Part shown: piece after piece, positions 1-64,000 of the stretch
Layout of the letters: each line of letters opens with the position of its first letter
Position numbering within the stretch: the first letter of the stretch is position 1
Source: Chthoniobacterales bacterium
GTDB taxonomy: Bacteria; Verrucomicrobiota; Verrucomicrobiia; Chthoniobacterales; UBA10450
Direction: 5' to 3'
NCBI GenBank assembly: GCA_035274845.1
Contig: DATENU010000012.1
Coordinates: 44,908-108,907 of the forward strand
Length of the DNA stretch: 64,000 nt
Notes under the pieces: generated by a model
What the model was told of the DNA's origin: nothing
What the model saw: only the letters and a program-made list of their open reading frames with translations
Databases searched by the model: none
Program-made: the position numbers and the translations under genes

Positions 1-215
1 TTGCTTCGCTCCACTCCGGGCTTGATTGCAGCGTCCCTCCGGGACTCTGATGCAGCGCAAGTTTTTCGCTGCATTCCATGCCAAGGACGCGTTGTTCGAG
101 AGAGCGCCGGAGGCGCGAAGGACTAGAGCCCGGAGTGAGCGCAGCGAACTCCGGGGTTAGGTGTCAACAACACCAGCCCCGAAGGGGCGGCGGGACGGAT
201 TCGGACCCAGTCGCA
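1..215. repeat. Partial copy of dispersed repeat family 1 (hairpin modules cttcgctccactccggg... and cccggagtgagcgcagcgaactccggg), truncated by window start
   Basis: Sequence similarity to elements at 3915-4150 and to the units of the 5841-6530 tandem array. Confidence 0.6.
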
Positions 216-333
216 CGCCCGCTTTGCGAGACTATCCACCTTCTCCGTCATCGCCCGCTCCCTGTTTGGCGATAGCCGATATAGCAATTCGGGGTCCCTC
301 GACTTCGCTCGGGATGACGGGCATGAGCGCCCG

Positions 334-1263
334 CTACTGAAGCTGCGGCTCGAGGCTGAAACTGGCAACGAGTTCGCCGCCGGGAGGGATCTGCTGGATT
401 CCCTCTTTGTTTTCGAAGACCCGTTGCTCGTGATGATCGGTCAGGCCCCAGCACGGTTCGACGCAGAGGAAGGGGCCGCCGTCGGACCACAACGTCAGGT
501 AAGGGACGCCGGTCAGATCGACGACCACGCGGCGCCCTGAGGGAGGGTCGGTGAAGGTAAATGTGCGATCCGGAACGCCTACCAGTTCGAGAATGTAGGA
601 ACCGCGCAGTTTCTCCCTCGCGAAAGGCATTTCGCCGCCAGCGAAACGGATATCCTCCGTTTCGCCGCTCAAATAATTGTCCGGAGAAAAATGACGGCGG
701 TAAAGACCGGGCGGCATGAGGAAGTGGAACGATTCGAAAGATTCCGCCGCGAATCCGGGATGCAATCCGAACTCTAGATGCGCGGTCAGGACAGGCTCGT
801 CATTTTTGAATTTGAACGTAACCGTGAGGCGCGCGCCTTCGATCCGATAGGTCAAATGGAGCGAAACCTTGAGCGGATATTCCGTAGCCGAAAAATCTTG
901 AGGCGTGATCCGATAAGTTAATTCATCGGCGCGATCCGACAGCACTCGATGCCACACTTTGGTCCGCAGAAAACTGTGCGTTCCGCCGCGCATCTCCTGG
1001 CCGCGGTAAAGGGTCCGCTCGTTTTTGATTCGATGCAGGAAATAACCCATCACCGTCGCGTGGTTAGCCCAGCCTTTCTCCGGGGGACCGAGCTCGTTAT
1101 CGCGATGCAGGAAGCCGATCCACTCGCCTTGCCGATTTCGCCGCGCGAGGCTGATCAGTTCCGCGCCGAGCCGGGAGACGATGAGTCGCAGCCCGTTCTC
1201 CTCATCGGTGAGAACATCCAGGAGCCGCTCGCCCCGCTTCTCTTCGCGCTGCGAGAACTTCAT
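334..1263 (-). CDS. Aldose 1-epimerase (galactose mutarotase-like) family protein
   Basis: 309-aa ORF; C-terminal segment LWSDGGPFLCVEPCWG resembles the conserved end of aldose-epimerase family proteins. Confidence 0.55.
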   Translation of the reverse strand: MKFSQREEKRGERLLDVLTDEENGLRLIVSRLGAELISLARRNRQGEWIGFLHRDNELGPPEKGWANHATVMGYFLHRIKNERTLYRGQEMRGGTHSFLRTKVWHRVLSDRADELTYRITPQDFSATEYPLKVSLHLTYRIEGARLTVTFKFKNDEPVLTAHLEFGLHPGFAAESFESFHFLMPPGLYRRHFSPDNYLSGETEDIRFAGGEMPFAREKLRGSYILELVGVPDRTFTFTDPPSGRRVVVDLTGVPYLTLWSDGGPFLCVEPCWGLTDHHEQRVFENKEGIQQIPPGGELVASFSLEPQLQ

Positions 1264-1300
1264 CGTTGAGAATCGGCGGTCTGAGACCGCCGCTACAGGG

Positions 1301-2563
1301 TTAGGGGAACAAACCGCGGGCGTGCTTCGCCTTCATGACCCGCTCGACGCCGATGGCCATCGCCGCCGTCCGGTGCGAGATTTTGTGCGCCTTCGCGCGC
1401 TTGATCACTTGCGTGAATGAATGTTCGAGAATGCGGAAAAGCTTATCGGTCACCTCCGTTTCGCTCCACATAAACGCCTGCAAACCCTGGACCCATTCGA
1501 AGTAAGAAACGATCACACCCCCGGCGTTGCAGAGAATGTCGGGAATGACGAAAAGCTCGTCCCAGCGCTCGTTCAGGATCAGATCGGCTTCGGGCGTGGT
1601 CGGGCCATTCGCGCCTTCGGCGAGAATCCGGCATTTCAATTTCGCGGCGTTGCTCCCATTGATGACGCGATCCACGGCCGACGGCACGAGCACGTCACAC
1701 GGCATAATGAGCATTTCGTTTGGATCGATCCGGTCGGCTTCGTTGAACGCCCGCAGATTTCCTTTCTTGATCACGTGCTGTTCCGCTTTCGCGACATCGA
1801 TCCCATTGGGATTGTAGAGCGCAACCGTGGCATCGCTGATTCCGACAACTTTCACGCCGGTCTTGTAGGCGAGCGACAACGCGGCGACAGAACCGACGTT
1901 GCCAAACCCCTGCACGATCGCGGTGCATTTTTCCGGGTCGATCTTCAGCACGTCCATCGCCCGCTCGATGAGATAGACGACGCCGCGGCCGGTGGCTTCG
2001 CGGCGCCCTTCGGTTCCGCCAATCGAGACCGGTTTTCCGGTAACGATTTCGTTCACGCAATAGCCCTGGTAGACCGAGTACGTGTCCATGAACCACGACA
2101 TGACCTGCTCGTTGGTTCCCATGTCGGGGCCCATGATGTCGGTGTGCGGGCCGACGAACGGGATCATCTCCTGCATGTAACGGCGGGAGACGGCTTCGAG
2201 CTCGTTCCGGGAAAGCTTGGTCACGTCGCAGGCCACGCCGCCCTTCGCGCCGCCGTAGGGCAAATTCGCGAGCGCGCATTTCCAGCTCATCCACATGGCG
2301 AGGGCAGCCGTTTCGCCCATGGTCAAATCAGGGGCGAAACGGGTGCCGCCCTTGGTCGGCCCGAGCGTAAGGTGGTGCTGAACCCGATACCCCTGGAAAG
2401 TCTGGGTGCTCCCGTCATCCATGTGCACCGGGAGCGTGACCGCCATGGCCCGCTTCGGGAGCATGAGCCGGTCGCGGTCATTGGCGTCGATCTGGAGATA
2501 ATCGGCGATGACCTGGAACTGGTCGCACGCCATTTGGAAAACTTCGTCGTTGTAAATGCTCAT
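1301..2563 (-). CDS. gdhA: Glutamate dehydrogenase (Glu/Leu/Phe/Val dehydrogenase family)
   Basis: 420-aa ORF with GGAKGG motif and ELFV-dehydrogenase N- and C-terminal NAD(P) domains (GFGNVG). Confidence 0.9.
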   Translation of the reverse strand: MSIYNDEVFQMACDQFQVIADYLQIDANDRDRLMLPKRAMAVTLPVHMDDGSTQTFQGYRVQHHLTLGPTKGGTRFAPDLTMGETAALAMWMSWKCALANLPYGGAKGGVACDVTKLSRNELEAVSRRYMQEMIPFVGPHTDIMGPDMGTNEQVMSWFMDTYSVYQGYCVNEIVTGKPVSIGGTEGRREATGRGVVYLIERAMDVLKIDPEKCTAIVQGFGNVGSVAALSLAYKTGVKVVGISDATVALYNPNGIDVAKAEQHVIKKGNLRAFNEADRIDPNEMLIMPCDVLVPSAVDRVINGSNAAKLKCRILAEGANGPTTPEADLILNERWDELFVIPDILCNAGGVIVSYFEWVQGLQAFMWSETEVTDKLFRILEHSFTQVIKRAKAHKISHRTAAMAIGVERVMKAKHARGLFP

Positions 2564-2700
2564 AAAGCGAAGGCCGGAAGATAAATTGTCCCGGCGTGAA
2601 AATCAGGTGCTATTTGCGCTGGAGCGAAGGAGCCGTCAAATCGAATTGCGGGGGGAGGCCTCGACTGAGCGAGGCGGCTACAGTAAGAAGAAGGATCGTT

Positions 2701-3837
2701 GTGAAACCGGATCGCAAAACTCGGATCGAAACGCTGGCGGTCCACGCTGGGCACGAGGTCGACGCGGCGACGGGCGCAGTCGCCACCCCGATCCACATGG
2801 CGACCACGTTCCAGCGCGATGCGGAAGGCGGTTATCCGCACGGCTACATTTACGGGCGAAGCGGAAACCCGACCCGCCATGCGCTCGAACAAGCACTGGC
2901 AGCCCTTGAGGACGGAGAAGACGCAGCCGCCTTCGGATCCGGACTGGCCGCCTCCAGTGCGGTCCTCCAGGCGCTGGCGGCCGGCGATCATGTCATTGCG
3001 CCAACGGACGTTTATCACGGCATGACGAAGCTCCTGCGCGAGGTTTATCTGCGGTGGGGCCTGGAAGTGAGCTTCGTGGACATGACGAAGCTCGATGAAG
3101 TCAAAAACGCGGTGCGCCCCGAAACGAAGTTGATCTGGATCGAGACGCCTTCCAATCCGCTGCTCAAGATTACCGACATCGCCGCGGCCGCGGAGCTCGC
3201 TCATGCCGCCGGCGCGCTCTGCGCTTGCGACAACACCTGGGCGCCGATCGTCCAGCGGCCGCTCGAACTGGGATGCGACCTCGTCATGCATGCGACCACC
3301 AAATATCTCGGTGGCCATTCCGACGTCACGGGCGGCGCGATCATCGCCAGGGCGGCGTCAGATTTTTTTGGGCGGGTCCGCGAAATCCAGACGACCTGCG
3401 GCGGGGTCCCCTCACCTTTCGATTGCTGGCTGATCCTGCGCGGGCTGCGTTCCCTGCCTTGGCGTATGCGCGGGCATTGCGAAAACGCGCTCAAACTTGC
3501 GACCTGGCTGGCTGACCACGCGCGGGTCGAAGCAGTCCATTATCCGGCGCTGGAATCGCACGCCGGGCATGAGATCGCGGCCCGGCAGATGAGTGCGTTT
3601 AGCGGGATGCTTTCGTTCGAAGTACGCGGTGGCCGGGAAGCCGCAGTAGGAGTCGCCGCGAAAACGAAGCTGTTCATTCAAGCCACGAGCCTGGGCGGCG
3701 TGGAAAGTCTCATCGAACATCGGGCCTCGATCAAAGGCGAGGACCCACGCACGCCGCAGGGGTTATTGCGGGTATCAGTCGGGCTCGAGCACGCCGATGA
3801 TCTCATCGAAGACCTGGCGCAGGCGCTCGAATCGTAG
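2701..3837 (+). CDS. Cys/Met-metabolism PLP-dependent enzyme (cystathionine gamma-synthase / O-succinylhomoserine sulfhydrylase family)
   Basis: ORF 2596-3837. Family-typical N-terminus starts at GTG 2701 (TLAVHAG...). Contains the PLP lysine region TKYLGGHSD. Start codon uncertain. Confidence 0.8.
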   Translation: MKPDRKTRIETLAVHAGHEVDAATGAVATPIHMATTFQRDAEGGYPHGYIYGRSGNPTRHALEQALAALEDGEDAAAFGSGLAASSAVLQALAAGDHVIAPTDVYHGMTKLLREVYLRWGLEVSFVDMTKLDEVKNAVRPETKLIWIETPSNPLLKITDIAAAAELAHAAGALCACDNTWAPIVQRPLELGCDLVMHATTKYLGGHSDVTGGAIIARAASDFFGRVREIQTTCGGVPSPFDCWLILRGLRSLPWRMRGHCENALKLATWLADHARVEAVHYPALESHAGHEIAARQMSAFSGMLSFEVRGGREAAVGVAAKTKLFIQATSLGGVESLIEHRASIKGEDPRTPQGLLRVSVGLEHADDLIEDLAQALES

Positions 3838-3914
3838 GCATTTCCGTGAAACGCCGGGTTGAAGGCGCCTGGCACAGACACCCTACAATTCCAGCGCGCC
3901 GAGGAAGGTCTGCT

Positions 3915-4150
3915 CTTGCTGTGACAGCCCCGGAGGGGCGTCGGAATAAAGCCCGGAGTAGAGCGCAGCGAAACTCCGGGAACCGATGCAATCGCATTTG
4001 TCCAACCCCTGACAAGGGGTGACGGACGGGCTGAGAGGCCGCGCCTTCCGTCGCCCCTTCTCAGGGCTCATTCCTTGCATCATACACCGGGAGTTTCGCT
4101 TCGCTCCACTCCCGGCTTTAAGTCCGACGCACCCTCCGGGCGCTGTGGCC
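3915..4150. repeat. Dispersed copy of repeat family 1 between the PLP-enzyme gene and murJ
   Basis: Contains cccggagtagagcgcagcgaaactccggg, ccccTGACAagggg and gggagtttcgcttcgctccactcccggc modules shared with 1-215 and 5841-6530. Confidence 0.65.
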
Positions 4151-4160
4151 TTTTCCTCTG

Positions 4161-5786
4161 CTATGCGACGCGCGCCCGACCGAGCTTCCCGCGAACCAGC
4201 TCCACCACATCCCGCACTTCGTCGACGCGAAGCAAATACGCGGCGCCAAAGAACACCCCGGCGCCAGCCACTATGGTGATGAGTAGCCCGGCCGCCTTCT
4301 GCCAAAGGCTGCCGTCGTGCGAAACGAAAATGAAATTCTGCGCGGCGAAGCAAATCCCGGCGAGCAACGCCCCGGCCAGGAACAATTTCGCGAGCGTCCG
4401 CAGCATCACACCGGTTTCGAGACGGCCGACATAACGCCGCATCATGGCGTAAAGGACGAGGAAATTCGTCAGCGCAACCAGGCTGGTGGAAAGAGCGAGT
4501 CCACGGTGGCCGAGGTCCATGCGAAACGTGAAGAACCAATTTAGCGCCACGTTCAACCCGATGGAAAAAAGACTGACCAGCATGGGCAGATTCCGTTTAT
4601 CGAGCGCGTAAAAAGCTGGCGCCAAAACTTTGACCGCGGAATACCCGACGAGCCCGATCGCGTAGAAACGCAACGCGCCTGCGGTTTGAATCGTGGAGGC
4701 GCTGGTGAAGCGGCCATGTTGATAAATCAGGCCGATGATCGGTTCGGCTAAAATCGTAAGACCGATGGCCGATGGAATCGTCAGCAACATGACGAGCCGC
4801 ATCGCGTGAGCGAGCGCCCCGCGAAACTCCGCCTTGTTGCCGAGTGCCGCACTGCGCGAAACAAGGGGGAGCGTCACGGTCGCGATGGCGACGCCGAAAA
4901 TGCCGAGCGGCAATTGCATGAGACGAAAGGCGATGTTCAACCAGCTCACCGGCCCGTCGCCGAGGCGCGCCGCGAAGCCACTATTGATGAGCACGTTTAC
5001 CTGGACGGCGCTGGCGGCGATCACGGCCGGCCCCATGAGCGTGAGGACGGTGCGCACGCCCGGGTCGCGCCAGGAAAAATCGGCCCGGAATTTGTAACCG
5101 ACCCGGCGCAGCGACGGGAATTGCGCGGTCAACTGCCACAGACCTCCGATGAGGGTGCCGATCGAAAGGCCGATCAATGAACGCGCGCCAAAATGCGGAT
5201 CAAACCACCAGCCGAGGGCGACGCCGGCGATGATCGAGCCGAGATTGAAAAAGCTCGACGCCATCGCGGGCATCCCGAAGACATTTTTCGCGTTGAGCAT
5301 TCCCATCGCGAGAGCGGCCAGCGACACCAGGAGGATGAACGGCCACATGATGCGCGTGAGTAAAACCGTGAGCGCAGTCTTTTCCGCGTCCCAACTCCAC
5401 CACGTCATCACGTCGACAAGTTGAGGGGCGAAGAGGATTCCGAGCAGCGTCACCGCGCTCATGAAAACAACCGCCAGCGTGGCCACCTTGTTCGCAAGCC
5501 GCCAGGCGGATTCATCCCCCTCGGTGGCGATCTTTTTCGAAAACGTGGTGATGAACGCGGTTGAGAGGGCGCCTTCGGCAAAAAGGTCGCGCAACATGTT
5601 GGGCACGCGGAACGCCATCAGGAACGCGTCCAGATTTTTTCCAGCGCCGAAGAGCGCGGCGAAAAGCACTTCGCGGATCAGGCCCAGGATGCGGCTGGAA
5701 AGGATGGCGATGCCGACAATGCCGGTCGCGCGCGTGCTCACGCGTTTGTTCGCCGGGATGGCCGCTTCTTTCACGGCGCAACACAA
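4161..5786 (-). CDS. murJ: Lipid II flippase MurJ (MviN)
   Basis: 541-aa polytopic ORF; N-terminal SRILGLIREVLFAALFGAG and MOP-superfamily topology are typical of MurJ. True start may be slightly internal to the ORF. Confidence 0.88.
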   Translation of the reverse strand: MCCAVKEAAIPANKRVSTRATGIVGIAILSSRILGLIREVLFAALFGAGKNLDAFLMAFRVPNMLRDLFAEGALSTAFITTFSKKIATEGDESAWRLANKVATLAVVFMSAVTLLGILFAPQLVDVMTWWSWDAEKTALTVLLTRIMWPFILLVSLAALAMGMLNAKNVFGMPAMASSFFNLGSIIAGVALGWWFDPHFGARSLIGLSIGTLIGGLWQLTAQFPSLRRVGYKFRADFSWRDPGVRTVLTLMGPAVIAASAVQVNVLINSGFAARLGDGPVSWLNIAFRLMQLPLGIFGVAIATVTLPLVSRSAALGNKAEFRGALAHAMRLVMLLTIPSAIGLTILAEPIIGLIYQHGRFTSASTIQTAGALRFYAIGLVGYSAVKVLAPAFYALDKRNLPMLVSLFSIGLNVALNWFFTFRMDLGHRGLALSTSLVALTNFLVLYAMMRRYVGRLETGVMLRTLAKLFLAGALLAGICFAAQNFIFVSHDGSLWQKAAGLLITIVAGAGVFFGAAYLLRVDEVRDVVELVRGKLGRARVA

Positions 5787-5840
5787 CAGCGGAGTCGCGT
5801 TTTACGAAAGCGGAATATGCGGGCGCTCCTTCTGTAACCG

Positions 5841-6530
5841 TCCCCCTGTCCGTCGCCCCTTTCAGGTGCTTGCTTGTTTCGATTCAGACACCGGGAGTTC
5901 CGCTGCGCTTCACTCCCGGCTTTATTCCTTCGCGCGTTTCGGGCGCTGCTTGGCGCCTGCAACAGCCCCGGAGGGGCGCTGGGATTAGAGCCCGGAGTGG
6001 AGCGGCAGCGAAACTCCGGGAACCGACCGATCGCATCTGTTCAACCCCTGACAAGGGGTGACGGAGGGCGCTTCGAATGGCAGGTGTCTCATCAATCGGC
6101 AAACGGGAATAGAGGATCCAATAATCCTTTCGCGTTTTCCGTCGCTCCTTTCAGGGGCTTGCTGGTTTCGATTCAGACACCGGGAGTTCCGCTTCGCTGC
6201 ACTCCCGGCTTTATTCCTTCGCGCCTTTCAGGCGCTGCTTGGCGCCTGCAACAGCCCCGGAGGGGCGTTGGATTAGAGCCCGGAGTGGAGCGGCAGCGAA
6301 ACTCCGGGAACCGATCGAATTGCATTTCCAACCCCGGAAGGGGTGACGGAGGGCACTTCGAATGGAAGGTGTCTCATCAATCGGCAAACGGGAACAGAGG
6401 ATCACCTTTAATCCTTTCGCGTTTTCCGTCACCGCTTCCCAAGGGCTCGCTGGTTTCGAATCATATATCGGGAGTTCCGCTTCGCTTCACTCCCGGCTCT
6501 AATCCCGATGCGCCCTCCGGGCGCGGGTTG
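5841..6530. repeat. Tandem array (about 2.3 copies of a ~293-bp unit) of repeat family 1
   Basis: Unit starts at about 5841, 6134 and 6427 (cgtcgc.cctttcagg.gcttgct.gtttcgattcagacaccgggagttccgc...); multiple internal hairpins. Confidence 0.8.
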
Positions 6531-6604
6531 GCCGCCTGAGATGTTCGAGCGCCCCACGCAAACGCGGCTCCAGCTTGGAGCAGTCTGTGAGGCTCGCCCG
6601 AACA

Positions 6605-6712
6605 CTCGGCGCTGGCCGATGATCGCCACCGAGGGGGATGAATCCGCCTGGCGGCTCGCGAACAAGGTGGCTCGGCGCTGGCCGATGATATACGTCAGTG
6701 ACGTATATCATC
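6605..6712. other. Composite element: 19-bp direct repeat, 51-bp inverted copy of an internal murJ segment (1 mismatch), the same 19-bp direct repeat, then a 29-bp perfect palindrome
   Basis: 6621-6671 equals the reverse complement of 5483-5533 (murJ codons for IATEGDESAWRLANKVA) with one mismatch. ctcggcgctggccgatgat occurs at 6605-6623 and 6671-6689. gatgatatacgtcaGtgacgtatatcatc lies at 6684-6712. Confidence 0.8.
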
Positions 6713-6754
6713 ACCGGTGTTGCTGTTGGTGTCGGTGCAATGGTCGCCGCTTTC

Positions 6755-9700
6755 CTAGGACGAGCTCGATTGCAGGGGCGGAGGGGGAGGAGGCATCGGC
6801 GGTGATGACGGTGACGACGGCACCGGCGGTGGAGAGTCCGGTGGGACTGGAACCGGCGGTGGCGGCGGGACTGGCGGCGGCGGTCCTGCGGGAGGAGGAG
6901 GCGGCGGCGGCGGCTTCTCGCCTTTCGGCACGAGGAAGCGTTGATAGAGAAACGACGCGACGATCAGGATAACCGCGACGCCGATAAAGGCGCCGATGCG
7001 GTAGAGCTGGCTGAGCTGGCTGAGATCATGCAGGAAGAGTTTCGCGAGCGTGACGACCAGAAGGGCCACGCCGGAATAACGGACCCAGCGGGTCTTCTGG
7101 CGCATGCCGATGAGGAGCAACGCAAAGGCGTAAAGCGCCCAGGCGATCGAATAGGTCATGTCCCGCGCGAAGTTGCCTGAGAACGAAAAGGTCAGGGTCG
7201 GCCCGATGGAAAAATAATCGGCAATCTCGATGTTGAGGAGGAGAAAGGTAAGGATCGCGCCTAACGAGTAGAGAGTCGTGGGCGCGGACCGTTCGAAGAC
7301 CGTGTTCCGCGGCGGCCGAATCAGCCAGGCGCCGGCAAAGAGGCAGACGATGGTAATTCCGTAAGCATACAGGTACCAATTCAGGATCGGGGTGGGAGTG
7401 CGGCGATGATATTCCAGCACGGCCGGGTTCAGGGCGAGCCGAACGAAGGCCAGGCAGAGCAAGCCGAAACCGACGTAACGGAGCCCGCGGTTCGGAACCC
7501 GCCGGAACAACCAGAGGAGCGCCAGGCCTTCCAATGCCCAACCCAGCGTGATCCATTCCCGGTCGAACTGGATCGGGAAAATGAGGGTAATGAAAAACAA
7601 CGCGGCCCCGCCTTGCCACGCGAGCCGCGCATCGCCAGTGGCGGGATCCGCCTGGCGGTTACGGATGAGAAAGAAAACGGCGATCGCATACGGAACAACG
7701 AAAGCAGCGGGAGCGAGGCCGTTCTGCAACCCGGGGAACGCCTTCGTGATGGTGTCGTAGATGAGCGCGAACTGGAGCGGGCCCGCGAGCGCGCCAATCG
7801 CCCACGGCAACGCCTTCCGTTCTTCCGAGGTGAAAAACGGAAACGCGAAGAAGATCAGGAAAAACGCCGTCTGCCATCCGAGCGCGAGGGCGGCGTAATC
7901 AATGTGGAAATTCGGGGCGCCCTGCCATTCACATTGGACGAGCCAGCCGAAAACGAGCGCGATAAGCGCGATCCAACTCGTGCGGGCGATGACCGCGAGG
8001 CCCAGCAATAGCACGCAGAGAACAAACGTGGTGAGGAAATAGGGCGTCGGATTCGCCGCCGGCAGCTTGGTCATTGCCATCATGATCAGGACAAACGGAA
8101 GCGAGGCGGCGAGCGCGGGGATGTTGCGGCGCGCATGCGGCGAATCGGGGAAGAAGCGTCGCGCCGTGAAGAGTAACACCGAGAAAAACAAAGTGCCCGA
8201 CCCCGCGGCGACAATGAGAAAGCTGCTCAGGTCGATGTCCGGCTCGCCGGCTGAGATCCAAAGAAACGCAGAAATGAAGGTGAGGACGACAGCGCCGGCG
8301 ATGGCGAGCACCGAGCGTCGGACGAGCGCGACACCGATGACGACGAAGTCGAGAATGAGGAGACAGAACCAGACTGCGGAACCGGTTTGATTTTTCGAGA
8401 CGCAACTCCAGATCAGGACCAGCGGCAGAAGCGGAAGATAACTGAGCCAGGGCGATCGTTCTGCGTCAGGTCCCGTTGTTCTCGGCCAGACCGCGAAGCC
8501 CGCGTGAAAAATCGAATACGCGACGTAACCGCCCAGCGCCCACCAGAGTGAAGCGGACGTCAGGTACATCCCGGTCCAGATCGCGAGAAAAAGGAAAACG
8601 ATTCCGCCGGCGAGCGGGACGACCAGGTCGCGTTTGGAATAAAAGAAGGCGAGCGCGAGCAGGCCCGCTTCGGCCACAAACATGTAGGTGAAGAGGAAAC
8701 CAGGTCGCGGCCCAAAGTCCCGGTAACTCAACAGGCAGAACCCCCAGGCGAGTGCCGCCAGGCAAACCGCGATGGCAGCGCGCGCGGTCCAGTTGGCCGG
8801 AGGATGCAACCGGCGCGCCCAGGCAAAGATGGCGAGAAACTGCACTTCGAAGCCGATGAAAACGGCAAAAGCGGTGTTGCCTTTCCAAGGCACAAAAAAC
8901 TTCGCGGCCCAGGCGAATTCCATCACGATCGTCCCGGCCGCCGCGAGCAGAACCAGATAATCCCATCGTTTGCGCAGGGCGACGGCGGCAACCCCAACGT
9001 TCAGGACGGCGATGTAACCGAACAGCGCGGTCGGATTATCGACGCCAGTCGAGAGCAAGACCGGCGTGAGAAATCCGCCGAGGAGCCCGAGCACGACGAT
9101 GACCTGCGCGTTCATGCGAACCGCGAGGAAGAACGCGGCCGCGGTCACGACCGCCATGAAAGCGAACGCCGGAACGAGGGCGATCAAATGGTAGTAAACG
9201 TGCGCCGCAAAGATGTTGCCGTAGAGAACCAGGACGCCAGTCGCACAAAGGCTCTGGCCGGAGACGCGATATCGCCGAGTGGAGGTGAACCAACCGGTGA
9301 TGACAAGGCCGACACCGAGCACCGTCCCGATAGCGACGCGCATTGCGGGCGTGATCAGGTTGTTGTCGAAGGAATATTTTACCAGGAAGACGATCCCGAG
9401 GAAGAGGACGAACCCGCCGATCCAGGCGAAAAGTTTCACTCCGAAAAATGCTTCCCAATCGAACGGCTTTGCGGGGACCGGTGGCGGCGGCGGCGGGACA
9501 ATCGGCGGCGGTTGGAACGCTGGCATCGGCGGGACCGGGGGCGGTTCCGGTGGAGGTGGAGGCACAGCCGGCTGCGATGGGATCGGCACCGTGGCTATCG
9601 GTGGAGGCGGAGGCGCGGACACCGTTTCCGCGGCTCGCGCGGGCACGGTCGCTACAGCCTGCGCCGCTGCTGGTGGCGCGACGGGAGCGCGGCCGCCGCC

Positions 9701-9838
9701 TGCTTCCAGTTCCGCCACGCGCCCAACCAAATTGCGAACCGCACTCTTGAGTTTGCAGATCTCGACGATGCCCACGATCACCAGAGCAATCGGGACGAGG
9801 AAGACCAGCAGGCCGATACAAACGAATGTGTTTTCCAT
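6755..9838 (-). CDS. Giant polytopic membrane protein, DUF2339-like, with poly-proline tracts at both termini
   Basis: 1027-aa ORF with more than 20 predicted hydrophobic helices. The proline-rich N-terminus followed by FDWEAFFGVKLFAWIGG is typical of DUF2339 proteins. C-terminal PPPPPPPPAGPPPPVPPPPPVP stretch. Confidence 0.7.
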   Translation of the reverse strand: MENTFVCIGLLVFLVPIALVIVGIVEICKLKSAVRNLVGRVAELEAGGGRAPVAPPAAAQAVATVPARAAETVSAPPPPPIATVPIPSQPAVPPPPPEPPPVPPMPAFQPPPIVPPPPPPVPAKPFDWEAFFGVKLFAWIGGFVLFLGIVFLVKYSFDNNLITPAMRVAIGTVLGVGLVITGWFTSTRRYRVSGQSLCATGVLVLYGNIFAAHVYYHLIALVPAFAFMAVVTAAAFFLAVRMNAQVIVVLGLLGGFLTPVLLSTGVDNPTALFGYIAVLNVGVAAVALRKRWDYLVLLAAAGTIVMEFAWAAKFFVPWKGNTAFAVFIGFEVQFLAIFAWARRLHPPANWTARAAIAVCLAALAWGFCLLSYRDFGPRPGFLFTYMFVAEAGLLALAFFYSKRDLVVPLAGGIVFLFLAIWTGMYLTSASLWWALGGYVAYSIFHAGFAVWPRTTGPDAERSPWLSYLPLLPLVLIWSCVSKNQTGSAVWFCLLILDFVVIGVALVRRSVLAIAGAVVLTFISAFLWISAGEPDIDLSSFLIVAAGSGTLFFSVLLFTARRFFPDSPHARRNIPALAASLPFVLIMMAMTKLPAANPTPYFLTTFVLCVLLLGLAVIARTSWIALIALVFGWLVQCEWQGAPNFHIDYAALALGWQTAFFLIFFAFPFFTSEERKALPWAIGALAGPLQFALIYDTITKAFPGLQNGLAPAAFVVPYAIAVFFLIRNRQADPATGDARLAWQGGAALFFITLIFPIQFDREWITLGWALEGLALLWLFRRVPNRGLRYVGFGLLCLAFVRLALNPAVLEYHRRTPTPILNWYLYAYGITIVCLFAGAWLIRPPRNTVFERSAPTTLYSLGAILTFLLLNIEIADYFSIGPTLTFSFSGNFARDMTYSIAWALYAFALLLIGMRQKTRWVRYSGVALLVVTLAKLFLHDLSQLSQLYRIGAFIGVAVILIVASFLYQRFLVPKGEKPPPPPPPPAGPPPPVPPPPPVPVPPDSPPPVPSSPSSPPMPPPPPPLQSSSS

Positions 9839-9845
9839 CAGGACC

Positions 9846-10601
9846 TCACAAGCCGGTGGGAAAATCGATAAATTCCCACGGCAAATTGAAGCGATTGGAC
9901 AGGTGGGCGGCCAGCGCTTTTACGCCAAATGTTTCGGTCGCGTAATGCCCGCCGAGCAAAAGATTGATGCCCAGCTCATCCGCCGCGACAGCCGCCCAAT
10001 GGGGCGCTTCGCCCGTGATAAACGTGTCGATTCCTTCGCGCGCCACGGCGTAAATTTCCGAGCCGGCGCCTCCGGTGATCACCCCGATCGATTTAATTTC
10101 CTCGGGACCGGCCGGAAACAGTTTCACCGGCCCGCCCAACGATTGCTCCAGCTTGCGCGCCAAATCATCGCGGGAGATGCGCGCATCAATTCGCAGCCCG
10201 AGGCAACGGCCCTTTTCCTTGAAGAACGGCGCGGTGTTTTCGAAACCGAGCGCGTTGGCGAGCTGTGCGTTGTTGCCGAGCATCGAATGGACATCGAGCG
10301 GGAGGTGCGAGCTGTAGAGAGCGAGGTCGTGGTGAAAAGCGCGCTCGAGCAGGCGACGGCGGCCGCCGGTGAACGGTTGCAATCCCGGCCAGAACAACCC
10401 GTGGTGGACGATGAGAAAATTGATCCCCTTCTCGATCGCTGTATCGATCGTGCGAGTAGAGGCATCGACCGCGGCGCCGATCTTCGTGACTTCGCCCGAG
10501 TTCTCAATCTGCAAGCCGTTCAACGCATTAGGCCAGTCTTCGATCTCATCCACGCCAAGGAGGTCGCGGCAATAATCCACCAGTTGAGGCAGGTTCGGCA
10601 T
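9846..10601 (-). CDS. Nif3-like dinuclear metal center protein (GTP cyclohydrolase 1 type 2 homolog)
   Basis: 251-aa ORF with the NIF3 family layout (conserved His/Glu metal ligands; GINLLLGGHYATE at the C-terminus). Confidence 0.85.
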   Translation of the reverse strand: MPNLPQLVDYCRDLLGVDEIEDWPNALNGLQIENSGEVTKIGAAVDASTRTIDTAIEKGINFLIVHHGLFWPGLQPFTGGRRRLLERAFHHDLALYSSHLPLDVHSMLGNNAQLANALGFENTAPFFKEKGRCLGLRIDARISRDDLARKLEQSLGGPVKLFPAGPEEIKSIGVITGGAGSEIYAVAREGIDTFITGEAPHWAAVAADELGINLLLGGHYATETFGVKALAAHLSNRFNLPWEFIDFPTGL

Positions 10602-10849
10602 TCGCGGTCCTTTCTACTCAACGGACGCGCGCTTGAACAGGGGGTAGTGCAGGCCGGCCCAGGATTCTTCATCCCGGCCACCCCACCCGACCGCGATCCT
10701 GTTCGTACACATCAAGATCGAGACGACCGGGAGAAGGATTCTTGCCGATTCGGAATTGGGATTCCCGGGCGATGAATCACTCTTCTTGACGGATGGCCTT
10801 CTCCTTGGAACGATGACCTCAGCGATTCTCAAAAAAAGGAAGGAACATT

Positions 10850-11254
10850 TTGGAATACACTGACGCGCCCGTTTCCGAACCGCCGGTTTCCTCCGACACG
10901 ATGGTGTGTCCGCTCTGCGGCCATATCCTGCCGAAAGACGCGGAAGCGTGCGACCGCTGTGATTGGGTGCGCAGCGAGCACGAGACGGCCGAGGGCAAGG
11001 CGAGCGATGCCGTCGCGGTCATGCTGAGCGTGATCCCGGGACTCGGTCATGTTTACAAGGGCTATAAGGTGCTTGGACTACTCTTTTTCGTTGGAGCTAT
11101 CGGAGCACTTCTCGCCGGCGCCCTGGCCGCGACAGCGACGGCCGGCTTCGGTTTGGGGTTAATTCCGCTCTATTGGTTCGGCGTAATGTTTCACGTCTAC
11201 GGCGTCAAGGACCAGGTAGCGCCGACGACGAAGGACGAGGGCGAGGAGTACTGA
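10850..11254 (+). CDS. Zinc-ribbon plus TM2-like small membrane protein (hypothetical)
   Basis: 134-aa ORF; CPLCGH...CDRC zinc-ribbon followed by two hydrophobic helices (GLGHVYKG...). Confidence 0.5.
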   Translation: MEYTDAPVSEPPVSSDTMVCPLCGHILPKDAEACDRCDWVRSEHETAEGKASDAVAVMLSVIPGLGHVYKGYKVLGLLFFVGAIGALLAGALAATATAGFGLGLIPLYWFGVMFHVYGVKDQVAPTTKDEGEEY

Positions 11255-11277
11255 GAGCGCCATCCGCGCGCCAGCCT

Positions 11278-11358
11278 TGTAGCGACGCCGCTCAGTCGGC
11301 GTAAGAACGCGCAGCTTGATGCAAAGCCTCCGTACGGCGACACCGCGCCGTCGCTACA
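11278..11358. repeat. Palindromic intergenic repeat (family 5), related copy at 40336-40402
   Basis: tgtagcgacgccgctcagtcggcgtaagaacgc ... cggcgacaccgcgccgtcgctaca inverted repeat. Shares agcgacgccgctc.g.cggcgtaag with 40336-40402. Confidence 0.5.
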
Positions 11359-11379
11359 CTTAGAATTCCGGAGTCTTTG

Positions 11380-12435
11380 CTACTCGTCCTTAACCGCCGC
11401 GTGAATCTCTTCCAGGATTTCACGCAAGCCGTAACGGAGTTTCCATTCGGGATAATGTTCCTGAAATTTGCGAACATCGCTGATCCACCAAATGTGATCG
11501 CCGATCCGGTTGTCTTCCTCGTACTTCCAGGTCAGGCGTTTGCCGCTGATCTCTTCGCAGAGCGTGATCGCCTCCAGCATTGAACAGTTGCTGTGGCGGC
11601 TGCCGCCGATGTTATAGACTTCGCCGGCCCGCGGGGCGCGAATGAAAGCGGCGAAGGCGTCCACTAGATCGGCGCTGTGAATGTTGTCGCGCACCTGCTT
11701 CCCGCCGTAACCGAAAACGCGATAAGGCCGTCCGGTCACGGTGCAAATCATGAGATAGGAAAGAAATCCGTGCAGCTCGGTGCCGGCGTGGGCCGGGCCG
11801 GTCAGGCAGCCGCCGCGGAATGAAACCGTGGGCATCCCAAAATAGCGGCCGTATTCCTGGACGAGGATGTCCGCGGCCGCTTTCGAGGCGCCAAAGAGCG
11901 AGTGCTTTGTGTAATCGATGCTCATCGTCTCGGAAATCCCGGGCTCGTATTCGTGGCCCGGCTCGATTTCCCAGCGCGAGGTCAGCTCGCGCAACGGCAA
12001 CCGATTCGGTGTATCGCCGTAGACCTTGTTCGTCGAAGTGAAAACAAACGGTGTTTCGGGGCAAACTTCGCGCGCGGCCTCGAGCAGATTCAGGGTGCCG
12101 TTCGCGTTCACGCCAAAGTCCGTCTGCGGATCGCGCGCCGCCCAATCGTGCGATGGCTGCGCCGCGGTATGCACCACCCCGGCAATCTCGCCGCGATGCT
12201 GCCGGAAAAGATCCCGCACGCCATTCGCATCGCGAATATCAATATCGTGATGCTGATAATCGCGCACCGTCTCCACGAGCCGGTCCCGGGTTTTCTGGGT
12301 GGAAGCTTCGGCGCCGAAGAAGCGGCTGCGCATGTCGTTATCGATGCCGATCACGCGATAACCCTCGGCCGCGAAATGCTTGACCGTCTCCGAGCCGATC
12401 AAACCGGCGGAACCAGTCACGATGATCTTGCGCAT
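11380..12435 (-). CDS. NAD-dependent epimerase/dehydratase (CDP-paratose 2-epimerase-like SDR)
   Basis: 351-aa ORF; N-terminal [10 protein letters not shown] Rossmann motif and YGASKAAAD catalytic motif. Confidence 0.85.
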
Positions 12436-12465
12436 GAAGAAGTAAAAGCGGAACCCGTGCCGTGA

Positions 12466-13161
12466 CTAGGCGTCGCCCAGGATCCAGGTGAGACCGCCGT
12501 CAACGGGTTCGACCCGCGCGGCCGGAAATTGCCGGTCGCCCGCGAGGACTTTCTCCAGGAGCGCGGCGTTCTTGTGCGCGTCCGCCAAAAAGCAGACGTG
12601 CCGCGCCTGGTTGATCAGCGGAAAAGTAAAAGTGAGCCGCCAGGTATTGAACTTCGGGACAAAATTGGCCACGACTCTTCGGGTTTCTTCCTCGAGCGCG
12701 GCCGTTCCGGGAAACAGGGAAGCGGTGTGCCCGTCATCGCCGATTCCAAGCAAAACCAAATCATGCCGGTAAATGCTCTCGCCGCTTTGGGCCGCGAGGC
12801 GGTCGAGGTTATCCTGATATTCCTGGGCGGCGGTCTGCGGATCGATCTCGCCGCGCATCCGGGCAATCGACTTTTCCGGCACCCCGGCGAGAACGAAAAG
12901 TGATTCGCGCGCCATTCGAAAATTGCTCTGCTCGTCATTGGGCGGAACACAACGTTCGTCGCCGAAAGTGAAAAATATCCGGTCCCAGGGAAGGTCCCTC
13001 CCGATCCGGACCAGGTCCGAATAAACCGGGCGCGGAGTTCTCCCACCGGAAAGAGCGATTCGGAATTGGTCTCGCTCGGAGAGAGCGGCGCGGGCCTGGT
13101 CGAGAATGAACTGGGCGGCATCCGGCACGAAATTTTCCGACCGAATAACGTCCCGCTTCAT
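12466..13161 (-). CDS. pgl: 6-phosphogluconolactonase
   Basis: 231-aa ORF; ALSGGRTP and LLGIGDDGHTASLFP motifs of the Pgl/NagB family. Confidence 0.85.
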   Translation of the reverse strand: MKRDVIRSENFVPDAAQFILDQARAALSERDQFRIALSGGRTPRPVYSDLVRIGRDLPWDRIFFTFGDERCVPPNDEQSNFRMARESLFVLAGVPEKSIARMRGEIDPQTAAQEYQDNLDRLAAQSGESIYRHDLVLLGIGDDGHTASLFPGTAALEEETRRVVANFVPKFNTWRLTFTFPLINQARHVCFLADAHKNAALLEKVLAGDRQFPAARVEPVDGGLTWILGDA

Positions 13162-13168
13162 GCGCTGA

Positions 13169-13645
13169 TCAGAGCGCGCAGTGAGACAGGCCGCGCTTCT
13201 CGAGATACCGCTGGTGGTATTCCTCCGCGCGATAAAATGCCGGCGCTGGCTCGATGAAGGTCACAATCGGATTCTTGAACCGGCCGCTCTGGTCGAGCCG
13301 CGCCTTCGATGCTTCCGCCGCCGCCTGTTGTTCCGGCGAATGATAAAAGATCACCGACCGATATTGATCGCCCACATCGGGCCCCTGGCGATTCAGCGTC
13401 GTCGGGTTGTGGTTCGCCCAGAAAACCTCGAGCAACTGATCATAACTCACGGTCGCCGGGTCGAACTCCACTTCGACAACTTCCGCGTGGCCGGTGGTGT
13501 GGCTGCAAACGTCCTCGTAGGTCGGGTTCTTTGTTTTGCCGCCGGTGTAACCGACAATGGCCTCCTTCACGCCGGGAACGGCACGAAAGGTCGCTTCAAC
13601 TCCCCAGAAACATCCCGCGCCGAAGGTCGCTTTTTCTGTCGCCAT
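13169..13645 (-). CDS. msrA: Peptide methionine sulfoxide reductase MsrA
   Basis: 158-aa ORF starting [12 protein letters not shown] (canonical MsrA active site GCFWG). Confidence 0.92.
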
Positions 13646-13687
13646 TTTACAGCATCAGACGAGAAGGCACCGCGCGCAAGGCACGCT

Positions 13688-14320
13688 CTAACGCCCAACG
13701 AGGCGTTTTCTGGCGCTGATCGAATTGGCGTCGAGCCTGGTAAAATCCTCCACCAGGAGAAGTTCGCAGGCGCCGTTGCCGGTATCGTCACGTCGCAAGG
13801 AACTGCGCCATGTTCCAATGCCCGGACCGGTTGCCTCCACCAGTTCGCCCTCGAGATGAATCAGCTCGCCGCCCCGCAGCGATTCGCAAGCGTTCGCGAT
13901 GGTATCGTTCGCGGGAATGATGTGAATGTTGGTGCTGTGCCGGACGATTTCATCCTGGGGAATCGGGGGTGGCAACCGATATTCATACCAATAAAAGCGC
14001 ATGCTTTGGCTGATCTTGAGCTGATCGAGCACGGCCTGGTCCGACATGCGTCCCCAACCGACGGCGAGATCCACCGGAACGAGCGCCGATTGGTTATCCC
14101 AGCGATACCGCTTTGAATGGAGAAGGCGCGCGTCGATGGAAAAATGCGCGAGCGTTTTCAATTGAAAGCCTCCGTGCTCAATCGACGTCTCGTCAGGCAG
14201 ATCGGTTTGCTCCGGATCGGAGGCAATCAGAATGCCTGGTGGATAAACGATCGGCGCAGTGAGATGCCGATAGCCTAACCAAAGGAGAGCAATCGCGATG
14301 AGCGCGCAGAGAATCTTCAC
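13688..14320 (-). CDS. Hypothetical secreted protein
   Basis: 210-aa ORF with an N-terminal signal-like hydrophobic segment; no recognisable family. Confidence 0.45.
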   Translation of the reverse strand: MKILCALIAIALLWLGYRHLTAPIVYPPGILIASDPEQTDLPDETSIEHGGFQLKTLAHFSIDARLLHSKRYRWDNQSALVPVDLAVGWGRMSDQAVLDQLKISQSMRFYWYEYRLPPPIPQDEIVRHSTNIHIIPANDTIANACESLRGGELIHLEGELVEATGPGIGTWRSSLRRDDTGNGACELLLVEDFTRLDANSISARKRLVGR

Positions 14321-14352
14321 AGACGTCGGCCATCTGTGAAGCAGCTTCGGTG

Positions 14353-15096
14353 CTACATCACCATCCCGCCATCGACCGTCAGCACCTGCCCGGTGATGTA
14401 TTTCGCTTCCGGCGAAGCGAGAAACGCCACGGCGCTGGCGATGTCGTCAGGATGGCCAAGCTTTCCGAGTGGCACTTTTTGCAGGATGCCCTGGCGCACT
14501 TCGTCGGAAAGCACACCGGTCATGTCGGTCTCGATCAACCCCGGGGCCACGGCATTGACGGTGATGCCGCGGCTGGCCAGTTCGCGCGCGAGCGATTTCG
14601 TGAGGCCGATCAACCCGGCCTTGCTGGCGGCGTAATTTGCCTGGCCCGCATTGCCGATCAGGCCAATGACGGAACTGATGTTGATGATCCGGCCGCTCCG
14701 TTGCTTGATCATCGGCCGCATCAGCGCCTGGGTGAAATTGAACGCGCCTTTCAAATTCGTGTTCAAAACGGTGTCCCAATCCTCCAGCGGCATCCGCATG
14801 CTGAGGCCGTCCCGGGTCACACCGGCATTGTTCACCAGGATGTCGACGCGCCCGAACTCCTCCAGGATTTGTCCGGCCGCTTTCTGGACCGCGTCCTGTT
14901 CGGCAACATCGACGGCGTACGCCCTGGCCGCGTCGGCCCGGGTCGCGTTGATCTCCTCGGCCGTCTTTTTCGCATTTGCCTCAGTGCGGCTGACGGAAGC
15001 GACCCGCGCGCCTTCGCTGGCGAGACGAACGGCAATAGCGTGCCCAATCCCCCTCCCCGCTCCCGTCACGACCGCGACCTGGTTTTCGAATCTCAT
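14353..15096 (-). CDS. fabG: 3-oxoacyl-[ACP] reductase (SDR)
   Basis: ORF 14353-15132. Probable start is the M at 15096 (MRFENQVAVVTGAGRGIG). NNAG and YAASKAG catalytic motifs. Confidence 0.85.
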   Translation of the reverse strand: MRFENQVAVVTGAGRGIGHAIAVRLASEGARVASVSRTEANAKKTAEEINATRADAARAYAVDVAEQDAVQKAAGQILEEFGRVDILVNNAGVTRDGLSMRMPLEDWDTVLNTNLKGAFNFTQALMRPMIKQRSGRIINISSVIGLIGNAGQANYAASKAGLIGLTKSLARELASRGITVNAVAPGLIETDMTGVLSDEVRQGILQKVPLGKLGHPDDIASAVAFLASPEAKYITGQVLTVDGGMVM

Positions 15097-15145
15097 GGGA
15101 CGAATGTTAGGCAACCTTCGTCTCGGGAACAACCATCAAGGAGAA

Positions 15146-15219
15146 GGTAGGGACGGCGCGCTGCGCCGTCCGCAAACGCGCGGCCACCTAAAAGGACGCC
15201 GCAGCGCGGCGTCCCTACC
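15146..15219. repeat. REP-like palindromic element (family 4: GGTAGGGACG.CGCGCTGCG.CGTCC ... GGACGCCGCAGCGCG.CGTCCCTACC)
   Basis: Imperfect long inverted repeat between the holB 3' end and the fabG 5' end; related copies at 17476-17556 and 60404-60457. Confidence 0.7.
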
Positions 15220-16186
15220 ACACAAACACGCTCAGAAAGGCCACTTCGACGGCGAGCGCTTCCTGGATGTTTCGTCCGAGATGATCGCGCATGTCTTCCA
15301 GGCGTCGGATTCGCCGCAAAACATCCGGCGTCTCTAGCCGGGCGGCGAGCGCTTCCGTTTCGCGCTTCGCGCTCGGAAGTTCCCGGCGCGCAACGCCCGT
15401 ATTCGCTCGCAGAACGTCCGACCACCAAAGAAAAAGAATCTCGACCAGACCGGCGCGCCGGCGCAGATACCGGCTTTCGGTCAGCGCCTTATAGTAATCC
15501 TCCCGATCATCAAGCCACGCGCCGTCGGTCGTGTTCTTGTAGCGGGCCACTTCAGCCTTCTCCGCCGCGTCATTCTCTTCCTGGATCGTTTGGCGAATCT
15601 GGCGAAGCAAACGTTGAAACTGCCCGGCTAAATAATATGCCGCCTGAATCCCCTCCGCTTTCGACTTTGCCGTTTGCCCGAGCAACTCGATCATCTCTTT
15701 CTCTTCAGCCGAGAGCACCGCTTTTTCTTCGGCGGCGAGCGGAACGGCCACGCAACGCGAAAGAATCGTGTCGGGCAAAACCTCCGGCATGGCGCTCAGG
15801 AGAATCAGAAGCGAATCTTTGGGCGGTTCCTCCAACGTTTTTAGAAATGCGTTCGCGGCTTGCGGCATCAGGCGATCAGCCTCGGCGATAATGGCGACTT
15901 TCCGGTGACCATTGCCGCTCCGCATTTGCAAGGTGTGTTCGAGGGCGCGGATCTGTTCGATCACGATCCGGCGTGATTTCGATTCCGGCTCCGCCAGATA
16001 GACACCGGGCGGCGGTGCGCTGAACACGTCCTCGGATTGCGTTCCCGAAACCAGATTCGACAGGTCGGAGGCGAGCGCCCGCTTGCCGCTGCCGGGCGGG
16101 CCGGAAATCAAATAGGCGTGGCCGAGGCGACCGCGCTCGTGCGCGCGGTTGAGGTACTCGAAGGCGCCGGTGCGGGTGAAGGACAT
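15215..16186 (-). CDS. holB: DNA polymerase III subunit delta'
   Basis: 323-aa ORF; Walker A-like GPPGSGKRALA and the HolB/AAA+ clamp-loader layout (SRC motif region ILSRCVAV). Confidence 0.8.
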   Translation of the reverse strand: MSFTRTGAFEYLNRAHERGRLGHAYLISGPPGSGKRALASDLSNLVSGTQSEDVFSAPPPGVYLAEPESKSRRIVIEQIRALEHTLQMRSGNGHRKVAIIAEADRLMPQAANAFLKTLEEPPKDSLLILLSAMPEVLPDTILSRCVAVPLAAEEKAVLSAEEKEMIELLGQTAKSKAEGIQAAYYLAGQFQRLLRQIRQTIQEENDAAEKAEVARYKNTTDGAWLDDREDYYKALTESRYLRRRAGLVEILFLWWSDVLRANTGVARRELPSAKRETEALAARLETPDVLRRIRRLEDMRDHLGRNIQEALAVEVAFLSVFVW

Positions 16187-16189
16187 GGG

Positions 16190-16846
16190 TCAGATTTGCG
16201 ATTTGCGATTTGCGATTTGCGATTGAACCGCCGTCCAGACCTGGGCTTCGATTGCATCGGCGGATTGGGCGCCGTCGATCAGGATGAAACGATCGGGCTC
16301 GGATTGGGCGAGGTCGCGATAGCCGGCGGAGACGCGTTCGTAGAATTCGATGGGTTCCTGTTCCATCCGGTCTTTCACTTCAACCGGACGAACGCGGCGA
16401 AGCATCCGTTGCCGAGCGGTCTCGACGTCGACGTCGAGGAGGAAGGTCACGTCGGGGCGGGCGTCGCCGATGGCGAAGGCGTTCAGGGTTTGGACAATCT
16501 CCGGCGGGAGCTTGCGCGCGACGCCCTGATAGACGGTGGTCGAATCGAAAAAGCGATCGGAGATGACGATCATCCCCTGTTCCAGGGCGGGCGCAATCGT
16601 TTCGCGGACGAGCTGGGCGCGGCTGGCTTCGAAGAGCAGCAGCTCCGTTTCCGGCGTCATGGCGAAACTCTCCGGAGCAAACTGCAACAGGTCGCGGATC
16701 TTTTCCCCGATGGCGGTGCCGCCGGGCTCGCGGGTGACGAGCGTGCGCAGACCCGCCTGCTCGAGCCGGGTTGCGAGCCCAAGCGCCTGCGTCGATTTTC
16801 CGCAGCCTTCCGAGCCTTCGAATGTGATGAACAGGCCGCGAGCCAT
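16190..16846 (-). CDS. tmk: Thymidylate kinase
   Basis: 218-aa ORF; FITFEGSEGCGKST P-loop and DRF motif. The C-terminus carries a 7-bp x4 tandem repeat (16194-16221). Confidence 0.9.
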   Translation of the reverse strand: MARGLFITFEGSEGCGKSTQALGLATRLEQAGLRTLVTREPGGTAIGEKIRDLLQFAPESFAMTPETELLLFEASRAQLVRETIAPALEQGMIVISDRFFDSTTVYQGVARKLPPEIVQTLNAFAIGDARPDVTFLLDVDVETARQRMLRRVRPVEVKDRMEQEPIEFYERVSAGYRDLAQSEPDRFILIDGAQSADAIEAQVWTAVQSQIANRKSQI

Positions 16847-16904
16847 GGGAGCGAGTGTGAAACAAACGAGGGCCGTTGTCGAATCGGGCGCAAAATAACA
16901 GCAT

Positions 16905-17037
16905 AAGCTTCAAGGAGCGGCGGTTTGAAACCGCCGATGTTTTTCTAGCGGCGCCCTCCATCCGTTGCAGGGGCTATCAACAAATCGATGCCCTACAGCC
17001 TCGGTCGGCGGTTTCAAACCGCCGCTCCTTGAAGCTT
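16905..17037. repeat. REP-like element family 2 (caaggagcggcggtttgaaaccgccg ... cggcggtttcaaaccgccgctccttgaagc inverted pair)
   Basis: Inverted repeat of a hairpin module that is also found at 33288-33392, 41286-41356 and inside the 55737-56290 tandem array. Confidence 0.7.
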
Positions 17038-17072
17038 GTTGGCGGGTCGGAACGTGTTGTACTAATCGTCGC

Positions 17073-17480
17073 GTGAAACAATTCTGGCTGGTGAAACAGG
17101 AACCGTCGGCCTACTCGTGGACCGACTTTGTCCGCGACGGCAAAACAGCGTGGACGGGCGTGCGGAATTTCACCGCCCGGAACAATCTTCGCGCGATGCG
17201 CAACGGCGACGCGGCGTTTTTCTATCACAGCGTGACGGAAAAGGCGGTGGTCGGGATCGCGAAGGTCGTGCGGGAAGCGTATCCCGATCCGACGGCAAAA
17301 GAAGGCGACTGGAGCGCGGTTGATTTGGCGCCGGACAAGGCGTTGTCCAAACCGGTGCCCCTCGAGGAGATCAAGAAAAACGCGAAGCTGAAGCAAATGG
17401 CGCTGCTGCGTTTGTCCCGGCTCTCGGTTCAACCGGTGACGAGCGCCGAATTTGAAGAGATTGTTCGCATGGCAAGGTAG
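17073..17480 (+). CDS. EVE (PUA-like) domain protein
   Basis: ORF 16965-17480. Family-typical N-terminus VKQFWLVKQEP begins at GTG 17073. Confidence 0.7.
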   Translation: MKQFWLVKQEPSAYSWTDFVRDGKTAWTGVRNFTARNNLRAMRNGDAAFFYHSVTEKAVVGIAKVVREAYPDPTAKEGDWSAVDLAPDKALSKPVPLEEIKKNAKLKQMALLRLSRLSVQPVTSAEFEEIVRMAR

Positions 17481-17556
17481 GGAGGCCGCGCTGCGGCGTC
17501 CGCGCTAATTGCGGATCGTTCAGCTACAGCGGACGGCGCGGCGCGCCGTCCCTACC
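17476..17556. repeat. REP-like palindromic element (family 4)
   Basis: ggtagggaggccgcgctgcggcgtccgc ... gcggacggcgcggcgcgccgtccctacc immediately after the EVE gene stop. Confidence 0.7.
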
Positions 17557-17620
17557 ATGATCTGCACGCGATCCACCATATTAGGCTTGTTTGCGGGCAA
17601 CTTGAGATCGAAAATCCGGT

Positions 17621-18433
17621 GTGACCGGCGCCACTGCGACAACGTTGTCTCCCCTTTTCGCGCTCTCGGCGGAAACGGACCGGGATGCGTTGATCGTGTC
17701 GGTGCATGATGTGGCTCCGGTCACTCAGGCTGCGGTCGAGAAAATCCTGAGCGAGCTTTGCCAGCATCGGGTGTCGGTTTGTTCGCTCCTGGTAGTGCCG
17801 AATTATCATCACCGCGGCTCCTCGACGGAGGACAAGGTGTTCGTCCGATGGCTCCAGGAACTCGAGGCGAACGGACATGAGATCGTGATCCACGGTTATT
17901 TTCACCAGCGGCCCCGGCGAGAGAAAGAAAAGGTAACCCATAAATTTTTTACCCGGCTTTACACCAGTGACGAAGGCGAATTCTATGATCTCGATTACGA
18001 CGAAGCGTTCCGCCGCATCTCCAAGGCCCGGGCTGAATTCGTCGCGGCGGGACTGACGCCTCGCGGTTTCATCGCGCCCGCCTGGCTTCTCGGCCCCGAC
18101 GCGGAACGCGCGGCGGCGGAAGCGGAAATGGAATACACGACCCGGCTGACCTGCGTGCGCGACTTGCGGTCTGGAGAGAACTTTCACGCGCGAACCCTCG
18201 TTTACAGTCTCCGGAGCGGCTGGCGGCGCCTCGCCAGTCTGGCTTGGAACCGCGCCCTGGCGGCGCCTCTGGCCGACGCGCCCCTGGCTCGCGTTAGTAT
18301 TCATCCGCCCGATCGAGACCATCCCGATATCTGGGACCAGATTCTGCGGCTGACCGACCGGTTGATCGAAAGCCGGACGGCAACGACTTACCGTGATTGG
18401 GTGGCCGAAAGGCGCGCCCGGCGCGGCGCCTAG
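17621..18433 (+). CDS. DUF2334-like predicted polysaccharide deacetylase
   Basis: 270-aa ORF; SVHDVAP and HGYFH motifs typical of DUF2334 (NodB-like fold) proteins. Confidence 0.6.
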   Translation: MTGATATTLSPLFALSAETDRDALIVSVHDVAPVTQAAVEKILSELCQHRVSVCSLLVVPNYHHRGSSTEDKVFVRWLQELEANGHEIVIHGYFHQRPRREKEKVTHKFFTRLYTSDEGEFYDLDYDEAFRRISKARAEFVAAGLTPRGFIAPAWLLGPDAERAAAEAEMEYTTRLTCVRDLRSGENFHARTLVYSLRSGWRRLASLAWNRALAAPLADAPLARVSIHPPDRDHPDIWDQILRLTDRLIESRTATTYRDWVAERRARRGA

Positions 18434-18445
18434 CCGGCGTGAACC

Positions 18446-20848
18446 ATGAGCCTTTGCGATCTCCATATTCATTCCCGGTTCAGCGCGCGGTCGGAGGAAT
18501 GGCTGTTCCGGCGGTTTGATTTCCCTGACAGCTATTCCGACCCGCGGGAGCTTTATCGGCTTCTGCGCGAACGGGGGATGGATTTTGTCACGATCACCGA
18601 TCACGACACGATTGAGGGCAATCTCCAAATCGCCGATCACGCAAATACTTTTATCAGTGAAGAGGTTACGACCTATTTTCCCAATGAACCGTGTAAAATT
18701 CATCTCTTGGTTTGGGGTATTTCCGAGACTCAACATTCCGAGATAACGGCTCTCCGGGAGAATATTTTCGAGCTGCAAGCTTACCTCCAGAAAGCGGTCA
18801 TCGCTCATTCGGTGGCGCACCCCCTTTACAGCATCAATGGCAAGCTCGAGGCCACCCATCTCGAACGGCTGATCCTGCTCTTCAAGCATTTCGAAGGGAT
18901 CAACGGTTTACGCGACGCTCTTCTCAGCATGCTGGCGCGGGAGCTTCTCTCGGGGCTCACGCCGGCGAAAATCGACGAGCTGGCAAATCGCCACAATCTT
19001 CAGCCCACGCATTCCGAGCCTTGGAAAAAAATCTTTACCGCTGGGTCCGATGACCACGGCGGACAGTTCGTTGCGGGCGCTCACACGGAGACGCCGCGGG
19101 CCCGCACCGCCGCCGATTTCCTCCAGCACGTTCGCAAGGGCGCCTGCACGCCGCGCGGGGAAGGCGGCACCCCACTGGCTTTGTCCCACGGCTTTTACAA
19201 TACGGTTTCCTGTTTCATCCAGGACCGGTTCACGGAACGCCTCGGGGCAAGCGCTCCCCTGCTCGAAACCATGTTCTCGCGTTTCATGGAAGGGCGCGAT
19301 CCCACCGAATTCACGTTGCGCGAAAAGGCGACCTTCATCGCGCAAGGCGTCATGTCGGGAAAAATCTTCGAGCTAGCCAAGCCGAGCAAGGTTTCACTCT
19401 GGAAAGGCCTCTCGAAGCATTTCGCGCGGCCAAAGGTGAAGGCGCGGCTGGCCAGGGAAATGGCCGGGGTGACCGAACCCGAGCGTCGAACCTTCCTCAT
19501 GGCCAATCTCGTCTGCGAACAGCTCGCGTTTCGTCTCTTCGAGAAATTCGTCCAGCAGATCCGGAGCGGAAACGTGATCGAGAGCATGCAGGCGTTGAGC
19601 GGGATCGCGCCAATTTTGGTCGTGCTCTCGCCTTACCTCTACGCTTTCTCGAGCCAGGCTCCGTCTCGCAAATGGCTCCGGGAAATTTTCCAGCAAATGA
19701 CCGGAGCGATTCCGCCCGAGCTGCAAAACCGAAAACGCGCCTGGTTTACCGACACGCTCGACGACGTGAATGGTGTCGCGACCACCATCCGGAAAATGAC
19801 GGCGGCAGGCAAGGCGGCCGGCGAGAAGCTGATCGTGGTCACCTCGCGCCGGGACCTGCAAGTAGACAACATTCCGATCAAGAATTTCCGGCCGATCGGC
19901 GAATTCGAGTTGCCCGAGTACGAGCTGCAACGCCTGAGCTTCCCGCCGATCATGCAGATTCTTGATTACGTCCAGCGTGAGCAATTCAGTGAAATCATCA
20001 TCAGCACGCCGGGCCCGATGGGTCTCACCGGATTGCTCGCGGCCAAGATGCTGAATCTGCAAACGAGCGGCATCTATCACACCGACATTCCGGAATACGT
20101 CCGGATCCTGACCGACGATCGGTTTCTCGAAAGCCTGGCCTGGAGTTACATGCATTGGCTCTACGGGCAGCTCGACACGGTTTTTGTAAACTCGGAGCAG
20201 TACCGGAAATGCTGGATCGACCGCGGGTTTGCGCCGGAGAAATTGAAGATCCTGCCGCGCGGTCTCGATACCGATCTTTTTAATCCGACCCGGCGCGATC
20301 CCCTGTTTCTGCAGGGACCCGGCGTAAATGGCAGTGAGGTCCGCCTGTTGTATGTCGGCCGTGTCTCGAAGGAAAAAGATCTCGATGTCCTGGTGGCCGC
20401 TTACCACAAGGTCCGCGAGACGGGGTTGCCGGTAAGACTTTTTGTGGTCGGGCATGGCCCCTATGCAGAGGCGCTGGCCGAGGCGCTGCCGGATGCGGTT
20501 TTCCTCGGCTACCTCAAAGGAGAAGCGCTCGCCAAGGCATACGCTTCCGCAGATGTGTTTGTTTTTCCGAGCACGACCGACACCTTCGGCAACGTGATTA
20601 TCGAAGCACAGGCCTCAGGGTTGCCCGTGATCGTGTCCGACTTGGGAGGTCCGAAGGAGCTGGTGGAGGATGGGGCGAGCGGAATTATCACCAAGGCGCA
20701 CGATGCCAATGATTTCGCCAAGGCCATCAGCCGGTTGGCTGGGGACGCGAAATTGCGGGCCCGGATGGGAGAAAAAGCGCGCCGGAGTGTCATCGACCGA
20801 AGCTGGCCGGGGGCCTTTCGCAAATTCTGGCAGGCGACCAATTTATAA
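18446..20848 (+). CDS. Fusion protein: N-terminal PHP (polymerase/histidinol-phosphatase) domain plus C-terminal GT4 glycosyltransferase
   Basis: 800-aa ORF. N-terminus CDLHIHSRFS...ITDHD has PHP metal ligands. C-terminus has the GT4 signature (FVFPSTTDTFGNVIIEAQASGLPVIVSDLGGPKELVEDGASG). Confidence 0.75.
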   Translation: MSLCDLHIHSRFSARSEEWLFRRFDFPDSYSDPRELYRLLRERGMDFVTITDHDTIEGNLQIADHANTFISEEVTTYFPNEPCKIHLLVWGISETQHSEITALRENIFELQAYLQKAVIAHSVAHPLYSINGKLEATHLERLILLFKHFEGINGLRDALLSMLARELLSGLTPAKIDELANRHNLQPTHSEPWKKIFTAGSDDHGGQFVAGAHTETPRARTAADFLQHVRKGACTPRGEGGTPLALSHGFYNTVSCFIQDRFTERLGASAPLLETMFSRFMEGRDPTEFTLREKATFIAQGVMSGKIFELAKPSKVSLWKGLSKHFARPKVKARLAREMAGVTEPERRTFLMANLVCEQLAFRLFEKFVQQIRSGNVIESMQALSGIAPILVVLSPYLYAFSSQAPSRKWLREIFQQMTGAIPPELQNRKRAWFTDTLDDVNGVATTIRKMTAAGKAAGEKLIVVTSRRDLQVDNIPIKNFRPIGEFELPEYELQRLSFPPIMQILDYVQREQFSEIIISTPGPMGLTGLLAAKMLNLQTSGIYHTDIPEYVRILTDDRFLESLAWSYMHWLYGQLDTVFVNSEQYRKCWIDRGFAPEKLKILPRGLDTDLFNPTRRDPLFLQGPGVNGSEVRLLYVGRVSKEKDLDVLVAAYHKVRETGLPVRLFVVGHGPYAEALAEALPDAVFLGYLKGEALAKAYASADVFVFPSTTDTFGNVIIEAQASGLPVIVSDLGGPKELVEDGASGIITKAHDANDFAKAISRLAGDAKLRARMGEKARRSVIDRSWPGAFRKFWQATNL

Positions 20849-20873
20849 TTTTCATACGATAAAATGATGCAAT

Positions 20874-21671
20874 ATGCGCGTCCTTCTCTGCCTCTTGCTC
20901 CTGCTAGCCCTCCCCCTTGGACGGCTCAGAGCGGACGAAACCATCCGGCAGGTGCAGGAAGAGCTGCGCAAGCGCAATCTCTATTTCGGCAACATCGACG
21001 GTCGGACTAGCGACGAACTCGCCGGCGCCCTGAAGCGCTATCAGAACCGGAAAGGGTTCGTGGTCACTGGTAGCGTCGACCAGGAGACCGCAAATTCATT
21101 GCATGTGCAGGCGGCCACCGTCGCGTCAACGGCAACGTTGCCCGATGAGCCAGTCCTGCGAAGCGACTCCGCGAGCGCAATGCCGGAATCCCAACGTCTC
21201 GCCCTGCAAAAGGAAGCCGAAGCCAACCCGGACCTCACCCCGAGCCCGGCCCCACCGGCCGAGCCGCCTGCTGCCGGGCAGGACCTGAGTCCGGAGCGGG
21301 TGACAAAATTCGTTCAGGATTACTTGCGCGACGGAGAAAGTCAGGACGTGGCCAGCCAGGTAAAATATTACGCGTTTCCGGTCCAATATTTCGACCATGG
21401 GACCGTCGCGGAAGAATTTGTTACCAAGGACACCCGCAACTACGTCGAGCGCTGGCCACAACGAAAATATGCCCTGGAGGGTCCGGTGAGCTTTTTCGCA
21501 GGGGATGAAGGGACGACGAACATAGAATTTACGTATTCTTTTGAACTTCAGAGCGCGGCCCGAAAGACGAAGAAGAACGCCAGGGGCCGCGCAAAACACC
21601 GATGGACCATCCGATCGGAAGGGGGCGAACTAAAAATAGTTGCGATTAAGGAGCAGCGTTTACACGAATAA
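20874..21671 (+). CDS. Secreted protein with a peptidoglycan-binding (PG_binding_1-like) domain
   Basis: 265-aa ORF; signal peptide, then LAGALKRYQNRKGFVVTGSVDQET resembling PG-binding domain 1. Confidence 0.55.
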   Translation: MRVLLCLLLLLALPLGRLRADETIRQVQEELRKRNLYFGNIDGRTSDELAGALKRYQNRKGFVVTGSVDQETANSLHVQAATVASTATLPDEPVLRSDSASAMPESQRLALQKEAEANPDLTPSPAPPAEPPAAGQDLSPERVTKFVQDYLRDGESQDVASQVKYYAFPVQYFDHGTVAEEFVTKDTRNYVERWPQRKYALEGPVSFFAGDEGTTNIEFTYSFELQSAARKTKKNARGRAKHRWTIRSEGGELKIVAIKEQRLHE

Positions 21672-21747
21672 ATAGATGGGGAAACCGTCTGATCGAGTCT
21701 GGCTTGCGTGACTCGGCGGCGGTAGGGCCGGGAATCAGGGATCCAGT

Positions 21748-23937
21748 ATGAAAGTCCAAACCAAGATCACGCTTCTGCTTCTCGTCGTGGTCGCCACTTT
21801 CATGGCCGGCCTCGGGGCTTTCCGGCTTTACGATCGGCAAAAGTTTGCCCGGATCACCAAGGAGCGGGAAATCGAGCGCAAGCAGTCGTTCGAAGCATTT
21901 CTGAAAAAGGACGGTGAGCCGCTCAAAACGCTGGCGGATTACGACACCACCTGGGACCAGATGGTGCAGGCGATCCAGAAAAAGGACGCCGCCTGGTTCG
22001 AGGACAACGTCAACAAGGAAACTCTGCTCGGCTACAAAGCGAACGCGGTCTGGATATACGATCGCGACGGAAGCCTGGTCTACTCAAAAAACAGCACCGG
22101 CGAAACGCCTGGTCTTCTTCCCCTCCCCCCGGGTGGATTAGGTCAACTTTTCGCCAACGACCCGACGGCCCACTTCTTCGTCACGATCGGTTCCGACCTG
22201 TTGGAAATCCGCGGCGCCACTGTCCATGGCTCGATGGACTTCAACCGCCAGACTCCGCGACAGGGGTTTTTCTTTGTCGGCCGTTTGTGGAACGCGGCCG
22301 CCGTGGATGAGATGGCGATCTTTTCGAGCAACCAAATCCGGCTGGTTATGCCACCGAGCGAGCGCGAGATCCTGCCCCAGGACCGCGAACACGCCGGGGT
22401 GGTGACGTTTTCCCAAATGCTGACGGGCTGGGATGGAACGCCGCTCGCGCAATTGGTGGTTCGAAATGAATCCCCGGTTGTTCGCGAACTGACTCGTTCC
22501 AGCGAGCGGCTTCTTCTCTGGTTTTGCATCTTCGCCGTGGTCGTTCTCCTCCTGATTTCCTGTTCGCTCGTGCGTTGGGTTAGCCACCCTCTTCGCCAAA
22601 TTATGGCGAGCCTGAGACGGAACGATCCGAAGCCGATCGAGGGCATGTGCAAGGATGACTCGGAGTTCGGAGAAATGGCGCGGACCACGAAGCAATTCTT
22701 CGAACAGCGCGACAACCTCATCCGCGAGATGGAAGAGCGGCGCGTGACCGAGGAGGCGCTGCGCAAAAGCGAAGAGGAACTCCGGCATTCGCAAAAAATG
22801 GAAGCGGTCGGCCGGCTCGCGGGCGGGGTCGCGCATGACTTCAACAACCTTCTCACCGCCATCATCGGTTATGCGGAATTGATCGCCACTCGCACGAGCA
22901 GCAATTCACTCGCGAAACAGAACGCCGAGCTGATTCGCAAAGCGGGCGAGCAGGCGGCCGCGCTCACCCGCCAGCTCCTGGCCTTTAGCCGCAAACAAAT
23001 TCTCCAGCCGAAGGTCATCGACCTCAACACCCTGGTCGTGGAGATGGAGCGCTTGTTGCGGCGCGTTATTGGCGAACGTTTCGATTTGCAATCCCATCCC
23101 GACGCCGACGTCGGCCGGGTCAAAGCGGATCCGAGCCAGATCGAACAGGTCGTGCTGAATCTCGGAGTCAACGCGCGCGACGCCATGCCTCGGGGCGGTA
23201 AGCTCATCATTCGGACGGACAACGTCACCCTCGATTACAAGGCCGCCCGGCACCTCTCCGTCACTCCGGGCGATTACGTGATGCTCTCGGTCACCGATAC
23301 CGGCGCGGGAATGGATGAAGAAACCAAGTCCCACATCTTCGAGCCGTTCTTTACCACGAAAGGGCCGGGCAAAGGGACCGGCCTCGGCCTCGCCACGGTT
23401 TATGGGATCGTCCGGCAAACCGGCGGCGGAATCTCCGTGGAAAGTGAGCCCGGCAAGGGAAGCACTTTCCGGATTTACCTGCCGCAGGTTTCAGCACCGA
23501 TCGATTACACTCGAAGCCACTCCGCGCCCGTGGACAAATCGGATAATTTTGAGACGGTGCTCGTGGTCGAGGATGAGGACATTGTGCGCGAGCTGGTCTG
23601 CGAAGTTCTCGAAGACCAGGGTTACAATGTCATTTGCGCGGCCGATGGCCTCGAGGCCTTGAAGATGGCGGAGGAGTTCGACGGCACCATTCATCTTCTG
23701 GTCACCGATGTCATCATGCCGCATATGAACGGCCACGAATTGGCCGAAAAACTTTCCAGCCTCCGTCCCGAGATCAAGATCCTCTACGTCTCCGGCTACT
23801 CCGATAACGACATTGGCGACCACGGAATTCTCGATCCGCGGTTCGAGCTGCTTCAGAAACCGTTCACGCCCCAGACCCTGGCCCGGAAGATTCGCGACGT
23901 GATCCTCGAGGGCAAGTATGCCTGCGCCGAGAAATGA
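21748..23937 (+). CDS. Hybrid sensor histidine kinase / response regulator
   Basis: 729-aa ORF; N-terminal TM plus periplasmic sensor, second TM, HisKA H-box ([12 protein letters not shown]), HATPase_c (GTGLGLATV), C-terminal REC domain (LVVEDED...D...K). Confidence 0.88.
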
Positions 23938-24478
23938 GTTGGCGCAGCGCGGACTCCTCCAAATCCGACTCCCGCGCCTGATTACCACGCGTCGGATCGC
24001 TGGGGGGTTGTTAGCGGCCACCACGTTGATCTGCTCTGATTGCAAGCGACCGGCCTCCCAAGCGCGGAGGGAACACGCGGAGGAAAAGCCGGCCGCATCG
24101 GCGCTCGCTTCCTCGCCGAAAGCGGAACCAGAAAAGAAAGCGGTTGAGCGCGAAGTTCACGCCGTGTGGTACGATGTGCCGGCTGAGTCGCTGGCCAAAC
24201 GGCGCGCCGGCAACGGTGAATTGACCGCCGCTCATAATCACCTTCCGCTGGGAACGCTTGTCCGCGTGACGCATGTGGCGAACGGCAAGAGCGTGATTGT
24301 GCGCATCACGGACCGTGGCATCACCAGTCGACACGCCACCATTGATCTCTGCAAGGAAGCCGCAGAAAAGCTCGATATCCTTCGCGAAGGATCGGCGCTC
24401 GTCCGCCTCGAAGTATTGCCCGACGACAAAGGCGCTGCTGCGAAGACCGATTCACCCGCTCCCGCGCTGCCGCCCTAA
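23918..24478 (+). CDS. rlpA: RlpA-like (septal ring lytic transglycosylase, double-psi beta-barrel) lipoprotein
   Basis: 186-aa ORF; AVWYD...TAAHNHLPLGTLVRVTHVANGKSVIVRITDRG matches the RlpA DPBB core. Start uncertain (overlaps the HK 3' end). Confidence 0.7.
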   Translation: MPAPRNELAQRGLLQIRLPRLITTRRIAGGLLAATTLICSDCKRPASQARREHAEEKPAASALASSPKAEPEKKAVEREVHAVWYDVPAESLAKRRAGNGELTAAHNHLPLGTLVRVTHVANGKSVIVRITDRGITSRHATIDLCKEAAEKLDILREGSALVRLEVLPDDKGAAAKTDSPAPALPP

Positions 24479-24480
24479 CT

Positions 24481-25455
24481 TTAGGGCATGCCCGGGGGAG
24501 TAGGTGGTGGCAACATTTCGTTTGGCGGCTGGGTGGACGCATCCGCCGGGGCGGCAACGCCGACCGCAGCCCAGACATCGTAGGGATCGCCAAATTGCCG
24601 GAAGAACAACAGCTTGAACGCAGCCATCCAGACGAGCGCGGGCAAAAGCAGCACCGTGTTGATGTAAGGCAGGCCGCCGATGCAGCAGGTCACGCATGTC
24701 ACGATCGTCCCAATGACCGCCACCCCGACCGCCAGCACAATGCCAAACAGGATAAACAGAACAAACGGTCCCGGATTACCAAGAATCAGTTTGGCGACGT
24801 CGAGGAACGCCTCCTTCGCCCGGCAGCGCCGCCGATACATGACCGGGACCATAAACGCCGAGACCACTCCAAAGAACAAGGCGAAGGCCATCCAGATCAG
24901 GCCGATCACAACTATTCCAATGACGACAAACACTGTTCCGGGATCGGAGTCGCCATGAAACTTAAAGAAACAAAGCCACAGGAACAGCGCCGCGATTGCG
25001 ACGATCAGGAGCGCGCCGCACGCAATCAGGAGCGAGAATAGGAAAAAGCTGTTGCCTTCGCGGCGATATTCCCGCCAGGGGTCGGCGATGGCCGCGCGGT
25101 TTTTCACGATGCAATCCGTGAAGATGAATTTGCCCCGCGCCGAAACCCACATCCAGACCACCGCAAAAACGAGAGCAACAAGAACGATCCCGACGACGAT
25201 GCCAATGATCCACGGGGTTGCGTCCCAAGGAAGATTGCCGTGTGACTCGGAGCGATATTTCCAGTCACCCTTTCCCAAGTTGCCGAGCTGGCCGCCGGGA
25301 TTAAATCCGCCGCCGACCGCGCCACTCAAAAAAGCAGCGAAGGCGATGACGAACCATCTCCCTGCATCGAACGGACGAAAAAGCATCGTCTTCATCCATT
25401 CGGAGGCCGCCCCAAACGGCGCGAAAATTTCGATCTTCGGTTTCTCCCCGTTCAT
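24481..25455 (-). CDS. Hypothetical polytopic membrane protein
   Basis: 324-aa ORF with at least 7 hydrophobic helices and a Pro-rich C-terminus; no confident family. Confidence 0.45.
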   Translation of the reverse strand: MNGEKPKIEIFAPFGAASEWMKTMLFRPFDAGRWFVIAFAAFLSGAVGGGFNPGGQLGNLGKGDWKYRSESHGNLPWDATPWIIGIVVGIVLVALVFAVVWMWVSARGKFIFTDCIVKNRAAIADPWREYRREGNSFFLFSLLIACGALLIVAIAALFLWLCFFKFHGDSDPGTVFVVIGIVVIGLIWMAFALFFGVVSAFMVPVMYRRRCRAKEAFLDVAKLILGNPGPFVLFILFGIVLAVGVAVIGTIVTCVTCCIGGLPYINTVLLLPALVWMAAFKLLFFRQFGDPYDVWAAVGVAAPADASTQPPNEMLPPPTPPGMP

Positions 25456-25589
25456 GCCGGAATTTCACTCCTTTGCTGCGACAGTTTCAAGCTTCGTATC
25501 CCGGAATTCTAGCGCCCCGCGGATCGGAAGCTCGCCGCAAGATGGCTTGTCTTCGGAAGCGCCTTCCTTCGGCTGAACTTCGCGATAGA

Positions 25590-25898
25590 ATGAAATCGAT
25601 GGCGAACCGCAAACAAACCAGGCCCAAAACACCGGACGTCTGTCCAGTCTGCGGCGAAGATGTTCCCCGGGGCGCACTGGCCTGCCCTGAATGCGGCGCC
25701 GATCACAATTCGGGCTGGCGCGAAGATGCCGCCGATTATGACGGCCTCGATTTGCCGGACGAGAATTTCGATTACGACGATTTCCTCCGGCGTGAATTTC
25801 CTTCTGAAGTCAGACCGCCGGGAATCAAGCCGATTTGGTGGATCACCGCGATCGTGCTTCTCGCGCTTGGCATCGCGTTCTATTTTTTCAGGCACTGA
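25590..25898 (+). CDS. Zinc-ribbon protein with C-terminal TM helix (hypothetical)
   Basis: ORF 25473-25898; CPVCG...CPECG zinc ribbon and a C-terminal hydrophobic anchor; start choice uncertain. Confidence 0.45.
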   Translation: MKSMANRKQTRPKTPDVCPVCGEDVPRGALACPECGADHNSGWREDAADYDGLDLPDENFDYDDFLRREFPSEVRPPGIKPIWWITAIVLLALGIAFYFFRH

Positions 25899-25903
25899 AA
25901 CGA

Positions 25904-26230
25904 ATGCGTCTCCGCCACGTCTACCTCGCGCTCTGTCTCCCCGGGCTTGTCCTGCCCTACTGGAAACTCGTTCCCTGGATCATCGATCACGGCCTGAACC
26001 TGACGTTGCTTTGCCAGGAATTGTTCGCGACCCGCATCGGCGCGTTCTTTGGGCTCGACGTCGTCGTTTCCGCAATCGTCCTTTTCGTTTTTGTCGCGAC
26101 CGAAGGCCGGCGCCTCGCGATGCCGCGCCTCTGGCTTCCCATCCTCGCCACCCTTCTGGTCGGCGTTTCGCTCGGCCTGCCACTCTTCCTTTATCTTCGC
26201 CAGCGCCGCCTCGACGCCGGCCCTCTGTAG
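25904..26230 (+). CDS. Small membrane protein (DUF2834-like)
   Basis: ORF 25835-26230 with internal M at 25904 (MRLRHVYLALCLPGLVLPYW...); 3 hydrophobic helices. Confidence 0.45.
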   Translation: MRLRHVYLALCLPGLVLPYWKLVPWIIDHGLNLTLLCQELFATRIGAFFGLDVVVSAIVLFVFVATEGRRLAMPRLWLPILATLLVGVSLGLPLFLYLRQRRLDAGPL

Positions 26231-26312
26231 CGGCGGTCTCAGACCGTCGACATCGAGACATCGCCCGCGCTCTCGTTGACTTGATTCGGATTGATTTTAC
26301 GTTGCGGAACCG

Positions 26313-28121
26313 GTGCCGCGCCGGTTTGAAACCGTGAAAAGCGTCCTTTTCGTTTGTACTGGAAATATCTGCCGAAGCCCGATGGCGGAGGGCCTTTTTC
26401 GCCGTCTGCTCGGCAATCGCAAGGACATCGAAATCGCGTCCGCCGGTGTGCACGCAGTCCGGGGGCAACCGCCGAGTTTGCATGCCATTCACGTCTGCGA
26501 GCAGGAAGGGGTCGACATCCGCGGATTGCGAAGCCAGCCGCTTACCGCCGCGATGGTCGACCGCGCCACCCACATCTTCGCGATGACGGGCGCCCATCTC
26601 GACACGATCCACACCTACTTTCCCCAGGCGATCGACAAAACGTTTCTCCTTCGCGAATTCGAGGAACCCTGCGTGTCGCTCGATGTGCCGGACCCGATCG
26701 GGTGCAGCCGGGACGTTTACAACCACTGCGCCGGCACAATCAAAAACGCTTTACCGACCGTGCTCGCGTTCGTAGAACAAAGCGAACTCGCAGTCCCTGC
26801 GAAATCGCGCGGCGGCGGAACCTCATCTTTCACCATGGCAGATCCCGACATCTCATCCGGCTCCGGAAAAACATCCACTTCGACCGGAGGCCCGTTGAGC
26901 AAGGTCGATCCCGAAATTTTCGCCGCCGTCCAGGCCGAAGAGAATCGGCAACGCGAAAATATCGAGCTGATCGCGTCCGAAAATTTCACCAGCCGCGCCG
27001 TGATGGAAGCGCAGGGCAGCGTTCTCACCAACAAATACGCGGAAGGTTACCCGAAGAAGCGCTGGTATGGCGGTTGTGAAAATGTCGATACCGTCGAGCA
27101 GCTCGCGATCGACCGCGCGAAGCAGCTCTTCGGTTGCGAGCACGTCAACGTCCAGCCGCACTCCGGCGCCCAGGCGAACATGGCCGTTTACTTCTCGATG
27201 CTGAAGCCCGGCGACAAAATTCTTGCGATGAATCTCGCCCATGGCGGCCATCTCACCCACGGCCATCCCGCGAATTTCTCCGGCAAATTCTACGAAGTCT
27301 CGCAATACGGTGTCAGCGCCGAGACCGAGCAGATCGATTACGACGCGTTGCAAAAACAGGCCGAGGAGTTTCGTCCCGCCATGATCACGGCCGGCGCCTC
27401 AGCCTACCCGCGCATCATCGATTTCCCGCGGATGCGCCAGATCGCCGATTCCGTCGGCGCGCTTTTGTTCATCGACATGGCGCACATCTCCGGCCTCGTC
27501 GCCGGCGGCCAGCATCCCAGCCCGATCCCGCACGCCCAGTTCGTCACCACCACCACGCACAAAAGCCTGCGCGGCCCGCGCGGCGGCATCACGATGTGTA
27601 CCGCCGAACACGCGAAAGCGATTGACGGCACTGTCTTCCCCGGCATTCAGGGCGGCCCGCTCATGCACGTCATCGCGGCGAAAGCCGTCTGCTTCCACGA
27701 AGCCCTCCAGCCCGGCTTCCGCGATTACCAGCGCCAGGTCGTGGTCAACGCCAAAGCCCTCGCCGCTGGATTAACCAAACACGGTTACCGGATCACCTCC
27801 GGCGGCACCGACAACCACCTCATGCTGGTCGATCTGCGCCCGAAAGATTTGAACGGCAAAGTCGCCCAGGAAGTCCTCGACCGCGCCGGTATCACCGTGA
27901 ACAAGAACGGCATCCCCTTTGACACCTACCCCATCTTCAAACCCGGCGGCATCCGCATCGGCACACCCGCCGTCACCACGCGCGGCATGAAAGAAGAAGA
28001 TATGCTGGAAATCGCCGACCTCATCAACGACGCCCTCCAAGCCCGCGACGACCAACCCGCACTCGACCAAATCCGCGGAAAGGTGCGCGAACTGACGCGA
28101 AGATTTCCGCTACCGAGCTAA
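26313..28121 (+). CDS. glyA: Single ORF joining an LMW phosphotyrosine/arginine phosphatase domain (aa 1 to about 155) and serine hydroxymethyltransferase (aa about 185 to 602) through a G/S/T-rich linker
   Basis: [16 protein letters not shown] (CX5R P-loop) at the N-terminus. SHMT core [10 protein letters not shown]...[10 protein letters not shown] (PLP-lysine) follows. No stop between domains, same frame; internal ATG at 26835. Confidence 0.8.
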
Positions 28122-28133
28122 GCCGCGACTGCA

Positions 28134-28337
28134 ATGAAAACGAAAACGGTCGGTAAGCGTATGGCGAAAACCCCTGAGGAGTTTCACTCGCTCGGCGCGC
28201 AGCTTGATCTCGAAGCAAGAGCCTTGGATCCGAATCGCCCAACTGGTTTCATCGTAAAATTCCGCACTTGGGAGGATCACGAGCGCTGGGAGAAAGATCG
28301 GTTGGTCGAACAGGCACGCCGAGTCCGCGCCGGATGA
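28134..28337 (+). CDS. Small hypothetical protein (67 aa), first gene of a two-gene cassette
   Basis: Starts 12 bp after the serine hydroxymethyltransferase ORF stop; its TGA overlaps the ATG of the next gene (ATGA). Confidence 0.4.
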   Translation: MKTKTVGKRMAKTPEEFHSLGAQLDLEARALDPNRPTGFIVKFRTWEDHERWEKDRLVEQARRVRAG

Positions 28338-28792
28338 ACGAACAGGCGCCTTTAGTCCGGGTCTGTTCGCTATTAAACAAGCACGACGCGAGATACCTCG
28401 TGGTCGGAGCACGCGCGTGCTGGTTGCACGGCTATGTCAGAGCAACGTTGGACGTAGACATCCTCGTTCCTGAGGATTTGCAGAATCACAAGCGCATCAT
28501 CGCCGCGCTTTCAGAATTAAGGGACGGCTTCGCTGCCGAGCTGAGCCCTCAGGATTTCGTTGAGAACGTCGTGGTAAAAATCGCCGACGAAGTTGAAGTC
28601 GATATCAGCACGCGCGCTTGGAAAGTCACGTTCGATGAAGCGGAGAAATCCGGGCTCAATCGGACAATTGAGGGAGTGCGCGTTCCGTATGTTGATTTAC
28701 AGACCCTGATCAAGAGCAAAACTACTCACCGCGAACAGGACAAGGTGGATGTCGAGCGTTTGCGCGAGATTCAACGAGACAGCGATCGGTGA
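28334..28792 (+). CDS. Minimal nucleotidyltransferase-fold protein (pol-beta superfamily-like, hG[GA]...DxD)
   Basis: 152 aa from ATG 28334; LVVGARACWLHGYVRATLDVDILV resembles the NTase active-site strand-turn; translationally coupled to the upstream small ORF. Confidence 0.5.
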   Translation: MNEQAPLVRVCSLLNKHDARYLVVGARACWLHGYVRATLDVDILVPEDLQNHKRIIAALSELRDGFAAELSPQDFVENVVVKIADEVEVDISTRAWKVTFDEAEKSGLNRTIEGVRVPYVDLQTLIKSKTTHREQDKVDVERLREIQRDSDR

Positions 28793-28847
28793 CTTTCAGA
28801 TCGCCCTCGGCGGGCAATGACTGCGAGATGATATGGCCCATTCCCAC

Positions 28848-29031
28848 CGAAACTTGATGGCATCCGAATCGGCCGACCCGCCGTCACGACGCGCGACATG
28901 AAAGAAGAAGAAATGCTCGAAATCGCCGACCTCATCAACGACGCCCTCACCCACCGCGACGACCAACGCGCCCTCGACCAAATCCGCGCCAAAGTCCGCG
29001 AACTCACGCCGCGGTTTCCGCTTCCGTCGTA
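28848..29031 (+). pseudogene. Diverged duplicate of the 3' end (last ~56 codons) of the serine hydroxymethyltransferase ORF (att-like remnant)
   Basis: 28861-29031 aligns with 27960-28121 with several mismatches (e.g. gaaatcgccgacctcatcaacgacgccctc identical); encodes ...[44 protein letters not shown]. Confidence 0.8.
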
Positions 29032-29207
29032 AGTTGTTTACCGGCCCCCGCTCGCTTCACCGCTCCCGCATCCTTTCCGTACCCACCTAAGCCTCTTTGC
29101 CCTTGTCGCGCGCAAACGCTTTTGATAAACAAAACTGTGTTTTCCCTTTTGCGCGCATCAGCCGCTCCCCAGAATTGAGTTAAGACCGCTCCAGTAACAC
29201 GATACCA

Positions 29208-29951
29208 ATGCGGCGAATCTCGCTTATCCTTCTCTTACTTTTAGCCGTCCTGCTTGGACTATTCGTCGCACTCAGATGGTTCCCTGACACAGTTCGCAAT
29301 GCGGCTCCGACGTTCAGTCTTTTGACCAATGTATTCGCATTCAGCTCTGTGGTCTTCGCGATCGCACTGTTGTCGTGGATTATGCGAACATTAGTGGAAT
29401 CCGACCCGGATCCGTTCCTCCTTAATCTCACCTTTTTCGCTTTTGCCGGCCAATCTATCAGAACTATCGAGTTCATTTACAATGGTCATACCAACGGTTT
29501 TCTCCTCTTTCTTGGGTTGATCGCCGTCGGGATCGTAGGGTGTCAGGCACTCATCCTAAGAGCACATATGCACACAACCAAGACGCACTATAAAGCGCTC
29601 CTTGCAGAGTACAAGAAAACCAGTTGCTCTGATCATGAGATCGAGCATTGGGCAAGCGTTGTATTACAAATCACGGGAACGGATTTTTCGCCTGGCAATT
29701 ATTTCGGCTTTAAGGGGCTCGAGAAAGTCTTCCCGTCGGGCCCCAGAGCGAAGAGCAGAATGGACGCATTATCAATCCTACCTGAAACAGATTTTCGAAA
29801 GGCTGGCCCAAGTGGGAGTGGTTTGACCGCTGAATTACTGGTTGTTCCCGCTGAAGACCGAGTAACACTTTGGTGTCTCTATCGTCGGGCATGCGCAGCA
29901 GCATGGATCGTTTTCATGATCGCCATACTGATCTCACAAAAGAAATCGTAA
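29208..29951 (+). CDS. Hypothetical membrane protein in a lower-GC islet
   Basis: 247-aa ORF with several hydrophobic helices; local composition is markedly AT-richer than flanks; stop overlaps the next start (TAATG). Confidence 0.5.
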   Translation: MRRISLILLLLLAVLLGLFVALRWFPDTVRNAAPTFSLLTNVFAFSSVVFAIALLSWIMRTLVESDPDPFLLNLTFFAFAGQSIRTIEFIYNGHTNGFLLFLGLIAVGIVGCQALILRAHMHTTKTHYKALLAEYKKTSCSDHEIEHWASVVLQITGTDFSPGNYFGFKGLEKVFPSGPRAKSRMDALSILPETDFRKAGPSGSGLTAELLVVPAEDRVTLWCLYRRACAAAWIVFMIAILISQKKS

Positions 29952-30751
29952 TGCTACGCCATAACAGAAGCGTTTACGGTCACAGACCAGAGGGCTTTTC
30001 CTCCCTGTTTACCCCTTCCGACAGTGTCGACACGGCCTCTAGCGAAAGGCGAATCTCACCGAAAGGGAATATTGGCCCAATCATAAAGTTGCGTCATGTG
30101 AGGGTATGGCTAGTTCAATCAATAAGCATCACGAGAATAGTAGCTACGCTTCTATTTGCCGGACTGGCCTTTAAGAACATTTCGCATGTGTTGTTGTCAT
30201 TGCTTTTTGGGACCGCGGTAGTTACTGATCTAATTGACGGGTATCTGGCACGAAAACTCCAAGTCCAGACGCAGTTGGGTCAGGTGATAGATTTAGTAGC
30301 CGATAAATCGTTGACGACTGTTTCTCTGCTATATGCGGCCGCCTGTGGAGTCGATATTCTCCCGATCGCCATAATCGCGATGCGCGATATCATCATGATC
30401 GGCATGCGACTGGTCATAGTCCAAGGTACTCAACTTCTTCCCACCAATCGATTGTTTGGCGGAGCCATGGCACTTCTCCTTTGGGCCAATACCCTGGTTC
30501 TGATATGTGCGCCGATAGAAGGCGGTTTCTTGCAGATCGCAAGCGGAGTATACTGGGCGTGCGCGATAATTTTCGCATGGAACCTTCTGTCGCGCCTTTA
30601 CGTTAGCGTTCCGGCGATAAGGACAGCCTCCAACCTCAATTTGTTATCAGAGATAAGCGCAAAACGCGGTCGCCCGAAGCGGTTTTCTACCTCTGAATTA
30701 TCAATTTCAAAGTTTCGACGTCATTTGGGTCAGGCTGGTGACACCAGGTGA
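29951..30751 (+). CDS. CDP-alcohol phosphatidyltransferase family protein
   Basis: DLIDGYLARKLQVQTQLGQVIDLVADK matches D-x2-DG-x2-AR...G-x3-D-x3-D; multiple TM helices. Start could alternatively be GTG 30098. Confidence 0.65.
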   Translation: MLRHNRSVYGHRPEGFSSLFTPSDSVDTASSERRISPKGNIGPIIKLRHVRVWLVQSISITRIVATLLFAGLAFKNISHVLLSLLFGTAVVTDLIDGYLARKLQVQTQLGQVIDLVADKSLTTVSLLYAAACGVDILPIAIIAMRDIIMIGMRLVIVQGTQLLPTNRLFGGAMALLLWANTLVLICAPIEGGFLQIASGVYWACAIIFAWNLLSRLYVSVPAIRTASNLNLLSEISAKRGRPKRFSTSELSISKFRRHLGQAGDTR

Positions 30752-30907
30752 CCTTTCGGCTCTCGCAAGGCTGTTTCCTTCCACCACTCGGCGATTCTAG
30801 GCACAGCACTGAGGCTGGCGATGATAATCGCGCCGTTGGCGCTCATGAGATCGGAGGAAGCCGAGCGCACGCGGATAGGACGCGTGCGCGATAGCTTGGT
30901 TCCCAAG

Positions 30908-33094
30908 TTATCGGGATGTGGTCGCCGACGTTTCGGCGGCAGGAGGCGCGGGCTTCCTGGACGCGTTACCGTTTCCGGACGAACCCGCGAATTGGCGGAT
31001 GAAGTCCTCCAGCGGTTTGGAACCGGCGGGGTTTTCCTGGATGTTGATGCCGGCTTTTTCGCTCAGGATGAGGCTGAGCAACGTTTCGAGGACGCTGCCG
31101 CCACTTTGACCTTCGCCATCCGTGGCGCCGCCGCTGTTGCTGATGAAGAGACGGCTCGGGACGAGCGGTTGGACGCTTTGCGAGAAGCGGTCGGCGAAGA
31201 CATTGAGCGCATACAGGCGCGGGTCGCGGTAGGCGCCGACCTTTTGCAAGGTGACCGCGGCTTCGGCGAGACCGACCTGGGCGATCCGTGAGGATTCGCC
31301 TTTGCCGATTAGCTCTTTCGAGCGCGCTTCGCCTTCGGCGAGCGTGACCTGTTTCTTGGCCAGCTGCTCGGCCTCGGCGAACTGGGCTTCACCACGATTC
31401 GCGGCGATCTCGACGGCGATCGCGCTTTGGGTCAGCTCGGTTTGGCGTTCGGCTTTCGCTTTCGCTTCGTTGAGCGCGACCTGTTGTTGCGCGGCTTCCT
31501 CCTGCTTTGCGTAGGTGGCGCGTTGTTCGTCGGCCAAACGGCGCATGCGGAGCTGGTCGAACAACGTTTCGATCGGGTCGGCCTGGCCGGCGGCGATCTC
31601 GCGCGATTCGGGCCGGCCGATCAGGACGGCGACGACGTTGATGTCGTATTTTTGGAAACGCGCGCCCAACTCTTCGGTGGCGTGCCGTTGGATTTCTTCG
31701 CGTTTCGTCAACAGATCCAGCATGTGCGAGGTCTGCGCGACGTCGCGGAAGTAGGCGGTCAGGATGGGATCGAGCGTCTGGGTGATGAGGCGCTTCACGT
31801 CACCGAACCGTTGCACGACGGACGGCGCTTTCTGGTAGTCGATGTGGAGGACGAGCGAGAGCGGCAGGCGCGGCTCGTAACCATCGGCCGTGATCAGGTC
31901 GATACTGGTCAGGTCTTCGTCGTAATGGTGCGCTTCGGTCTGGCCGCTGATCCAGCGCAGGACGAAGTTGATCGTCGGGACGAGCTCGACTTTCACCGCA
32001 TAGGGGTTCAACGCGTACTTGCCAGGCGTGAGCGCGGAACGCCAGACACCACGCTGGCCGGGCTCGACCTGTTCGCCGTAACGGAACGATTCGCCGGTGG
32101 TATCGTCGCCGGCGGCGCCGTGATACGACACGACCACGCCGACGTAACCGATCGGGATCAGCGTCTTGGCCTTGATCTCGACGGTGCCGAACCAGCGGTT
32201 GATGAAGAACGTGCCGTCCGTCAACACCTGGAGCTGTTTACCGCGTTTGCCTCCGAGGGCGAGGAACGCCTCCGGATCCTGGAAGTAATTGTGATCCTTT
32301 CCGGGAATCGCTTTCACTTCCGGCGCGATGATTTCGCCGGAGCCGATGGTCGGACCGTCCTGGATGCTGACGACGCCGATCGTGTCCGTGCTCGGATTGA
32401 AGTCGGGCGAGGCCGCGGCCAGTGACGGCGGCGAGCCGGCTTCAGTCGCGCTCGTGTCGCCAAGATGCGCCGTGAATCGGCTCTGCCCGGCGCCGATGAC
32501 GACCGGATCGAAGGCGCGCAACGACGCGAGCTGCGCTTTCCACGACTCATAACGGTCCGCCGATTCCTTCACCGGCCCGGAGAAGACGCGGTCTTCGGTG
32601 ATGACCACGAACAGCGCCAGGTTAATGGCGTAGACGCCTTCGCGCAGAATGCCGCGCTGCCGGCCGCGTTGGCCCTGCGCTTCGAGGAATGCCATCGCGT
32701 CCTGGAAATGGTTGGAGTCGACGGTGCGGCCGAGCGTTTGGATCGGCTCGAGCGGCACGCCGTCGCGGGCATAGACGTAAGCCATCTTGCCTTCGGCGAC
32801 GACAACGAGCGGTTCCTTATGAATGCGGTATTGCCACGGATACAATCCGAAGTGAATACCGCCGCGCAGGAACCTGGCCTGGTAACCGGCCTCGCCGTTG
32901 CGCGCGATGATCTGTCCTTCGCGCAACGAACCGCGGCTGCTCCAGATTTTTTCGATGATACCGACCTGCGTGTGCGGGATGTAAACAATCCCGAGCAAAC
33001 GCGGCAGGCAGATCATCAGAATCAGGACTGCAATACCCCCCACCCCATACACCCACGGGGCTTCAGGAAGTGTGAGAGCGATTAGGTTGTTCAT
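30908..33094 (-). CDS. SPFH/band-7 (flotillin-like) membrane protein
   Basis: 728-aa ORF; N-terminal TM, SPFH domain, and a long E/A/Q-rich coiled-coil (AEAEQLAKKQVTLAEGEARSKELIGKGE...) typical of flotillins. Confidence 0.75.
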   Translation of the reverse strand: MNNLIALTLPEAPWVYGVGGIAVLILMICLPRLLGIVYIPHTQVGIIEKIWSSRGSLREGQIIARNGEAGYQARFLRGGIHFGLYPWQYRIHKEPLVVVAEGKMAYVYARDGVPLEPIQTLGRTVDSNHFQDAMAFLEAQGQRGRQRGILREGVYAINLALFVVITEDRVFSGPVKESADRYESWKAQLASLRAFDPVVIGAGQSRFTAHLGDTSATEAGSPPSLAAASPDFNPSTDTIGVVSIQDGPTIGSGEIIAPEVKAIPGKDHNYFQDPEAFLALGGKRGKQLQVLTDGTFFINRWFGTVEIKAKTLIPIGYVGVVVSYHGAAGDDTTGESFRYGEQVEPGQRGVWRSALTPGKYALNPYAVKVELVPTINFVLRWISGQTEAHHYDEDLTSIDLITADGYEPRLPLSLVLHIDYQKAPSVVQRFGDVKRLITQTLDPILTAYFRDVAQTSHMLDLLTKREEIQRHATEELGARFQKYDINVVAVLIGRPESREIAAGQADPIETLFDQLRMRRLADEQRATYAKQEEAAQQQVALNEAKAKAERQTELTQSAIAVEIAANRGEAQFAEAEQLAKKQVTLAEGEARSKELIGKGESSRIAQVGLAEAAVTLQKVGAYRDPRLYALNVFADRFSQSVQPLVPSRLFISNSGGATDGEGQSGGSVLETLLSLILSEKAGINIQENPAGSKPLEDFIRQFAGSSGNGNASRKPAPPAAETSATTSR

Positions 33095-33287
33095 ATTTTA
33101 TCCTTTTTTAACCTTCATCGCGTTCGACACCACGCCGCGTCAGACGCTGAATGGGTTCATTCGATTTTTTCCAATAATTCCGTGGGGTGGGCATGGCAGT
33201 TGTTGCCGTGTCGCAGCGACAGAAAGACACTGTGGGCCTAACGAGCCGCAGCCATGCAGGTTCCGCGGCTTGGCATGCGGATTGAAA

Positions 33288-33392
33288 CCAAGGAGCGGCG
33301 CTTTCCGAACCGCCGTCTTTCCGCGCTTTCAGCGCGAGATACTGGTCGCGCCGTTGGCGCGCCTCGGTGGTTTGGAAAGCGCCGCTCCTTGG
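33288..33392. repeat. REP-like element family 2
   Basis: caaggagcggcgctttccgaaccgccg ... cggtggtttggaaagcgccgctccttgg inverted pair in the flotillin/zwf divergent intergenic region. Confidence 0.6.
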
Positions 33393-33449
33393 GTTTGCAA
33401 TTTTGCTCTTACCTAAGCGGCGCTATTCTGCCTAAATCGATATCGCGCC

Positions 33450-35000
33450 ATGAGCACGACGGGAGAAACACAGCAGACGAATCCGCTCCGGGAAGGGCTC
33501 TCGGCCCGGACGGTGCCGCAGGCTTGTACGGTGGTGATTTTTGGCGCGACGGGCGACCTGACCATGCGGAAACTGATTCCGGCGCTCTACAACCTGGCGG
33601 CCGATGGAGAGCTGCCTCCGCAGGTGGCGATCGTCGGTTTCGCCCGGCGGCCTAAAACGGACGACGATTTTCGCAAGGAACAGGAGGAATCGACCAAAAA
33701 GTTTTCGCGCCAGCAGGTGCGCGACGAAATCTGGAACGGTTTTGCGCAGGCGCTCTTTTATCACCAAAGCGAATTCCACGACGCGAACGGTTACAAGACG
33801 CTGGCGGAACGGCTGGACAAAATCGACCAGGAGCGCGGCACGGGCGGGAACCGGCTCTTTTATCTGGCCGTCGCGCCGGACCAATTTGAGCCGATCGTAA
33901 AAAATCTGAAGGACGCCGGGTTGAACGAGCCAGGCGAGAGCGGCGGTTGGACGCGGGTGATCGTAGAGAAACCTTTCGGCACGGATCTGGCGACGGCGCG
34001 AGAGTTGAACGCAATGGTTCGGCGGGCGTTCGCCGAAAACCAGACCTATCGGATCGATCACTTCCTCGGAAAAGAAACGGCCCAAAACATTTTAGTGCTG
34101 CGTTTCGCGAACGCGATCTTCGAGCCGATCTGGAATGGCCGTTATGTCGATCACATTCAGATCACGGCGGCGGAAACGCTCGGCGTGGAGGGACGCGCCG
34201 GCTATTACGAAACCTCGGGCGCGCTCCGCGACATGGTGCAGAATCATCTACTCCAGCTTCTCTGCCTGGTGGCGATGGAGCCGCCGACCGATCTCGGCGC
34301 CGACAGCATTCGCGATGAGAAAGTGAAAATCGTGCGCTCGCTCCGCCGGATGACCGCCGAGGAAATCGAGCGGAACGTCATCCGTGGCCAGTACGCCGAA
34401 GGCGCGATCAACGGAAAGCCGGTGCCGGGATACCGGAGCGAGAAAAACGTGAAACCGGATTCCAGGACGGAGACGTTCGTCGCGCTCAAAGTTCGGGTGG
34501 ACGATTGGCGGCTGGCGGACGTCCCGATTTACATTCGGGTGGGCAAGCGTCTTCCAAAATCAGGCACGGAGATCTCGGTTCACTTCAAGAAAGCGCCGGC
34601 CGTTCTTTTCAATCGCGAATCCGTTTCGCTCGATCAAAACGTGCTCGTGATCCGGATTCAGCCGGACGAAGGAATTTCCCTGCGGATGCAGGCCAAAGTT
34701 CCGGGAACCAGTCTGCGGATCGAATCGGTGAAGATGGATTTCCATTACGGAACCTCCTTCGGCAAGGCGAGTCCGGAAGCGTACGAGCGGCTTCTGCTCG
34801 ATGCGATGAGCGGCGACGCGACCCTCTTCGCGCGGGGCGACGAAGTCGAAGAAGCGTGGGCGTTCATCGACCCGATCGAGGAAGCGTGGTCGGCCAAGGA
34901 GAATCAGCCTGGCCTATTCATGTATCCCGCCGGCTCATGGGGGCCGGAGGAAGCGGACGAGCTTTTGGCGCGCGACGGTCGCGCCTGGCGGCGATTGTGA
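33450..35000 (+). CDS. zwf: Glucose-6-phosphate 1-dehydrogenase
   Basis: 516-aa ORF; IFGATGDLTMRKL NADP motif, RIDHFLGKE active-site peptide. Confidence 0.92.
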   Translation: MSTTGETQQTNPLREGLSARTVPQACTVVIFGATGDLTMRKLIPALYNLAADGELPPQVAIVGFARRPKTDDDFRKEQEESTKKFSRQQVRDEIWNGFAQALFYHQSEFHDANGYKTLAERLDKIDQERGTGGNRLFYLAVAPDQFEPIVKNLKDAGLNEPGESGGWTRVIVEKPFGTDLATARELNAMVRRAFAENQTYRIDHFLGKETAQNILVLRFANAIFEPIWNGRYVDHIQITAAETLGVEGRAGYYETSGALRDMVQNHLLQLLCLVAMEPPTDLGADSIRDEKVKIVRSLRRMTAEEIERNVIRGQYAEGAINGKPVPGYRSEKNVKPDSRTETFVALKVRVDDWRLADVPIYIRVGKRLPKSGTEISVHFKKAPAVLFNRESVSLDQNVLVIRIQPDEGISLRMQAKVPGTSLRIESVKMDFHYGTSFGKASPEAYERLLLDAMSGDATLFARGDEVEEAWAFIDPIEEAWSAKENQPGLFMYPAGSWGPEEADELLARDGRAWRRL

Positions 35001-35016
35001 ATGGATTAGTGGAGTA

Positions 35017-36087
35017 ATGGGAACGGAAACCACAACGACCAATACTCCAATACTCCAACACTCCATTTCCCCCGGTCTGCCGGTCGAGATCGATAAGATT
35101 GGGCGGGAACTCAAAAGGCTTTGGGGGGAAGGCGGGGGCGCGAAAACACGGGCATCGCTGATCAATCTCGCAATCTACAGCGAGGTGCCGGGATCGCTTC
35201 CGGAGAATACGCGAATCATTTCTGAGATCACGGAAGACCATGCCTGCCGGGCGATCGTCATCGGCGCGAATCCGGCGGCGAAAGAGAACCGGGTCGAAGC
35301 CTGGATCAATGTTCATTGCCACGTCAGCCGGGCGGGAAGCAAACAGGTCTGCTCGGAACAACTTTCATTCGTGCTCGCAGGGCCCTCGACCCGTCTCCTG
35401 CCGAACATTGTTTTTTCGCAGTTGGATTCAGATTTGCCGCTGGTGCTTTGGTGGCAGGGCGAGTTTTCCGACCCGATGGACGCGCAACTGTGGGCCTGGG
35501 TCGATCGGGTGGTTTACGACAGCCAGACCTGGAAGGATTTCCGGATTCAGATCGAGCGGGTCGAAACCGCGCAGGCGGAAGCGAAGCAACGGATCGTTTT
35601 GTGCGACTTGAATTGGACGCGGCTCGTCCAAATCCGCCTCGCCCTGGCGCAATTCTTCGACCACCCGGCTACGCACGCGAAGTTCGATGAAATCGAGAAC
35701 GTCGAAATCGATTATGCGCCGGGCTTTCGCTCGACCGCGATCCTCCTGGCGGGATGGCTTGCCGCCCAGTTGCATTGGAGCGAGGGGAAGAAATCTGCGG
35801 AAGATGGGTTGAGTTTCCGCGGCAGCAAGAAAAATGAGATCGGGATCGCGTTAAAGGAAAAGGAGGGCGAGCCGATCGGGCGCTGTGCGTTGCAATGCGG
35901 GGCGGTCGCGTTCACGGTCAGCCACGCGCCGAAGGCGGACCTGCTTGACGTGGCGGCCGGCGAACGGCGCTGCCGGATGCCGGCAGGGCATAATGATGCC
36001 GTGCGTTTGATGAGCGAAGAGCTGATGCGCGGCGGGCCGCACAAGGTTTATCTGCGGGCCATAAATTGCGTGCGGGATCTTCTGTAG
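35017..36087 (+). CDS. opcA: Glucose-6-phosphate dehydrogenase assembly protein OpcA-like
   Basis: 356-aa ORF immediately downstream of zwf with OpcA-like N- and C-terminal domains. Confidence 0.7.
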   Translation: MGTETTTTNTPILQHSISPGLPVEIDKIGRELKRLWGEGGGAKTRASLINLAIYSEVPGSLPENTRIISEITEDHACRAIVIGANPAAKENRVEAWINVHCHVSRAGSKQVCSEQLSFVLAGPSTRLLPNIVFSQLDSDLPLVLWWQGEFSDPMDAQLWAWVDRVVYDSQTWKDFRIQIERVETAQAEAKQRIVLCDLNWTRLVQIRLALAQFFDHPATHAKFDEIENVEIDYAPGFRSTAILLAGWLAAQLHWSEGKKSAEDGLSFRGSKKNEIGIALKEKEGEPIGRCALQCGAVAFTVSHAPKADLLDVAAGERRCRMPAGHNDAVRLMSEELMRGGPHKVYLRAINCVRDLL

Positions 36088-36140
36088 CGGCGGTCTCTGA
36101 CCGTCGAGCCCGTTCGATTTTCGGCGGTCAGAGACCGCCG

Positions 36141-37325
36141 CTACAGGGCGAAAATCGCCTGCAATTGCCGCGCGCTATCCTGGATCGAGAACTTCTCTTG
36201 CGCGATCTCTCTGCCGCGGTCGCCCAACTCGCGGGCCCGTTCAGGATTGTCGAGCAGGCGTTCGACGGCCGCACCGATCGCCTCCGGATCATGCTCGGGC
36301 ACCAGCTCGCCGTTGACGCCGGGTTCCACCATTTCGGGAACGCCCGCGAGCGGCGTCGAGATCACCGGCAGCCCGGCCGCCATCGCCTCCATGACGACTG
36401 TGGGCAAATTGTCCATTCCGCCGCCCTCTTCGCGCGCGCAGGGCAGGACGAAAATCGTGGCCTTCGCCAGGCGCTGGGCGATTTGCGGCTGCGTTTGCGG
36501 ACCGATTAATCGTACGACGCCTTCTAAACCGGCGCCGGCAATCTGGGCTCGCAAACTTTCCTCGAGTGGACCTTCCCCGATGATATCGCAAACAACCCTT
36601 CGTCCCCGGTTCTTAAGGAGCGCGCAAGCCCGGATGAGATCCGCGAAGCCTTTTTTCTCGATTAACCTCCCGATGGAAATGAGCGCCGGGGTTTCGGCCC
36701 CAAAATCGGCCGGCTGAAAGCAGGAAAGATCGATTCCATTGTAGACCCGATGAATTCGAGCGGACTCGTTCGGAAAACGGGTTTTCAGAAAATCGGCCGC
36801 GTAATCGCTCACGGTGACGATCGCCGCGGCGCTTTCCATTATTTTCGGCAAAGAGATGGCGAAATCGCGCGGCGCAAAAATATCGTTGGCGTGTCCGGTA
36901 AAGCTGAACGGGATGCCGAAGAACTGCTTGATCCACCAGGCGGTGCGCGCCGCCATCCCGGCAAAGTGGGCATGAAGATGACCCAGACCCTTCTCCTGCA
37001 TCCGCTTTCCGACATAAATCGCCTGGTATAGCCGGAGGAAGTCGGACTGCCTCCCCCATTGCTGGATCGCGGTCCGGGGCGCACCCGAGAGAGGTTTTTG
37101 CCGAAGCGTGGCCTCGACTTCCTCAACGAGGGGTTTCTCCTCCGGAAGATAATGGACGCGGTCGACGATCTGTTTGTCCCAATCCTGTGGAGGCTCATTG
37201 GCCGGCCGCCGGATCGAGAAGGCGTGCACTTTCGTCCCCTGCCGCTCCAGTTCCGCCACCTCGCGATAACAAAAGGTCTGCCCGAAGGAGGGGAACCGCT
37301 CGAAAAGGTAGGCGACCTCGCGCAT
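36141..37325 (-). CDS. Glycosyltransferase family 4 (GT-B)
   Basis: 394-aa ORF; C-terminal FVLPCAREEGGGMDNLPTVVMEAMAAGLPVISTPLAGVPEMVEPGVNG is the GT4 EX7E region. Confidence 0.8.
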   Translation of the reverse strand: MREVAYLFERFPSFGQTFCYREVAELERQGTKVHAFSIRRPANEPPQDWDKQIVDRVHYLPEEKPLVEEVEATLRQKPLSGAPRTAIQQWGRQSDFLRLYQAIYVGKRMQEKGLGHLHAHFAGMAARTAWWIKQFFGIPFSFTGHANDIFAPRDFAISLPKIMESAAAIVTVSDYAADFLKTRFPNESARIHRVYNGIDLSCFQPADFGAETPALISIGRLIEKKGFADLIRACALLKNRGRRVVCDIIGEGPLEESLRAQIAGAGLEGVVRLIGPQTQPQIAQRLAKATIFVLPCAREEGGGMDNLPTVVMEAMAAGLPVISTPLAGVPEMVEPGVNGELVPEHDPEAIGAAVERLLDNPERARELGDRGREIAQEKFSIQDSARQLQAIFAL

Positions 37326-37363
37326 GGCCGAAAATCAATGCGAACGCCACGGATGCAACTGAA

Positions 37364-37520
37364 GCCGGGCACGGCACCGTGCAATTGGAGCCGGCACGCC
37401 ATCGTGCAATTGGAGCCGGCACGCCATCGTGCCGGGGGAAAGGGCGACGCGAATCCCTCCGGCCTGAGGGCAGGCCGGCTCCAAGTAAAAGGGGTCCAGG
37501 CCGGCTCCAAGGGGCGGGTT
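37364..37520. promoter_or_regulatory. Array of repeated motifs in a divergent promoter region
   Basis: 2 direct copies of a 25-bp unit gcaattggagccggcacgccatcgt (TTGGAGCCGGC core), then 2 copies of its inverted form (caggccggctccaag); overall an imperfect palindrome upstream of the 37584 gene. Confidence 0.5.
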
Positions 37521-37583
37521 CCAAGCGGGGCTCCCGGCATTATTGCGGGTATTACGGAGCACGACTCCTGCTTTTACGCAGGT

Positions 37584-38606
37584 ATGCCGAATAACGATTT
37601 CTTTGGCTTTTGCACCACTCTTAAGGTGCTGGAATTGAAAGCCATAGGGGAGCTTTCCCATGTTCGGCATCTCTGCGAGGGCGAAACGATCTATTCCACC
37701 GGGGACCCCGGCGACGCCATCTATATCATCAATCGCGGGGCGGTTGAGGTGGTCCAGCCTGCCGGCCAGAAATCGGGCGCGGCCTATCTCTCGCGCGGCG
37801 ACGTTTTCGGTGACGTGGAAGCCTTGAGCGACATGACGCGCAAATATGTTGTGCGCGCCTGCGAGCCTGTGAGTCTGCAATGTTTCGCCCGCAAAGACTT
37901 CCCCGAGATCGCGCGGCGGGTTCCGTCGTTTTTTCTTTACCTGAGCGGGCAGCTGGCTTCCCGGCTTTTGCACGCCAGCGACCTGGCCGTGACCCAAAGC
38001 CATTGCCTCGAGCTCAGCGGGAACCTCGCGAACTTCGATCTGGTTACCGTTTATCAGACGATCGCTAATTCCGCGCAGACCGGCCAGCTCCGGATCAGCA
38101 ACGCCAACGCCGAACTGGTCTCGGCGTTGTTTTTCGAAAAAGGCCAGCCCCGTTTCGGTCAGTTCGAGCACCTCACCGGGGAAGAAGCTTTCTGGCAACT
38201 TTTCGTGAGCGAAGATCTGGCGGGCACCTTCTCCTTTTCCGAGTGCGAAATGCCCACAAAGGATTGGATTCAATCGGAACGGATCACCAAGAGCGCCGGG
38301 GAAATGCTGATCAACGCGTTGCAAGGCCGGGACGAGTTCGCGGAATTGAAACGACAATTCGCCGAAAGCGGCGAGACGTTGGAGAAAAGCAAGACCAGTC
38401 TCGCCTGGCCGGCCGACGCACCGGCTGAATCGAGAGCCGTCGCGGATCAGATTTGGCAGGCGGCGTCCCGTGGACCGGTGACGGTTTCCGAATTGTTCCA
38501 AAAATGCGTGGTTTGTGAATTGAAAGTTTATCAGGTAGTGGATGAGCTGATTCGATCCCGTCACCTTACCTGGTCTCGCCCCGTCGTGGCCGCGAAGGTG
38601 GCGTAA
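37584..38606 (+). CDS. Cyclic-nucleotide-binding domain protein with C-terminal DUF4388-like domain
   Basis: ORF 37059-38606; real start likely ATG 37584. cNMP-binding fold (GDPGDAIYIINRGAVEV...GDVFGDVEAL). Then LANFDLVTVYQTIANSAQTGQLRI resembling DUF4388. Confidence 0.65.
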   Translation: MPNNDFFGFCTTLKVLELKAIGELSHVRHLCEGETIYSTGDPGDAIYIINRGAVEVVQPAGQKSGAAYLSRGDVFGDVEALSDMTRKYVVRACEPVSLQCFARKDFPEIARRVPSFFLYLSGQLASRLLHASDLAVTQSHCLELSGNLANFDLVTVYQTIANSAQTGQLRISNANAELVSALFFEKGQPRFGQFEHLTGEEAFWQLFVSEDLAGTFSFSECEMPTKDWIQSERITKSAGEMLINALQGRDEFAELKRQFAESGETLEKSKTSLAWPADAPAESRAVADQIWQAASRGPVTVSELFQKCVVCELKVYQVVDELIRSRHLTWSRPVVAAKVA

Positions 38607-38618
38607 GAGAAAAGAAAA

Positions 38619-38855
38619 ATGGCCCCCTTCAAATCACTCTGCCTTCTCCTGCTGCTGGCGCTGGGCGCCTCGGGGTGCTCGATGTTCTCCAAGACCAGCA
38701 AGGAAGAGCGCGCCTACGCCAAGTACGTAAAGAAAAACAGTTCGGCCCGCCAGCATCAGCGAACCAAGATCATCCAACAGCGGGCCGAAATGCCGACGCT
38801 CCGGCCCAGTCCGGGCCCGGTAAAGGAATCGATCCAGACTTCGGAAGGCGAATAA
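38619..38855 (+). CDS. Small lipoprotein (hypothetical)
   Basis: 78 aa; signal peptide with lipobox LGASGC. Confidence 0.5.
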   Translation: MAPFKSLCLLLLLALGASGCSMFSKTSKEERAYAKYVKKNSSARQHQRTKIIQQRAEMPTLRPSPGPVKESIQTSEGE

Positions 38856-38920
38856 ACGGCGCCGAAACACTCATCTGTTTTGTTCCTCGACCTTCGTAGA
38901 CGGGCCCATGGCCTGACGAT

Positions 38921-39304
38921 TCACGATTCGCGTTGAACCGGGGTCGGTTTTCCGTCCGGCCCGAGCGCGACGTAGGTGAACACGCCCTTGGTGACCAGCA
39001 CTTCCTCCCCCGACATGTAGCGATGGACCCAGACCTCGACGGGAATCAACATCGAGGTACGGCCGATCTTTTCCACCCAGGCGTAGCACGCCACCCGATC
39101 GCCGACTTGGACCGGTCGGAGGAACGACATCCCTTCGATCGCGACCGTCACCACCCGAGTCTGGGCGACCTTCGCGGCCAGCAGACCGCTCCCGAGGTCC
39201 ATTTGGGAAATGATCCAACCGCCGAAGATGTCGCCGCTTGGATTCGTATCGGCCGGCATCGCGATTGTCCGAATGACCATCTCGCCTTTGGGTTTATCCG
39301 TCAT
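38921..39304 (-). CDS. Acyl-CoA thioesterase (hotdog fold, YciA-like)
   Basis: 127-aa ORF; ANPSGDIFGGWIISQMD motif of YciA-type thioesterases. Confidence 0.8.
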   Translation of the reverse strand: MTDKPKGEMVIRTIAMPADTNPSGDIFGGWIISQMDLGSGLLAAKVAQTRVVTVAIEGMSFLRPVQVGDRVACYAWVEKIGRTSMLIPVEVWVHRYMSGEEVLVTKGVFTYVALGPDGKPTPVQRES

Positions 39305-39328
39305 CGGGCCGAGAGTAGCGGACTGCGC

Positions 39329-40312
39329 TCAGAGGATCAACATGCAGTCGCCGTAGCTGTAAAAACGGTAACGCTCCCGGATCGCCTCCTGATAGGCGCG
39401 CAGGATAAACTCCCGGCCGGCGAAGGCGCTCACCAGCATCAGCAAAGTGGAGCGCGGCAGATGAAAATTCGTCAGGAGCACATCAGCCTGGCGAATCTGC
39501 ATCGGCGGATGGATGAAAATGGCGGTGGCGCCCCCCTGCTCCACGAGTTTGCCTTCGTGATTGCGTGAGGCCGATTCCAAAACACGGACGGTGGTGGTCC
39601 CAATCGCGACAATTCTCTGGGCCGCATTGATCGCGGCCGCGGCGGACGCGGAAATCGAAAATGCTTCCGTGTGCATTTGGTGCGCGGAAATATCCTCCGA
39701 TTTGACCGGCTGAAATGTCCCCGCGCCGACGTGCAGGGTGATGAACGTGTGCGGCAAGGTCCTCAGCATTTCCGCGGTGAAATGCAGGCCTGCGGTGGGC
39801 GCGGCCACGGCCCCCGCGGTTTCCGCATAAACCGTCTGATAACGCTCCACGTCTTCCCCATTGCCTTGACGCCGCAAGTAAGGCGGCAAGGGAACGATGC
39901 CTCCATCCCACGGATTTAGCTCGTGCTCGAACGAGACGATCCGCTCGCCGTTCGGGCAAATGTCTTCCACTCGCACGGCCACGTCCTTGATGAACGTCTG
40001 CGCGCCCCGACGCATTTTTCGGCCGGGACGAACGAGGCATTTCCAGCGCGTCCTCCCCTGATTTTCCAGGAACAGGAATTCGACCTTGCCGTCGTCCGAG
40101 AAGCGGCGCGCATTCACCACTCGGGTGTTGTTCAGGACGAGGAGGTCGCCGGGTTTGAGGAACCCGGGGAGTTCTGCGAACTGCCGATGCTCGATCCGCT
40201 GCTCTCGCCGATGCAGCACCATCATGCGGGAATCCTGCCGGTTCGGCAGCGGCCGGGTAGCAATCAGCTCTTCCGGCAGCAGGTAATCGTAATCGGAAAG
40301 CGCCAGGCTCAT
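39329..40312 (-). CDS. queA: S-adenosylmethionine:tRNA ribosyltransferase-isomerase
   Basis: ORF 39329-40354; probable start M at 40312 (MSLALSDYDYLLPEELIA). QueA-typical motifs throughout. Confidence 0.9.
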   Translation of the reverse strand: MSLALSDYDYLLPEELIATRPLPNRQDSRMMVLHRREQRIEHRQFAELPGFLKPGDLLVLNNTRVVNARRFSDDGKVEFLFLENQGRTRWKCLVRPGRKMRRGAQTFIKDVAVRVEDICPNGERIVSFEHELNPWDGGIVPLPPYLRRQGNGEDVERYQTVYAETAGAVAAPTAGLHFTAEMLRTLPHTFITLHVGAGTFQPVKSEDISAHQMHTEAFSISASAAAAINAAQRIVAIGTTTVRVLESASRNHEGKLVEQGGATAIFIHPPMQIRQADVLLTNFHLPRSTLLMLVSAFAGREFILRAYQEAIRERYRFYSYGDCMLIL

Positions 40313-40335
40313 GGTTGTGGTAACGACGGCGCTCT

Positions 40336-40402
40336 GTCGCCGTAAGAACGCCATCGGCCATTAGCGCGCCCTTACGCCGCCAGAGCGGCGTCGCTCTAAC
40401 AG
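40336..40402. repeat. Palindromic intergenic repeat (family 5 relative)
   Basis: gtcgccgtaagaacgcc...cgccgccagagcggcgtcgctctaaca; similar to 11278-11358 and to the acggcgctctgtcgcc module of the 55737-56290 units. Confidence 0.45.
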
Positions 40403-40442
40403 CTTTCTCTGAAGCCGACGGGTTGCAAGAAAATCAAAGGAA

Positions 40443-41270
40443 TTGCGATCTCGCGCAAAACCTCAGATGGTCGGCAAGGTGGCGACTGAATTTACCCCGG
40501 CTCTGGACCTGGTGCTCGACGCTCTGGAGCGAATGCGCGAAGCTGGCGGCAGGTTGCCGCGGGCGTCGAGAAATTCACTCGCGCACCTGCACCAGCGACT
40601 CCCAGCTGCTAGAGAGGCTCCTTCGACCCCGGCGCCAGTGGCGCCGGGCGTTTCGGACAAAGTCGCTCGCCTCGCGGGGGTCCAGGCCCGCGTCGCTCCC
40701 TGCACCAAATGCCCGCACCTCGCCCGTTTCCGCACGCAAACCGTCTTCGGCGTCGGCAACCCGGACGCGGATTTGATGTTCATCGGCGAAGCCCCGGGCT
40801 TTGACGAGGATGCCCAAGGAGAACCGTTCGTCGGCCGAGCCGGCCAATTATTGACGAAGATCATTACCGCGATGGGATTCACCCGCGCCGAAGTCTATAT
40901 CGCAAATGTCCTGAAATGCCGGCCCGACATGCCGCGGGGTAGTTCCGGCAATCGTCCACCTACCCCGGCGGAGATGCAGACCTGTCTTCCCTATCTGGCC
41001 GAACAGATCGAGATCATCCAACCGAAGGTGTTGGTCGCGCTCGGAGCGACGGCGGTGGAGGGCTTGCTCGGCACGCGCGGACCGATGCATGCGATGCGGG
41101 GTCGCTGGCATGAGCACCACGACACGCCGCTGATGATTACGTATCATCCCTCCTATTTATTGCGGAATCAGGCTCCCGCGGAAAAACGCAAGGTCTGGGA
41201 AGATATGCTGCTGGTGTTGGAACGGCTGGAGCGCCCGATTTCGGATAAGCAGCGCCGCTATTTCACGTAG
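40443..41270 (+). CDS. Uracil-DNA glycosylase family 4
   Basis: 275-aa ORF; C.KC.L 4Fe-4S cysteine pair region (CTKCPHLARFRTQTVFGVGNPDADLMFIGEAPG) and HPSYLLR C-terminal motif. Confidence 0.82.
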   Translation: MRSRAKPQMVGKVATEFTPALDLVLDALERMREAGGRLPRASRNSLAHLHQRLPAAREAPSTPAPVAPGVSDKVARLAGVQARVAPCTKCPHLARFRTQTVFGVGNPDADLMFIGEAPGFDEDAQGEPFVGRAGQLLTKIITAMGFTRAEVYIANVLKCRPDMPRGSSGNRPPTPAEMQTCLPYLAEQIEIIQPKVLVALGATAVEGLLGTRGPMHAMRGRWHEHHDTPLMITYHPSYLLRNQAPAEKRKVWEDMLLVLERLERPISDKQRRYFT

Positions 41271-41285
41271 AGCGTCCGAGCAACA

Positions 41286-41356
41286 TCAAGGAGCGGCGGT
41301 GTCTTCACCGCCGATGAATTAGGACGGCGGTTTCAAACCGCCGCTCCTTGAAGCTT
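41286..41356. repeat. REP-like element family 2
   Basis: caaggagcggcggtg...ggacggcggtttcaaaccgccgctccttgaagc. Confidence 0.6.
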
Positions 41357-42349
41357 TTCGAACTTCGCGCGCAGAGAGCGAGGTGAAGCGAGCGCGCCCG
41401 ACAGGATCAATTTTCTGACTTCGCCGCGGGGAATTTTCACTTTTCGCTCGAGCGCATCTGGACCCGCTTCGCGAATCAGCGCGAGCGTCCTCGCGCCAAT
41501 CATCGCCGGCAGAGCAGTCGCAAACCGGACCCGGCGGTTCCGGATCGCAGCGGCGTATTCCATTCCCGCCTCGATCCCCTGCTTCGCCTTTTCGCGCCAT
41601 TTCTTCATGACCGGTTCGACCCGGTTCGGATGGCGACGAATTTCTCCAGGTGCGACGCCTGCCGACTCCAGTTCGTCGGCCGGAAAATAACAGCGGCCGT
41701 TGCGAAGATCGTCCCCGGCGTCGCGCAGGATATTGATCAGCTGCAATCCCTTGCCATAGCGGATTCCCAGTTCGCGCATTTCGGGTTCGGAACGCGCGGT
41801 AAAATTCTTAACGTGACGAAAGCAGAGGCGCGTCCAGAATTCGCCGACACAGCCGGCCACGAGATAGGTGTATTCGTCCAATTCCTTAGCGGTCCGGAGC
41901 GCCTTAATGCTCGTGCTCGTGCTCGAATCGAAACGCTCCAAATCGAGCGACTGTCCGCGGTTGATCTTCACCAGAACGCCCCGCACATCTTCACGATCGG
42001 CAGCCGGCAGGTCCGCGAGCCAATTCAGCAGGGCCGGGATCTGTTCGATGAGCTGTCGCTCGGCGTCGTCGGTCTGCTCGCGACCAAAGGAATTACGGAG
42101 CTCTTCCAGCGTTTCGATCGGCGCCGTTCCCTGGATTGCCGCCGCCAACTGGCGGAGCGCCTCTATTCGCAGCGCGACGGGCGGCTGCGCCGTATCCGCG
42201 ATGGTATCGGTCGCGCGCGCCAGAAGGTAGGCGAGCGACAGCGGACCGCGCAGCGCCTGCGGGAGAAAGCGCAACGAAAGGTAGAAAGAACGAGAGACCG
42301 AGCGCAGGATGGGGCCGCGCAAACGACGATAATCGCTCGACCGATTCAT
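41333..42349 (-). CDS. Squalene/phytoene synthase family protein (HpnC/HpnD/CrtB-like)
   Basis: 338-aa ORF; trans-isoprenyl diphosphate synthase head-to-head fold motifs (YTYLVAGCVGEFWTRL; DxxxD-like RATDTIADT). Confidence 0.78.
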   Translation of the reverse strand: MNRSSDYRRLRGPILRSVSRSFYLSLRFLPQALRGPLSLAYLLARATDTIADTAQPPVALRIEALRQLAAAIQGTAPIETLEELRNSFGREQTDDAERQLIEQIPALLNWLADLPAADREDVRGVLVKINRGQSLDLERFDSSTSTSIKALRTAKELDEYTYLVAGCVGEFWTRLCFRHVKNFTARSEPEMRELGIRYGKGLQLINILRDAGDDLRNGRCYFPADELESAGVAPGEIRRHPNRVEPVMKKWREKAKQGIEAGMEYAAAIRNRRVRFATALPAMIGARTLALIREAGPDALERKVKIPRGEVRKLILSGALASPRSLRAKFEKLQGAAV

Positions 42350-43374
42350 CGGTCGACCTTTCGCATTTCGATTACATCCGCGTTGCCGATCCCAATCTGC
42401 GCGGCGTACTGCACGTGGATCGCCAGCGGCACGATGGAAGGAAATCGGCCTTTAAGGCGCCATTCCTCGATTTGCCGAACAGTGATCGCGTCCACCGCCA
42501 CCGGATCCTTGCTGGCCAGAATCGTCGCATAATGGACCGAGAAATTCGGTTGGGCCGCGGGCGCCCCCGCATATTGCGCGACGAGCCCATCCATGATGTT
42601 GAGCACGACCTTTGGACCAATAACCGCGGTGCGATAAATCTCGGCAATGGCGGCGCTGCCCGAACCAAACCCCTGGGCGAAGCGTCTCCAGTTGTCGATG
42701 TTCGGAAGGGTGACGTTATAAAGGCAACCGGCGATCCCGGCAGTGGAGCTGTCGCTCATCACCGGCACGTTGATAATTTTTGTGACTTCGCTGGTCAGGA
42801 TTTTCGCGAAGTGGCTGTCGTCACTGGTCAATTCCTGGTCGGAAAGGAGCGGGATCACGCCGCGATCGGAACGATATTCGAGATCGCCCCAGATTAGCTT
42901 CCCGCTCAGCGGCGCGGTGAAGATGGTTTTGGGATCATAGCCATCGTGCGGCGTGATCGACCTCAACTGATAACCTTCCTGGTCGGGGCGATACCCGGCG
43001 TCCTTTATTCCTCCCAGGCTGCGGTCCCAGACAATGATGTTTTCTCGCCGATGCCCAGCCGCGACCAGGCCGTCCACGATGGCGTTGACGATGTCCCGGT
43101 GCGTGGTGAAAAGTTCGCCCCCGGCCGCGGAGATCTTGACGCCGACCTTGTCGCTCGGCGAAACGAGCGAACCCCAGGCCTTGGCCAGATCGGGCTGGCC
43201 GGTGACCGCCAGGACAAGACGATTGACCATACCGCGGACGACGGCCGGGTTGGTCCGATACTCCTTGATTGCGGCGGGATCATGCGCGGAGTACACGATC
43301 GATGGCGGAGGAGCCTTCTGGGCCAGGGCGACACAGAAGCTGGCAAGAAAACAACCTAGAATAAGAATCCGCAC
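42346..43374 (-). CDS. Hypothetical secreted protein (DUF362-like)
   Basis: ORF 42346-43434. Start likely internal (GTG about 43374, VRILILGCFLAS signal peptide) to avoid overlapping the divergent hemW start. Confidence 0.45.
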   Translation of the reverse strand: MRILILGCFLASFCVALAQKAPPPSIVYSAHDPAAIKEYRTNPAVVRGMVNRLVLAVTGQPDLAKAWGSLVSPSDKVGVKISAAGGELFTTHRDIVNAIVDGLVAAGHRRENIIVWDRSLGGIKDAGYRPDQEGYQLRSITPHDGYDPKTIFTAPLSGKLIWGDLEYRSDRGVIPLLSDQELTSDDSHFAKILTSEVTKIINVPVMSDSSTAGIAGCLYNVTLPNIDNWRRFAQGFGSGSAAIAEIYRTAVIGPKVVLNIMDGLVAQYAGAPAAQPNFSVHYATILASKDPVAVDAITVRQIEEWRLKGRFPSIVPLAIHVQYAAQIGIGNADVIEMRKVDR

Positions 43375-43396
43375 AGTAGAGAGTGAGAGCGAGCTT

Positions 43397-44557
43397 ATGA
43401 GGGATGGAGAAAACGTCCAACGTCCAACGTCCAACGTCCAACGCCGAACTTCAGGGACGATTACGCATCTCTACGTTCATATTCCGTTTTGCGCGAGGAT
43501 TTGCCCCTACTGCGCTTTTTACAAGGAGCGCGCAGACAGCTCCCAAACCCAGCGGTTCTGCGAAGCGCTCCTGCGGGAAATTGAGAGCGTCGGCGAGCTG
43601 CACCCGTTGCAGCCGCGAACGATCTTTTTTGGCGGTGGGACACCAACGGCGCTGACGACGACGCAATTGGAATTTCTCCTGAGTGGAATGCGCGAGCGCC
43701 TCGATTTGACGGAGCTCGTGGAATGGACATTGGAAGCGAATCCGGGGAGCGTGTCGCCTCGCAAGGCGGCATTGCTCCGGAGCCTGGGCGTCAGCCGCCT
43801 CAGCCTGGGCGTGCAATCCTGGGATGACGAATTGCTGAAGCTCCTCGGTCGTGAACATGACGCTGCGCAGGCGGAGACCTCTTTTCGAATCCTGCGCGAG
43901 GCCGGGTTTCAGAACATCAGCATCGACCTGATGTTCGGTTTGCCGGGACAAACGCTGGCGCAATGGCAGTCCGATCTGAAAAAGACGATCGCGCTTCAGC
44001 CAGAGCATATCTCGACCTACTGCCTGACCTACGAGGAGGACACGGAGTTTTTTCTCCGGCATGCGCGCGGCGAATTCCGGGAAGATTCGGAATCGGACGC
44101 GCGTTTCCTGGAGGCGGCGATGCAAATGCTCGAGGAGGCCGGATTCCAGCACTACGAGATTTCCAACTACGCGCGGCCCGGCTTCGCTTCCGCCCATAAT
44201 CGCGGGTACTGGGCCGGCGACGATTATCTGGGGATCGGGCCGAGCGCCTTTTCCACCATCGGATTACGGCGCTGGCAAAACGTAGCGGATTATCGCGCCT
44301 ACGCGGACCGGGTGCTGGCGGGTTCGTCACCAGTCGGTTCAACCGAAGTCCTTACGTCCGAGATGAAGCGAACGGAACGGATCGCGCTCGCCTTGCGGAC
44401 GCGGGAAGGAATTTCCTCGAGCGAGCTGATTTCATGGCCCGAAGAGAGTCGCGAGTTCGTTAACCTGGGTCTTTTGCGGGAACTCAACGGCAATTTTGTT
44501 CTTACGTCGCGCGGCAAGCTACTCGCCGATTCCGTCGCCGAAGCGTTCGTCCCGTAA
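43397..44557 (+). CDS. hemW: Radical SAM heme chaperone HemW (coproporphyrinogen III oxidase-like)
   Basis: LYVHIPFCARICPYCAFY CX3CX2C radical-SAM motif and HemN C-terminal domain. The N-terminal coding region contains a 7-bp x4 repeat (43413-43440). Confidence 0.85.
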   Translation: MRDGENVQRPTSNVQRRTSGTITHLYVHIPFCARICPYCAFYKERADSSQTQRFCEALLREIESVGELHPLQPRTIFFGGGTPTALTTTQLEFLLSGMRERLDLTELVEWTLEANPGSVSPRKAALLRSLGVSRLSLGVQSWDDELLKLLGREHDAAQAETSFRILREAGFQNISIDLMFGLPGQTLAQWQSDLKKTIALQPEHISTYCLTYEEDTEFFLRHARGEFREDSESDARFLEAAMQMLEEAGFQHYEISNYARPGFASAHNRGYWAGDDYLGIGPSAFSTIGLRRWQNVADYRAYADRVLAGSSPVGSTEVLTSEMKRTERIALALRTREGISSSELISWPEESREFVNLGLLRELNGNFVLTSRGKLLADSVAEAFVP

Positions 44558-44650
44558 CTCTTGCTCTAGCTCCTACTCTTACTCTTGCTCCCGAGCCGCT
44601 AACCACACTCGGCGTCGATGGGAGAGAGCAAGAGTATGAGCAAGAGAAAA
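44558..44650. repeat. Hairpin element (family 6: ctcttgctcccgagc...gggagcaagag...tatgagcaagag)
   Basis: Between the convergent hemW and uppS 3' ends; second copy at 46779-46860. Stems are conserved, loops differ. Confidence 0.6.
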
Positions 44651-44674
44651 AGTAAGAATGGGGCAGTCGAAGCG

Positions 44675-45388
44675 TTATACCCCGCCGTATCTGCGATTTC
44701 GGTTCCCAAAATCGTCGACGGCCTCGAAGAGATCCTTCTTCGAAAAATCAGGCCAAAGCTTTTGGGTGACGTACATCTCCGTGTAGGAAAGTTGCCAGAG
44801 CAGAAAATTCGAGAGCCGCATCTCGCCGGAGGTGCGGATCAGCAGATCGGGGTCGGGGTAGTAGCGGGTGTAGAGATGTTTACTGAACATGTCGACGTCG
44901 ATCATGGCGCGGTCGATGTGCCCGGAATCGATCTGGCGCAGCAGGCTCTTGATCCCATCGATAATCTCCAGCCGTCCGCCGTAACTGAGCGCCAGGATCA
45001 GGGTCAGGCCGGTATTTCCGGCGGTGCGCTCAATCGAATCGTGCAATTGTTTCTGGCAACTTGCGGGCAAATCGGTGAGCCGCCCAATCGCCTGGAGCCG
45101 AACATTCTTCTCGAGTAACTCCGGAGTCCGTTCTTTCAGGAAACGCTCGAGCAGGCGCATCAAGGCGAAGACTTCGGTCTTCGGCCGCTGCCAGTTTTCG
45201 GCCGAGAAAGCGTAGAGGGTCAGGAATTCGATCTTCAGTTCGCCGCAGGCCTCAACGCACGCCTTGACGGCGTCTGCTCCCTTTTCGTGCCCCTTGATCC
45301 GCGGAAGGCCGCGGTTCTTCGCCCAGCGCCCGTTCCCATCCATGATGATCGCGATGTGGCGAGGAACGAGTTTGGGCGCCGCGGACAT
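44675..45388 (-). CDS. uppS: Isoprenyl transferase (undecaprenyl diphosphate synthase)
   Basis: 237-aa ORF; HIAIIMDGNGRWA and RTSGE.R.S.FLLWQ motifs. Confidence 0.92.
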   Translation of the reverse strand: MSAAPKLVPRHIAIIMDGNGRWAKNRGLPRIKGHEKGADAVKACVEACGELKIEFLTLYAFSAENWQRPKTEVFALMRLLERFLKERTPELLEKNVRLQAIGRLTDLPASCQKQLHDSIERTAGNTGLTLILALSYGGRLEIIDGIKSLLRQIDSGHIDRAMIDVDMFSKHLYTRYYPDPDLLIRTSGEMRLSNFLLWQLSYTEMYVTQKLWPDFSKKDLFEAVDDFGNRNRRYGGV

Positions 45389-45393
45389 GAATC

Positions 45394-46860
<1,467 letters not shown>

Positions 46861-46916
46861 AGAACGAGACAGAGAAAAGCATTGTCGCCCCGAAAGCGGC
46901 CCCCTACTCTCAGCTC

Positions 46917-47069
46917 ATGCGCAATATACTCCTGATTATCCTAATCCTGCTGTTGATCGGGGCGTTCCCAGGTTGGGGCTACAGTTCGGGATGGGGCTAT
47001 TATCCCTTTGGCGGAATCGGGCTGATCCTGCTGATCGTGCTCATTCTCGCGCTGACCGGGAAATTATAG
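46917..47069 (+). CDS. DUF3309-like small membrane protein (50 aa), absent from the ORF track (below the length cutoff)
   Basis: MRNILLIILILLLIGAFPGWGYSSGWGYYPFGGIGLILLIVLILALTGKL; two hydrophobic helices flanking a GW.YS.GWGY..GG motif. Confidence 0.6.
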   Translation: MRNILLIILILLLIGAFPGWGYSSGWGYYPFGGIGLILLIVLILALTGKL

Positions 47070-47072
47070 GAG

Positions 47073-47108
47073 CGCTGGCGACGGCACGCCATCGTGCCGT
47101 TGGCGCTG
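47073..47108. terminator. Palindromic element (family 3, ggcacgccatcgtgcc core) between convergent genes; putative bidirectional terminator
   Basis: ggcgacggcacgccatcgtgccgttggcgc hairpin; same core repeated at 37364-37435. Confidence 0.45.
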
Positions 47109-47118
47109 TCTTCCCCGC

Positions 47119-49323
47119 CTACCGCGTGCTGGTGAGCGCCCGCTTCAGGGCCGAGGAGGATTCCGACGTGCTCCGCCTCTTGGAGGAAAAGTTGCGGTTC
47201 GTGTCGAAGTGATAACTGCCGTCGTGGGTGAAGGTATTCATCGCCACCCGATAATTCGCTCCGCCGCCGGAGAGTTTCCGGTGTGATGCGATGAATTTCG
47301 TCGGGTCGAAGTAATTGCTGAAATCCTTCTGGAATTTCGAGCGGCTCATCCCGATCTCCAGGTTCTTGCGAATCTCGAAATGGAGATGGGCATCATACTG
47401 GCCGTGCGCGGTCCCCATGGTGGCGATTTGCTGACCGCGCGAGACTTTCTGCCCGCGGCTCACCAGCATCGTATTCAAATGCCCGTAGAGCGCGTCGATG
47501 TATTTGACCGTCCCGCCTTCCCGATAGGCGTGGCGCACGATGATCACGTTCCCCCACCCCAGATGGACATCGCGCGCGAAAACCACGATCCCGTCGCCAA
47601 TGCTGTAAATCGGATCCCGGAGATCGGTGTCGCCGCCCCGGACGCCGTCCCAATCCTCGCCCATGTGTCCATGGACGCGGTAGCCGCGAGCCTTGTAATA
47701 ACCTTCCGCTTCCGGTTTACCCACTGGGAAATCGAATCCGTCCGCCATCTTGGTAAAGGCGGTGTCGAACGAGGAACTGTTCGCCGGAATCAGTGAAGGG
47801 GGCGTTGCCAGTGACGAAACCGAAACCGGATCGACCTTCGTGGTCAGGGTTTTCGGGGGAACCATCGGCTCCGGCTTCGCGGCCTTTTCTGCCTTTTCTG
47901 TGGCGGATTCAGGCTTGGCCGCCACGATCGGCAGCTTTTCTTTCGATGTGGCCACCTTCTCTGCCTTTGGCGTTACCGGCTCAGCCTTCGCCGTGTCGGT
48001 TTTCGAGCTGGGTTTTGTGGAATTCTCGTCTTTCGGCGCGCCTTTCTCCTTCTTTGCGACGGTTGCCTCGGTCTTCTCGGTCTGGGCCTTCGCCGTGGCG
48101 CTGGCCGATTTCTCCTTGGCCGCGCTCTTGTCTCCCTTAACCGGTTCGGCTTTGGCGGTCTCGGTTTTCGGGTTTGCTTTGCTGGCGACCTCATCCTTCG
48201 GTGCGGCCGCCGCTTTATCCTTCTTCGCTACCACCGGATCAGCCTTTTCCGGCTGGGTTTTCGCGGTCGTGGCGCTGGCCGGTTTTTCCTTTACGGCGCT
48301 GGGCTTGTCGCCTTTGGCTGATTCGGCCTTCGCGGTCTCGGTTTTCGAGCTAGGGGTAGAGACCATCTCATCTTTCGGCGGGGCGGCCTTTTCCTTTTTC
48401 GCGACAGCCTGATCAGCTTTTTCGGTCTTCGCCTTTGCGGTCGAGGCGGTGGCTGCTTTCTCCTTGGCCGCGTTGTGCTTGTCCTCTTTGGCTGGTTCGG
48501 CCTTCGCTGTCTCGGTTTTTGGAGTCGAGCTGGCGGCAGCCTCGTCCTTCGGAGGAGCCGCCTTTTCCTTCTTCGCGACGACTGGATCCTTCTCCTTCTT
48601 CGCGGCGGCCGGATCGACTTTTTCAGGCTGCGCCTTCGCGGTCGTGGCGCCGGCCGGTTTCTCCTTTACGGCGCTGGGCTTGTCGCTTTTTGCGGGTTCG
48701 GCCTTCGCGGGCTCGGTCTTCGCAACCGAGTTGGCTGCCGATTCTTCCTTCTCTTTCGCTTTCTCCGTCTTCGCCTTCGCGGTCTCAACCTTGGCGGAAT
48801 CTTTGGGGGTCTTGGCGGAGGTTTCGGCTGGATGCGCCTTCTCGGTCTTCTCCTTGGGCGGTTCGGTTTTCGCCACCGTCTTGCTCGCGGATTCCTCCTT
48901 CACCGGAATGGCTTTCTCCACCTTTGAGGAATCGGTCTTCGCGGTCTCGGTCTTTGCCGAAGAGGCGGACGCGGTCTTTTCTTTCGTTACGGCAGGTTTT
49001 TCGGTCTTTGCAGTCGCGACCTCCGTCTTCGGCTTCTCTTCCTTCTTCGCCGCGGTTTTGGCGGCTGATTCTTCTTTCGCCACCAGAGGTTTCGCAGCCG
49101 GCGCCGATTTCTCCTTCGTCTCGACCGGCGTAACCGCTTCGGCGCGTTTGACTATTTCCTTCGGGGGCGCGGCTTTGGGCGCCTTCGCTTCCGGGGCGGC
49201 TCCCTTGGTCGGCGGATGGACTGGAGTGGCCTTCAATTCGCGGGGAATAAAGATCTCCTGGCCAAAGCAAAGGCCGGACATGGCAAGCCAGCAAAACAGT
49301 GTCGTGGTGACGGTACGCGACAT
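47119..49323 (-). CDS. M23 family metallopeptidase with a long N-terminal K/A/E/T-rich tandem-repeat region
   Basis: 734-aa ORF; signal peptide; about 11-13 imperfect ~45-aa repeats (KTETAKAEPAK.DKPSAVKEKPA.ATTAK.QPEK.DP..AKKEKAAPPKDE); C-terminal LytM/M23 domain (HGHMGEDWDG...GWGNVIIVRH...HLHFEIR). Confidence 0.82.
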   Translation of the reverse strand: MSRTVTTTLFCWLAMSGLCFGQEIFIPRELKATPVHPPTKGAAPEAKAPKAAPPKEIVKRAEAVTPVETKEKSAPAAKPLVAKEESAAKTAAKKEEKPKTEVATAKTEKPAVTKEKTASASSAKTETAKTDSSKVEKAIPVKEESASKTVAKTEPPKEKTEKAHPAETSAKTPKDSAKVETAKAKTEKAKEKEESAANSVAKTEPAKAEPAKSDKPSAVKEKPAGATTAKAQPEKVDPAAAKKEKDPVVAKKEKAAPPKDEAAASSTPKTETAKAEPAKEDKHNAAKEKAATASTAKAKTEKADQAVAKKEKAAPPKDEMVSTPSSKTETAKAESAKGDKPSAVKEKPASATTAKTQPEKADPVVAKKDKAAAAPKDEVASKANPKTETAKAEPVKGDKSAAKEKSASATAKAQTEKTEATVAKKEKGAPKDENSTKPSSKTDTAKAEPVTPKAEKVATSKEKLPIVAAKPESATEKAEKAAKPEPMVPPKTLTTKVDPVSVSSLATPPSLIPANSSSFDTAFTKMADGFDFPVGKPEAEGYYKARGYRVHGHMGEDWDGVRGGDTDLRDPIYSIGDGIVVFARDVHLGWGNVIIVRHAYREGGTVKYIDALYGHLNTMLVSRGQKVSRGQQIATMGTAHGQYDAHLHFEIRKNLEIGMSRSKFQKDFSNYFDPTKFIASHRKLSGGGANYRVAMNTFTHDGSYHFDTNRNFSSKRRSTSESSSALKRALTSTR

Positions 49324-49389
49324 GAAACGCTCTTTTTAAAACACCCGGGGGGCCCCTGGCAAGCGTCTTATTCTGAATTTTACGGGAAC

Positions 49390-49800
49390 TTATTGCGGCT
49401 GGGCCATCGCAATTCGGACCACCGGCAGCGGAAATCGGAAGCGCAATTCGTTCTCGAGAAAGATTTCGACGTGGTGCAATCCGAACTGCTGGAACTGGAC
49501 GCCGCCAAAGTAATGGACGTTGGTCGCGTGCCCTTCCATCTCCTTGAGCTCGAATTCCACCTCGGCCTGGGCCAGGACGTGTGCCTCGTCCACCCCTATG
49601 ATCCGGGATTTTTGGCGGAATTTGCCGGACCCGCTGCACCAGCGCGTCCAGATGCAGAGCCGGAAGTAGTTGATCGGAAGACCGGTGGCCGGGATGACGT
49701 TCAGGACGCCGACGAGGGTCTGCATGCCATTGAGCTCGCAACGCACGTCCTCGCAAAGCACGCAGCTTTGCAGGTCTGGCAGGATCGCGCTCTGGTCCAT
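49390..49800 (-). CDS. Conserved hypothetical protein
   Basis: 136-aa ORF with N-terminal C..CEDVR.E.NG motif; no confident family. Confidence 0.4.
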   Translation of the reverse strand: MDQSAILPDLQSCVLCEDVRCELNGMQTLVGVLNVIPATGLPINYFRLCIWTRWCSGSGKFRQKSRIIGVDEAHVLAQAEVEFELKEMEGHATNVHYFGGVQFQQFGLHHVEIFLENELRFRFPLPVVRIAMAQPQ

Positions 49801-49811
49801 CTCGAGTTCCT

Positions 49812-50672
49812 CTAAATGGAACCGCGGGCGATCAGGATCAACAAAAGGACCCCAACCACGATCCGGTAAAGGGCAAAGGGAGCGAAACCCCGCGCCCGCA
49901 CCCAGCGCATGAACCAGGCGACAACGCCAAGCGCCACCACGAAAGAAACGGCGAACCCAATCGCGAGCACGATCCAGTTATGGCCGGTCATCACGAGCGG
50001 CGCGAGGCCGGCTTCATCGTGATGGGGCCGCACGGTCTTCAGTAAATCGTACCCGGTCGCAACGACCATGGTCGGCATGGAAAGAAAGAACGAGAACTCC
50101 AGGGCGGCTGGACGAGAGAGCCCGGCCGTCTGGCCGGCGGCGATGGTCGCCATCGAACGGGAAGTGCCGGGGAAGACCGCGGACAAGATCTGCACGGCGC
50201 CGATCCAGATTGCCTGCGGCAACGTCATTTCCTCCATCTGCTGCGTCCGCGGCCGGTTGCAAAGCACGTCCACCGCCCACATGACGACGCCGCCCAGCAA
50301 AAGCGCCCACGCCATGACACTCAAGCTCTCGAGGTTCTGGCCGATCTGCTTCTTCAGGAGATAAGCCGGGATCGCCGTCACGACGAAGGCGATCAGCGTC
50401 AGGCTGAGTGGATGAGTCAGGAAGGTGCGATCGCCTCGCTCCCCGCGCGGGAATGTCCCGAGAAACTTCATGATCCGCGCCCAGAAATAGACAGGCAGCG
50501 CCAGGATCGCGCCGAGCTGGATGACGATCGTGTACATTTTCCAGAAACTATCCTGGAGATTGAAGCCGAAGAGCGCTTCCACGATCCGCAGATGGGCCGT
50601 GGAGCTAATCGGGAGGAATTCCGTCAGCCCTTCGACAATTCCAAGAACGAACGAGACCAGAAAATCATTCAT
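49812..50672 (-). CDS. uppP: Undecaprenyl-diphosphatase
   Basis: 286-aa ORF; GIVEGLTEFLPISSTAH and SRSG-like (GTSRSMATI) BacA motifs. Confidence 0.9.
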   Translation of the reverse strand: MNDFLVSFVLGIVEGLTEFLPISSTAHLRIVEALFGFNLQDSFWKMYTIVIQLGAILALPVYFWARIMKFLGTFPRGERGDRTFLTHPLSLTLIAFVVTAIPAYLLKKQIGQNLESLSVMAWALLLGGVVMWAVDVLCNRPRTQQMEEMTLPQAIWIGAVQILSAVFPGTSRSMATIAAGQTAGLSRPAALEFSFFLSMPTMVVATGYDLLKTVRPHHDEAGLAPLVMTGHNWIVLAIGFAVSFVVALGVVAWFMRWVRARGFAPFALYRIVVGVLLLILIARGSI

Positions 50673-51676
50673 GCTGTTGCTTCCTTCTTTTTTGCCACTG
50701 CGTCGGCGGCCGCCAGCTCCGCTTCCACCATCTCGCGCACAAGATCGTTGAATGTGCCACTCGGCCGCCAGCCAAGCGCCGCCTTTATTTTCTCCGGAGA
50801 ACCGACGAGCCGGGTCGGGTCGGCTGGGCGATCGAAGGCCGGATCTCGCTTCACGTATTTGTCCGGCGGCAGATTGACGACCGCGAACGCGGCTTCGACA
50901 AACTCCCGGACCGAGTGCGTTTCGCCCGTCGCCACGACGTAATCATCCGGCTTCTGCGCTTGGAGCATCAGCCACATCGCCGCGACGTAATCCTGGGCCC
51001 GTCCCCAGTCCCGCCGGCTCTCGAGACTGCCAAGGTTCAGCTCGTGGTCCAGTCCTCTTGCGATCCGCGCCGCGCCCTTTGCGATCTTGCGGGTGACGAA
51101 ATTTTCGCCGCGCCGCGGCGATTCGTGGTTGTAGAGGATCCCGTTGCAGACAAAAAGGCCGTAGGACTCGCGATACACCCGGGCGAGCTGGGTCGCGAAA
51201 GCCTTCGCGCAACCGTAAGGACTGGCGGGCTGGAGCGGCGTCGTTTCCGTCTGCGGCGATTCGGCGGTGTGTCCGAAAATCTCGGAACTGGAGGCGTGAT
51301 AAAATCGCAACGGCTTCGGTTGGTCCCGAGCGATCTCGAGCAACCGGAGCGTCGCCATTCCGATTTCTTCACAGGTCGATTCCGGGATTTCGAAACTCAG
51401 ACCGACATGGCTTTGGCCAGCCAGGTGATAAACTTCGTCCGGTTGCACCTCCGAAAAAATCCGGCGCAGCGTCGTCCCATCCGACAAGTCGCCGTAATAG
51501 AGCGAAAACCTGGCGTTCGCGCGCCGCAAATGATCGATCCGGGACCGGAGCAGATTGCTCGTCCGCCGGACGACACCGTGGACGGCGTATCCCTTTTCCA
51601 GGAGAAACTCCGCCAGATACGAGCCGTCCTGGCCGGTGATCCCGGTAATCAGCGCGGTTTTTTTGTCCTCAGCCAT
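50669..51676 (-). CDS. gmd: GDP-mannose 4,6-dehydratase
   Basis: ORF to 51691; start likely M at 51676 (MAEDKKTALITGITGQDGSYL); YGCAKAFA catalytic motif. Confidence 0.9.
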   Translation of the reverse strand: MAEDKKTALITGITGQDGSYLAEFLLEKGYAVHGVVRRTSNLLRSRIDHLRRANARFSLYYGDLSDGTTLRRIFSEVQPDEVYHLAGQSHVGLSFEIPESTCEEIGMATLRLLEIARDQPKPLRFYHASSSEIFGHTAESPQTETTPLQPASPYGCAKAFATQLARVYRESYGLFVCNGILYNHESPRRGENFVTRKIAKGAARIARGLDHELNLGSLESRRDWGRAQDYVAAMWLMLQAQKPDDYVVATGETHSVREFVEAAFAVVNLPPDKYVKRDPAFDRPADPTRLVGSPEKIKAALGWRPSGTFNDLVREMVEAELAAADAVAKKKEATA

Positions 51677-51753
51677 CGAATCCAAGACCAATCATCGAGC
51701 CCGGCATTTCGCACAAGGAAGAACGCAAGACGGCGGCTTCCTTTTCGCCGTCG

Positions 51754-53580
51754 TCACACTTTTCGCCCGAACTTCTTCTCCAGTTCAGCGTGGGAAATCT
51801 GGATCATCGTCGGCCGGCCATGCGGGCAGCAATAAGGCAGGTCGCATTCGAGCAGATCCCCGATCAATTTTTCGACTTCCAGATAACGCAGCGGATCATT
51901 CGCCTTCACCGCATGGCGGCAAACGGTCTTCGCGATCATTTCCTCGCCCAGGCGCAGCGGCGAACTGCCGTTGCTGGCGCTCTTCAAGCCGTCGATGACC
52001 TTGCGCATGAACGTCACCGGATCGGCCACGTCGAGAAAAGTCGGAAGGCTGTCGATTTTGAAGGCGTTCTGGCCAAACGGCTCGATGCCGATCCCCATTT
52101 TTTGGAGCGTGGCGACATTGCGCTCGACCCATTCGGCATCACGGGGCGCCAGCTCAAAGGTTTGGGCGAGGAGCAGTCGCTGCGATGGAACGCCCTGTTC
52201 CTCCATCCGGCGGCGAAGTTCTTCAAACAGGATCCGCTCATGCGCCGCGTGCTGATCTACCAGGACGAGCCCTTCCTGGTTTTCCATGAGCACGTAAAGC
52301 TTGTTGAGGACGCCGATGATTTGGAATTGCTGGGAGCCCGGCGATGCAATCGCCGGTTGAGGATCCCAACGCGGAGCTGACGCGACCGATTCCTGTGGCT
52401 CGGTGTGTCGTAGCGGAAGCGTTGTCGCTGGGGTGGATGGTCCAGGTTCCGTTGTAAATGGGATCGGCCTTGGAGCCGGGATCGATGATCCCGGATCGAT
52501 CGGGACAACTGCCGGCGCGGGAATCGGGCCGGGATCGACGATCCCTGCTCCAGCGGCCGGCTTTTGAAATTGCTGCTGCCAATCGCGCCGGCCGCTCTCG
52601 AGCGTTTCGCGAATCGCCGCCACCAGCGCTTCCCGGACGCCGCTCGGGTCGCGAAAACGGACTTCGCGTTTGGCCGGGTGAACATTCACATCCACCGCGG
52701 CCGGATCGAGATCGAGGAACAAAAAGGTCACCGGAAACTGGCCTTTCATCAGGGCGGTGTGATAACCCTCGCGCAACGCCGCGGTGAGGACCGCATTCTC
52801 CACGGCCCGCCCGTTCACGAACACCAGCTGTTGCGCGCGCGTCTGCCGGCTCACTCCCGCTTGCCCGATCAGGCCGCGAATCCGGATCGGTCCCTCCTTC
52901 GGTTCCTGGACCGGTAACAGACGCTCCACGACCTCCTTGCCGTGAAGATCGCGAATTCGATCCAGCAAGGTCGCAGCGGGCGGAAGCTGGAAGACCACGC
53001 GTTCATCGCGAACAAACACGAAAGCGATTTCCGGATGACCCGTCGCCTGCAAATGAAGCTGATGCTCGATGTTGCGGCTCTCGGTGTTTTCCGAGCGCAG
53101 AAATTTCCGGCGCGCGGGCAGATTGTAAAAGATCGAGCGCACTTCGATCTGGGTGCCCGGCGCTTCCCCGCCGTCGCGCACGGTTTCGATCTTCCCTCCC
53201 GCGACGATAATTTCAGTCCCGGCCACCGCGTCATGCTCTCGCGTGGTGAGCCGAAAGCGCGAGACGCTCGCGATGCTCGGCAAAGCTTCCCCGCGAAAAC
53301 CGAGCGTCGCTATCGCCGCCAGATCGTCCTTTGTGCGAATCTTACTGGTCGCGTGTCGCTCGAGAGAGAGCAACGCGTCGTCGCGGTCCATCCCGCAGCC
53401 GTCATCCACCACTCGCATGAGCGAAATCCCGCCGCGGCGGATGCTGACCTCGATCTTGCCCGCGCCGGCGTCGATGCTGTTCTCGACCAGCTCTTTCACG
53501 ACGGAAGCCGGCCGCTCGATCACTTCGCCAGCCGCCACCTGGCTGGCGAGAATTTCCGGCAACAGGCGAATGCGGCTCAT
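51754..53580 (-). CDS. mutL: DNA mismatch repair protein MutL
   Basis: 608-aa ORF; GHKL ATPase N-terminus (VVKELVENSIDAGA), C-terminal dimerisation domain with CPHGRP motif. Confidence 0.92.
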   Translation of the reverse strand: MSRIRLLPEILASQVAAGEVIERPASVVKELVENSIDAGAGKIEVSIRRGGISLMRVVDDGCGMDRDDALLSLERHATSKIRTKDDLAAIATLGFRGEALPSIASVSRFRLTTREHDAVAGTEIIVAGGKIETVRDGGEAPGTQIEVRSIFYNLPARRKFLRSENTESRNIEHQLHLQATGHPEIAFVFVRDERVVFQLPPAATLLDRIRDLHGKEVVERLLPVQEPKEGPIRIRGLIGQAGVSRQTRAQQLVFVNGRAVENAVLTAALREGYHTALMKGQFPVTFLFLDLDPAAVDVNVHPAKREVRFRDPSGVREALVAAIRETLESGRRDWQQQFQKPAAGAGIVDPGPIPAPAVVPIDPGSSIPAPRPIPFTTEPGPSTPATTLPLRHTEPQESVASAPRWDPQPAIASPGSQQFQIIGVLNKLYVLMENQEGLVLVDQHAAHERILFEELRRRMEEQGVPSQRLLLAQTFELAPRDAEWVERNVATLQKMGIGIEPFGQNAFKIDSLPTFLDVADPVTFMRKVIDGLKSASNGSSPLRLGEEMIAKTVCRHAVKANDPLRYLEVEKLIGDLLECDLPYCCPHGRPTMIQISHAELEKKFGRKV

Positions 53581-53665
53581 CTAATTTCCAATTTTAGGTT
53601 GCCGAATTGCGATTGCGAAGGAAAAGCGCGAAAACAGATGGCGACGTTCGCATAGAGACACCTGC

Positions 53666-53743
53666 ATGGAGACGGCTCGCCGCGGCGAGCCGTTGGGGAA
53701 AAGCGCCGCGAATCGCAACGGCGCGAGGGCGCGCCGTCTCCAT
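53666..53743 (+). promoter_or_regulatory. Compact structured element (11-bp outer inverted repeat enclosing two internal hairpins) in the erpA leader / mutL-erpA divergent region
   Basis: atggagacggc ... gccgtctccat perfect inverted repeat; internal palindrome ggctcgccgcggcgagcc and hairpin gcgccg-cgaatcgcaa-cggcgc. Confidence 0.4.
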
Positions 53744-53780
53744 TGACTTGCCCTCTCCACACGATAATTTCGAACGACCG

Positions 53781-54116
53781 ATGATTACCGTGACGGAGAA
53801 CGCAGTTCGACAGCTTCGCACCCTGCTCGAATCCCAAACCGCAGCTGAGGGAAAGGGATTGCGCGTGGGGATCGCGAAGGGCGGCTGTTCGGGCCTTCAA
53901 TACGAAATGTCGCTCGATGCCCAAAAAGAGGGCGATGCCGTCGTGGCCCAGGACGGAGTCGAATTTTTCGTTGATCGCGAGAGCGCGGACTATCTGCGGG
54001 GGTCGACCCTGGATTATCGCGACGGCCTCACGGGCGCCGGCTTTCATATCGAGAATCCGAATGCTGCCCGGACTTGCGGGTGCGGTACGTCTTTCGAAGC
54101 AGCCCGCCCTGCTTGA
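53781..54116 (+). CDS. erpA: Iron-sulfur cluster insertion protein (A-type carrier, HesB/IscA/ErpA family)
   Basis: ORF 53607-54116; family-length protein starts at ATG 53781 (MITVTENAVRQL...); C-terminal CGCGTSF motif. Confidence 0.85.
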   Translation: MITVTENAVRQLRTLLESQTAAEGKGLRVGIAKGGCSGLQYEMSLDAQKEGDAVVAQDGVEFFVDRESADYLRGSTLDYRDGLTGAGFHIENPNAARTCGCGTSFEAARPA

Positions 54117-54148
54117 AAACGAATCGTTCGCGAAGCAGGCGCGTTTAG

Positions 54149-55732
54149 ATGGCCCGGGATTATTATCGTTACGAAGAGTCGTACGGGCGTCCGCGGCGGA
54201 AAAAGACCAACCTCTTTGGCTGGTCGATCGCCATCCTTCTCCTGACTGGGTTCGCTTTCGCGGCCTGGCTGGGAAGCTTCTACATTTTCTGGCAACCGGA
54301 GCGGCCGCAGAGCTATCGCATTCTCAAAAAGCTCCACAAGATCGAGCCCGCCAAGCGCTTTGAACTGACCGCGGCCCCGGCCGGCGAATTCCTCACCTCG
54401 AAGCAGCTCTACGATCGTTATATCGCCCTGAGCCCGACGGAGCTCGCGAACGTGAACGCCGAGTTGATCCGCAATTACATCCGGAACTATCAGCAGGTGC
54501 GCGGCCTCGTTCCCTACGTCATCGGCCGGTTCAACCTGATGGAAGCGCGCGAGCTTACGGGAGATGACCTGGTGACCTCCGGTATGGTCGCACTCACCAA
54601 CGCGGTCGATCACGGCGAATTGCTGCTCGAGCATGTTTATCCTTCCGATGCACAGTCGCTCCCTTTGATGAAGCAAACCCTGGTGACGGGTTTGGAGATC
54701 AAACTGGAACGGACTCACGATCTCTCCGCGATCATCCATGCCGAGCGTTTGTCCGACGGACGCATCATGATCACGGCCATGCCGTTGCTCTACCTGAGTT
54801 ACGCCGGCACACGTGGGCCGGGCACATTCACGCTCGAGCCTCCGCCCGATCTGAACCTGGCCGCCGGCTGGCCGCTCTTCAAGGAGGCGGACCGCCGCAA
54901 TGCCGAGGCCCACTACGCCACCTTTCGCGACCGGGTTCAACCCAACCGGCAGAATGACGCCGTCGCCGGGCTAGCGCCCACGCCTCCCCCACCGGCGACG
55001 AATGCATTGATCCAGGTTGTGCCGGCTGTCCCAGTCGATACGCCGCGAGTCGCGGTCGTAACTCCGCCGCCCCCTCCGCCGACGCCGACTCCCAAACCAG
55101 CCAAAGGCAGCAAAAAGAACCAAAAGCCCACGCCGGCGCCCACCCGCACGCCCGCCGCGATGATGGCCCAGAATTCTCCGGCGCCACCCAAGCCGACTCC
55201 GGGTCCGACGTTGGTAGCGTCAGCAAAAACTCCGGCGCCTTCCGCGGCCCCGCCGGCAGCGACGACTCCACCAACAGTCGCGGCGGCTTCGCCTGCCAGC
55301 TCGGGCGCACCCTCAGCGACGCCTGTTCCTCCTGAGAATTCGCTCGCCTCGACCGCAGGCGGCGGCACCTGGAAAACCTATCTCCCGGGGAAAATGCCGC
55401 TCGGCCGTTTGATCACGCCTTCCGACGTGCGCGATCTGGCCGATCGCGGATTGGCCGGGGAACGGGTTTACCTGAAAGGCCAGTTTGTCGTCAATTTTAC
55501 GGAGCCGAACCGGGCCGTGCTCCGGCCGAAAACGGGAATTACGGATGCAGTCCTAAAGTTGGCGGGCGGAGGCCAGAACATGCGCATCGTCGTGGAATAC
55601 CCGGCCGGGTATAATCCGCCGACCCGCGGCTCAACCGTGACCCGGGATGACGCGCGTCCCTACGAGATCACAGAGGTGCGCAAGCAAAGCGACGGTCAGC
55701 TCAACGTTTTCGTTCGCGAAATCATGCAGTGA
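54149..55732 (+). CDS. Hypothetical membrane-anchored protein with a central Pro/Thr/Ala-rich linker
   Basis: 527-aa ORF; N-terminal TM helix; low-complexity PTPPPPATN...PPPPPPTPTPKPAKG region; no recognised domain. Confidence 0.5.
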   Translation: MARDYYRYEESYGRPRRKKTNLFGWSIAILLLTGFAFAAWLGSFYIFWQPERPQSYRILKKLHKIEPAKRFELTAAPAGEFLTSKQLYDRYIALSPTELANVNAELIRNYIRNYQQVRGLVPYVIGRFNLMEARELTGDDLVTSGMVALTNAVDHGELLLEHVYPSDAQSLPLMKQTLVTGLEIKLERTHDLSAIIHAERLSDGRIMITAMPLLYLSYAGTRGPGTFTLEPPPDLNLAAGWPLFKEADRRNAEAHYATFRDRVQPNRQNDAVAGLAPTPPPPATNALIQVVPAVPVDTPRVAVVTPPPPPPTPTPKPAKGSKKNQKPTPAPTRTPAAMMAQNSPAPPKPTPGPTLVASAKTPAPSAAPPAATTPPTVAAASPASSGAPSATPVPPENSLASTAGGGTWKTYLPGKMPLGRLITPSDVRDLADRGLAGERVYLKGQFVVNFTEPNRAVLRPKTGITDAVLKLAGGGQNMRIVVEYPAGYNPPTRGSTVTRDDARPYEITEVRKQSDGQLNVFVREIMQ

Positions 55733-55736
55733 CTCT

Positions 55737-56290
55737 GCAGCAACGGCGCTGTGTCGCCGTTAAAAAGAACACGTCGGGTGTCGCTGCGGCTTTTTATGCC
55801 GACCCGTAAAGCAGACCAAAGAGCGAGGCCGGCTTTCAAAGCGGCGCTGCTGCAGACGGCGGTTTGGAAAGCGCCGCTCCTTGCTCCGGCTTAGCGAATC
55901 GACCAATTGGATCATGCCAAACCTGCCATTCCATCTTCGAAGGCGCGCCGCAATCTTGACGGCTTTAAGCCGTCAAGATCTGGGCACGTGCTGTAGCAAC
56001 GGCGCTCTGTCGCCATTAAAAAGAACACGTCGGGTGTCGCTGCGGCTTTTTATGCCGACCCGTAAAGCAGACCAGAGAGCGAGGCCGGCTTTCAAAGCGG
56101 CGCTGCTGCAAACGGCGGTTTGGAAAGCGCCGCTCCTTGCTCCGGCTTTGCGAATCGAGCAATTGGATCATGCCAAACCTGCCATTCCATCTTCGAAGGC
56201 GCGCCGCAATCTTGACGGCTTTAAGCCGTCAAGATTTGGGCGCGTGCTGAAGCAAAGGCGCTCTGTCGCCGTTCAACGCTATCCACAGCG
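55737..56290. repeat. Tandem array (about 2.1 copies of a ~256-bp unit) that contains the REP family 2 module and a perfect hairpin cttgacggcTTTAgccgtcaag
   Basis: Units start at about 55737, 55993 and 56248 (partial); lies between convergent gene 3' ends. Confidence 0.8.
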
Positions 56291-56320
56291 ATAGAGCGCC
56301 GTGGCTACAGAGGAATGCCC

Positions 56321-57013
56321 CTACCGCACCCCGGGGATGGAGCGGCCGCCGTTTTCGATGATGACCTTGTTGCCTTCGATGGTGAAACTCGTGATCCCCC
56401 ATTCGGACGCGTATTGGTCCGCGTAACTGCGCAGGGAACGAAACCCAAGGAGCGTGTTCAGGACCTTGTCGGACACCCCTCCCGAGGAGACCTCCGTGAT
56501 TTCCACGTTGCGCGGGTTGCCGTCCGGCGCCGGCTTGAGCTGAAGCTCGCCATTGAGGAAACGTCCCCGGAAACCGACCTTGTCCAGGGGAATGCTGATT
56601 TGCGCGCGGAGGATGTTGTTTTCGATAAACACGAAAGCCTTTCCGCGCGCATTCCGGCTCGCCGCGATGAGCTGGTTGATATCGCCGGCGGTCAATTCAA
56701 TCCGATTGCGCGCCGGTGTCGGCGTGGCTGCCGTCGTCTCCGAAGTCTGCGGCGCAACCTGAAGCTGGGGATTGTCGCTCGCGCTTTGGAATTCCTCCCA
56801 ACGCGTCTGCACCGCCTGTTGCTCCGTCTGCGAGGTTTCAATCTGCGGAATTGGACGCGGCTCCGTCGAAGTCACGACATAACGCACCCCAACGTAACCC
56901 CCGATGAAAAAGGCGAGGGCCAGAAGGATGATGAAAACTACGAGCGTCATGCAGCCTTTGCCCAGACAACCCGTTCCTTTTTGCTTCGGCGGTGGCTCGA
57001 TCCAGTTGCTCAT
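56321..57013 (-). CDS. Hypothetical membrane protein
   Basis: 230-aa ORF, single N-terminal TM helix; 4-bp overlap with the downstream HIT gene suggests an operon. Confidence 0.5.
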   Translation of the reverse strand: MSNWIEPPPKQKGTGCLGKGCMTLVVFIILLALAFFIGGYVGVRYVVTSTEPRPIPQIETSQTEQQAVQTRWEEFQSASDNPQLQVAPQTSETTAATPTPARNRIELTAGDINQLIAASRNARGKAFVFIENNILRAQISIPLDKVGFRGRFLNGELQLKPAPDGNPRNVEITEVSSGGVSDKVLNTLLGFRSLRSYADQYASEWGITSFTIEGNKVIIENGGRSIPGVR

Positions 57014-57549
57014 GATTTCGTGGTGCTGTCTTTTTCAATCCGCGTTTGGGTCGCGATCAGTTTTTCATAGAGACTGCGCAAACCTTCCGAAAGCATTTTT
57101 GTTCCCGAAAGAACCGGCATGAAATTCGTGTCGCCATTCCACCTCGGCACAATGTGCAAGTGAAGATGATCGGGGACGCCGGCGCCGGCGCACTGGCCAA
57201 GGTTCAGGCCGACGTTGAATCCCTGCGCCTTCATGGTCTCGCGCAGGAGCCGCTGGCCGTGCATGGCGAGATTCCAGAGCTCAAGCACTTCATTCTCCCC
57301 TAACGCGGAGGCGTCGGCCGTTTTCCGGTAGGGCACGGCCATGAGATGGCCGACGCTGTACGGATATCGGTTCATGATCAGAAAGGCATTCTTCCGGCGC
57401 GTCACGACCAGATGCGCGGCGTCGTCGCTCGTCCGGGCGGCATCCGAAAGAAAATCCGGATTTGGCGTTTCCTGTTCGAAATACTCCACGCGCCACGGGC
57501 ACCAAAGCGCTTCGATCTCGGCTTTAGGATACTGCATCAGGTCGTTCAA
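57010..57549 (-). CDS. HIT (histidine triad) family protein
   Basis: 179-aa ORF; HLHLHIVPRW histidine-triad motif. Confidence 0.85.
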   Translation of the reverse strand: MNDLMQYPKAEIEALWCPWRVEYFEQETPNPDFLSDAARTSDDAAHLVVTRRKNAFLIMNRYPYSVGHLMAVPYRKTADASALGENEVLELWNLAMHGQRLLRETMKAQGFNVGLNLGQCAGAGVPDHLHLHIVPRWNGDTNFMPVLSGTKMLSEGLRSLYEKLIATQTRIEKDSTTKS

Positions 57550-59081
57550 GTCGGACGCGAGACTACAAATCGCCTGGGCAAAGTCGAGCGGCTTTTCGCC
57601 CCGTCGCCGCTAGAGGACGATGGCCGGACGAGCAGCAGATAGCGTCTGCGATATCGGCCCGCGGGCTCCGAGCGCAGGAACATCTTCGGATCGCCCCCCT
57701 CGAAACGCTGGAGCAGTCCCTGCATTTCGTCTTCCGGCACCACCAGGGCGTCCCATTTCCCGGCGTTCCATTCGGCCACGGCCTGGTCCGGTTCTTCGAT
57801 GAACTCCAGCCGGCGAACATAGAGCAACAGTCCTTCGTCATCGCCGCCGACAATTGCGTAGCGCCAGCCGTGTTCCTGCGCCGCTTTTACCACCGCTCGG
57901 CCAAACTGGGCGAACGCATCCCTGTGTTTCCGATTCGCGTCGATGATTCGATTGGCCGCGTAACCAGTCGTCAGCAGGAAACCGAGGATAATTCCCACCG
58001 CGGCCGAGCAATCGATGGTCCGTCGCAGTCCTTCTCGCTTTCGAAAGTCCGCCATCATCGCGGCCAGGAGCAGACACAGAGGCGGCACTATCGGAAAGAT
58101 GCGGTCGATCCGTTTCGAGGGAACAAAGGACATCACCACTAATCCGCCGAGACTCCAGACCACGAGCCAGAATGTTTCCGGCGACATCCGGCGCACCGCC
58201 GCTCGCATCCCATCGCCACTTTTGCGGATCGCCAGGATCGGCAGCAGGATCAAGAGCAGACTCCACGGCGCAAAACGATGCAACAAGTGGGGCAAATAAA
58301 AGTAAATCGGCTGGGGCCGGTGCATCTCGTCGCTGAATCTTCCGGCAAATTCGCGCAAAACGACGTGCTCGATGAATTCCGGCACGAAATGAATTCCGCC
58401 GGCCACCCAGAGCAGGAAGATCAGAAACGAGGCCAGCCAGGGCAACCACCCTCCCCATCCGGCTGCCGCGTCGCCATTCCGCCGCTGTCTCCATTCAAAC
58501 GCTACGATGCCGGGCAACAGAAAGGCGTAAATGATCGGGCCTTTAATCAACATGCCGGCGCTCAGGAGGAGAAAGAGGAGCAACCGATCTTTCGTCGTCC
58601 AGCTCTCGCGCCGCCGAATTTTTTTCCAGATCAACCAGCCGATGGCGAAAACGACCAGCGCCAGCGGCATATCCGTCCGCACCAGTGAGGCCAGGCGCGG
58701 CACGAAGAGATTGAAACTAAAGGCGCAGCCCGCCAGTAAAGCGGCCAGGCGTCCGTATGTCGCCGCCGCGCGCACAATGAGCGCGAGCAACGCCACCGCC
58801 GCAAGAAAAGAAGGAAGCCGCCACGCCAGCTCCCAGGTTCGCGTCCCTGCGAAAAATGCAGCGGAGATCCAGCCGACCAACGGAGGCTTGGTCGCCACCC
58901 AGCCATTCGGCGTGTGTTGATACAACCAGTGACCGCGCTCCACCATTTCGTAGGAGGTGAAGGCTTGTTTCGCCTGGTCGTAATCATCCAGGTGCCAGGG
59001 CACATTCGAGATCGCGAAAAGCACGAGCGCCACTGCCAGCAGGCCCCAACGCATAACCCGGGAATCCAAAAAATCAGTCAC
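57546..59081 (-). CDS. Glycosyltransferase family 39/83-like (ArnT/PMT-type) polytopic membrane protein
   Basis: 511-aa ORF with more than 10 TM helices and an N-terminal periplasmic-loop motif region typical of GT-C lipid-linked sugar transferases. Confidence 0.65.
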   Translation of the reverse strand: MTDFLDSRVMRWGLLAVALVLFAISNVPWHLDDYDQAKQAFTSYEMVERGHWLYQHTPNGWVATKPPLVGWISAAFFAGTRTWELAWRLPSFLAAVALLALIVRAAATYGRLAALLAGCAFSFNLFVPRLASLVRTDMPLALVVFAIGWLIWKKIRRRESWTTKDRLLLFLLLSAGMLIKGPIIYAFLLPGIVAFEWRQRRNGDAAAGWGGWLPWLASFLIFLLWVAGGIHFVPEFIEHVVLREFAGRFSDEMHRPQPIYFYLPHLLHRFAPWSLLLILLPILAIRKSGDGMRAAVRRMSPETFWLVVWSLGGLVVMSFVPSKRIDRIFPIVPPLCLLLAAMMADFRKREGLRRTIDCSAAVGIILGFLLTTGYAANRIIDANRKHRDAFAQFGRAVVKAAQEHGWRYAIVGGDDEGLLLYVRRLEFIEEPDQAVAEWNAGKWDALVVPEDEMQGLLQRFEGGDPKMFLRSEPAGRYRRRYLLLVRPSSSSGDGAKSRSTLPRRFVVSRPT

Positions 59082-59087
59082 AACGAC

Positions 59088-59732
59088 TCAATCCCGCCAA
59101 ATCACCGCCCGGACCGGCCCGGCATCGCCGCCGTTGATCCGCAACGGCAGCGCCGAAAAATGGTAGGTGCCCGCCTCGATTCCACTCAAGTCGAGCGACT
59201 CGACAACGGCAATTTGCGCAGCGGCCAACGCGTGGTGGTTCACCAATTCCTTCGCCTCGATCGGATCGACGGAAGGCAGATCGAACCCAAGCAGTTTCAC
59301 CTTTCGAGCGCGCAGCCATCCCGGCACATCAGGCGCGATGATTGGAATCCAGTCGGGGAAAAATTTCGAATCCTTCCAGACGCAGGTCTTGAGCAACAAC
59401 CGCGGCGCCTTGCTCAGCGCATCCGAACACGACTCGATATCGGCGACGGTGATTTGTCGCGCCCGATCAGCCCCGAATTTCCTGGTCAGGTCCACGACAA
59501 CGGCGTCGCCCAAATAATTTTCGAGCGACATCTGCTCGATCGTCTCCGCCCCTTCCTCGAAATGAAACGGAGCGTCCGCATGGGTGCCGTTGTGCACACC
59601 CATCTGGATCGCCCCCACGTTCACCGTGGCCCCTTCCGCCATCTTCCATTTCAACTCGAAATGAAACGGCGCATCACCCGGCCAGGGCGCGAGGTCATTG
59701 GAGAGCGCCCGCGAAATATCGAAGATCTGCAT
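59088..59732 (-). CDS. kynB: Kynurenine formamidase / cyclase family protein
   Basis: ORF to 59744. HNGTHADAPFH (H.GTH.D.P.H) metal-binding motif. Confidence 0.8.
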   Translation of the reverse strand: MQIFDISRALSNDLAPWPGDAPFHFELKWKMAEGATVNVGAIQMGVHNGTHADAPFHFEEGAETIEQMSLENYLGDAVVVDLTRKFGADRARQITVADIESCSDALSKAPRLLLKTCVWKDSKFFPDWIPIIAPDVPGWLRARKVKLLGFDLPSVDPIEAKELVNHHALAAAQIAVVESLDLSGIEAGTYHFSALPLRINGGDAGPVRAVIWRD

Positions 59733-59818
59733 CCGAACCATCATGGTCGAAAGACCAGACCCCTACAATCTCGGACGGATGGTTTGACGCTGCGCGGGTA
59801 AGGAAATAGCCTCGATCC

Positions 59819-60403
59819 ATGGCCAATCTTGCTGAGCCTCCATCGCCCACGACCGGGGCGGCCCGCACCGATTCCAAAGTGCAACCGCCGGTTAATCTCA
59901 ACCACTGGATCGAAGAAAACCGGCACCTCTTCAAGCCGCCCGTCAGCAACCGCTACCTCTACGACGGCCGCGACTTCTTTGTCATGGTCATTGCCGGGCC
60001 CAACGCCCGGAACGATTTTCACCTGGTCGATTCGGAAGAGTATTTCTACCAACTAAAGGGAGACATCAAAGTGCGGATTCGCGAGGGCGACCGAATCGTG
60101 GATCACCTGATCCGCGAGGGCGAAACCTTCTTCATTCCGCCCAATGTTCCGCATGCGCCGGTTCGCCCGCCTGATACCATTGGCGTCGTGGTCGAGCGCC
60201 GCCGCCCGGCCGGCGAACACGAGCATGTTATTTTTTACTGCGAGAACTGCGGCGCCCTGGTCGAAGATATTGATTTCGATTGCGGCGACATCGTCCAGCA
60301 TTTCAGCCAGGCGATGCTCGACTTCTGGAACGATGACGCGCGGCGCACCTGCAAGAAATGCGGCCACAAAGTCCCGAAGCCCGAGCCGGTCAAGCCATTC
60401 TGA
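59819..60403 (+). CDS. nbaC: 3-hydroxyanthranilate 3,4-dioxygenase
   Basis: 194-aa ORF; cupin motifs plus C-terminal rubredoxin-like CENCG...CKKCGH, typical of bacterial HAAO. Confidence 0.85.
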   Translation: MANLAEPPSPTTGAARTDSKVQPPVNLNHWIEENRHLFKPPVSNRYLYDGRDFFVMVIAGPNARNDFHLVDSEEYFYQLKGDIKVRIREGDRIVDHLIREGETFFIPPNVPHAPVRPPDTIGVVVERRRPAGEHEHVIFYCENCGALVEDIDFDCGDIVQHFSQAMLDFWNDDARRTCKKCGHKVPKPEPVKPF

Positions 60404-60457
60404 GGTAGGGACATCGCGCTGCGATGTCCGTGGACGCCGCAGCGCGACGTCCCTACC
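60404..60457. repeat. REP-like palindromic element (family 4)
   Basis: ggtagggacatcgcgctgcgatgtccgtggacgccgcagcgcgacgtccctacc between the HAAO stop and the ACMSD start. Confidence 0.7.
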
Positions 60458-60465
60458 ATGTCTTT

Positions 60466-61503
60466 GTGAAGATCGATCTCCACACTCACATCCTCCCCCG
60501 CGAGTGGCCCGATCTCGACGCGAAATACGGCTATCCCGGTTTCATCCGTCTCGAGCATTGCGACGCCTGCAGCGCGCGGATGATGAAAGGCGACCAGTTC
60601 TTCCGGAAAATTGAGTCGAATACCTGGGATCCCGCGTCCCGCGTCGAAGAGATGGACCGCGATGGAGTGTCGATGCAGGTCCTTTCGACCGTGCCGGTCA
60701 TGTTCAGCTACTGGGCCAAAGCGGCCGACACCCTCGATCTTTCCCGCCTCTTGAATGATCACATCGCTGAAGTCGTCCGGGCGCAGCCGACGCGCTTCGC
60801 AGGCCTCGGGACAATTCCGTTACAGGATCCCGATCTCGCGGCCGGGGAACTCCAACGCTGTGTTCGCGATCTCGGTTTGCGCGGCGTGGAGATCGGAAGC
60901 CACGTCGACGCGAACGAGCATTGTCAGGGCGCTGACTGCCGGAACCTCGATCATCCTTCGCTCGACGTGATCTGGCGGACGGCCGAGGAACTGAATGCGG
61001 CTGTCTTTGTTCACCCCTGGGACATGCTCGGAAAGAGGCGGATGCAAAAATACTGGCTGCCGTGGCTGGTCGGGATGCCGGCCGAAACCTGCCTCGCGAT
61101 CTGTTCCATGATGTTCAGCGGCGTTTTCGACCGTTTTCCGAAGTTGCGAGTCGCCTTCGCGCATGGTGGCGGTTCGTTCCCGTTCACCATTGGCCGGATC
61201 GAACACGCCTTTCATGTCCGGCCCGATCTGGTCGCCGTTGATAACAAGAACAACCCGCGATCTTACCTCGCCGGTAACGGCAATCCGGCACGCTTCTATG
61301 TCGATTCGCTGGTTCACGACGCCGATGCGCTTCGCCTTCTCGTGAAACTGTTTGGCGTTAACCGCGTCGCTCTCGGTTCCGATTACCCCTTCCCGCTCGG
61401 CGAAGCGCATCCCGGCGCACTCATCGATTCGATGAGCGACCTCGCAGCGAACGAGAAGACGCAATTGCTCGCCGGCACCGCCCGCGAGTTTCTCGGATTA
61501 TGA
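60466..61503 (+). CDS. nbaD: 2-amino-3-carboxymuconate-6-semialdehyde decarboxylase (amidohydrolase_2 family)
   Basis: ORF 60424-61503. Start GTG 60466 (VKIDLHTHILP) lies just after the REP hairpin. HxH...H...D metal ligands of the ACMSD family. Confidence 0.8.
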   Translation: MKIDLHTHILPREWPDLDAKYGYPGFIRLEHCDACSARMMKGDQFFRKIESNTWDPASRVEEMDRDGVSMQVLSTVPVMFSYWAKAADTLDLSRLLNDHIAEVVRAQPTRFAGLGTIPLQDPDLAAGELQRCVRDLGLRGVEIGSHVDANEHCQGADCRNLDHPSLDVIWRTAEELNAAVFVHPWDMLGKRRMQKYWLPWLVGMPAETCLAICSMMFSGVFDRFPKLRVAFAHGGGSFPFTIGRIEHAFHVRPDLVAVDNKNNPRSYLAGNGNPARFYVDSLVHDADALRLLVKLFGVNRVALGSDYPFPLGEAHPGALIDSMSDLAANEKTQLLAGTAREFLGL

Positions 61504-61885
61504 AAACCAAAAGCGCGACGCCTCCCAACAAACAGCTCGCCACAATTGCTAAGCGTCTGCGCGATTTCGCCCTCGATTTCCCTGAACGACGGAGGCCTTC
61601 CCCTGGGGAGAAAGCGCCTTCAAGGTGAAAGGCAAGACGTTCGTCTTTATGCGACTGGATGGCGACGACCTCAGCTTCTCGGTGAAACTTCCGCACTCCC
61701 GCTCCAAGGCTCTCGCTCTCCCAGGTTCGGAGCCGACTCATTATGGGCTGGGCGCGAAAGGCTGGGTCACCCTGCGACCCAAAGCGAGAACGTCCGTCGC
61801 GCAGCTTCTCTCGTTCGTCGACGAAAGCTACCGCGCCATCGCTCCCAGGCGGGTTCTTGGAGTGCTCAAGGCAACAAGAAACTAA
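61500..61885 (+). pseudogene. MmcQ/YjbR family protein gene interrupted by a single-base frameshift
   Basis: Frame A 61500-61625 encodes MKTKSATPPNKQLATIAKRLRDFALDFPE then stops. Frame C continues TTEAFPWGESAFKVKGKTFVFMRLDGDD... to 61885. An A missing in gaa(a)cgacgg (about 61580) would restore the family consensus FPETTEAFPWGE. Confidence 0.65.
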
Positions 61886-61943
61886 TCCATGGTCTTGTGG
61901 GTCCCGGCGTTTTGGCACGTGGACAGCTTTGTCATGGCGTTCC

Positions 61944-63005
61944 ATGGGCAAGTTCCTCCGATCGCTGCTCCAAATCCTCTGCACTCTCACCATCGCCGTT
62001 GGATGCGTGACAGGCCTGTGTTCGCTCCTTCTCGTGGGCGCGATGTTGCTCGGGTGGGCGCACGACGGGCGACTAGTTGCGCATGAGGCGAGGCTTCTTA
62101 CCAAAAGCGTCGCGGTGCTTGTCCCGTCGTCTCTTGTTATCTGGCTCGCGGGCTTCCTCTATCGGCGATTTATTGCCATGGGAGACGATAGTTTTCGACT
62201 CGTACGTTCTTCCTCCGGCCGCCAGGAAAGAAGTGCCAACGGCGTTTTCGACATACTTTTCTTCGCGGTCTTTGCCACGGTCCTTTTCGGTCTTATTCCA
62301 GCGAGCCCGCTTCGAATTCCGACCCTAATCGCGTGGCTGTTGGTCGCCTTCGTCGGCTTACATGCCCATATTTTTCTGCATGAATTCGGACACCTGTTCC
62401 TTGCCGCCATTCTTCGTTTCAAACTGGCCGAACTGCATGTTGGCCTTGGAACGATGCTCGCGGCCAAACGGCTGCCCGGTGGTGTCCGCATCGTCTGGCG
62501 CCTCTGGCCTCTGGGCGGATTTGCGCACGCCTCCGATCGTGGAGGAAAGAATCCGAGGATCCGGCAGTCGCTCTTCGTGATTGGTGGACCGCTGGCAGAT
62601 GTCACAGTCCTGGCGCTGGGCTATGGTTTGATTACGCGAATTTGGGGCGGATTTGGTGAGGCATTAACTCGCAGTCCCGGAGGTTTTGTCACTGCGGCCC
62701 TGCTCTTCCGCGTCTTCGTCACGGTCCTGAACGGACTGATTCCACAGACCGTCTGGATAGGCGGCCGGACTTTGCGAAGCGATGCCTGGCTCTTGTGGCG
62801 AACATGGTTCGCGCCGCGCGGCGTAATTGGCTTTGCCGGCGATCCCAGCTGGCTTGACGTCTTGTCTTTGCTTCGATCTCCAGATCCGGACGCTCAATTG
62901 GCCGGACGCTCGAGCTACACCGCATCAGGAACTGCGTCTGAGCCAGTCAGTTTTCGGACACAGCAGTTGCGCCTGCAGTCGCGGATTCGGCCTGGCGGGC
63001 GTTGA
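61944..63005 (+). CDS. Membrane zinc metalloprotease-like protein (HEFGH motif, M50/site-2-protease-like)
   Basis: ORF 61743-63005; probable start ATG 61944 (MGKFLRS...); multiple TM helices and LHEFGHLFLAAIL HExxH motif. Confidence 0.5.
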   Translation: MGKFLRSLLQILCTLTIAVGCVTGLCSLLLVGAMLLGWAHDGRLVAHEARLLTKSVAVLVPSSLVIWLAGFLYRRFIAMGDDSFRLVRSSSGRQERSANGVFDILFFAVFATVLFGLIPASPLRIPTLIAWLLVAFVGLHAHIFLHEFGHLFLAAILRFKLAELHVGLGTMLAAKRLPGGVRIVWRLWPLGGFAHASDRGGKNPRIRQSLFVIGGPLADVTVLALGYGLITRIWGGFGEALTRSPGGFVTAALLFRVFVTVLNGLIPQTVWIGGRTLRSDAWLLWRTWFAPRGVIGFAGDPSWLDVLSLLRSPDPDAQLAGRSSYTASGTASEPVSFRTQQLRLQSRIRPGGR

Positions 63006-63008
63006 ACC

Positions 63009-63989
63009 TTACTGCATCCGGCGCAGATATTCCCGATCCCAGGCTGCGGGGATCGACTCCCGCGAACTGTAGGGTCCCGGCTCATACGCTCTCGACGCGA
63101 TTCCCTGCTGGCTCAGCTCGCACACGTGCCAGTCCTGCTTGTTGGTAATATCCCAAAACTCTATTGCATCCTCCGGCCGGAAAACGTCGCGGTCGAACGC
63201 GTCCGGGTGGAAAAACCAATCGCACACGATCAGGGTCCGCTCGGGCGATTGTGGCCAAAGCTGATGCACCATCACGTAGTCCGGGTGCATGCTTAGGAGC
63301 ATGTTCGGAAAAATCGAGTAGTAGAAGACGTGGTCCCCATCTTCGTGATGATAACCGATTGCCATCGCGCAGGCCTCTCCACTCATGGTCAGGCTTTTTC
63401 CTTTATTGACCTTCATGAATCCGCCCAGAAACGGTCCCTCCGACAGGTCGTTCTCCGCCGAGTCGTAAGGCGATATCTTCGACAACATTGGGTGCACTCC
63501 CGGACAGTGATAACACTCGGCATAATTCTCGAACATCAGCTTCCAGTTTGCCTTCACGTCGTACTCGACCCGCTTTGCTGATCGCAGTCCTGACAAATTC
63601 CATTGCGAAAACTTCCCTCGCAACGGCGCGAACCATTCCTCCAGAGAACCCGGACCGTCGTCCAGGTTCACAAAGATAAATCCCTCCCAGACGCCAACGT
63701 TCACCGGGCACAGCGAATATCGCTCCTTCTTGAACCCCTTGACCTCATCCATGTGCGGCGCCCCGATCAACCGCCCGTCTAGTCCATAGGTCCAGGCATG
63801 ATACGGACACTGGATCGCCGCGCCGTGGCCCCGCTCCTCCTCGCAAAGGCGCGTGCCCCGATGGCGGCACACGTTGTAAAACGCGCGCACCTCTTCGTTC
63901 TTGTCGCGGACGATGATCAGCGATTCGCCCGCCACATCCCGAACGAAATAGTCCCCCGCCTTCGCCACCTCCGACTGATGCCCGACCAA
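63009..63989 (-). CDS. Rieske [2Fe-2S] aromatic-ring-hydroxylating oxygenase alpha subunit (N-terminus probably beyond window end)
   Basis: CRHRG...CPYHAW Rieske motif and a catalytic mononuclear-iron domain (E.YHC.G.HP); the ORF reaches the window edge. Confidence 0.8.
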   Translation of the reverse strand: MVGHQSEVAKAGDYFVRDVAGESLIIVRDKNEEVRAFYNVCRHRGTRLCEEERGHGAAIQCPYHAWTYGLDGRLIGAPHMDEVKGFKKERYSLCPVNVGVWEGFIFVNLDDGPGSLEEWFAPLRGKFSQWNLSGLRSAKRVEYDVKANWKLMFENYAECYHCPGVHPMLSKISPYDSAENDLSEGPFLGGFMKVNKGKSLTMSGEACAMAIGYHHEDGDHVFYYSIFPNMLLSMHPDYVMVHQLWPQSPERTLIVCDWFFHPDAFDRDVFRPEDAIEFWDITNKQDWHVCELSQQGIASRAYEPGPYSSRESIPAAWDREYLRRMQ

Positions 63990-64000
63990 GACCCAATGCG

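Follow-up and report, generated by a model that had tools for sequence, protein, structure and literature searches.

In the spacer upstream of the lipid II flippase gene murJ of a bacterium of the Chthoniobacterales (Verrucomicrobiota), we found an inverted copy of an internal segment of that same gene, enclosed by two copies of a short direct repeat and adjoining a perfect palindrome. The structure is genuine and unusual. We consider it fairly probable that it is a young, lineage-specific mutational scar, produced by a microhomology-primed templated insertion at the edge of the palindrome. While the instance is new, the kind of mutation is already known.

Anatomy of the inverted murJ copy

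We analyzed a stretch of 64,000 nt (64 kb) from contig DATENU010000012.1, which is called the window throughout. The features that concern the insertion are the following:

4161-5774, minus strand: murJ, lipid II flippase gene (Pfam MurJ, 7e-115); likely start GTG 5774, in line with the calls in relatives (the mechanical ORF begins at TTG 5786).
5482-5532, minus strand: source segment, codons 81-98 of murJ counted from GTG 5774; coding sequence conserved in all relatives.
5785-5812, minus strand: conserved murJ leader motif CGCTTTCGTAAAACGCGACTCCGCTGTT, about 28 nt, the only part of the spacer common to relatives.
5849-6505: hairpin-forming tandem repeat of 289 bp, 2.3 copies, filling most of the spacer and not part of the insertion event.
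6605-6623: first direct repeat (DR1), CTCGGCGCTGGCCGATGAT; its last 3 nt, GAT (6621-6623), are common to the murJ source and form the left-junction microhomology.
6624-6670, plus strand (murJ-sense, inverted with respect to the gene): insert, 47 nt matching only murJ, within a full homology of 6621-6671.
6671-6689: second direct repeat (DR2); its first base, C (6671), is common to the murJ source and forms the right-junction microhomology.
6684-6712: palindrome GATGATATACGTCA-G-TGACGTATATCATC, perfect 14+1+14, 29 bp, located 43 bp beyond the stop codon of DUF2339, on its 3' side.
6755-9838, minus strand: DUF2339 membrane protein gene (Pfam 1.1e-90), found directly upstream of murJ in every close relative.

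The reverse complement of murJ 5482-5532 is present at 6621-6671, with a single mismatch in 51 nt (98% complementary), inverted in relation to its source and separated from it by 1,088 nt (~1.1 kb). The initial annotation had described this copy with the correct length and mismatch, but had placed the source one base off, at 5483-5533. The plus strand of the copy encodes IATEGDESAWRLANKVA, and the sole difference, CTT in murJ versus CTC in the copy, is synonymous and falls on a fourfold-degenerate Leu position. Copy and source together make up the longest inverted repeat of the window. At a minimum length of 35 nt and a minimum identity of 95%, the 1.02 Mb formed by the window and the related loci contains just four inverted repeats. 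The three besides this one are hairpin elements of the multi-copy, REP-like type, for which reason we rejected the idea that similar events had recurred in relatives. A search for further templated patches in 6500-6760 gave nothing above chance-level 12-13-mers, and the possibility that the spacer is a patchwork of several templated pieces was discarded because none goes beyond chance.

Both the 19-bp repeat and the 29-bp palindrome right behind it were confirmed exactly where they had first been described, the latter being indeed AT-rich for this genome (38% GC vs ~60% for the window). The repeat occurs exactly twice in 64 kb, even allowing three mismatches (mean of 0.06 matches in shuffled sequence); there are no differences between DR1 and DR2, and neither can be extended by one base on either side. 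The last 6 nt of DR2 (GATGAT) are also the first 6 nt, that is, the outer end, of the palindrome, which is predicted to fold as a 13-bp DNA hairpin (-13.9 kcal/mol, z = -4.1).

Inverted chimeras are a known amplification artefact, and the structure might be explained by an assembly or sequencing error, either a chimeric contig or an inverted chimera formed during MDA or PCR. The window genes for NIF3 and MsrA have exact matches on Logan contigs from run SRR5195144, and contigs L091 and L092 are identical to the window (100%) over 5.7 kb, which argues against such an error. By means of the partial DUF2339 product of the neighboring contig, predicted from a 30-nt overlap, we retrieved contig L094 of the same run (k=31 assembly), which matches window positions 9127-6627 with no mismatch and spans the palindrome, DR2, the junction between DR2 and the fragment and the copy-specific C. 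This contig terminates exactly 30 nt (k-1) into a 36-nt run that is identical in murJ. Since a k=31 graph must branch inside the shared run if both contexts exist in the reads, such an end point is the expected one. Every 31-mer over the right junction is therefore present in the reads and an assembly chimera is essentially excluded there, which disposes of misassembly, named in the initial annotation as a danger to its claim, at this junction; the left junction (6623/6624, between DR1 and the fragment) lies outside L094 and has no independent recovery, and the Logan assembly may come from the same reads as the window. Nevertheless, a chimera would not give a clean 19-bp duplication together with one diverged base, and we regard an artefact as extremely unlikely. 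At DR2, L094 is unbroken and gives no sign of an abundant empty allele, although bubble popping could hide a minor one.

Origin of the insertion

Comparison with related genomes, which had been suggested together with the original description, spoke against conservation of the fragment and its repeats. We examined 85 Chthoniobacterales DUF2339/murJ loci, that is, 80 genome loci, the four closest DUF2339 contigs and L093, and neither the inverted fragment nor the direct repeat nor the palindrome was found in any of them (0/85), indicating that the element is lineage-specific. The closest relative found was L093, with 93% amino acid and 85-88% nucleotide identity. No DUF2339 from the same species was found in protein databases, in which the best matches are 84-93% identical, and exact-protein look-ups with the full DUF2339, with MurJ from its GTG start, with the DUF2339 fragment from codon 240 and with the MurJ fragment from codon 84 gave no match. 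As the closest relative is only ~85-88% identical in DNA, no empty-site allele was found among the related loci, all of which lack the repeat and the palindrome as well as the insert; the metagenome scan for the palindrome gave no orthologous empty site. Hence we infer the ancestral state rather than observe it.

The insertion appears to be young, because there is one substitution in the 51 nt of the copy and none between the 19-bp repeats. Most of the closest relatives, namely L002, L003, L006 and L086, also have the copy-specific C, suggesting that it was probably murJ itself that changed after the copying. At 1748-1753, which corresponds to window 5527-5532, the contig of L093 breaks off 5 nt into the murJ segment that acted as the source in the window. 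We took this for a probable coincidence and not for the trace of a repeat in L093, since a de Bruijn contig would run k-1 nt into a repeat.

The templated insertion may have proceeded as follows. The ancestral spacer would have contained a single CTCGGCGCTGGCCGATGAT running into a functional 29-bp palindrome just 3' of DUF2339, the empty site reading CCCGAACACTCGGCGCTGGCCGATGATATACGTCAGTG. During replication or break repair, the growing 3' end would have stalled or broken 6 nt inside the palindrome arm (...GATGAT). It would then have annealed anew, through GAT, with the opposite murJ strand at a distance of 1.1 kb, and ~48 nt would have been copied there. For a fork going from murJ to DUF2339, that opposite strand would be the lagging-strand template, within the range of an Okazaki fragment. 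The event would end with the 3' end back on its first template, 19 nt before the place it had left, the microhomology at this step being a single nt (C). The outcome would be an insertion of 66 bp, consisting of 47 nt of inverted murJ and a 19-bp target duplication, with GGTGGCTCGGCGCTGGCC as the filled junction.

The local inverted source, the 3 + 1 nt of microhomology and the location of the left junction, 6 nt inside the palindrome arm, point to a single templated event. Capture of a random genomic fragment would give a source as near as 1.1 kb with P ~3-7e-4, and a total junction microhomology of at least 4 nt has P ~0.018 under blunt joining. Three features expected of templated insertions were found at this site: a nearby reverse-complement source, microhomology at both switch points and an adjoining palindrome able to form a hairpin. 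In addition, an inverted repeat of 6 nt, GCCACC...GGTGGC, delimits the copied tract; such a boundary occurs in only 0.13% of murJ windows and in 2/32 relatives, and it hints at the involvement of a hairpin in setting the endpoints. Bacteria offer well-documented cases, at quasi-palindromes, of template switching in which nearby sequence is written as its reverse complement, and such cases are known elsewhere too (PMC5453318, PMC8794818, PMC7202029); palindromes are hotspots for breaks, rearrangements and inverted duplications (PMC4245961, PMC3315005).

The insertion is similar to the template-switch mutations of the bacterial mechanism of Ripley and Lovett and of the four-point model of Loytynoja and Goldman (PMC5453318), in which a reverse-complement copy is also made in one event beside an inverted repeat, and like them it leaves a long perfect inverted repeat beyond the reach of point mutations. 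It differs from them in the length of the jump, 1.1 kb against tens of bases, in having its arms in different transcription units, and in the return 19 nt behind the departure, which creates the flanking duplication. Under the four-point TSM criterion the return does not come before the departure, whereas here the 19-bp duplication puts point 4 before point 1, an order that was never observed in the four-point survey of human and chimpanzee data (PMC5453318). Because the flanking duplication needs this order, a simple switch within the fork is disfavored, and a break-induced (MMBIR-like) variant or one based on synthesis-dependent end joining fits better. MMBIR/FoSTeS and synthesis-dependent end joining with filler DNA (PMC5120786, PMC4032859) have in common with our case a short templated insert, 1-3 nt of junction microhomology, duplication of the flank and a source near the breakpoint; they have, however, been described mostly in eukaryotes, and no Ku/LigD gene was seen in the window. 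Two other points count against the templated insertion, namely that the 1.1-kb jump exceeds typical short-range switches and that the 29-bp palindrome is far shorter than those experimentally cleaved in Escherichia coli.

A repeat-insert-repeat arrangement may also arise through enzyme-mediated integration of a short double-stranded DNA with staggered cleavage of the target, the 19-bp repeat then being the filled-in target duplication. The integration could have been an off-target insertion of a "neo-CRISPR" spacer by Cas1-Cas2, or a transposon excision site could have been refilled with filler DNA. The layout, with its exact target duplication, agrees with such a process. As far as the account of Nivala et al. 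(2018) given through PMC6698737 and bioRxiv 10.1101/148544 goes, off-target spacer integration can spawn new repeat-spacer units in E. coli by duplication of the target, and in some systems inverted-repeat motifs influence the choice of site by Cas1-Cas2 (PMC6698737). On the other hand, a 19-bp repeat and a 47-nt spacer are outside the usual CRISPR dimensions (spacers of ~30-40 bp; PMC6698737), and there is a single unit; with two repeats and one spacer, both size and unit number led us to reject a CRISPR array or neo-CRISPR unit. The ~50 ORFs of the 64-kb window yielded no gene for an integrase, a transposase, Cas, RT or Ku/LigD, and the direct repeat has no further copies in the window or in the related loci. 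For a captured free fragment, an origin within 1.1 kb is expected in just ~0.03-0.07% of cases; strand-transfer chemistry would not be expected to leave microhomology at the junctions (P ~0.018), and the insert is conserved coding sequence instead of a mobile element. We therefore see integration as a very unlikely source of the structure. Of the insertion footprint of a self-derived fragment that the initial annotation had offered as its second option, the target duplication and the self-derived insert come close to the templated insertion favored here, while the site-specific or CRISPR-like integration does not stand.

Other candidates were considered as well. A transposable element with a target-site duplication was rejected, as the insert is a single-copy piece of murJ coding sequence and no transposase was found in the window. 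So was a diversity-generating retroelement: there is no RT in the window, the synonymous T/C mismatch is not adenine-specific, and the copy is intergenic and inverted. The tRNA scan found none, and therefore no tRNA-linked integration site.

If the reading as a mutational scar is true, an uncultured verrucomicrobium from soil provides a clean natural case of a template switch, associated with a palindrome and primed by microhomology, that wrote a 51-nt inverted copy of an essential gene upstream of the gene itself. It would show how long perfect complementarity, the raw material for antisense or hairpin regulators, can originate in one step, and would serve as a warning against taking every striking self-complementarity close to an essential gene for a regulator.

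Potential for antisense regulation

Any minus-strand RNA over the site would be antisense to murJ codons 81-98. The geometry expected at the outset for such a transcript (~50 nt of complementarity) was corroborated by duplex prediction, according to which 51/51 positions pair, the mismatch turning into a G-U pair, with ~-119 kcal/mol; the helix also appears in the MFE structure of a hypothetical read-through RNA. That a crossing minus-strand RNA could pair with the murJ mRNA is the only predictable activity of the insert.

On this ground, the copy might act as an antisense or long-range leader-CDS pairing element, which would lower or gate MurJ synthesis by means of duplex formation and RNase III cleavage. 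The RNA carrying the 51 antisense nt would be either read-through from DUF2339, acting as an extended leader for murJ, or a short RNA that begins at the palindrome. DUF2339 and murJ are on the same strand and come as close as 42 bp in relatives, what makes their co-transcription plausible and, consequently, also transcription across the site in the window. Furthermore, the core of the palindrome has an operator/-10-like position upstream of an HTH cassette in L090 (see below) and might in theory act as an operator or a regulated promoter.

The proposal that the element regulates the lipid II flippase nonetheless found no support. It is missing from every related locus, and in 5400-7100 no sigma-70-like minus-strand promoter and no intrinsic terminator were found by a consensus scan that may not cover the promoter types of the phylum. 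Searches against Rfam, at gathering thresholds for the whole window and at permissive ones for 5700-6800, returned no match save chance long-hairpin matches to plant miRNA models. The copy is nearly identical to its source, which shows that it arose recently and is no sign of its having been maintained. Besides, a 51-bp perfect duplex in the mRNA of an essential gene is more likely to be harmful than regulatory, and the conserved proximal leader was kept, ~800 nt from the site and with strongly hairpin-forming repeats between them. We thus consider a regulatory effect unlikely and rate a selected function lower still; the insert is probably without one.

Bacterial cis and trans antisense RNAs and long-range 5'UTR-CDS pairings also present extensive complementarity to the coding region of an mRNA. 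The 51-bp perfect duplex predicted here is, however, much longer than typical sRNA seeds, and no promoter, terminator or conservation was found at this site. The two views might be combined in a regulatory RNA at its birth, where a template switch beside a protein-bound palindrome would have placed murJ under the gating of a 51-bp leader-CDS helix, possibly controlled by the binder of the palindrome; we judge this decidedly improbable. If true, it would be a bacterial counterpart of the de novo birth of hairpins and miRNAs by template switching (PMC8794818; bioRxiv 10.1101/2023.04.19.537475).

The palindrome, the spacer and other repeats

Scanning JGI metagenomes for the core of the palindrome, we recovered five soil contigs that are mutually orthologous and unrelated to the window. 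All of them have a sequence of 27-29 nt (ATGATATACGTCAGTGACGTATATCAT) identical to that of the window between the 3' ends of two convergent genes:

L081, L082, L083, L084 and L085, at about 875, 880, 199, 455 and 1961, respectively: palindrome in soil contigs (metagenome scan).

In the alignment of these contigs, 28/28 palindrome columns are invariant, whereas ~30% of the surrounding intergenic columns vary; by our own calculation, the chance of 28 invariant columns is 0.7^28, or ~5e-5. Both in the window and in the soil contigs the palindrome sits just 3' of genes, although the loci are non-homologous. The palindrome is a separate, constrained unit, and probably a binding site for a protein. 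A sequence-invariant palindrome at unrelated loci of different organisms may merit a study of its own. About 45 nt from the palindrome, the same contigs have an 18-nt tandem duplication (CCATCGCCACGCTTGGGG x2) where an ORF for a small membrane protein has its 3' end, which is a second instance of a duplication near ATGATATACGTCAGTGACGTATATCAT.

In the viral contig L090, a 10-1-10 core of the palindrome, AATATACGTCA-A-TGACGTATATT, is located at -28 to -8 of a two-gene cassette (2020-2628). The first ORF of the cassette is truncated (phrog_5869), the second encodes an HTH protein of the MqsA/NadS type, and an endolysin gene is found nearby. By our own estimate, a core match such as this one is expected by chance ~5% of the time, and its position is only a lead toward a possible operator-like role for the palindrome. 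The idea of a degraded toxin-antitoxin cassette beside the palindrome was dropped, as the proteins of the L090 cassette had no tblastn match in the window. A search of a plasmid database with DR2 plus the palindrome had no match. The core motif of dif sites is ATAA-N6-TTAT, and the palindrome does not contain it. A dif/Xer site was rejected, given that GC skew does not change sign at 6.7 kb and that the 14-1-14 symmetry is complete, in contrast to the canonical 11-6-11 organization.

The gene order NIF3, DUF2339, murJ is conserved in relatives, and in the window a Cys/Met PLP enzyme gene is convergent with murJ. The spacer between DUF2339 and murJ has 968 bp in the window, and includes the leader, the 289-bp repeats, ~100 nt of unique DNA, the fragment between its two direct repeats, the palindrome and another 43 nt that reach to the stop codon of DUF2339. 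In relatives it measures 42 bp (L089), 105 bp (L086), 115 bp (L088) and 240 bp (L093), with longer spacers in L002, where there are hairpin elements, and in L003, about 1.1 kb with a whole extra gene. The 968-bp spacer of the window is a lineage-specific accumulation of insertions. The extra gene of L003 is desaturase-like, and L001 retains just its 5' remnant. The spacer as a whole is a remodeling hotspot (L001-L004, L086-L089, L093), with differing GC-rich hairpin elements in L002, L004, L088 and L093. The conserved palindrome and this repeat-invaded spacer are more reusable leads than the inverted copy.

The copies of the 289-bp repeat show 89% matches, and each unit is a predicted hairpin of ~200 nt (DNA MFE -68.9 kcal/mol, z = -4.4). 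Partial copies of the family are present at 3919-4145 and 7-142, and none at the murJ loci of relatives. It looks like a MITE/REP-like element. On the other side of the spacer, the window DUF2339 has a Pro-rich C-terminal tail of ~45 aa that is missing in nearly all homologues and is lineage-specific; matches cover only ~80% of the C-terminal DUF2339 query, and the tail region (6758-6900) is linked to a tandem repeat with a 24-nt period (6839-6914).

Elsewhere in the window, we observed intergenic families of GC-rich, REP-like palindromic elements, at 1273-1298, 26225-26250 and 36082-36146; 16905-17037 and 41325-41356; 15146-15219, 17476-17556 and 60429-60460; and 33285-33395 and 55854-56139. 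Similar elements occur in relatives, one copy being inside the DUF2339 coding region of L087. A 256-bp tandem repeat (55735-56270; 2.1 copies, 96% identical) contains REP-like hairpins. Perfect heptanucleotide microsatellites are found at gene boundaries, GATTTGC x4.6 at 16193-16224 and AACGTCC x4.6 at 43412-43443, and could be slippage-prone tracts. Between 28000 and 31000 the GC content is low (0.51-0.53 vs ~0.60) and the ORFs have no Pfam matches, and a 184-nt direct repeat, 83% identical, is present at 27939-28122 and 28850-29033; the low-GC stretch may be foreign or rearranged DNA. Finally, a coding repeat with a period of 174 nt and 2.8 copies (48097-48588) lies within a gene with an M23 peptidase domain (ORF 47119-49323).

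Follow-up and report, generated by a model that had tools for sequence, protein, structure and literature searches.

A conserved gene joins a phosphatase to serine hydroxymethyltransferase

Comparative analysis indicates that soil Chthoniobacterales related to Ca. Udaeobacter carry a genuine and conserved gene in which an LMW-PTP phosphatase domain and a full-length serine hydroxymethyltransferase (SHMT, GlyA) are encoded as one polypeptide. Taking all the evidence together, we think it probable that this bifunctional gene is a triple fusion of phosphatase, RpiB and SHMT from which RpiB has been deleted, and that it likely retains an internal start for SHMT. In the window, by which we mean the whole 64-kb stretch of DNA analysed, the ORF listing gives a single uninterrupted frame at 26313..28121 on the forward strand, 602 aa long when counted from the earliest possible GTG. 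Pfam places LMWPc at residues 11-148 of this ORF (E=1.8e-30; 106.5 bits, with a curated cut-off for PF01451 of 23.2 bits; profile positions 1-141 of 144) and SHMT (PF00464) at residues 195-571 (E=2.6e-167; 556.9 bits; profile positions 1-399 of 399), and the NCBIfam model for serine hydroxymethyltransferase, NF000586, matches with 636.8 bits (cut-off 335 bits). The ORF listing, Pfam and NCBIfam agree with the sequence-only reading that the two domains share one frame with no stop between them (Table 1), and the E-values put the domain matches far outside what chance would give.

That reading had proposed a search of related genomes for the same fusion, and the search returned it in abundance. 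The PTP-SHMT architecture was present in all of the best 120 database clusters at 90% identity, drawn from independent assemblies from JGI, ENA, NCBI and Logan, and in 25 loci, nearly all of them from GTDB species-representative genomes of Chthoniobacterales / Ca. Udaeobacter. The covalent fusion with its linker-like spacer, as first read from the window, is by these comparative data real, conserved and selected.

Alignment of the orthologues places the real start of the fused gene at GTG 26334, with a product of 595 aa: the sequence GTG AAA stands at this position in 22 of 22 orthologues, several of them (L001, L012, L014 and L019 among others) have an in-frame stop directly 5' of the GTG, and residue 17, Met in the window, is Ile in 13 of the 22. 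A start at 26313 is ruled out by the same alignment, so that the originally reported ORF keeps its end at 28121 and its uninterrupted frame, with the start moved to 26334. A start at ATG 26382 is likewise ruled out, given the Ile at residue 17. Many database gene calls begin at this ATG and yield entries of 579-587 aa that are devoid of the P-loop, and the residue 17 substitution marks these starts as gene-caller errors. Since the database entries for the fusion are all called simply 'serine hydroxymethyltransferase' and many are mis-started with the phosphatase active site cut off, the phosphatase is invisible to annotation-based surveys.

Estimates of dN/dS among the orthologues were 0.088 for the PTP domain and 0.063 for the SHMT domain, values that are qualitative because dS is saturated (about 1.5) for most orthologue pairs, and they point to strong purifying selection on both domains (about 0.09 and 0.06). 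The P-loop amino acids are invariant in the 22 orthologues, where the codons differ only synonymously. As the catalytic residues are kept and purifying selection is strong, the PTP and SHMT domains are both expected to be functional. The opposite view, that an error in sequencing or assembly removed the stop between two genes, or that a dying phosphatase remnant sits on glyA, could draw on the P-loop-less 579-587 aa entries, which alone could resemble a degraded domain, and on the relative L054, where an in-frame deletion has removed most of the PTP domain and kept SHMT. The phosphatase may thus be dispensable in some lineages. However, at least 120 clusters and 25 genomes, produced by different projects with different assemblers, show the frame unbroken, neither the P-loop nor the Asp varies, the PTP domain has the low dN/dS given above, and the shortened entries are gene-calling errors, so that error and decay have virtually no chance of being correct and are already refuted by the comparative data. 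More than 100 independent assemblies contradict a stop or frameshift between 26784 and 26894. An AlphaFold2 model of the whole fusion, built from an input alignment of 28 sequences that are 83-93% identical, had a mean pLDDT of 44 and a pTM of 0.31 and gave no usable domain contacts.

Table 1. Features of the fused gene and its surroundings, in window coordinates.
Feature	Position	Strand	Evidence or comment
Probable promoter	26276..26303	+	-35 TTGACT 26276-26281, 16-nt spacer, -10-like TACGTT 26298-26303; from conservation only
Short 5' leader	26310..26333	+	GC-rich palindrome CCGGTGCCGCGCCGG; no Shine-Dalgarno-like motif before GTG
Fused gene ptp-glyA	26334..28121	+	GTG start, 595 codons plus stop
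LMW-PTP (PF01451) domain	26343..26756	+	Pfam
P-loop CTGNICRS	26355-26378	+	Cys8 nucleophile, Arg14; C-X5-R-(S/T) signature present
General-acid Asp120 (VPDPIG / DPIG motif)	26691-26693	+	DP motif in all aligned loci
Candidate internal promoter-like hexamers	26750..26778	+	TTTACC 26750-26755, 17 nt, TAGAAC 26773-26778; built from rare TTA (Leu140) and GTA (Val147)
Linker (residues 151-187)	26784..26894	+	PTP C-terminal tail, former start codon, S/T/G-rich former leader, tail of former RpiB-to-SHMT connector
In-frame ATG (Met168)	26835..26837	+	Probable internal start for SHMT alone, 428 aa; conservation and composition
SHMT (GlyA) domain, full length	26895..28118	+	Pfam, NCBIfam
PLP-binding Lys410 (THK motif)	27561-27563	+	Motif invariant in 28 homologues

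The phosphatase is predicted to be of the pTyr type

The sequence-only reading had described the N-terminal domain as an LMW phosphotyrosine/arginine phosphatase. A YwlE-type protein arginine phosphatase, carried along with glyA as in Bacillus and Staphylococcus, would fit the closest PDB matches to the PTP domain, which are the YwlE arginine phosphatases 4PIC (4.7e-25), 4ETI, 1ZGG and 4KK3. It would also fit the equal synteny of ptpB-glyA in S. aureus and the D-P-I-G acid loop, which is closer to the D-P-F-G of YwlE than to the DPYY of classical LMW-PTPs. The P-loop speaks against it, however, since its fifth position holds Ile in the window and every orthologue but Thr in YwlE, 4PIC and 4EGS. 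Specificity for pArg is reported to be determined by Thr at this site, and a Thr-to-Ile change moves activity towards pTyr (PMC7772506). On the strength of this residue we predict a phosphatase of the pTyr type, not a YwlE-like enzyme of the arginine type, and regard the arginine phosphatase reading as quite improbable. A literature search for GlyA as a pArg substrate found nothing. We additionally considered an ArsC-type thioredoxin-coupled arsenate reductase, which was rejected at 39-44 bits against ArsC equivalog cut-offs of 157-215.

The fusion appears to derive from a ptp-rpiB-glyA cluster

An old neighbourhood link between ptp and glyA had been put forward in the first reading of the window. 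The cluster is confirmed, and ptpB adjoins glyA in S. aureus, but the true unit is ptp-rpiB-glyA, which on the evidence of the surveyed loci is the ancestral gene order across the PVC superphylum. In the PVC locus survey, the three genes are separate in L057, L071 and L076, ptp lies beside a fused rpiB-glyA in 12 loci, and all three are joined in a triple fusion in 20 loci. Both the neighbourhood and fusions within it are found repeatedly among PVC phyla and outside them. Even far-removed bacteria encode YwlE-like LMW phosphatases beside rpiB and glyA, and the gene order in B. subtilis is ywlE-ywlF(rpiB)-ywlG-glyA. A search of 50%-cluster representatives with the PTP domain returned fragments with the architectures LMWPc-RpiB, LMWPc-RpiB-SHMT and LMWPc-SHMT and no full-length fusions, which are probably clustered under plain SHMT representatives. 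RpiB was not found elsewhere in the 64-kb window.

The junctions between the domains carry traces of this history. Unfused rpiB-glyA genes begin with Met followed by an S/T-rich leader, triple-fusion junctions retain a Met and then an S/T-rich segment, and a GGxLxxVDPEIF tail lies directly N-terminal of SHMT in triple fusions and PTP-SHMT proteins alike. The window does contain the G/S/T-rich spacer and, at 26835, the in-frame ATG that had been described, and the homology of this segment to the triple-fusion junctions and to the N-termini of unfused rpiB-glyA indicates that the spacer was not designed as a linker but survives from the start codon and leader of the downstream gene. In an NJ tree without bootstrap, the stop between ptp and rpiB-glyA comes and goes repeatedly, and RpiB was lost separately at least two or three times while PTP and SHMT stayed linked. 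Junction similarity and this unbootstrapped tree together indicate that the form in the window is a triple fusion minus its RpiB core.

We propose that the ancestral ptp-rpiB-glyA cluster would have given rise to an rpiB-glyA fusion, to which ptp would then have been joined as ptp-rpiB-glyA, probably when a single base changed in an ATGA stop/start overlap; overlaps of this kind are frequent between ptp and rpiB-glyA, as in L036, L043, L048 and L052. An in-frame deletion of the RpiB core in the window's lineage would have left the phosphatase joined to SHMT via the old junction, in which the PTP tail is followed by the old ATG and the S/T-rich leader.

A conserved internal ATG may give rise to a second product

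Upstream of the gene, TTGACTTG and TAnnTT were the only blocks conserved to at least 80% in the DNA of 21 orthologous loci. A scan for sigma-70 promoters and terminators in and around the gene found nothing above shuffled expectation and did not flag the upstream block. The orthologue leaders carry a GC-rich inverted repeat at the same place as the palindrome in the window, with a different sequence, and Rfam at gathering thresholds detected no riboswitch or other known RNA in the whole 64-kb window. Within the gene, the two promoter-like hexamers coincide with rare codons that are retained across orthologues: Leu140 is encoded by TTA in 13 of 22 (against 4.4% of Leu codons gene-wide) and Val147 by GTA in 16 of 22 (against 6% of Val codons), and both columns are among the four most rare-codon-enriched of the gene. 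An internal promoter at 26750-26778 is speculative, as the hexamers are a weak sigma-70 match that is absent from the scan hits. The window and L001 are identical over 41 nt, which was rejected as a sign of an internal promoter because the two are simply close relatives.

The codon at 26835 is ATG in 20 of 22 orthologues, TTG in one and CTG in one (with an ATG three codons further on). It is invariant in 28 closer homologues, and the Met is likewise kept in three other PTP-SHMT lineages (L023, L027 and L031). Of all GC3 windows along the gene, the one around Met168 has the lowest value (0.452 versus 0.687, sd 0.078), and triple-fusion junctions display the same dip (0.562 versus 0.779, sd 0.059), with the true N-terminal start of the triple fusions forming the second-lowest GC3 window; S/T/P-rich linkers are intrinsically G-poor, and this alone could depress GC3 and predicted folding around the ATG. 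Predicted folding reaches a local minimum at ATG 26835, and seven of the 15 most rare-codon-enriched columns fall in residues 139-165, upstream of Met168. Given the conserved ATG and these start-site signatures of composition, synthesis of the fusion and independent synthesis of SHMT likely coexist, and we infer two products, a minor PTP-SHMT protein and SHMT alone from ATG 26835. Independent initiation at this codon, offered in the sequence-only reading as an alternative to the fusion, is thus probably true, alongside the fusion and not instead of it.

A simpler account would have the 65-kDa PTP-SHMT protein as the only product, with Met168 and its AT-rich surroundings either left over, without selection, from the old boundary or simply belonging to a flexible linker. 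Without a stop codon, full-length translation is certain once initiation at the GTG has taken place. In addition, no Shine-Dalgarno-like motif precedes ATG 26835 (nor does one precede GTG 26334), the naturally low GC3 and structure of G-poor, S/T-rich linkers would match the composition of this region, and a codon-entropy scan around the junction, covering the PTP C-terminus and the linker, found no synonymous-site conservation. Yet the linker is nearly free to vary (dN/dS of 0.46, with the median column conserved in 9 of 22 sequences) while the ATG is kept in nearly all orthologues, its sole clean substitution is TTG, another start codon, and the Met is retained not only in the three further PTP-SHMT lineages but also in most triple fusions. 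The rare codons TTA, GTA and ATA are moreover kept within the well-conserved PTP C-terminus, where linker composition offers no explanation. We therefore consider a single product a minority prospect, albeit one of some weight, and favour two.

Under the two-product account, initiation at GTG 26334, which combines a leader hairpin with the lack of a Shine-Dalgarno-like motif, would yield the 65-kDa PTP-SHMT protein, while the conserved ATG 26835 is most likely still a start and would give SHMT alone at about 46 kDa. Such an internal start would uncouple the amount of an abundant SHMT from that of a low-abundance phosphatase. Since bacterial SHMT is a dimer, mixed dimers of long and short chains are conceivable and could tether the phosphatase to SHMT. 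Initiation at the internal ATG, the balance between the two products and the formation of mixed dimers are all inferences. If the internal start is used, this gene would be a clear case of a fusion in which the old cistron boundary still works, and it would solve the stoichiometry problem of combining a low-abundance regulator with a high-abundance enzyme.

Possible function of the linkage and comparison with known systems

The fusion may also be functionally coupled, with the link selected for proximity: the phosphatase could remove a regulatory phosphate from SHMT (and, in triple fusions, from RpiB), or control SHMT cofactor loading by binding or hydrolysing PLP or another small phosphate ester. 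The recurrence of the ptp-rpiB-glyA neighbourhood and its fusions in PVC phyla and beyond would agree with such coupling, as would a PTP-SHMT linkage that outlasted at least two or three separate RpiB losses. An LMW-PTP reportedly binds PLP tightly, in work from 1999 attributed to Zhou and Van Etten. Ptk1, a BY-kinase of P. gingivalis, phosphorylates GlyA in vitro, and in this species pABA, a folate precursor, inhibits the LMW-PTP Ltp1 (bioRxiv 10.1101/2025.03.11.642667). On the other hand, the recurrent gain and loss of the stop between ptp and rpiB-glyA in the tree suggests that it makes little difference whether the genes are fused, joining of neighbouring genes at ATGA overlaps can be close to neutral, L054 has an intact SHMT with most of the PTP domain gone, and an internal start would leave most SHMT chains phosphatase-free. 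We accordingly regard selected coupling as unlikely. Equally doubtful, in our estimate, is the broader proposal that covalent tethering of a pTyr-type phosphatase (and non-covalent tethering, via mixed dimers) is a regulatory device on SHMT, and on RpiB in triple fusions, acting by dephosphorylation or by handling of a PLP- or folate-related ligand. If it were true, phosphorylation-based control of one-carbon and nucleotide-precursor supply would be common to PVC bacteria, and the old ywlE-rpiB-glyA synteny would be explained.

In our analysis, the link between phosphatase and glyA is built into a single polypeptide in a soil lineage that is abundant and uncultured. The series of separate genes, ATGA-overlapped genes, triple fusion and RpiB-less fusion additionally offers a clean natural experiment on how genes fuse and domains are lost.

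Compared with canonical bacterial GlyA (PF00464, NF000586), the window protein has a full-length match, the THK motif with the PLP lysine, and typical length and sequence in its SHMT part, and it differs in a 187-residue N-terminal extension made up of phosphatase and linker. The nearest described relative is Minf_1669 of Methylacidiphilum infernorum V4, which combines an LMW phosphatase, RpiB and SHMT and was remarked on by Hou et al. 2008 (Biol Direct 3:26; PMC2474590). It belongs to the same phylum, has the same phosphatase and SHMT families and shares its domain order with the 20 triple-fusion loci, with a Met and then an S/T-rich segment at the junction, whereas the window protein is a two-domain derivative wholly without RpiB. 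The 2008 paper remarked on domain composition only, and distribution, origin and internal start were not analysed there; our search of the literature on the PTP-SHMT fusion itself found nothing beyond this remark (PMC2474590). YwlE of B. subtilis and PtpB of S. aureus resemble the phosphatase as its closest solved structures, in the C-X5-R-S signature, in the Asp-Pro acid loop and in the glyA neighbourhood. Unlike the window's fused gene with its P-loop CTGNICRS, they are separate genes with the P-loop CTGNTCRS, and identity is only about 35-40%.

For the proposed pair of products, parallels are offered by E. coli infB (the IF2 isoforms), clpB and cheA (long and short), which are in-frame nested genes with internal initiation. 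There, as may be the case in the window, a single ORF gives a long product and, from a conserved internal start in the same frame, a short one, and the two share their C-terminal part. The window's start differs in that it is deduced from comparative signals only, and in its probable source: the internal starts of the E. coli genes evolved inside a gene, whereas that of ptp-glyA would stem from a former gene boundary.

Identity and start of the fusion gene

On the plus strand, 26313-28121 is a single uninterrupted ORF in the ORF listing, and a Pfam search returned a complete LMWPc domain (E=1.8e-30) followed by a complete SHMT domain (E=2.6e-167). The C-terminal part also scored 636.8 bits against the NCBIfam serine hydroxymethyltransferase family, whose cut-off is 335 bits. 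A phosphatase (PTP) and SHMT in one frame, as the sequence-only reading had claimed, are thus borne out, and that reading had also placed the CTGNICRS P-loop, the spacer rich in G/S/T and the in-frame ATG 26835 correctly. Its open frame stands, but its start at 26313 does not: GTG AAA opens 22 of 22 species-level orthologues at the equivalent of window position 26334, several orthologues carry an in-frame stop immediately 5' of this GTG, and 13 of the 22 encode Ile where the window has ATG 26382. Because of these observations, we assign the true gene to 26334-28121 (595 aa), with the P-loop translated. Among the orthologues, synonymous change is ample in the 12 codons that span the P-loop, and amino-acid change is absent.

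The Ile codons also rule out ATG 26382 as a start. Many public gene calls (579-587 aa; database proteins P0001, P0010, P0028 and others) begin at this position in the P-loop region and drop the catalytic Cys; judged by the orthologue codons, these are systematic start-codon miscalls.

Coordinates of features in and around the fusion gene
Feature	Position	Description
Upstream neighbours	23918-26230	RlpA-like DPBB protein; DUF7544 membrane protein (- strand); zinc-ribbon protein; DUF2834
Promoter-like block	TTGACT 26276, TACGTT 26298	Conservation
Candidate internal promoter	26750-26778	TTTACC-17-TAGAAC; weak consensus match
End of glyA, with stop	27939-28122	184 nt
Insert between glyA-end copies	28123-28849	
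Small ORF	28134-28337	67 aa; Pfam: no match
Small ORF	28334-28792	152 aa; Pfam: no match
Second copy of glyA end	28850-29033	911 nt downstream
Downstream neighbours	29208-30751	Membrane protein without assigned family; CDP-alcohol phosphatidyltransferase

Distribution and selection

The phosphatase-SHMT fusion is real, conserved and selected. In a search space of 5.8 billion proteins, the best 120 clusters held only LMWPc+SHMT proteins, 83-100% identical, from Chthoniobacterales or Verrucomicrobiota MAGs and annotated merely as SHMT or glycine hydroxymethyltransferase. Their recurrence in JGI, ENA, NCBI and Logan assemblies rules out an artefact. The search of related genomes proposed by the sequence-only reading therefore found the same fusion, both in these clusters and at 25 species-representative loci. 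These belong to 80 loci from a scan of species-representative genomes, sorted by architecture using tblastn and stop-to-stop ORF checks. Pfam scans of 50%-cluster representatives independently confirmed LMWPc-RpiB, LMWPc-RpiB-SHMT and LMWPc-SHMT.

Architectures in the species-representative genome scan
Architecture	Loci	Occurrence
PTP-SHMT direct fusion	25	Ca. Udaeobacter, Chthoniobacterales, 'Spartobacteria', Terrimicrobiaceae
PTP-RpiB-SHMT triple fusion	20	
PTP then fused RpiB-SHMT gene	12	Verrucomicrobiales, Victivallales, Lentisphaerae, others
Three adjacent separate genes	3	Omnitrophota, Thermoleophilia, Opitutales
PTP then RpiB, SHMT not found in locus	4	L061, L064, L069, L072
PTP, neither partner in locus	17	Mostly non-PVC; L021, L041, L058 stop at contig edge

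A codon alignment of the window with 21 orthologues gave Nei-Gojobori dN/dS values of 0.088 (PTP), 0.063 (SHMT) and 0.46 (linker), to be read qualitatively since dS is saturated. The catalytic residues Cys8, Arg14 and Asp120 (the last in DPIG) are invariant, as is the SHMT PLP-lysine motif THK. That CTGNIC never varies over the 80 loci partly reflects the scan itself, which used FVCTGNIC as one of its patterns; P-loop invariance in the protein matches and the synonymous-variation pattern are independent of this.

Locus L035 (CAZCZP010000001.1) is a triple fusion of verrucomicrobial type on a contig labelled 'uncultured Bifidobacteriaceae'. In the SHMT tree it groups with loci of Verrucomicrobiales; the MAG was probably mis-binned or given a wrong label.

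Phosphatase type

The solved structures nearest to the PTP domain in a PDB search are YwlE arginine phosphatases, but these carry at P-loop position 5 a Thr required for phospho-arginine specificity (PMC7772506), where the window and every orthologue have Ile. Most pTyr-specific LMW-PTPs carry Ile at this position (PMC7772506). Because of this residue, pTyr-type chemistry is predicted, and the earlier label of arginine phosphatase finds no support in it. NCBIfam scores rule out an ArsC-type arsenate reductase.

The solved chain 4EGS was entered in the PDB under the name 'Ribose 5-phosphate isomerase RpiB', and it aligns full-length to the LMW-PTP domain with the P-loop present; its name looks like annotation carry-over from a ptp-rpiB neighbourhood or fusion. 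Among database proteins, P0126 (1679 aa, representative library) gave six separate matches to the LMW-PTP query, that is, tandem LMW-PTP-like domains, several with altered P-loops (e.g. CSFNTSRS, CTHNTSRS), behind a long N-terminal region. In the same library, P0141 is an LMWPc-SpoU methylase, another fusion of a close PTP relative, and P0187 is an LMWPc-RpiB whose P-loop, CTGNTCRS, has the Thr that characterises arginine phosphatases.

Origin of the linker

In unfused relatives (L036, L043, L048, L052), the PTP stop overlaps the rpiB-glyA start codon as ATGA, and verrucomicrobial unfused rpiB-glyA genes encode Met and an S/T-rich leader ahead of the RpiB core. At the PTP-RpiB junction, most triple fusions have retained a Met with a similar S/T/P-rich segment behind it, and their RpiB and SHMT parts are joined by G-x-x-L-x-x-(V/T)-DPEIF. 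The window linker runs from the PTP tail through Met168 (encoded by ATG 26835) into an S/T/G-rich segment and a further 12 residues, an order that matches a triple fusion whose RpiB core would have been removed in frame. This proposed origin is new here.

In an NJ tree of SHMT domains (no bootstrap), Udaeobacter-type fusions form a single clade. RpiB has probably been lost more than once, because two other two-domain lineages (L023 with L031, and L027) nest separately among triple fusions in this tree. Loci in which PTP is a separate gene ahead of fused RpiB-SHMT nest among triple fusions there too, and the PTP/RpiB boundary has therefore opened and closed repeatedly. No rpiB was found outside the fusion gene within the 64-kb window.

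The GTG start and a probable internal start

Of 22 orthologues, 20 have ATG as the Met168 codon, one has TTG and one has CTG (the latter with an ATG three codons downstream); the median linker column is conserved in just 9 of 22 sequences. Met168 is invariant across 28 closer homologues, and a Met 13-20 residues ahead of the SHMT core is likewise retained in the three other two-domain lineages. The gene's lowest-GC3 10-codon window centres on Met168 (0.452; mean 0.687, sd 0.078), local structure is predicted to be weakest at ATG 26835 and just downstream, and residues 139-165 hold 7 of the 15 top retained-rare-codon columns in an unbiased scan. Inside the conserved PTP C-terminus, Leu140 is TTA in 13/22 (against 4.4% of Leu codons) and Val147 is GTA in 16/22 (against 6% of Val codons). 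Triple fusions have their lowest GC3 window at the PTP-RpiB junction and their second lowest at the true N-terminal start.

We read the region around ATG 26835 as a preserved translation-initiation region whose internal start is probably still active, a proposal new here. G-poor linker composition could account for part of the signal, no SD motif precedes ATG 26835 (though GTG 26334 lacks one too), and a codon-entropy scan found no synonymous constraint at the internal ATG region. An internal promoter is possibly also present; the candidate was not picked up by the promoter consensus scan.

Upstream (window 26276-26333 and the same region of scan loci L001-L022) lies a conserved TTGACTTG ... 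TAnnTT block, followed 3' by a short leader that contains a GC-rich inverted repeat, its sequence varying by species, and then by the invariant GTG AAA. Transcription would begin at this promoter-like block. Ribosomes initiating at GTG 26334, which has no SD motif and sits downstream of a small GC hairpin, must read through into a 65-kDa PTP-SHMT chain, as follows from the sequence itself. Initiation at ATG 26835 would instead give SHMT alone, so that two starts could yield abundant SHMT and only a small amount of phosphatase. Bacterial SHMT is dimeric, so two products would also allow mixed long/short dimers with a single phosphatase each. An AlphaFold model from a shallow alignment reached pLDDT 44, too low to read domain contacts.

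The gene context differs in L001, and the fusion gene therefore stands alone, not in a conserved operon. Its neighbours in the window are unrelated to one-carbon metabolism. At its 3' end, the last stretch of glyA is repeated downstream with 83% identity, again stop-terminated, and L003 and L013 carry the same two-ORF cassette immediately 3' of glyA (45-73% aa identity). A small cassette appears to have entered the glyA 3' end by insertion or recombination, displacing the gene end; no integrase was seen.

Functional coupling and comparison with known systems

Whether the fused domains are directly coupled in function can be weighed from several sides. The ptp-rpiB-glyA neighbourhood and its fusions recur over phyla, and the PTP-SHMT link outlasted separate RpiB losses in the NJ tree (no bootstrap), both in favour of coupling. 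RpiB and SHMT both feed purine synthesis, jointly supplying ribose-5-P, glycine and one-carbon units, a reason for their co-expression. LMW-PTPs can reportedly bind PLP tightly (Zhou and Van Etten 1999). In P. gingivalis, GlyA is an in vitro substrate of the BY-kinase Ptk1, and the folate precursor pABA inhibits the LMW-PTP Ltp1 (bioRxiv 10.1101/2025.03.11.642667). However, the PTP/RpiB boundary is evolutionarily labile in the unbootstrapped tree, the ATGA overlap makes fusion a one-base accident, and locus L054 shows an in-frame loss of PTP residues ~56-133 but retains SHMT and the junction Met intact. On balance, we consider direct coupling unlikely. In L054 (MAG AV96; gene at QHMQ01000048.1, 97-1659) the deleted stretch includes the Asp acid loop, and the case is either a phosphatase-inactivated lineage or an assembly artefact.

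The sequence-only reading had compared the fusion with ywlE just upstream of glyA in B. subtilis. The old neighbourhood holds, but 'just upstream' skips rpiB, which is key to the fusion history; we take the B. subtilis order to be ywlE-ywlF(rpiB)-ywlG-glyA. In S. aureus, ptpB directly adjoins glyA. On two-domain PTP-SHMT, Udaeobacter or RpiB/LMW-PTP fusions, our literature search found nothing beyond a single-sentence mention of the triple fusion Minf_1669 in the genome paper of Methylacidiphilum infernorum (PMC2474590). Minf_1669 is PTP-RpiB-SHMT, whereas the window fusion lacks RpiB; the triple fusion has thus been known since 2008, and the window gene is the RpiB-less variant of that verrucomicrobial fusion.

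What the first reader, a model, noticed from the sequence alone, without database searches (positions are those of the whole stretch)
28122..29031. Mini-island immediately 3' of the serine hydroxymethyltransferase ORF: coupled two-gene cassette flanked by a diverged duplicate of that ORF's last ~170 bp
Directly visible: 12 bp after the serine hydroxymethyltransferase ORF stop a 67-aa ORF begins. Its TGA overlaps the ATG (ATGA) of a 152-aa minimal nucleotidyltransferase-fold ORF. Right after that cassette, 28861-29031 repeats the final ~170 bp of the upstream ORF (27960-28121) with several mismatches, including an in-frame stop. Established knowledge: tyrosine-recombinase integrative elements that target a gene's 3' end regenerate that end and leave a diverged displaced copy at the other border. 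An att-flanked element without an integrase is a CIME-like cis-mobilisable element. The cargo looks like a toxin-antitoxin-like or defence-like NTase pair of unknown function. This is a candidate novel small mobile module and integration hot spot.
Basis: partly seen in the sequence, partly recalled or inferred. Interest (0 to 1): 0.75.

Follow-up and report, generated by a model that had tools for sequence, protein, structure and literature searches.

The report
Toxin-antitoxin pair beside duplicated glyA end
Two small coupled genes just after the serine hydroxymethyltransferase gene look like a MenT-type toxin-antitoxin pair that sits at this spot in many related soil bacteria, and the diverged copy of the gene's end behind them is most likely a recombination scar, not the border of an integrase-driven mobile element.

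Summary
Window 27948-28121, the last 58 codons of an LMW-phosphatase/SHMT fusion gene, recurs at 28859-29032 at 86% identity. It has no net indel and the same TAA stop. Between the copies lie a 67-aa ORF and a 152-aa ORF joined by an ATGA overlap.

The 152-aa protein has a minimal nucleotidyltransferase fold. Its family profile matches the M. tuberculosis toxin MenT1 (E 4e-12), and Foldseek puts MenT1 first. The 67-aa partner is a new two-helix family. The pair fits a MenAT1-like toxin-antitoxin module.

It is not a recent island. In 77 of 80 metagenome loci and 10 of 43 informative Chthoniobacterales species genomes it lies directly after glyA. There are empty sites and decayed copies, and the decayed copies keep only the small gene.

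The duplicate occurs in only a few lineages (window, L085, L086, L005). In L085 the two copies differ almost only synonymously (dN/dS 0.05), so two functional alleles were joined by recombination.

I found no integrase, no conserved att core and no attC. Synonymous-divergence mismatches show that cassette alleles are exchanged between lineages.

The clearly foreign DNA lies just beyond the duplicate: a low-GC two-gene segment at 29.1-30.8 kb.

Verdict: partly supported, of modest interest.

The parts
26313..28121 (+). glyA: one ORF fusing a low-molecular-weight phosphotyrosine phosphatase domain to serine hydroxymethyltransferase
   Evidence: Pfam LMWPc 1.8e-30 and SHMT 2.6e-167. The same fusion occurs in 80 Verrucomicrobiota loci.
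27948..28121 (+). Copy A: the functional last 57 codons plus the stop codon of glyA
   Evidence: Conserved GTPAVTTRG motif is intact.
28134..28337 (+). 67-aa ORF, putative antitoxin; two predicted helices (residues 14-31 and 46-66)
   Evidence: About 900 homologues, all unnamed. The 4-nt ATGA overlap with the next gene is kept in most of 64 distinct loci. No Pfam or PDB sequence match.
28334..28792 (+). 152-aa minimal nucleotidyltransferase (DUF6036 / MenT-AbiEii-like), putative toxin. Family-conserved positions include G25, A28, D40, D42, D90, K129, R133, D136 and D139; T38 aligns with MenT1 T39.
   Evidence: AlphaFold2 pLDDT 86. Foldseek top hit is MenT1, 8an5_B. dN/dS 0.07-0.10.
28793..28858 (.). 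66-nt spacer between the stop of the 152-aa ORF and copy B; origin unclear
   Evidence: Not significantly similar to glyA -246..-175 (p = 0.2).
28859..29032 (+). Copy B: displaced pseudogene fragment of the glyA 3' end (57 codons plus TAA)
   Evidence: 86% identical to copy A. dN/dS against A is 0.27. Shares 6 of A's 14 rare states.
29100..30750 (+). Low-GC (48-50%) two-gene segment absent from all relatives at this site: a 247-aa membrane protein (29208-29951) and a CDP-alcohol phosphatidyltransferase (29870 or 29951-30751)
   Evidence: In L169 and L171 homologues of the 247-aa protein lie in a low-GC stretch a few kb from a tyrosine recombinase gene; in L169 a tRNA gene, which I read by eye as tRNA-Ser, lies upstream.
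30865..30889 (.). Hairpin just downstream of the convergent Band_7 gene (30908-33094, minus strand). It is conserved in relatives and marks the right edge of the variable gap.

Best explanation
The two ORFs form a MenAT1-like toxin-antitoxin module. The 152-aa protein is a minimal nucleotidyltransferase. By homology to MenT1 it would block translation by adding nucleotides to tRNA 3' ends. The translationally coupled 67-aa helical protein encoded just upstream would neutralise it by binding.

The module is a long-standing resident of the 3' flank of the phosphatase-SHMT gene in soil Chthoniobacterales, including Candidatus Udaeobacter, and is probably co-transcribed with that gene. It is inherited mostly vertically. 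It is often lost, and in the decayed copies the toxin gene is the one missing. Its alleles are occasionally swapped between related lineages by ordinary recombination.

The second glyA 3' end (copy B) is a scar of such recombination. DNA carrying one allele of the glyA end was joined next to another allele. One copy stayed attached to the gene and the other was displaced behind the cassette, where it decays. No dedicated integrase is needed. The conserved glyA end itself supplies the homology.

Shown: the anatomy, the fold and family, the synteny, the empty and decayed sites, the mainly synonymous divergence of the copies in L085, and the mismatch between cassette and glyA synonymous divergence.

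Inferred: toxicity, the tRNA target, and the exact recombination route. The route could be homology-facilitated illegitimate recombination or two homologous crossovers that use copies A and B as arms.
For: Fold and family:
- A profile of 47 diverse relatives hits MenT1 (8an4/8an5) at E 4e-12. PMC10435456 identifies those entries and describes MenA1 as a 68-aa antitoxin, encoded upstream of a menT-like gene in most homologues found, with a two-helix structure.
- 34 of the 47 relatives hit DUF6036, 19 hit DUF2204 and 17 hit AbiEii.
- The model has pLDDT 86 and its top Foldseek hit is MenT1.
- Residues equivalent to MenT1 T39, D41 and K137 are present.

Partner gene:
- The small ORF overlaps the nucleotidyltransferase gene by ATGA in most of 64 distinct loci.
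- It is predicted to form two helices.
- A comparable small ORF plus nucleotidyltransferase pair sits on an Azospira IncP plasmid.

Selection and decay:
- The nucleotidyltransferase gene has dN/dS 0.07-0.10.
- All 5 partial copies among species genomes keep the small gene and have lost or broken the nucleotidyltransferase gene.

Residency at glyA:
- 77 of 80 metagenome loci have the order glyA, small ORF, nucleotidyltransferase.
- 10 of 43 informative species genomes have it, in the same order.
- L039 is an empty site and L062 keeps only the small ORF, with about 98% identical glyA sequence alongside.

Scar:
- The duplicate is also present in L085 (245 nt), L086 and L005.
- In L085 the copies have dN/dS 0.05 with dS 0.64, and copy B is followed by the hairpin region that follows glyA in the empty site L007.

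Allele exchange:
- The ratio of nucleotidyltransferase dS to glyA dS has a median of 0.78.
- It is about 0.25-0.28 for some Udaeobacter pairs and 2-4 for the window against its glyA relatives.
- In L131 versus L097 a low-divergence tract runs from about -130 in glyA to the nucleotidyltransferase stop.
Against: - The window protein itself is below threshold for every Pfam, NCBIfam and PADLOC model.
- The small protein shows no detectable similarity to MenA1.
- Structural neighbours also include the antibiotic-modifying enzymes LnuA and ANT(2'')-Ia at similar TM-scores.
- I could not settle the direction of the recombination event: cassette plus copy A imported, or copy B plus downstream DNA imported. 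No breakpoint was resolvable in glyA and no relative is closer than about 90%.
- Copies A and B share rare states within each genome. This could also reflect gene conversion after an old duplication.
- A conserved position next to one housekeeping gene across a whole clade is unusual for a selfish module.
Confidence: 0.6

Rival explanations
1. The cassette plus copy A is a small integrase-less, att-flanked element (CIME-like). A tyrosine recombinase acting in trans inserted it into the glyA 3' end, which regenerated the gene and displaced the original end.
For: - Direct repeats flank the cassette.
- Empty sites exist.
- The L085 copies diverged under purifying selection, as expected if one came with an element.
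- L011 has a 12-nt exact match to glyA -246..-235 at the same place behind the nucleotidyltransferase stop as the L085 junction.
- A distant genome, L075, has a 49-nt repeat of the glyA end flanking a 4-kb insertion.
- One relative, L018, has an integron integrase right after glyA.
Against: - No tyrosine recombinase in the window or in the other loci.
- The cassette was never seen inside an integrase element. The three relatives away from glyA include L160 and L164, which lie among ordinary chromosomal genes.
- The duplicate's 5' edge differs between lineages, and no conserved core follows the nucleotidyltransferase stop in Udaeobacter-type loci.
- Most cassette-bearing loci have no duplicate at all.
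- Cassette and glyA distances are correlated.
Confidence: 0.12
2. The cassette has always been vertical. Copy B arose by a tandem duplication within the genome, followed by deletion. It stays similar to copy A through gene conversion, with no horizontal input.
For: - In the window, A and B share 6 of 14 rare states, against about 1 in control pairs.
- There is a 30-nt identical block within the repeat.
- The cassette is resident across the clade.
Against: - L085 A versus B has dN/dS 0.05 with dS 0.64. A copy free of selection should gather replacements and indels.
- In L085, A and B are not each other's best match. L085_B matches L002 at 87.8%, against 87.3% for A with B.
- Cassette dS is 2-4 times glyA dS for the window.
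Confidence: 0.15
3. The 152-aa protein is not a toxin. It is a small-molecule nucleotidyltransferase, such as a lincosamide or aminoglycoside resistance enzyme, or an enzyme functionally tied to one-carbon metabolism. The small ORF would be a regulator or chaperone.
For: - Foldseek TM-scores to LnuA (0.62) and ANT(2'')-Ia (0.61) equal those to MenT1.
- 22 of 47 relatives hit Pfam Aminoglyc_resit.
- The position beside glyA is stable, and purifying selection is strong.
Against: - The sequence profile is much closer to MenT1 (4e-12) than to LnuA (2e-4).
- The coupled small upstream gene matches the MenAT1 layout.
- In decayed copies the enzyme gene is the one lost and the small gene is kept.
- Distribution is patchy: 10 of 43 species.
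- More distant homologues lie away from glyA and on plasmids.
Confidence: 0.15
4. The duplicate is a metagenome assembly chimera that joins two strain variants.
For: The window comes from a metagenome-assembled contig. One related contig, L165, ends about 20 nt after the nucleotidyltransferase gene.
Against: - The junction between the cassette and copy B is unique sequence, not a shared k-mer.
- The same architecture appears in independent assemblies: L085, L086 and L005.
Confidence: 0.03

Closest known systems
MenAT1 (Rv0078B-Rv0078A) of Mycobacterium tuberculosis; MenT / AbiEii nucleotidyltransferase toxins (PMC10435456, PMC7450476)
   Same: - Minimal nucleotidyltransferase toxin fold with the T-x-D-x-D motif and a C-terminal K...R..D..D motif.
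- Family-profile match at E 4e-12, and the top structural match.
- A protein of about 68 aa, predicted to form two helices, encoded just upstream.
   Different: - The toxin is shorter: 152 aa against a 196-aa PDB chain.
- It falls in the DUF6036 / DUF2204 neighbourhood, not DUF1814.
- The small partner has no detectable sequence similarity to MenA1.
- No activity has been tested.
- It is fixed beside glyA in one bacterial order.
Integrative and cis-mobilisable elements that target the 3' end of a gene (ICE, IME, CIME). This comparison rests on my own knowledge.
   Same: An insertion directly after a conserved gene whose 3' end is regenerated, with a displaced diverged copy at the far border. 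Empty sites exist in relatives.
   Different: - No integrase in cis, and none seen in the related loci.
- No fixed core.
- The duplicate is absent from most carriers.
- The unit is only about 0.9 kb.
- Its history is mostly vertical.
Chromosomal integration hot spots between core genes, and homology-facilitated illegitimate recombination. This comparison rests on my own knowledge.
   Same: - One gap between conserved genes (glyA and Band_7 or zwf) holds different accessory genes in different lineages. These include the cassette, a PDC-S35 TIR-like gene, an integron integrase, an unrelated ORF and a low-GC lipid-gene pair.
- Exchange uses homology in the flanking core gene.
   Different: Here the recombination left a recognisable partial duplicate of the core gene. 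That duplicate could itself serve as a second homology arm.
Toxin-antitoxin cassettes of chromosomal integrons
   Same: A small promoter-less two-gene toxin-antitoxin unit in a variable array. One relative has an integron integrase beside glyA.
   Different: No attC-like RYYYAAC...GTTRRRY pair in 28051-31000 and no intI in the window.

Membership tests
MenT/AbiEii-type nucleotidyltransferase toxin-antitoxin systems (MenAT1-like) | Toxin has the minimal nucleotidyltransferase fold with catalytic carboxylates | tested here: met
   G25, A28, D40, D42 and D90 are conserved in 47 relatives. AlphaFold2 pLDDT 86. Foldseek hits MenT1, TM1012 and LnuA.
MenT/AbiEii-type nucleotidyltransferase toxin-antitoxin systems (MenAT1-like) | Sequence homology to a characterised MenT toxin | tested here: met
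   The family profile hits 8an4/8an5 (MenT1) at E 4e-12 over profile positions 8-148. The identity of those entries is confirmed in PMC10435456.
MenT/AbiEii-type nucleotidyltransferase toxin-antitoxin systems (MenAT1-like) | The window protein itself passes a curated family model (Pfam AbiEii or DUF6036, NCBIfam, PADLOC) | tested here: not met
   No hit up to E = 1 in Pfam, NCBIfam or PADLOC. Among 47 relatives, 34 hit DUF6036 and 17 hit AbiEii.
MenT/AbiEii-type nucleotidyltransferase toxin-antitoxin systems (MenAT1-like) | Small antitoxin gene immediately upstream and co-expressed | tested here: met
   ATGA overlap in the window and a -4 overlap in most of 64 distinct loci.
MenT/AbiEii-type nucleotidyltransferase toxin-antitoxin systems (MenAT1-like) | Antitoxin homologous to MenA1 (or to the COG5340 / AbiEi antitoxins) | tested here: not met
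   A profile of 22 small proteins finds nothing in the PDB apart from an Xis match at E 0.79, and nothing in Pfam. Only the predicted two-helix architecture resembles MenA1.
MenT/AbiEii-type nucleotidyltransferase toxin-antitoxin systems (MenAT1-like) | Growth inhibition by the toxin, rescue by the antitoxin, nucleotide addition to tRNA 3' ends | not testable with these tools
   Indirect evidence only. All 5 decayed copies in species genomes keep the small gene and have lost or broken the nucleotidyltransferase gene.
Integrase-dependent integrative element / CIME | Flanking direct repeats derived from the target gene | tested here: met
   27948-28121 versus 28859-29032 at 86%. Also present in L085, L086 and L005.
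Integrase-dependent integrative element / CIME | A tyrosine or serine recombinase in cis, or a related integrase-bearing element using the same site | tested here: not met
   tblastn with XerD and lambda Int (sequences recalled from memory) at E <= 1 finds nothing in the window or in 166 loci. The only hit is an integron integrase in L018. Distant integrases could be missed, and serine recombinases were not probed.
Integrase-dependent integrative element / CIME | The same crossover core at both borders and in independent insertions | tested here: inconclusive
   The L085 junction is at glyA -245 and L011 has a 12-nt match at the same place. The window repeat starts at about -174 and L086 at about -213. 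Udaeobacter-type loci show no conserved core.
Integrase-dependent integrative element / CIME | Empty target sites in relatives | tested here: met
   L007 has glyA, a 150-nt spacer, then Band_7. L039 is empty while L062 keeps the small ORF, with 98% identical glyA sequence alongside.
Integrase-dependent integrative element / CIME | Excision as a circle | not testable with these tools
   Needs reads or PCR from the source community.
Integron gene cassette | attC site after each cassette and intI/attI nearby | tested here: not met
   No RYYYAAC...GTTRRRY pair 50-150 nt apart in 28051-31000. No intI in the window. Rfam finds nothing relevant.

The most novel reading that the evidence does not exclude
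The unit 'glyA 3' end, toxin-antitoxin pair, second glyA 3' end' is a mobile module that needs no integrase. Its two copies of the end of an essential, highly conserved gene act as portable homology arms.

RecA-type recombination between A and B would loop the cassette out cleanly and restore an intact glyA. A fragment or circle carrying the unit could then insert into the glyA end of any related genome through homologous crossovers, which would recreate the duplicate.

Addiction by the toxin-antitoxin pair would bias surviving recombinants toward keeping the cassette. Copy B would also serve as the left anchor for importing whatever lies downstream of glyA in a donor, which would turn the site into a hot spot.
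Probability: 0.2. Interest if true: 0.6.

Novelty: new variant of a known kind. Interest (0 to 1): 0.36.

Why it matters
The pair adds a large family to the MenT/AbiEii-type nucleotidyltransferase toxins. It has about 1,000 sequences in soil Verrucomicrobiota, including Candidatus Udaeobacter, which I recall as one of the most abundant soil bacteria. Its small partner has no known relatives, which gives a testable new antitoxin.

The locus is also a clean natural example of how a conserved gene end can mediate gain, loss and allele swapping of an accessory cassette without a dedicated recombinase. It shows that a duplicated gene end is not enough to infer an integrase-driven element.

Nothing here overturns current understanding.

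Tried and rejected
- **Integron cassette.** Prompted by the integron integrase beside glyA in L018. Rejected for the window: no attC-like pair, no intI, no relevant Rfam match.
- **Assembly chimera.** Rejected because L085, L086 and L005 show the same architecture independently.
- **Extending copy B across the 66-nt spacer to the L085 junction.** Not significant (p = 0.2), so I do not claim one shared junction for all lineages.
- **Conversion of the functional gene by the pseudogene (B to A).** The terminal dN of the window glyA (0.117) is the highest in the set but not an outlier; L006 has 0.114. Dropped.
- **Locating a recombination breakpoint in the window's glyA** by sliding identity against 11 relatives. 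No resolution, because all are 80-95% identical.
- **Identifying the native copy from nearest neighbours.** No relative is closer than about 90%, and A and B are equally distant from all of them.
- **Sequence link of the small protein to MenA1, Pfam or the PDB.** None.
- **Literature search for glyA as an integration site.** Nothing relevant.
- **Sigma-70 promoter and terminator scans.** At chance level.
Full report
**1. What is in the sequence**

The ORF 26313-28121 encodes a single protein with an N-terminal low-molecular-weight phosphotyrosine phosphatase domain and a complete serine hydroxymethyltransferase.

Twelve nucleotides after its TAA stop, a 67-aa ORF begins (28134-28337). Its TGA overlaps the ATG of a 152-aa ORF (28334-28792) as ATGA.

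After a 66-nt spacer, 28859-29032 repeats the last 57 codons and stop codon of glyA (27948-28121).
- Identity is 86% (blastn E 1e-52).
- There is no net indel.
- Both copies end at the same TAA.

The only in-frame stop inside the repeat is that terminal TAA.

Copy B does carry replacements at conserved SHMT residues (GTPAVTTRG to GRPAVTTRD). It lacks everything upstream, so it is a pseudogene fragment.

The 66-nt spacer is not significantly similar to glyA.

The source is a Chthoniobacterales metagenome-assembled genome, going by the NCBI name attached to a neighbouring protein.

**2. What the two small genes are**

The window proteins themselves hit no Pfam, NCBIfam or PADLOC model. The 152-aa protein nevertheless belongs to a large family.
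- 972 clusters were found in the 90% identity library.
- 2,270 representatives were found at 50% identity.

An alignment of 47 diverse representatives keeps a G-x-x-A...R-x-T-x-D-x-D...D...K-x-x-x-R-x-x-D-x-x-D pattern.
- Its members hit DUF6036 (34 of 47), DUF2204 (19), AbiEii (17) and Aminoglyc_resit (22).
- Its profile hits PDB 8an4/8an5/8rr5 at E 4e-12, TM1012 at 7e-6 and LnuA at 2e-4.

8AN4 and 8AN5 are MenT1 and the MenA1:MenT1 complex of M. tuberculosis. MenT1 adds nucleotides to tRNA acceptor ends. It is blocked by MenA1, a 68-aa protein whose resolved structure is two helices joined by a loop. Most menA1 homologues found lie just upstream of a menT-like gene (PMC10435456).

The AlphaFold2 model of the window protein has mean pLDDT 86 and pTM 0.84. 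Foldseek ranks MenT1 first (8an5_B, E 2e-4), followed by TM1012, LnuA and ANT(2'')-Ia.

The 67-aa protein has about 900 homologues, all unnamed.
- It has no PDB or Pfam sequence match.
- It is predicted to form two helices, at residues 14-31 and 46-66, with pLDDT 73.

The 4-nt overlap with the nucleotidyltransferase gene is kept in most of 64 distinct loci.

The nucleotidyltransferase gene is under strong purifying selection (dN/dS 0.07-0.10).

A 36%-identical homologue on a conjugative IncP plasmid of Azospira is also preceded by an overlapping 75-aa ORF. That ORF is weakly similar to the 67-aa family (hhalign E 0.008).

I therefore read the pair as a MenAT1-like toxin-antitoxin module with a new antitoxin family. 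Toxicity and the tRNA target are inferred, not shown.

**3. Is it a recently inserted mini-island? Comparative evidence**

I took 80 Verrucomicrobiota genome loci with the same phosphatase-SHMT fusion, 80 metagenome loci encoding relatives of the 152-aa protein, and several contigs retrieved by exact protein look-up.

In 77 of the 80 metagenome loci the order is glyA, small ORF, nucleotidyltransferase, with only a few nucleotides between glyA and the small ORF.

The three exceptions are the most distant relatives (63-68% identity). I examined two of them, L160 and L164. Both sit among ordinary chromosomal genes with no integrase.

Among species-representative genomes of the Chthoniobacterales clade with enough downstream sequence:
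- 5 have a complete pair;
- 5 have a partial one;
- 33 have none.

None of 25 more distant Verrucomicrobiota has it.

Empty sites are clear.
- L007 has glyA, a 150-nt spacer with a hairpin region, then the convergent Band_7 gene.
- L039 is empty. L062, whose glyA 3' region is about 98% identical, keeps only the small ORF.

In every partial copy the small gene survives and the nucleotidyltransferase gene is deleted or broken (L005, L011, L015, L059, L062). That order of loss is what a toxin-antitoxin pair predicts.

Pairwise distances of the nucleotidyltransferase gene and glyA are correlated (r about 0.73-0.75). The cassette is therefore an old, mostly vertically inherited, frequently lost resident of this site, not a fresh arrival.

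**4. The duplicate**

Of 77 loci that carry both glyA and the nucleotidyltransferase gene, only the window and L085 have a sizeable second glyA end.

Other traces are:
- L086, whose contig starts inside the cassette, has a degenerate duplicate;
- L005, the closest glyA relative, has a 29-38-nt remnant directly behind an internally deleted small ORF, with the nucleotidyltransferase gene gone;
- L011 has a 12-nt exact match to glyA -246..-235 just after its nucleotidyltransferase remnant, the same place as the L085 junction;
- L001 has a similar motif by eye.

The closest cassette relatives (83-86% identity; L165-L167) have no duplicate. There the nucleotidyltransferase stop is followed at once by the Band_7 hairpin.

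L085 is the most informative locus. Its copy B is 245 nt long, begins 6 nt after the nucleotidyltransferase stop and has an intact frame. It is followed by the same hairpin region that follows glyA in the empty site L007, and then by zwf.

Its two copies differ at 32 of 243 sites, but dN/dS is 0.05 and dS is 0.64. They are also not each other's best match.

A fragment released from selection would not diverge this way. The two copies evolved as working glyA ends in different lineages and were then brought together.

In the window the figure is dN/dS 0.27 with dS 0.42, and copy B shows some damage. Copies A and B share 6 of A's 14 rare states, against about 1 in control pairs. The partner allele was therefore a close relative, or some gene conversion has occurred.

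**5. Mechanism of the rearrangement**

I found no support for a site-specific recombinase.
- tblastn with XerD and lambda Int, recalled from memory, finds nothing in the 64-kb window or in 166 of the 167 loci then held.
- The single hit is an integron integrase immediately downstream of glyA in L018 (TIGR02249, 453 bits).
- The window has no attC-like sites.
- The 5' edge of the duplicate is not fixed: -245 in L085, about -213 in L086 and about -174 in the window.
- Udaeobacter-type loci show no conserved core after the nucleotidyltransferase stop.

There is direct evidence for recombinational exchange of the cassette. The ratio of nucleotidyltransferase dS to glyA dS is about 0.8-0.95 for most close pairs. 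It is about 0.25-0.28 for L131 or L107 against L097-L102, and 2-4 for the window against L088, L001, L002 and L085.

For L131 against L097 the mismatch densities are:
- about 8-11 per 100 nt in the body of glyA;
- about 4-7 per 100 nt from roughly -130 in glyA through the nucleotidyltransferase stop;
- 10.5-13 per 100 nt beyond that.

So a tract made of the glyA end plus the cassette has moved between lineages.

The simplest account is ordinary or homology-facilitated recombination with the conserved glyA end as an arm. When one junction falls behind the cassette and not in the homologous position, a second glyA end is left there.

I could not decide which side was imported in the window. Identity profiles along glyA show no breakpoint at the available divergence.

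**6. Surroundings**

The segment with foreign composition is not the cassette, which has GC 53-56%. It is 29100-30750, with GC 48-50% against about 60% in the flanks.

This segment encodes a 247-aa membrane protein with no Pfam hit and a CDP-alcohol phosphatidyltransferase. The two genes share a TAATG junction. The segment is absent from every related locus at this site.

The 247-aa family is rare, with 26 homologues. In L169 and L171 its homologues lie in a low-GC stretch with further CDP-alcohol phosphatidyltransferase genes, a few kb from a tyrosine recombinase gene. In L169 a tRNA gene that I read by eye as tRNA-Ser lies just upstream.

At the equivalent place L005 carries a TIR-like candidate defence gene (PDC-S35, E 2.7e-70). 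L006 carries an unrelated ORF there.

The gap between glyA and the Band_7 hairpin (30865-30889), or zwf in other lineages, is therefore a genuine hot spot.

**7. Comparison with known systems, and verdict**

The system works like MenAT1 and is homologous to MenT toxins at the family level. The window protein does not pass any curated model, and the antitoxin is unrelated in sequence to MenA1. I therefore call it a new variant of a known kind rather than a member of MenAT1.

It resembles elements that integrate into gene 3' ends only in the flanking repeat and the empty sites. The defining recombinase and fixed core were looked for and not found.

The most novel reading still open is that the two glyA ends act as portable homology arms for integrase-free insertion and clean excision. 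I give it about 0.2.

Overall this is a real, well-defined feature with an ordinary explanation and a modestly interesting twist.

Noticed in passing
window 26313-28121: glyA is fused in one reading frame to a low-molecular-weight phosphotyrosine phosphatase domain. The fusion is shared by all 80 Verrucomicrobiota loci retrieved. In more distant ones (for example L075, 736 aa) a third, RpiB-like segment appears to sit between the two. That last point is by eye and was not scanned.
   Followed up: partly
window 29100-30750: A low-GC (48-50%) two-gene segment unique to this genome at this site. It encodes a 247-aa membrane protein from a rare family (26 homologues, some fused to a VTT/DedA domain) and a CDP-alcohol phosphatidyltransferase, joined by TAATG. 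In L169 and L171 homologues lie a few kb from a tyrosine recombinase gene; in L169 a tRNA gene read by eye as tRNA-Ser lies upstream.
   Followed up: partly
L018:7902-9182: An integron integrase gene (TIGR02249, 453 bits) starts about 100-400 nt after the glyA stop in this Chthoniobacterales genome. The contig ends 200 nt later, so I could not check for a cassette array.
   Followed up: partly
L005:8039-8770: The closest glyA relative carries a TIR-like candidate defence gene (PADLOC PDC-S35 E 2.7e-70; Pfam CAP12-PCTIR_TIR) behind its glyA-end remnant, where the window has the low-GC pair.
   Followed up: partly
L075:8127-8178 and 12224-12272: In a distant Verrucomicrobiota genome a 49-nt, 90% direct repeat of the glyA end flanks a 4-kb insertion. 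The insertion encodes an XRE-type HTH protein and two large proteins with no Pfam hit, and no integrase. This is a second case of a glyA-end duplicate bordering an insertion.
   Followed up: partly
window 28898-29032: Copy B contains a 44-aa ORF (MKEEEMLEIADL...RFPLPS). The same peptide could be read from the L085 copy. There is no evidence that it is expressed.
   Followed up: no
window 30865-30889 and relatives: A GC-rich hairpin just downstream of the convergent Band_7 gene is conserved in L001, L002, L006, L007 and L165-L167. It marks the fixed right edge of the variable gap.
   Followed up: partly
NZ_CP050465.1 1845119-1845595 (Vibrio campbellii, 2-Mb replicon): An unannotated stretch encodes a 26%-identical relative of the 152-aa protein (tblastn E 8e-4). 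I did not check whether it lies in the superintegron.
   Followed up: no
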